This document shows, piece by piece, positions 1-11,438 of a stretch of 11,438 nucleotides of DNA; within the stretch, counting starts at the first letter, position 1, and every line of letters starts with the position of its first letter. The notes under the pieces are model-generated. The model was not told the DNA's origin, did not search any database, and was given only the letters and a program-made list of their open reading frames with translations. The stretch is from an uncultured Deferribacteres bacterium (GTDB lineage Bacteria > Zhuqueibacterota > Zhuqueibacteria > Zhuqueibacterales > Geothermadaptataceae), in NCBI GenBank assembly GCA_964014485.1, contig CAXHAT010000228.1, positions 1 to 11,438 on the forward strand, given 5' to 3'. A program made the translations under genes and the position numbers.

Positions 1-45
1 ACACCAAGAAGCTCGTCGGCAGCGTCAGATGTGTATAAGAGACAG
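1..45 (+). other. Illumina Nextera adapter contamination (end of P5 ACAC + 8-nt i5 index CAAGAAGC + TCGTCGGCAGCGTC + Tn5 mosaic end AGATGTGTATAAGAGACAG)
   Basis: Exact TCGTCGGCAGCGTCAGATGTGTATAAGAGACAG at 13-45, preceded by ACAC and 8 nt. It creates the artefactual 'MYKRQ' start of the 31..1278 ORF. Confidence 0.99.
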
Positions 46-1278
46 GAATTGCTGCGCACGCGCTTCGCCGAACCGGAGGGTTTGGAGAAATTTACCGAGG
101 CGCGCGAGCATTTTCAGGGATTGATCAAAAGCGGCCAGGCCGTGCTTTACGCCAGCCGCGAAACCGAGGAAGGACTGCGCCGCGTCTGCGTTGTTCCGCG
201 CGGCGAGGGCGGGCTTTTTCGCAAAAAAGAAGATTTCCAAATTCTCGCGGAAAAACTGGACGAAAACGCCGCGACAGTGCTGGAATTTCTGAAAGAAAAC
301 GGCGCTTCGTTTGGCCGTGATCTGATCGAAGGCACGGGATTGCCGAATCTGCAAGTGCAGGACGGTCTGCGCACGCTGGCGCAACGCAGTCTCGTCAGCG
401 CGGACGACGCGGAGACGTTTTTCGAATTTCTGCAACCAGCTTCAGCCGCGCCAACGCACGGCGATCAGCCGCCGGAACAGCCGTGGGCGAACCGCACGCA
501 AGGCTGGCAATCGATGGGCAGGCGGCGACCGACGCGCCACGAATTGCGGCAAAAAATTCAAAAATTATCGTCGATCAAGGACGTGCGCTGGTTTTTGACC
601 TCGTCTTTCGCGGCCTACGGCGCCGTTTTCGATGACAAGGAGCGCGCGGAACGTCAGGCGCGTCTGCTGTTGAACCGCTACGGCGTTTTGGTGAAGGAGT
701 GGTACCGGCGCGAAAAAGGCTTGCTGCCCTGGCCGCGTCTTTTTCAGGTTTTGAAGCGTCTGGAGTGGCAGGGCGAGATTCGGCGCGGCTATTTCATCGA
801 AGGACTTTCCGGCGTGCAGTTCGCATTGCCGGAAGCGGTCGAGCTTTTGCAAAAAATCAATGGCGCCGGGGCGAAAATTCCCGTCGGATCCGCGCTGGTG
901 AGCACGGCGGACCCGGCGCTGCCGTTCGGCGGATTCACGGATTGGGAAATCGTCGACCGCGAGGGCAAGCGCATCAGCGTGACGCGGCATACTTCAAATC
1001 ATCTTTTATTTGCGAACACTTTTCCGGTCGTTTATCTTGAAAATTTCGGTCAGCGCATCTGGTTCTGCCGCGAGTTTCAGGAGAAACGATTTGGGGATTT
1101 AATCGCCGCGCTCAAGAATTGGCTTTTGCTGCCGCCCAACCTACGTCCGCGCAGCAAACTGCAAGTTTCAAGCATTGACAATGTTCCTGCGGTTGCGTTT
1201 GAAAAAGCGGACGTTTTTCTGGAAAACGGTTTTGAGAAAAAAGGCGAGCAGTTGGTGTTGTGGCCGTCTGCGGTGTAA
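46..1278 (+). CDS. lhr: Lhr-family (large helicase-related) helicase, C-terminal winged-helix/AlkZ-like region; 5'-partial at contig edge
   Basis: ARLLLNRYGVL...LKRLEWQGEIRRGYFIEGLSGVQFALPEAVELL and STADPALPFG match conserved Lhr C-terminal motifs. The G-A-S-F...L HTH segment is also present. Genomic sequence starts after the adapter; TAA at 1276-1278. Confidence 0.88.
   Translation, partial: ELLRTRFAEPEGLEKFTEAREHFQGLIKSGQAVLYASRETEEGLRRVCVVPRGEGGLFRKKEDFQILAEKLDENAATVLEFLKENGASFGRDLIEGTGLPNLQVQDGLRTLAQRSLVSADDAETFFEFLQPASAAPTHGDQPPEQPWANRTQGWQSMGRRRPTRHELRQKIQKLSSIKDVRWFLTSSFAAYGAVFDDKERAERQARLLLNRYGVLVKEWYRREKGLLPWPRLFQVLKRLEWQGEIRRGYFIEGLSGVQFALPEAVELLQKINGAGAKIPVGSALVSTADPALPFGGFTDWEIVDREGKRISVTRHTSNHLLFANTFPVVYLENFGQRIWFCREFQEKRFGDLIAALKNWLLLPPNLRPRSKLQVSSIDNVPAVAFEKADVFLENGFEKKGEQLVLWPSAV
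1159..1278 (+). repeat. lhr 3'-end repeat, copy 1 (native tail, 40 codons including stop)
   Basis: Encodes LQVSSIDNVPAVAFEKADVFLENGFEKKGEQLVLWPSAV*; aligns without gaps to 3920-4039 and 5986-6105. Confidence 0.95.
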
Positions 1279-1300
1279 ATGTCAATTTTCAAAAGAGCGA

Positions 1301-1332
1301 AGATCGGATCAAGCGCAGCGAATCCGGCCTAC
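1301..1332. repeat. REP-like (GTAG-type) imperfect palindrome downstream of lhr; possible terminator function
   Basis: AGATCGGAT...ATCCGGCCTAC; the minus strand reads GTAGGCCGGATTCGCTGCGCTTGATCCGATC, resembling GTAGGCCGGAT REP sequences. Confidence 0.65.
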
Positions 1333-1475
1333 GTGATTTGGTATTGAACGAAATGAGCCGAAGAAGCGTTTTTTACAATAATCGCATAGGATTAGAAGCG
1401 CCGTGACAGGATAGTTCAATATTTTCAGCTTTACTGATTCGGGTTTCTTCATCATTAAAGAGAGAAACAGAGTTC

Positions 1476-3902
1476 ATGACACATTTTACTAGACGGACTG
1501 CAGCCGCTGTTTGCGCACTGCTTTTGTTTGCTTCGAGTTCATTCTTGAAAGGACAACTCAGCGAAGATTGGCCTGCTTGGGGAGGCCCAAACGGCAATTT
1601 TATTGTGAATCCCGGCGTTCTTGAAGCTGACCAGCCGGTACAACTAAAAGTCGCCTGGAAAAGAAAGCTGGGCTCCGGTTATTCGGCGATTTCCGTCACC
1701 AGTGACATAGCGGTGACGATGTACTCGGACAGCACTTTCGATTATCTTACGGCTTTAGATCCGGCTAACGGCGCGGAGCTGTGGCATTTTAAAATAGATT
1801 CAACCTTTCCCGGGCGCTTCGGCTCCGCAAACGGCCCAATTTCGACGCCGCTCATTTCACGAGACAGGGTGGTTGGTCTAAGTGCAGCGGGGCGGTTGTT
1901 CGCACTTAATCGTAAGAGCGGTAAGCTGGTTTGGGAAAGCGATCTGGCTGCGGATTTTGGTGCGCCGGAACCGTTTTACGGTTTCTCGACTTCGCCGCTG
2001 TTGTACAACGATATTTTAATTGTAGAAACTGGCGGGCTTTCTGAAAACGCGATTACCGCCTTTGATCCCGACAACGGGAAAGTGCTTTGGAGTGCGAAGA
2101 GTGATACGGTTGAATATCAGTCGCCTTACCTATTAAAAACCGGCGACGGCAATCAACTGATCGGGATCACGAACCGTTCGCTTTACGGCTTGCAGCCTGA
2201 GACTGGAAAGCAGTTGTGGAAATACGATCATGGCGGCAACAATCATCCAATGGGAGCGTCAAGCGGCAATCTGGTGCATCTTGGCAACAATCAATTTTTC
2301 TTCAAAAACAAAGAAACAGGCGGGAAATTGCTTAGCCTGGATTATGCAGGGGAGGTCTACCAGGTCAACGAAGTTTGGCAAACGACGGATATTAAAGGCA
2401 CTTATATCATTCCGGTTTATCACGACGGCTATATTTACGGCTACAACAGTCGAATTTTTGTTTGCGTTGACGCTCAAACCGGGAAGCGAGTCTGGCGTTC
2501 ACGCGCGCCGGGAGACGGTTTCCCGATTATCGTTGATAATCATCTGGTCGTGATCACAAAGAGCGGTAAGCTAAGCATCGCGCCCGCTTCACCGGAAGGT
2601 TATCAAGAAATCGCCAGTATAGAGCTTCTCGACAATCTTGTCTGGACGCCTGCTAGCTTTGCTCATAACCGATTGTTTCTGAGAAGCTTTACGGAAATTG
2701 CCAGCGTGGAAATCGCACCTTCTGAAATTCTTGCCCGCGCGGAAGAAGAAGCAGTCGGGGTTGTACCCAATTCAAAATTTGCAAAGTTTGTTAAACAAGT
2801 TGAAGGCGCAGAAGAAAAGCAAAAGCTTGTTGAAGAGTTCATGCAAGGGCAGGAGACGTTTCCGGTGATCGAAGGAGACGACGTCGTTCATTTCGTGTGC
2901 CGGGCGGAGGCGCAGGATATGGCTTTGATGAGCGATTTAATCGGCTGGCGAACTGATCGCCCTATGCATCGCGTCGCCGATACGGACTTGTTCTATTATT
3001 CGTCCCGATTGGAGCCCGACGCACGCTTGAACTATAAATTTATGAGAGATTTTCAAGCGCGCCATGTTGATTCCCTTAACGCGCGGCGGCACGGTTCGAT
3101 GTTTTACGGCTTCACGTCCTGGTTCAACATGCCGAAATGGAAAAACCCTGATTATCTCGAAGCTTCGGGAGGATTAACAGGCCGTATCGATTCGCTTCAA
3201 TTCAAGAGCGTAAAGATTGACAGCGCGCGCATGATCGAAGTCTATCTGCCGGCCGGATACGATGACTCTAAAAAAGATTATCCGGTTATTTATCTTCACG
3301 AAGGCAGGCTTGCTCGTGCATTGGGGAATGTTAAGACGGCTTTGGATAATTTGATCGGTCGGCAAATTCAACCCGTCATTGTCGTTTTCATGCCGTCTTT
3401 TTATGGGGATTCGTATGAAGAAATGATTGGCGGAAACAGGGATGCTTACGCAGAAGTGTTTGTCGAAGAGATTTTACCGAAAGTTGAGACGATGTATCGC
3501 GTGCGATCTGGCGCTCAAAACCGACTGAATATGGGAAATAGCTTTGGCGGATTCATGGCTTTCTATACGACATTTAAGTATTCCGAACTCTTCGCGAATT
3601 TTGCGGCTCAGTCGATGTACTGGGATGAAAAACTCGGCAAGCGGTATGCTTCATTGATTTCGCCAAACGCCTCAAAAATGAAAAAAATCTACTTTGGCTG
3701 GGGTAAGTACGATTTTAATAGTCCGTTTGAAAGTATCAATATCATTGAGACAAGCCGCAAGGTGGCGAACTTGCTGCAATCGCGCGGATACGAATTTGCG
3801 GGCGGCGAGGCGAATTTAGGCACAGGTTGGACAAACTGGAAAACCCGCCTCGACGAAGTTCTAACGACGTTTTTTCCGCTTTCGGATGGTGAATCAGAAT
3901 AG
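1476..3902 (+). CDS. Secreted PQQ-like (BamB-type) beta-propeller fused to an enterochelin-esterase (Fes)-like Ig + alpha/beta-hydrolase domain
   Basis: 808-aa ORF with N-terminal signal peptide (RRTAAAVCALLLFASS). DWPAWGGPNGN start and repeated A(L/F)D..xG...W propeller motifs. C-terminal VYLPAGYD...YPVIYLHEG and GNSFGG nucleophile elbow. Confidence 0.85.
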   Translation: MTHFTRRTAAAVCALLLFASSSFLKGQLSEDWPAWGGPNGNFIVNPGVLEADQPVQLKVAWKRKLGSGYSAISVTSDIAVTMYSDSTFDYLTALDPANGAELWHFKIDSTFPGRFGSANGPISTPLISRDRVVGLSAAGRLFALNRKSGKLVWESDLAADFGAPEPFYGFSTSPLLYNDILIVETGGLSENAITAFDPDNGKVLWSAKSDTVEYQSPYLLKTGDGNQLIGITNRSLYGLQPETGKQLWKYDHGGNNHPMGASSGNLVHLGNNQFFFKNKETGGKLLSLDYAGEVYQVNEVWQTTDIKGTYIIPVYHDGYIYGYNSRIFVCVDAQTGKRVWRSRAPGDGFPIIVDNHLVVITKSGKLSIAPASPEGYQEIASIELLDNLVWTPASFAHNRLFLRSFTEIASVEIAPSEILARAEEEAVGVVPNSKFAKFVKQVEGAEEKQKLVEEFMQGQETFPVIEGDDVVHFVCRAEAQDMALMSDLIGWRTDRPMHRVADTDLFYYSSRLEPDARLNYKFMRDFQARHVDSLNARRHGSMFYGFTSWFNMPKWKNPDYLEASGGLTGRIDSLQFKSVKIDSARMIEVYLPAGYDDSKKDYPVIYLHEGRLARALGNVKTALDNLIGRQIQPVIVVFMPSFYGDSYEEMIGGNRDAYAEVFVEEILPKVETMYRVRSGAQNRLNMGNSFGGFMAFYTTFKYSELFANFAAQSMYWDEKLGKRYASLISPNASKMKKIYFGWGKYDFNSPFESINIIETSRKVANLLQSRGYEFAGGEANLGTGWTNWKTRLDEVLTTFFPLSDGESE

Positions 3903-3913
3903 AATGAACGGTG

Positions 3914-4039
3914 AGCGTACTACAAATTTCAAGTATCGACAACGCTCCAGCGGCTGCGTTTAAAAAAGCGCGCGTTTTTCTGGAAAACGGTTTTGAGAAA
4001 AAGGCCGAGGGTTTGGAGTTGTGGCTGTCGGCAGTGTAA
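3914..4039 (+). repeat. lhr 3'-end repeat, copy 2 (displaced gene tail; open frame GTG 3911..TAA 4039)
   Basis: 3920-4039 differs from 1159-1278 at 20/120 nt by hand count, no indels. Encodes LQISSIDNAPAAAFKKARVFLENGFEKKAEGLELWLSAV*. Similarity continues past the stop (CAATTTTCAAAA; AATCCGGCCT). Confidence 0.93.
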
Positions 4040-4062
4040 ATTACAAACAATTTTCAAAAAAA

Positions 4063-4093
4063 CAGGCCGAATTACGCATCGCAATCCGGCCTG
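4063..4093. repeat. REP-like hairpin homologous to 1301-1332; likely terminator between convergent units
   Basis: CAGGCCGAATT-N9-AATCCGGCCTG inverted repeat; shares AATCCGGCCT with the hairpin after lhr. Confidence 0.7.
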
Positions 4094-4136
4094 AGTAGTT
4101 GTTATCCGCTATAAACGGTTGTCGGCTTTTAAAAAA

Positions 4137-5807
4137 TCACTCAGGATCTTTTCGGACATAACATGCGACGCCTTCATAGGCGTATCCGTTAGCTCCGTTG
4201 CGCAGCTCGTTCCAGTTAATCGTGTAGTAATGATCTCCTCCCACAGAGTGCCAATATCGATGAAGCGGCACAGTACTCCTTTCCTGCTTCGGGAATACAT
4301 AGCATTCGATCCCTTCATATATCCAGCCGCCCCCGCCTCCGCCTAACTCGCTTTTATCGGTTGTATAGAAGTGATCATCTATGCCTGAATGATAATAACG
4401 ATGCAACCCAACTGTCTTGTCTCTCTTTTCGCTGTAAACATAACATGGCACACCGAGGTAAGCGTATCCCCATTGCCCAGGTGAAAGCGCATTTTTCTTG
4501 ATTGTATAAAAGTTGTTTCCAGGACGCCACCAACGGTAGAGGGGGACTGTTGGTTCCAGAACGGTAACTCTTCTAACTTCGACATTATTCGTTTCATTGG
4601 TTTCATCAACGTCGCCATGAACGTCGATTCTTGCTAGCGTGTCAAACTTTCCGGATTTTTTATATGTGTGGTGCAAAGATACTGTTGTAGACTTTCCGGC
4701 TTTCAGCCCGGGCACAACGGAAGGTTTGCCGGGGTTGCCGGAATGGTAGTCCCAGCGAACGGTAAATTTACCGACGTCCTTGTTGCCCTGATTTTTTACG
4801 ATGATCTTCGCTTCCGTATTTCGATTCTTGATCGGCAGAATCGGATTCAGTATGAAGCGCGTGATCATCAAGTCCGCTGTTTTGGGAGGCTCTTTATGGC
4901 GGATTCGAACAATAGCGCTCGTTTCATCCTCACCGTCATCATAGTTCAACTTAATGGCTGCGCTGCCCCGCGGCGCTGTGAAGCCGTTTAAGTCGACGAC
5001 AAGATGGTCTTCGGCGGACGCCTTAATTGAGATTTCTTTGTCAGCGATGGTTACTTTCGGCTGCTTGCCGTCCGGGAGCAGCGATTCGCCGATAATCTCC
5101 AACTCGTCAGTTTCGCCGACCAGGATATCGTCCGGGAAAAGATACAGGATACGCGGTTTTTGATCGACAACTTTATCCAGCCGTGCTTTGAGGCCGACGC
5201 CGGTAAATTTCATAACCCAAGCTCTAACCTTAGGAACGATCGCCAATGAGCCAAACACGAGCAGGTAAGCGCCCATCAAGGAAAAAACCAATATACGCGT
5301 CAGCCCTTCCGGCGCGCCTTCCTTAAACAGAAACCAGATAAAACCGAACATGCCGACGCCCAGCAGTATGAGCGAGATCACCAAAATGAGATTATACATC
5401 GCACGATCAAGAACGTAAACCGCCGTTTCCCCTCCAACAACGATGATGTTCTTGACCCTCTTTTCAAGATCAATAGCTATATCCTGGATTTGCATGCTTA
5501 TCTGATCGATAAGCCCTTCCGCTGCATTTTGAATGTTGCCGATGACTTCCGTTTGAATCCTGTTGAGAACGCTCTGCAGCTCCAACAGCTTGTTGCTTGT
5601 CGCGTCATCGAGACTGTCTAATGTAATCCCCAAATTCTCTTGATAAGTCTGGCTCAAGTCTTCAACAAGAGCGTTGAGACTGTTTTCCAGTTGCAAGAGC
5701 CTCTGGCGAACGGCTTCGTTGGCTTCACCAACGACTTTGCTGATCTGGCGGCTTATGGATTTCGCGCCGGAAACCAATCCCCCTATTGTGGCTGCTAAAA
5801 ATAACAT
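4137..5807 (-). CDS. Membrane protein: N-terminal helical/coiled-coil region, two TM helices, IPT/TIG-like Ig domain, CARDB-like domain, C-terminal DUF5648-like repeats
   Basis: 556-aa ORF with AAGGA RBS. Hydrophobic segments LILVISLILLGVGMFGFIWFLF and ILVFSLMGAYLLVFGSLAIV. ADLMIT...VKNQG...ETNETNN is a CARDB pattern. Three (P/G)L(Y/H)R(W/Y)...(DH/NN)(F/Y)YT...Y(E/L)G..CYV repeats. Confidence 0.82.
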   Translation of the reverse strand: MLFLAATIGGLVSGAKSISRQISKVVGEANEAVRQRLLQLENSLNALVEDLSQTYQENLGITLDSLDDATSNKLLELQSVLNRIQTEVIGNIQNAAEGLIDQISMQIQDIAIDLEKRVKNIIVVGGETAVYVLDRAMYNLILVISLILLGVGMFGFIWFLFKEGAPEGLTRILVFSLMGAYLLVFGSLAIVPKVRAWVMKFTGVGLKARLDKVVDQKPRILYLFPDDILVGETDELEIIGESLLPDGKQPKVTIADKEISIKASAEDHLVVDLNGFTAPRGSAAIKLNYDDGEDETSAIVRIRHKEPPKTADLMITRFILNPILPIKNRNTEAKIIVKNQGNKDVGKFTVRWDYHSGNPGKPSVVPGLKAGKSTTVSLHHTYKKSGKFDTLARIDVHGDVDETNETNNVEVRRVTVLEPTVPLYRWWRPGNNFYTIKKNALSPGQWGYAYLGVPCYVYSEKRDKTVGLHRYYHSGIDDHFYTTDKSELGGGGGGWIYEGIECYVFPKQERSTVPLHRYWHSVGGDHYYTINWNELRNGANGYAYEGVACYVRKDPE

Positions 5808-5910
5808 TTATTTACTATCCTTTTATTTTAAAGCATTGATTGCTTGATTTTTTTTGCGCGCGGCCGCTGCGCTTATTTCCCTATGACGATAGTATTTTGT
5901 TTCTGTCCCA
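5808..5910 (-). promoter_or_regulatory. Shared promoter/leader copy A: TGGGA-N18-GTCA (ECF-sigma-like) followed by GC hairpin, A-tract and RBS
   Basis: Minus strand has TGGGA (5910-5906), an 18-nt spacer, GTCA (5887-5884), then AATAAGCGCAGCGGCCGCGCGCAAAAAAAATCAAGC (5877-5842), 32/36 identical to 8738-8703. Confidence 0.65.
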
Positions 5911-5979
5911 TTTTGCTCCGTCTTCTTTCAAAGGGAAGCGTATGATAAGCGGATTTTTCCGGGAGTCGTGCAATTAGAG

Positions 5980-6105
5980 AGCATGGTGGTTCGATCGAGC
6001 ATTGATAATGCCCCCGCGGCAGAGTATGCAAAAGCGGGCGTTTTTGGGGAGAGTGGTTTTGAGAAAAAAGGGGAGCCGTTGGTGTTGCGGCCTTCGGCGG
6101 TGTGA
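5980..6105 (+). repeat. lhr 3'-end repeat, copy 3 (displaced gene tail; open frame ATG 5983..TGA 6105)
   Basis: 5995-6105 differs from 1168-1278 at 22/111 nt by hand count, no indels. Encodes MVVRSSIDNAPAAEYAKAGVFGESGFEKKGEPLVLRPSAV*. Confidence 0.9.
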
Positions 6106-6133
6106 ATTCCAAGCGGCAAATTTTAGATGAGAA

Positions 6134-6163
6134 AGTAGAGACGCGACGCATCGCATCTCTACT
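6134..6163. repeat. GTAGAGACG...CTCTAC REP-like palindrome; likely terminator/stabiliser for the convergent astacin gene
   Basis: AGTAGAGACGCGA-CGCA-TCGCATCTCTACT, a 13-bp stem with one mismatch and GTAG/CTAC ends. Confidence 0.75.
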
Positions 6164-6174
6164 GGATTATTTAT

Positions 6175-8274
6175 TTATGCGGGAACGGGTTCTTTGTGAT
6201 TGGCTGTTTCCGGAGTCGGTTCCAGAACGGCGAATCCGTTGCCTTCGTCTTCATCAGATTGCTCGGCGGAAGTTTCTGCGTCAAAAACAGCGCCGCCGGA
6301 CTCGTCTTGCGATTCAGGCTCAGTTTTTTCGGATTCGGCCATGACAATTCCGCCCTGGCTTTCTTCCGCTGCCGCCGTTTCAGCATCGGCGCTTTCCTGA
6401 ACGCCTTCTACAAAACCGCCAAACGCTTCATCAGCGCCGTCTTCGGTAATCGCGTCCGCTTCGATGAATTGTTCCGCTTCAACAGCAGCTTCAACTTGGG
6501 TCTTCTCACCGTTTGCCGCGATTTCATCTTCACCAAAAATGCCGCCGTAGCCGTCTTCCGTTTCATTATCAAATGCGGCGTCAAAATCGGCGTCTTGCAG
6601 TTTTGGCGCAGAAGCTGAAACGTCATAGGAAGGTCCGCTGCCGGTATGGATGAATTCATAATCGATCAAGCGCAATCCCTTCTGACCAAGTTGTTGCCAC
6701 TTGGCGCGGAAGTTTTGCCAGGTGACGTTCGCCCAGAGATAGTAGCCGCCGCCGCCGCTCATGAAAACGCCGGAGTAGCGATTCTGACCATTCACGCGGT
6801 GAACATTCATGTCGACCAGGCGCAAACCTTGCCTGCTCCATTCGCGCCATTTGGCGACAAAGCTGCTCCAGGTGACGTTCGCCCACAAGCCGTAGCCGCC
6901 GCGTCCAGGGAGCCAAACGCCGGAGTAGCGATTTCGCCCGTTAACCGTATGGACGTTAATATCGACCAAGCGCAAGCCTCGTCTCGACCATTCGCGCCAC
7001 TTTGCGACGAAACTGCTCCAGGAAGCGTTGACCCAAAGGCCGTAACCGCCGCGCCCCGGCAGCCAAACGCCGGAATAGCGATTCTGGCCGTTGACATGAT
7101 GCACGTTCATGTCCACAAGGCGCAGGCCTCTGCGGCTCCATTCCTGCCATTTCGCATGAAAACTGCTCCAACTGGCGTTTGCCCAAAGACCATAGCCGCC
7201 GCTTCCAGGCATCCAGACGCCGGAGTAGCGCGTACTGCCGAAACGATGATGCACGTTCAAATCGGTAAGCCGCAGGCCTTGCGCCGCCCATTGTTGCCAT
7301 TTGTTTCTAAAACTGCTCCAGGAAGCGTTCACCCAAAGACCGTATCTGCCGTTCGCTTGTTTCCAAACGCCGGTGTGACCTTTTTTGAAGAAGCGCTCAT
7401 ACATTTTGGCGTTCGAAAGGCGGTCGCCGAAGCTGAGTGCGCTCCTTTGGCCAATGGTCACGCCGCTTTGCAAGGGAACGATGGTCGGCTGACCGTTGGT
7501 TGAAAACGCCCACGTCGGGTAGTGCATGATGGAATCGTAGTCATATTCATAATAGTCGGTTGCGCTGAGCCGCTTTTGAAAATTGCTTTCAAAGCCGGGG
7601 GTGATGTTCTGCCAGTTGATGGTAACGTAACTGTCGCGATCCGAGCGTGATTGTTCGTGATAATGGCCGAAAGCATGGCCGATTTCATGAATAACGGTTC
7701 CGGCGCTGGCGGCGTCGGAGACGCGAATCAACTGTCGTCCGCCGCGCATGCCGATGCGTGACGAGCTCCAGTTGGCGTTTGGATTGCGAACGAACTCGAC
7801 ATAGTTCGGGTAAGAAGCGGCGTTGGCGGCGGTTCTTTGAACAAGGCGCATCCCGGTGTTTATCGTCCAATGTTGAATAGCTTGCGTAACGCGGTTTTGG
7901 TTCGGCAAATTGCTGTTAATGACGTAAGGCATCACGCCGTTCGTCCAAAGATATGCCGAATTGCGCGGCAACCCGACGCCTTGCAGGACAACATCGCTGC
8001 TTGAGCCTGCGTCCGCTTCTGCCGGAATCCCGTTGTCAGACGCGCTGGCTTGTTGGCTCGCACGAATGGCGGCGGTTTCCCGTTCAACTTCCTCGGCGGT
8101 TCCCAACTCAACGCACCCTTCACAGAGCGCGATTCCGTTAGAGACCACGTATTCAACGGGCTTGTTGGTAACGCCGGGGCCGGAAAAAAATCCGGTCTTG
8201 ACCTCGACTTTGCTCTCCGGCGCTTCGTTTTCAATTTCGCCGGCTTGAATTGTCTCCTGAAATTTCTTGCTCAT
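6175..8274 (-). CDS. Astacin-family (M12A) zinc metalloprotease with propeptide, five BTRD1/polyglycine-hydrolase-like repeats and an acidic C-terminal tail
   Basis: HEIGHAFGHYHEQSRSDRD (HExxHxxGxxHE..RxDRD) and YDYDSIMHY Met-turn. Repeats read W..F..KW.EW...GLRL.D...RYSGVW. AAGGAG RBS; no signal peptide visible. Confidence 0.92.
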   Translation of the reverse strand: MSKKFQETIQAGEIENEAPESKVEVKTGFFSGPGVTNKPVEYVVSNGIALCEGCVELGTAEEVERETAAIRASQQASASDNGIPAEADAGSSSDVVLQGVGLPRNSAYLWTNGVMPYVINSNLPNQNRVTQAIQHWTINTGMRLVQRTAANAASYPNYVEFVRNPNANWSSSRIGMRGGRQLIRVSDAASAGTVIHEIGHAFGHYHEQSRSDRDSYVTINWQNITPGFESNFQKRLSATDYYEYDYDSIMHYPTWAFSTNGQPTIVPLQSGVTIGQRSALSFGDRLSNAKMYERFFKKGHTGVWKQANGRYGLWVNASWSSFRNKWQQWAAQGLRLTDLNVHHRFGSTRYSGVWMPGSGGYGLWANASWSSFHAKWQEWSRRGLRLVDMNVHHVNGQNRYSGVWLPGRGGYGLWVNASWSSFVAKWREWSRRGLRLVDINVHTVNGRNRYSGVWLPGRGGYGLWANVTWSSFVAKWREWSRQGLRLVDMNVHRVNGQNRYSGVFMSGGGGYYLWANVTWQNFRAKWQQLGQKGLRLIDYEFIHTGSGPSYDVSASAPKLQDADFDAAFDNETEDGYGGIFGEDEIAANGEKTQVEAAVEAEQFIEADAITEDGADEAFGGFVEGVQESADAETAAAEESQGGIVMAESEKTEPESQDESGGAVFDAETSAEQSDEDEGNGFAVLEPTPETANHKEPVPA
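6650..7380 (-). repeat. Intragenic tandem repeat, five units of 150 bp (50 aa)
   Basis: ACGCCGG anchor at 6767, 6917, 7067, 7217 and 7367, an exact 150-nt period. Confidence 0.95.
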
Positions 8275-8321
8275 CGTGAACTCCTTTTTATGCAGGTATT
8301 CATACGCCGCAGAGATTTGCT

Positions 8322-8669
8322 CTAAATTCTGCTTACGAGAACATCCTGCTGTGCGGGTTTTGCAGCCAACCGTTTTAACGAATGAATTGAGGTGGTTAGA
8401 TAATCTCCGGGGGTGAGGTCGCCGTCACCGTTCACGTCAACGTGGACGCGCAGTGATAAATCCGCATCAGGCGCTGAAGGCGGAAAATCGACGGAAGCGT
8501 GGAAAATCGCCGGGTCGCTTTCAACCGAAACATGGTAAAGATGATTTTCCGAGAGCGTTTTTGATGGAGCGCCGGCTTCTGAAATATCCTCGATGTAAAT
8601 GTGTACGTTGGCGTCCGGCAAGTTCGTTTCCAAGTTATCAAAATGAATGGCGACCTCGAGTCGATTCAT
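8322..8669 (-). CDS. YbaY/YscW-like small beta-sandwich protein lacking a lipoprotein signal; first gene of an operon with the astacin
   Basis: LPDANVHIYIEDISEAGAPSKTL resembles YbaY-type LP..A.v.v.l.D.S.ADAPS. It also has LSLRVHVDVNGDGDLTPGDYLTT with a DxNxDG Ca-binding-like loop. GGAG RBS; 47 nt gap to the astacin ATG. Confidence 0.7.
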   Translation of the reverse strand: MNRLEVAIHFDNLETNLPDANVHIYIEDISEAGAPSKTLSENHLYHVSVESDPAIFHASVDFPPSAPDADLSLRVHVDVNGDGDLTPGDYLTTSIHSLKRLAAKPAQQDVLVSRI

Positions 8670-8770
8670 GGTTTAGCTCCGTAGTTTCGAAAATATCGAT
8701 TGGCTTGTTTTTTTGTGCGCTCGGCCGCAGCGCTTATTCTTTCTGACAACGGTGAGTAGCCATTCTCCCA
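8670..8770 (-). promoter_or_regulatory. Shared promoter/leader copy B: TGGGA-N18-GTCA followed by GC hairpin, A-tract and RBS
   Basis: Minus strand has TGGGA (8770-8766), an 18-nt spacer, GTCA (8747-8744), then AATAAGCGCTGCGGCCGAGCGCACAAAAAAACAAGC (8738-8703). It ends 34 nt from the ATG versus 35 nt in copy A. Confidence 0.65.
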
Positions 8771-8954
8771 CCTTAACTATTGTGAGATTGGAAGATGATT
8801 ACAACGCGCTTCCAATCGTTTTGGCTTGATTGCTGTTTAAGACCATCAACGAGGGCGCTTTTCGAATTCAGCGCGTTCTCAAAGCTGAGACGGTAGAAGA
8901 AATGTCGGCCGTGAAATCATCTTCGGAAGGGCTGTTTTAGGGCGGGAGCAGACA

Positions 8955-9009
8955 ATAAATTGGGGAGCGCGCACATCGGCGGCTGTAGTGGGGCGTGACC
9001 TCAATTTAT
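8955..9009. repeat. Imperfect inverted repeat, probably a degenerate REP-type pair
   Basis: ATAAATTGGGG (8955-8965) pairs with CCTCAATTTAT (8999-9009), with weaker inner pairing. Confidence 0.5.
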
Positions 9010-9097
9010 GCTGACCACATTTACAAATTATTGCCCATGGAAACCGAAATATTTTTTTTGAGTAAGCGCAAAAAAACGGCGAAGTTTTAAACTGTGC

Positions 9098-9127
9098 GGC
9101 AGAGACGCAACGGATCACGTCTCCGCC
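9098..9127. repeat. Degenerate GTAGAGACG-type REP hairpin downstream of the CTD fragment gene
   Basis: GGCAGAGACG-N10-CGTCTCCGCC; same AGAGACGC core as 6134-6163. Confidence 0.6.
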
Positions 9128-9139
9128 AATACACTCAAA

Positions 9140-9800
9140 TTACTTCATAAGCAAGAGCTTCTTCTGTGCCGTGAATTTCCGGCCAACTGTGATCGTGTAG
9201 AGATAAAGTCCGCTGGCCACAGGCGCGCCGGAGTCATCCCTTGCATCCCAGGTCACTCGGTGTATACCGGGCGTGTAATCGCCGGAAACCAGCGTGCGCA
9301 CGAGCTGTCCCGCATTGTTGTAGATGTTCAGCGAAACATTGCCTGCTTCGATCAGATCAAACTGAATCGTTGTTGTCGGGTTGAACGGATTCGGATAATT
9401 CTGATGCAGGGCAAACTCCGTCGGCAGACTCTGATCATTGTTCATTGCTGATTGATCATTGAAAGCCGCCGCTTTCGGATTCTGGCAGCGATCCAGGGCG
9501 CTGCAATAGTCTTCCCAGGCTTTTCTGTAATCTTTGATCGCGTCGCCGAAGTAGTCTTCGCCGTATTCCGCGTCGCCGTCCGCGAGATCGTCTTCGACGT
9601 CATCGGCCATTTTGCCCGTCGGATCAGGATCGCATTCGAGCGCTTGTTCCCTTTTCTCCAAAGCAATGTGTCGGGCGAGATCGGCCAGGGTGGAAGCAAT
9701 CGGGTCGGTGCCTTCCATCTCTTCACGGGCTTCTTCGAGGGCCTCGGCGGCGTCGCGCATGGCGTTGAGCATGTCTTCGATTCCGCCCTCTCCTTGCAGC
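9140..9800 (-). pseudogene. Probable 5'-truncated remnant of a secreted protein: helical domain plus FlgD-Ig/T9SS type A sorting-like C-terminal domain
   Basis: LPTEFALHQNYPNPFNPTTTIQFDL...VSLNIYNNAGQLVRTLV...WDARDDSGAPVASGLYLY...KKLLLMK is a typical CTD. No signal peptide is present. The ORF-track start (9856) lies inside the upstream gene's terminator; the next ATG (9772) has no well-spaced RBS. Confidence 0.65.
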
Positions 9801-9820
9801 GAAATTCGGGTGAACTCCCG

Positions 9821-9857
9821 AAAAAAATGAGCCTGACGATGAATCGCCAGGCTCATT
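9821..9857 (-). terminator. Intrinsic terminator of the beta-helix lipoprotein gene
   Basis: Minus strand AATGAGCCTGGCGA-TTCA-TCGTCAGGCTCATT runs into a T7 tract, ~22 nt after the stop codon. Confidence 0.88.
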
Positions 9858-9879
9858 CAGAAACATGAACTTGACAGCA

Positions 9880-10929
9880 CTAAAAACCATACGTCGTGAC
9901 GCAATCATTTTTCTTAAAAACGTTGCCGGAGGTGTATGCGCTATAATTGTAGATATCGTAGTAACCATTGTCGAACGCTTCATTCTTCTTGACCATGTTG
10001 TCGTTGGCGTACCAGTACAAGGCAATGCCGCAATCACCGTTGTTGTTGCAGATATTGTCCGAACCGATGGTGTTGTCTGTAGAATAGAACAGTGCGATGC
10101 CGTCGTCATCATTGTCGTTGCAGACATTGTCCTCAATTTCGTTGCGGTGACTCCAGTACATCCAGATTCCCTCGTCCGTTCTGCTGCCATTGAATTCGTT
10201 GCCCTTAATCTCGTTGTCATCGCAACGGTACATTTTGAGTCCCTCATCTTTGTTTCCAGAAGAGATATTCTCGTCGAGGGTATTGCCATGAGATTTGTAC
10301 ATCTCGATGCCTTCATCATCGGTGCTGACGTCATTGTCTTTGATCAGGCAGCCGGTGGCGTAAAACATATCGATACCGTCACGCTGTCCGGTAATGGTGT
10401 TGTCCTTGATCGTGACGTCCGAAGACTGGTAAATTAAAATTGCGTCGTAGTATCCGTCAATCGTGAAGCCGTCAAGTTGGACGCCGGAAGTGTAGTAGAT
10501 TCCGATGTAGCCGTTTAGAACGGGTGCGCCTTCGCCGGTAATTCTGAGATCCGCGGTCGTCACCGTCACGTACTCGTTATAGACGCCGGATTTCACTTTG
10601 ACCTTGGTGCCGGGAGCGGCGGCATTGACCGCTTCCTGGATGGTGGCGTAGTCATCGGGCACGGTGATTTTGTTGCCGCCGGCAAGGCGGTTCACGGGGG
10701 CTTTTGCCTTTGCGTTCAAACCGGCCAAAATTTCAGCCGCCCGCGCCTCGATTTCGGCGTGCTCCCGTTCAATTTCCGCCAGATCTTCGGCCAGTTCCGC
10801 GTCATTGATTTTTGCAATCGAAAATTGATCGGCGTCATTCGTCCCCGGCTGTGTCGGATTGTGACTCTGGTCGCATCCCCAAAACATGGTCAGCGCCAGA
10901 ACGGTTAGAAAAGCGAATAGTCTTTTCAT
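9880..10929 (-). CDS. Lipoprotein with right-handed parallel beta-helix (NosD/pectin-lyase-like) repeats
   Basis: MKRLFAFLTVLALTMFWG-C lipobox and AGGAGG RBS. ITVPDDYATIQEAVNAA...V.SGVY.E cap motif, then repeated GI.(M/L)Y.S..N.I..N rungs. Confidence 0.88.
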   Translation of the reverse strand: MKRLFAFLTVLALTMFWGCDQSHNPTQPGTNDADQFSIAKINDAELAEDLAEIEREHAEIEARAAEILAGLNAKAKAPVNRLAGGNKITVPDDYATIQEAVNAAAPGTKVKVKSGVYNEYVTVTTADLRITGEGAPVLNGYIGIYYTSGVQLDGFTIDGYYDAILIYQSSDVTIKDNTITGQRDGIDMFYATGCLIKDNDVSTDDEGIEMYKSHGNTLDENISSGNKDEGLKMYRCDDNEIKGNEFNGSRTDEGIWMYWSHRNEIEDNVCNDNDDDGIALFYSTDNTIGSDNICNNNGDCGIALYWYANDNMVKKNEAFDNGYYDIYNYSAYTSGNVFKKNDCVTTYGF

Positions 10930-11007
10930 GATGAACCTCCTGAAAATTTTATGGGGTTATGTGTCTGAACAGCCAATGTCATCAGGATAGGCGCAGCGTG
11001 TTTGAAG

Positions 11008-11371
11008 CTCCCCCTCTTGAAACTAACCTTTACCCATAAGTCTGGGCAAATGTACAGCTCCAAAGGAGCGGGATGGAATAGCGAAGGGCGAAGCCCTGGA
11101 AATCCGAGGCAATTTTGTTTTCACAAAGCCCTGAAAGGGCGAAATAAATCGCCGTCTTGGCTTCGACGCTGCATTATGCCGCCCTTTCAGGGCTTTGAAG
11201 AAGGCGCTGGGCGCTCATTTTCCAGGGCGTTGCCCTTCGCTATTACATTTCGCCCTTTCAGGGCTTTTTTCAAACCACCCAACCCAACTTATGGGTAAGG
11301 GGTAGTTCGAAGGGGGGCGGGGGGATGTTTGAAACTGTTGCATTTTCGCCGACGCCCAAAAACATCCTCCC
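11008..11371. repeat. CCCCCT..GAAGGGGGG / GGGGGATGTT...AACATCC REP-like doublet, interrupted by the MITE-like element
   Basis: Removing the insert rejoins CTCCCCCTCTTGA with AGGGGGGCGGGGGGATGTTT. GGGGGATGTTT pairs with AAACATCCTCCC at ~11360-11371. Confidence 0.5.
11021..11307. mobile_element. 287-bp MITE-like non-coding element with 21-bp terminal inverted repeats and internal GCCCTGAAAGGGC palindromic repeats
   Basis: TIRs AACTAACCTTTACCCATAAGT (11021-11041) and ACTTATGGGTAAGGGGTAGTT (11287-11307) match 19/21. Internal IR pairs at 11077-11102/11219-11244 and 11125-11141/11180-11196, with a further copy at 11251-11267. Confidence 0.7.
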
Positions 11372-11438
11372 AACCCGGACAAGCCGGAACCAATCAGAAG
11401 CGATCATTCAATCTCATGACTTAACGCAGAGATGCAAA

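Follow-up and report, generated by a model that had tools for sequence, protein, structure and literature searches.

In the prophages e14 and 21 at icd, and in cis-mobilisable elements (CIMEs) beside ICEs, the 3' end of a gene is replaced by a diverged incoming surrogate, the old end stays behind as a downstream repeat, and tandem accretion follows. The minimal mobile elements of Neisseria represent a slot between conserved flanks, in which whole-gene cassettes vary by strain and are exchanged by transformation and homologous recombination. C-terminal displacement arrays at Rhs loci were reportedly described by Jackson and colleagues in 2009, and insertion of RM genes with long target duplication is said to have been described by Nobusato and colleagues in 2000 (Gene 259:99). 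For the RM insertions, Furuta, Abe & Kobayashi give repeat lengths of 46-423 bp, no mobility genes, and repeats that often lie across start or stop codons (2010, PMC2853133). Displacement arrays of effector and immunity genes at Rhs/T6SS loci are the subject of Kirchberger et al. (2017, PMC5361080). In E. coli conjugation, examined with a view to homology-facilitated illegitimate recombination, Amarir-Bouhram et al. assign 56 of 60 recombinants to a single crossover of a circular molecule, and all 14 sequenced clones carried a 109-950 bp duplication of the homologous segment (2011, PMC3240628).

Here, we describe an lhr locus whose 3' end is followed by two further copies of the lhr tail, each accompanied by cargo genes. 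The window, i.e. the whole stretch of DNA analysed, comprises 11,438 nucleotides. We consider it probable, if well short of certain, that the region records two additive, homology-anchored insertions, one after the other, at the lhr 3' end, and does not constitute a working system. The locus consists of the following features.

46..1278, plus strand: 3' part of lhr, its last ~410 codons (Pfam WH4_Lhr, 1.1e-26; NCBIfam ATP-dependent helicase PRK09751, C-terminal part)
1153..1285, plus strand: tail 1, the lhr tail now used, with the last 41 codons and stop TAA at 1276-1278 (reference copy of repeat family D2)
1286..1330, no strand: hairpin 1, a weakened homologue of hairpin 2 (the homology of tails 1 and 2 extends to 1330/4092)
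1476..3902, plus strand: cargo 1, an 808-aa PQQ beta-propeller and esterase protein with an N-terminal signal-like sequence (Pfam PQQ_2 1.7e-28, Esterase 6.5e-21)
3914..4046, plus strand: tail 2, a displaced lhr tail, in frame, stop TAA at 4037-4039 (repeat search and genome-wide blastn)
4063..4093, minus strand: hairpin 2, a terminator-like stem-loop with a 14-pair stem and then a T run, behind cargo 2
4137..5807, minus strand: cargo 2, a 556-aa CARDB and DUF5648 protein (Pfam)
5822..5915, no strand: leader A, which lies upstream of cargo 2 and shares homology with leader B, with its core at 5835-5877 (blastn and alignment)
5916..5979, no strand: putative joint of unit 2 and tail 3 (placed from the anatomy)
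5980..6112, plus strand: tail 3, a displaced lhr tail, in frame, stop TGA at 6103-6105 (repeat search and genome-wide blastn)
6135..6162, no strand: hairpin 3, located behind the astacin gene, a 28-nt palindrome whose family occurs genome-wide (27-37 nt matches on ~50 other contigs)
6175..8274, minus strand: cargo 3a, a 699-aa astacin metalloprotease with four BTRD1 repeats (Pfam Astacin 1.7e-41, BTRD1 5.5e-29)
8322..8669, minus strand: cargo 3b, a 115-aa protein, weakly YscW/YbaY-like (Pfam YscW, E 0.007, below cut-off)
8682..8775, no strand: leader B, the upstream region of cargo 3, core 8695-8738, with no lhr tail after it (blastn and alignment)

The lhr gene is split across contigs, its 5' part lying at the start of contig C106. 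Residues 3-499 of a relative's Lhr correspond to C106:1469-6, and residues 500-908 to C228:31-1275, C228 being the contig of the window. Bases 1-45 of this contig are sequencing-adapter-like. The repeat finder defines a 133 nt family of three copies, in which tail 2 is 82% and tail 3 75% identical to the reference, tail 1. By genome-wide blastn, tails 1 and 2 share 78.7% identity over 178 nt (1158-1330 vs 3919-4092, hairpin included), tails 1 and 3 share 80.5% over 113 nt, and tails 2 and 3 share 73.7% over 118 nt; the longest identical runs of these pairs are 30, 17 and 14 nt, respectively. The lhr frame is kept in all three tails, with the stop at a homologous position in each. Tail 2, which starts 12 nt from the stop of cargo 1, matches the Lhr tail at 76% over 41 aa. 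The conserved LVLWPS motif, present as L[V/I/L]LWPS in 12/12 relatives, is intact in tail 1; it carries V>E and P>L changes in tail 2 and a W>R change in tail 3. For tails 2 and 3, no ribosome-binding site or start was seen. The 8.4-Mb genome (465 contigs) holds no further tail copies by blastn, and no fourth tail follows leader B: in local alignments of the three tails against 8740-9145, scores did not exceed those of shuffles except for the hairpin family. The GC3 of lhr falls from ~0.7 to ~0.5-0.57 near base 950, a drop consistent with a gene end of donor origin that extends beyond the repeat, but too noisy for use.

Units 2 and 3 have both ends, the tail and the leader, in common and differ in their cargo, the encoded proteins being unrelated (BLASTP E 0.16). 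The leader cores (5835-5877 vs 8695-8738) are 86% identical over 44 nt (E=7e-7, genome-wide blastn), with weaker similarity beyond the core (about 5822-5915 vs 8682-8775). The leader pair is unique to the contig, without copies elsewhere in the 8.4-Mb genome. Folding energies distinguish hairpin 2 (-23.4 kcal/mol, z -3.95 vs shuffles) and hairpin 3 (-20.9 kcal/mol, z -3.66), and hairpin 1 and both leader hairpins fold no better than shuffles. Paralogues of cargo 1 in the genome are at most 34% identical, and cargo 2, cargo 3a and cargo 3b have none there. The GC3 of cargo 1 is 0.52, compared with 0.68 in the lhr body. Cargo 3a scores 244.7 bits against the NCBIfam LegP-like model, under the cut-off of 300. 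No Rfam match lies within 1159-8770, PADLOC gives no match to defence genes among the cargo, and Pfam finds no integrase family among ten scanned ORFs of the window. None of the genome's eight PF00589 matches is on the lhr contig, which ends at 11438, 2.7 kb past leader B.

In these respects, the preliminary description holds. Its anatomy, gene order and content are borne out by the repeat finder, blastn and Pfam; its reading of tails 2 and 3, in frame and with homologous stops, as displaced lhr ends is supported, as is the serial stacking of units at lhr that it proposed. The window is free of a recombinase gene, as it had stated. Genome-wide blastn, which it had suggested for the tail and the leader, confines both to the lhr contig, and neither is scattered.

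The same footprint is present at other genes of the genome. Scans of 4687 frames of at least 250 aa, covering the whole genome, returned 21 further repeat pairs at 19 other loci, which are known from the metagenome assembly. At these loci, the last 90-339 nt of a gene (median 165) recur downstream on the same strand with the stop retained, at a distance of 169-6407 nt (median 862). Frame and stop are retained in 21 of 22 pairs, and the R1 end lies no more than ~20 nt from the stop in about 18 of 22. The parent genes are unrelated and encode ValRS, UvrC, NuoF, an AcrB-ABC fusion, an acyl-CoA dehydrogenase, a sigma-54 activator, MacB/FtsX permeases, T9SS proteins and Lhr. Their repeats have no motif in common (top 8-mer in 3/21 repeat regions, shuffle mean 3.0), and the scanned inserts of the other loci contain no integrase or recombinase family. 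This recurrence behind 19 other, unrelated genes speaks against the special, lhr-tied slot of the preliminary description. Displaced tails predominate over displaced heads (28 vs 9 repeat pairs), with a long gene in one head case only. A second three-tail array is located on C35, in the order aminotransferase, Phd/YoeB, tail', four genes, tail''.

At 13 loci, the cargo is a toxin-antitoxin (TA) or TA-like pair, of the types RelE/HTH, BrnT/A, Phd/YoeB, PIN/RHH, HicAB, HEPN/MNT, DUF433/DUF5615 and DUF4160/DUF2442. Direct repeats of 80-400 nt bracket 11 of 55 toxin-family matches, compared with 620 of 20000 random intervals. Sharing of T9SS domains and tandem paralogues were removed by requiring that the copy sit in a short frame or be a truncated, high-identity C-terminal fragment; C49, C21, C155 (14479-19076), C212 and C138 were set aside as such cases. 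The genome-wide fragment scan yielded no C-terminal fragments of 140-290 aa. The DGR loci C1 and C343 were likewise removed from the counts. A DGR (VR/TR) origin was rejected for lhr itself, where only 12/32 and 3/22 mismatches fall at adenines of the downstream copy; in the genuine DGR pairs of the same genome, the corresponding values are 19/22 (C343, with bAvd) and 18/19 (C1). Genes for Ku, ComEC and DprA are present in the genome.

We postulate that, in each event, a DNA segment from a related lineage entered the cell, starting inside the donor's own lhr tail and extending through the donor stop codon, the terminator hairpin and the gene or genes adjoining lhr there. Integration would then proceed via homology with the resident lhr locus, most likely by a single (Campbell-type) crossover of a circularised fragment or, alternatively, by homologous exchange at only one end, the other being closed by an illegitimate joint. 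Such an event would leave the lhr frame complete, with an extra full tail and everything behind it now downstream. Ordered from the newest, which would adjoin lhr, the units probably run from unit 1 (tail 1 and the PQQ/esterase gene) to unit 2 (tail 2, hairpin, 556-aa gene and leader A) and then to tail 3 with the astacin operon and leader B. The model places at 5916..5979 the joint at which an incoming fragment would have closed into a circle. Integration of a circularised allele of the entire locus beside the resident one would give units 2 and 3 a common tail and leader, and these shared ends around unrelated cargo lend support to the homology-driven integration of relatives' alleles that the preliminary description had offered as one of two routes. 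An element-encoded recombinase would be unnecessary, as host RecA-type recombination and end joining would suffice; a Ku gene is present. The same process may have acted behind at least 19 other genes, mostly leaving TA modules, and an addiction module would guard an insert between direct repeats against looping out. Two observations sit uneasily with this model. The lhr tails are 74-82% alike, with the short identical runs given above (30/17/14 nt), and would be poor RecA substrates. The narrow repeat size (90-339 nt, with no fragments of 140-290 aa) is a feature for which the model does not account.

The substitution pattern between copies bears on where the second tail came from. A true long target duplication, in which the copies arise in situ at insertion (by staggered breaks, by template switching in replication or by a break that the cargo drives) and then diverge in place, seems to us unlikely, even if the class was named for it (PMC2853133). 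An identical start and drift of one decaying copy would give a pN/pS of about 0.55 or more. Pooled over the 21 non-lhr pairs, Sd is 297.2 and Nd 200.8, corresponding to a pS of 0.357, a pN of 0.072 and a ratio of 0.20 (z -11.4), and the lowest pairs reach 0.06-0.13 at a pS above 0.5 (C44, C125). The three lhr tails show higher ratios, 0.33-0.40, at ~20 differences per pair. Among the changes private to tails 2 and 3, which are enriched in synonymous ones, 19 of 37 are nonsynonymous, compared with a neutral expectation of 0.70-0.77 (p 0.013-0.0006). In favour of duplication in place, the private branch of tail 1 is the shortest (6 changes vs 14 and 23 in the other two tails), LVLWPS is damaged in tails 2 and 3 only, and a mechanical constraint may be reflected in the narrow size range of the repeats. 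Because the differences are mostly synonymous, we infer that the paired tails are alleles of different lineages rather than duplications in situ, an attribution of foreign origin drawn from substitution patterns alone. The lhr case, taken by itself, is compatible with partial in-situ decay, given its ratio of 0.33-0.40, its ~20 differences per pair and the 1 synonymous and 4 nonsynonymous changes on the lineage of tail 1.

The available relatives are distant from this genome. Among 41 genomes, the best match to the Lhr C-terminus is 51% identical (tally 29/41, G016 and G023 included), the nearest genomes being 45-51% identical in this part of Lhr, and a metagenome scan added three lhr loci at 37-43%. 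Neither a donor, nor an empty site, nor a close relative was found in the 41 genomes and the one metagenome scan. All 12 relatives with comparable loci carry one lhr tail each and are too distant to count as empty sites. Downstream of their lhr genes, neither a tail copy (best chance matches E 0.007-0.68) nor any cargo gene of the window is present, a T9SS/FlgD_ig C-terminal domain being all that is in common.

A second alternative regards the units as integrase-less satellites, comparable to CIMEs accreted beside ICEs or to phage 21 and e14 at icd. The lhr tail would serve as att site, and a recombinase of the tyrosine or serine type, encoded elsewhere, would stack and excise the units. Tandem tails beside a restored gene are the classic sign of 3'-end integration, the genome has its eight PF00589 matches on other contigs, and the contig breaks off 2.7 kb beyond leader B, so that a recombinase might lie past its end. 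Against these points stand the lack of a recombinase in the window, the run of at most 14 nt shared by tails 2 and 3, which might still leave room for a short core after decay, and the scanned inserts, in which no integrase family occurs. Furthermore, 19 unrelated genes with no motif in common would require ~20 specificities. We regard such satellites as improbable, and the dedicated trans-acting recombinase of the preliminary description is disfavoured by the same footprint behind unrelated genes.

That the extra tails are retained for a function, for instance to insulate or terminate the convergent cargo genes or to supply spare C-termini when Lhr is switched by recombination, appears very improbable. 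The frames and stops kept in nearly all pairs would fit such a role; young copies that derive from working genes would be just as likely to have kept their frame. Against it, tails 2 and 3 have non-conservative changes at positions that do not vary among the 12 relatives, and the ribosome-binding site and start are missing.

The arrangement of the region is supported by a separate assembly. Logan contigs span the passage from cargo 1 through tail 2 to cargo 2 (3702-4213) and that from cargo 2 through leader A and tail 3 to the astacin gene (4224-6392), each with 0 differences, and the junction of cargo 1 and tail 2 is also bridged by contigs from two more samples of the same study. The junctions are bridged in three samples of one study, the only study in which the sequence is present. 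The contig joints listed start at 45-52 (adapter) or within the repeats 9166-9277 and 11148-11217; tail-to-tail joints are absent from them, as far as contigs, which drop rare variants, can record such joints. Chaining of alleles from co-existing strains into a single contig is hardly credible even for a 465-contig MAG that is known from a single study and whose lhr contig opens with adapter-like sequence, as the Logan contigs cross both inner junctions without a difference, one of them in two further samples, the copies are 18-26% diverged and not collapsed repeats, and chimeric joins would need a long word shared by insert end and gene at about -150 nt at 20 loci.

Beyond the homology-anchored insertions proposed for lhr, a wider reading is conceivable, which we put forward tentatively and regard as doubtful at present. 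The "long target duplication" would be no duplication at all, and instead the scar of a general, recombinase-free transfer cycle between related genomes. Small modules consisting of the last ~150 nt of a conserved gene and a passenger would integrate by a single homologous crossover in the tail and be held when the passenger is addictive (TA or RM), and the circle looped out between tails would start the next round. The lhr array would then represent two turns of this cycle, which might be a main route of spread for TA modules without mobility genes.

The movement of TA, RM and similar small modules of a defensive or selfish kind from one chromosome to another, with no mobility gene of their own, has long been a puzzle. 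Insertion with long target duplication is the one footprint described, and has stood without a mechanism for 25 years. Some twenty clean cases, all at housekeeping genes, are found in this genome, and two of them are stacked arrays. The ratio of synonymous to nonsynonymous differences between repeat copies provides a simple, transferable test of origin, and in the present sequences it speaks for a "duplicate" that came from a relative, as an allele captured through homologous recombination. Should the same be true of complete genomes, any conserved gene end could be a landing pad, and addictive cargo would explain the persistence of such unstable structures.

Compared with the known systems, the locus differs from the icd prophages and CIMEs in that these use an element-encoded integrase and one site, whereas here many unrelated targets are found without an integrase; no recombinase adjoins the units up to the contig end at 11438, and there is no single target sequence. 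With their tail and leader flanks, units 2 and 3 agree with the slot picture of the Neisseria minimal mobile elements. In those elements, however, cassettes are replaced and not stacked, and the flanks are not duplicated. An integron cassette array was considered and rejected, the contig being without an integrase and the repeats being coding gene tails and not attC-like palindromes.

The Rhs/T6SS arrays (PMC5361080) resemble the locus in their incoming DNA, which homology anchors in a conserved gene, in the old 3' end that is pushed downstream and kept, and in being free of integrases. They differ in that their displaced ends are variable toxin domains with immunity genes, this variation being what matters there, whereas the tails here are orthologous and the novelty lies in the passenger DNA. 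A C-terminal displacement array was rejected for lhr, as its tails share homology with each other and with the Lhr tails of relatives, and the cargo does not consist of tip and immunity pairs. The E. coli single-crossover system shares with the locus a heterologous insert, flanks of duplicated homology and independence from a site-specific enzyme; it is a laboratory plasmid with identical homology, in contrast to the natural, 71-98% identical repeats found here.

The closest counterpart is the RM class, and the preliminary description's "undescribed system" has in this respect a described precedent, at least as regards the insertions with long target duplication set out for RM genes in PMC2853133. 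TA modules flanked by duplicated gene tails are not described in the literature searched. Like the RM class, in which direct repeats exceed 30 bp, the lhr inserts have direct repeats of 133-178 nt that span the stop, with no integrase in the window. On both sides, a small unit without mobility genes is flanked by direct repeats of considerable length (46-423 bp in the RM class, 90-339 nt in this genome). The neighbouring gene is kept whole where these repeats cross the stop, as they often do, and the cargo is a selfish, addictive module, here in the form of TA loci. In contrast to the RM class, the cargo of this genome comprises TA modules and ordinary secreted enzymes, with no RM unit by Pfam and PADLOC, and a single gene can carry a stack of two or three events. 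Finally, the copies here differ mainly synonymously, which points to the capture of a relative's tail rather than the duplication of the target.

The 3' end of lhr occurs three times in the window. A repeat finder returned a single family, 133 nt long, whose three copies lie at 1153-1285 (tail 1), 3914-4046 (tail 2, 82%) and 5980-6112 (tail 3, 75%). All three tails keep the lhr frame, with the stop codon at the same position in each, and the homology of tails 1 and 2 extends past the stop through the hairpin, to 1330 and 4092, respectively. The gene order, annotated with Pfam, is as follows.

1-1278, plus strand: C-terminus of Lhr
1476-3902, plus strand: PQQ-propeller/esterase protein (cargo 1)
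4137-5807, minus strand: CARDB/DUF5648 protein, 556 aa (cargo 2)
6175-8274, minus strand: astacin/BTRD1 protein, 699 aa (cargo 3)
8322-8669, minus strand: weakly YscW-like protein, 115 aa (cargo 3)
last in the gene order: two T9SS-type genes

Tail 1 and cargo 1 form unit 1, while units 2 and 3 run from their tails to leaders A and B, the upstream regions of both minus-strand cargo operons. The leaders share a core of 44 nt (86%; 5835-5877 and 8695-8738) and weaker similarity across about 95 nt. As the preliminary description had stated, units 2 and 3 are thus homologous at both ends, and their cargo proteins are unrelated. The genome-wide check that it proposed found no further copy of tail or leader in the whole genome outside this contig, and no tail remnant lies behind leader B. 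Its hairpins hold behind tails 2 and 3, where strong stem-loops (z -3.95 and -3.66 against shuffles) sit in terminator position for the convergent cargo genes, but hairpin 1, like the small GC palindrome of the leaders, folds no better than shuffles. Downstream of the astacin gene, hairpin 3 (6135-6162; also about 9100-9125) is an almost perfect palindrome of 28 nt with family matches on some 50 other contigs; the family is probably one of REP-like elements or of terminator hairpins. On the NCBIfam LegP metalloprotease model, the astacin protein reaches 244.7 bits, short of the cut-off of 300. Its C-terminus is acidic, it contains four BTRD1 repeats, no signal peptide is visible by eye, and the genome has no paralogue of it. 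The 238-aa FlgD_ig/T9SS-tail protein at 9140-9856 is a member of a large family, represented by 88 tblastn segments across the genome; many of these are 65-78% identical, and they often lie in tandem (C138, C212, C68, C49).

The metagenome-assembled genome comprises 8.4 Mb in 465 contigs, and the window is one whole contig. Its start falls within lhr, the 5' part of which forms the start of contig C106. Positions 1-45 resemble a transposase-library adapter, so that some 15 codons at the beginning of the open frame do not belong to lhr. Run X1 has a depth of ~487,000 in the first bin, and bases 45-52 are a meeting point for many unrelated contigs. GC3 within lhr drops from ~0.7 to ~0.5-0.57 at ~950-1278, ~200 nt upstream of the repeated tail, a shift that could be the trace of a recombination breakpoint within lhr. 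The contig end (11011-11317) contains nested inverted repeats and three sub-threshold Acido-Lenti-1 RNA matches (24.5-29.1 bits; gathering score 37); given its raised depth and the presence of variants, it is probably a repeat that broke the assembly.

The proposed tandem array of three in-frame tails is real. The sequence was found in one study. Logan contigs, a separate assembly, cross both inner junctions with 0 differences, spanning 3702-4213 (from cargo 1 through tail 2 and its hairpin into cargo 2) and 4224-6392 (from cargo 2 through leader A, tail 3 and its hairpin into the astacin gene). The junction of cargo 1 and tail 2 is crossed by contigs from two further samples. Furthermore, the tails have diverged by 18-26% and are therefore not collapsed repeats.

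The same footprint occurs elsewhere in the assembled genome. From each stop-to-stop frame of 250 aa or longer (4687 frames) we took the last 45 aa and looked for a nearby copy in a short frame, then mapped the repeats at the DNA level and repeated the search with 300-aa C-termini. Once paralogues, T9SS domains common to several proteins and two genuine DGR pairs had been set aside, 21 more repeat pairs remained, at 19 loci other than lhr. The repeated gene end spans the last 90-339 nt (median 165), and its second copy lies in the same orientation 169-6407 nt (median 862) further downstream. In the DNA-level mapping set, the end of the first copy is no more than about 20 nt away from the stop codon in about 18 of 22 pairs, and only 1 of 22 copies has an internal stop. 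Displaced 3' tails outnumber displaced 5' heads by 28 to 9 repeat pairs, with a long gene in only one head case. A second stacked array with three tails, on contig C35, reads aminotransferase, Phd/YoeB, tail, four genes, tail. The parent genes are mutually unrelated: valyl-tRNA synthetase, UvrC, NuoF, a class-III aminotransferase, acyl-CoA dehydrogenase, an AcrB-ABC fusion, a sigma-54 activator, a GMC oxidoreductase, MacB/FtsX permeases, EamA, BatA, a Sortilin/BNR protein and T9SS proteins. Tail duplication is hence a genome-wide footprint and not an lhr-specific system. With no recombinase gene found in the inserts and no k-mer beyond chance common to the 21 repeat regions, its occurrence behind unrelated genes speaks against the suggested cassette system with a trans-acting recombinase.

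Several other repeats were observed. The DGR pairs (C1:109171-112268 and C343:687-3915) have mismatches at template adenines in 18 of 19 and 19 of 22 cases and pN/pS above 1; on C343 the two repeats enclose a bAvd gene. At C95:12004-12233, a MITE-like element of ~230 nt with internal inverted symmetry and more than 100 genome copies sits between a gene tail and its displaced copy. In two of the tail-duplication loci, on C93 and C368, the stop codon is immediately followed by a palindromic repeat of ~120 nt, whose family also has copies on C131, C316, C150, C144, C27 and C38.

Thirteen inserts carry toxin-antitoxin (TA) or TA-like pairs: RelE+HTH, BrnT/BrnA, Phd/YoeB, PIN+RHH (several), HicA/HicB, HEPN+nucleotidyltransferase (two), DUF433/DUF5615, RelE/ParE and DUF4160/DUF2442. 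Others hold DUF3800, an MFS/beta-eliminating-lyase block, unknown genes or a small repeat element alone. Direct repeats of 80-400 nt at most 3.5 kb apart bracket 11 of 55 matches to four toxin families, compared to 620 of 20,000 random intervals. The G+C content of the TA-carrying inserts is 40-47%, against 50.2% for the genome. Just past two displaced tails lie a HicA, partner and zinc-ribbon gene cluster (C5:22630-23480) and a second DUF433 gene (C91:6897-7220), neither with its own flanking repeats, which gives the impression that TA-like modules accumulate at these gene ends.

Duplication of the target in situ, followed by free drift of one copy, starts from identical copies and predicts a pN/pS of ~0.55 or more. 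Individual pairs range from 0.0 to 0.41, and the 21 non-lhr pairs pooled give 0.20 (Sd 297.2, Nd 200.8, pS 0.357, pN 0.072; z -11.4 against 0.55), which argues against this explanation. Some pairs are near synonymous saturation yet have hardly any replacements (C44: pS 0.53, pN/pS 0.06). Both tails of a pair thus diverged while they were working gene ends, and the sequences are best read as alleles of different lineages, recently brought together. This excess of synonymous differences supports the homology-driven integration of relatives' alleles put forward earlier. The lhr tail pairs have higher ratios (0.40 and 0.33), and the displaced tails carry non-conservative changes in an L[V/I/L]LWPS motif conserved throughout 12 relatives, indicating that they have begun decaying. 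Even so, among changes private to tails 2 and 3, only 19 of 37 are nonsynonymous, against a neutral expectation of 70-77% (p 0.013-0.0006). As their longest identical runs are just 30, 17 and 14 nt, the lhr tails are now poor recombination substrates. Searches of other genomes and of metagenomes, together with the regions downstream of lhr in 12 relatives, revealed neither a donor nor an empty site, and no close relative.

We postulate that a DNA fragment from a relative, starting in its own gene tail and passing the stop into its own neighbouring DNA, would use the tail as homology for integration. The fragment could circularise and insert by a single crossover, necessarily leaving a tail on both sides. 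In an E. coli study, single crossover of circular DNA was the main outcome (56 of 60 recombinants), with duplications of 109-950 bp in the 14 clones sequenced (PMC3240628). Alternatively, homologous exchange at one end could be combined with an illegitimate joint at the other, as has been suggested for the displacement arrays of T6SS and Rhs loci (PMC5361080). We favour circularisation for the lhr array because units 2 and 3 share tail and leader: a circularised whole-locus allele inserted beside the resident one would produce both, with 5916-5979 as the closing joint. Unit 1 would be the newest. The genome encodes Ku, ComEC and DprA, making end joining and DNA uptake at least possible. An insert between direct repeats should be easily looped out unless its loss kills the cell, which may account for the excess of TA cargo. 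The 300-aa search found no displaced fragments of 140-290 aa in this genome, and the narrow range of repeat sizes is unexplained by capture.

Compared with the defining features of site-specific integrative elements, integrons, DGRs and Rhs-type arrays, the lhr region fits none of these classes. Nobusato et al. reportedly described insertion with long target duplication for restriction-modification genes in 2000. In Furuta et al. 2010 (PMC2853133), it is defined for such genes by direct repeats of 46-423 bp without mobility genes; the repeats often span a start or stop codon, the species are mostly competent and the mechanism is left open. The lhr array and the 19 loci match this footprint, which does not support the initial suggestion of an undescribed system; the array is better seen as a variant within a class of event that is known, if obscure. 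The literature searched yielded no description of TA modules with the tail-duplication footprint. The main value lies in the genome-wide pattern and in the mechanistic clue from synonymous divergence. In contrast to the restriction-modification class, the cargo here consists of TA modules, plus ordinary secreted enzymes at lhr, insertions are stacked, and quantitative evidence suggests that the apparent duplicate is a foreign allele.
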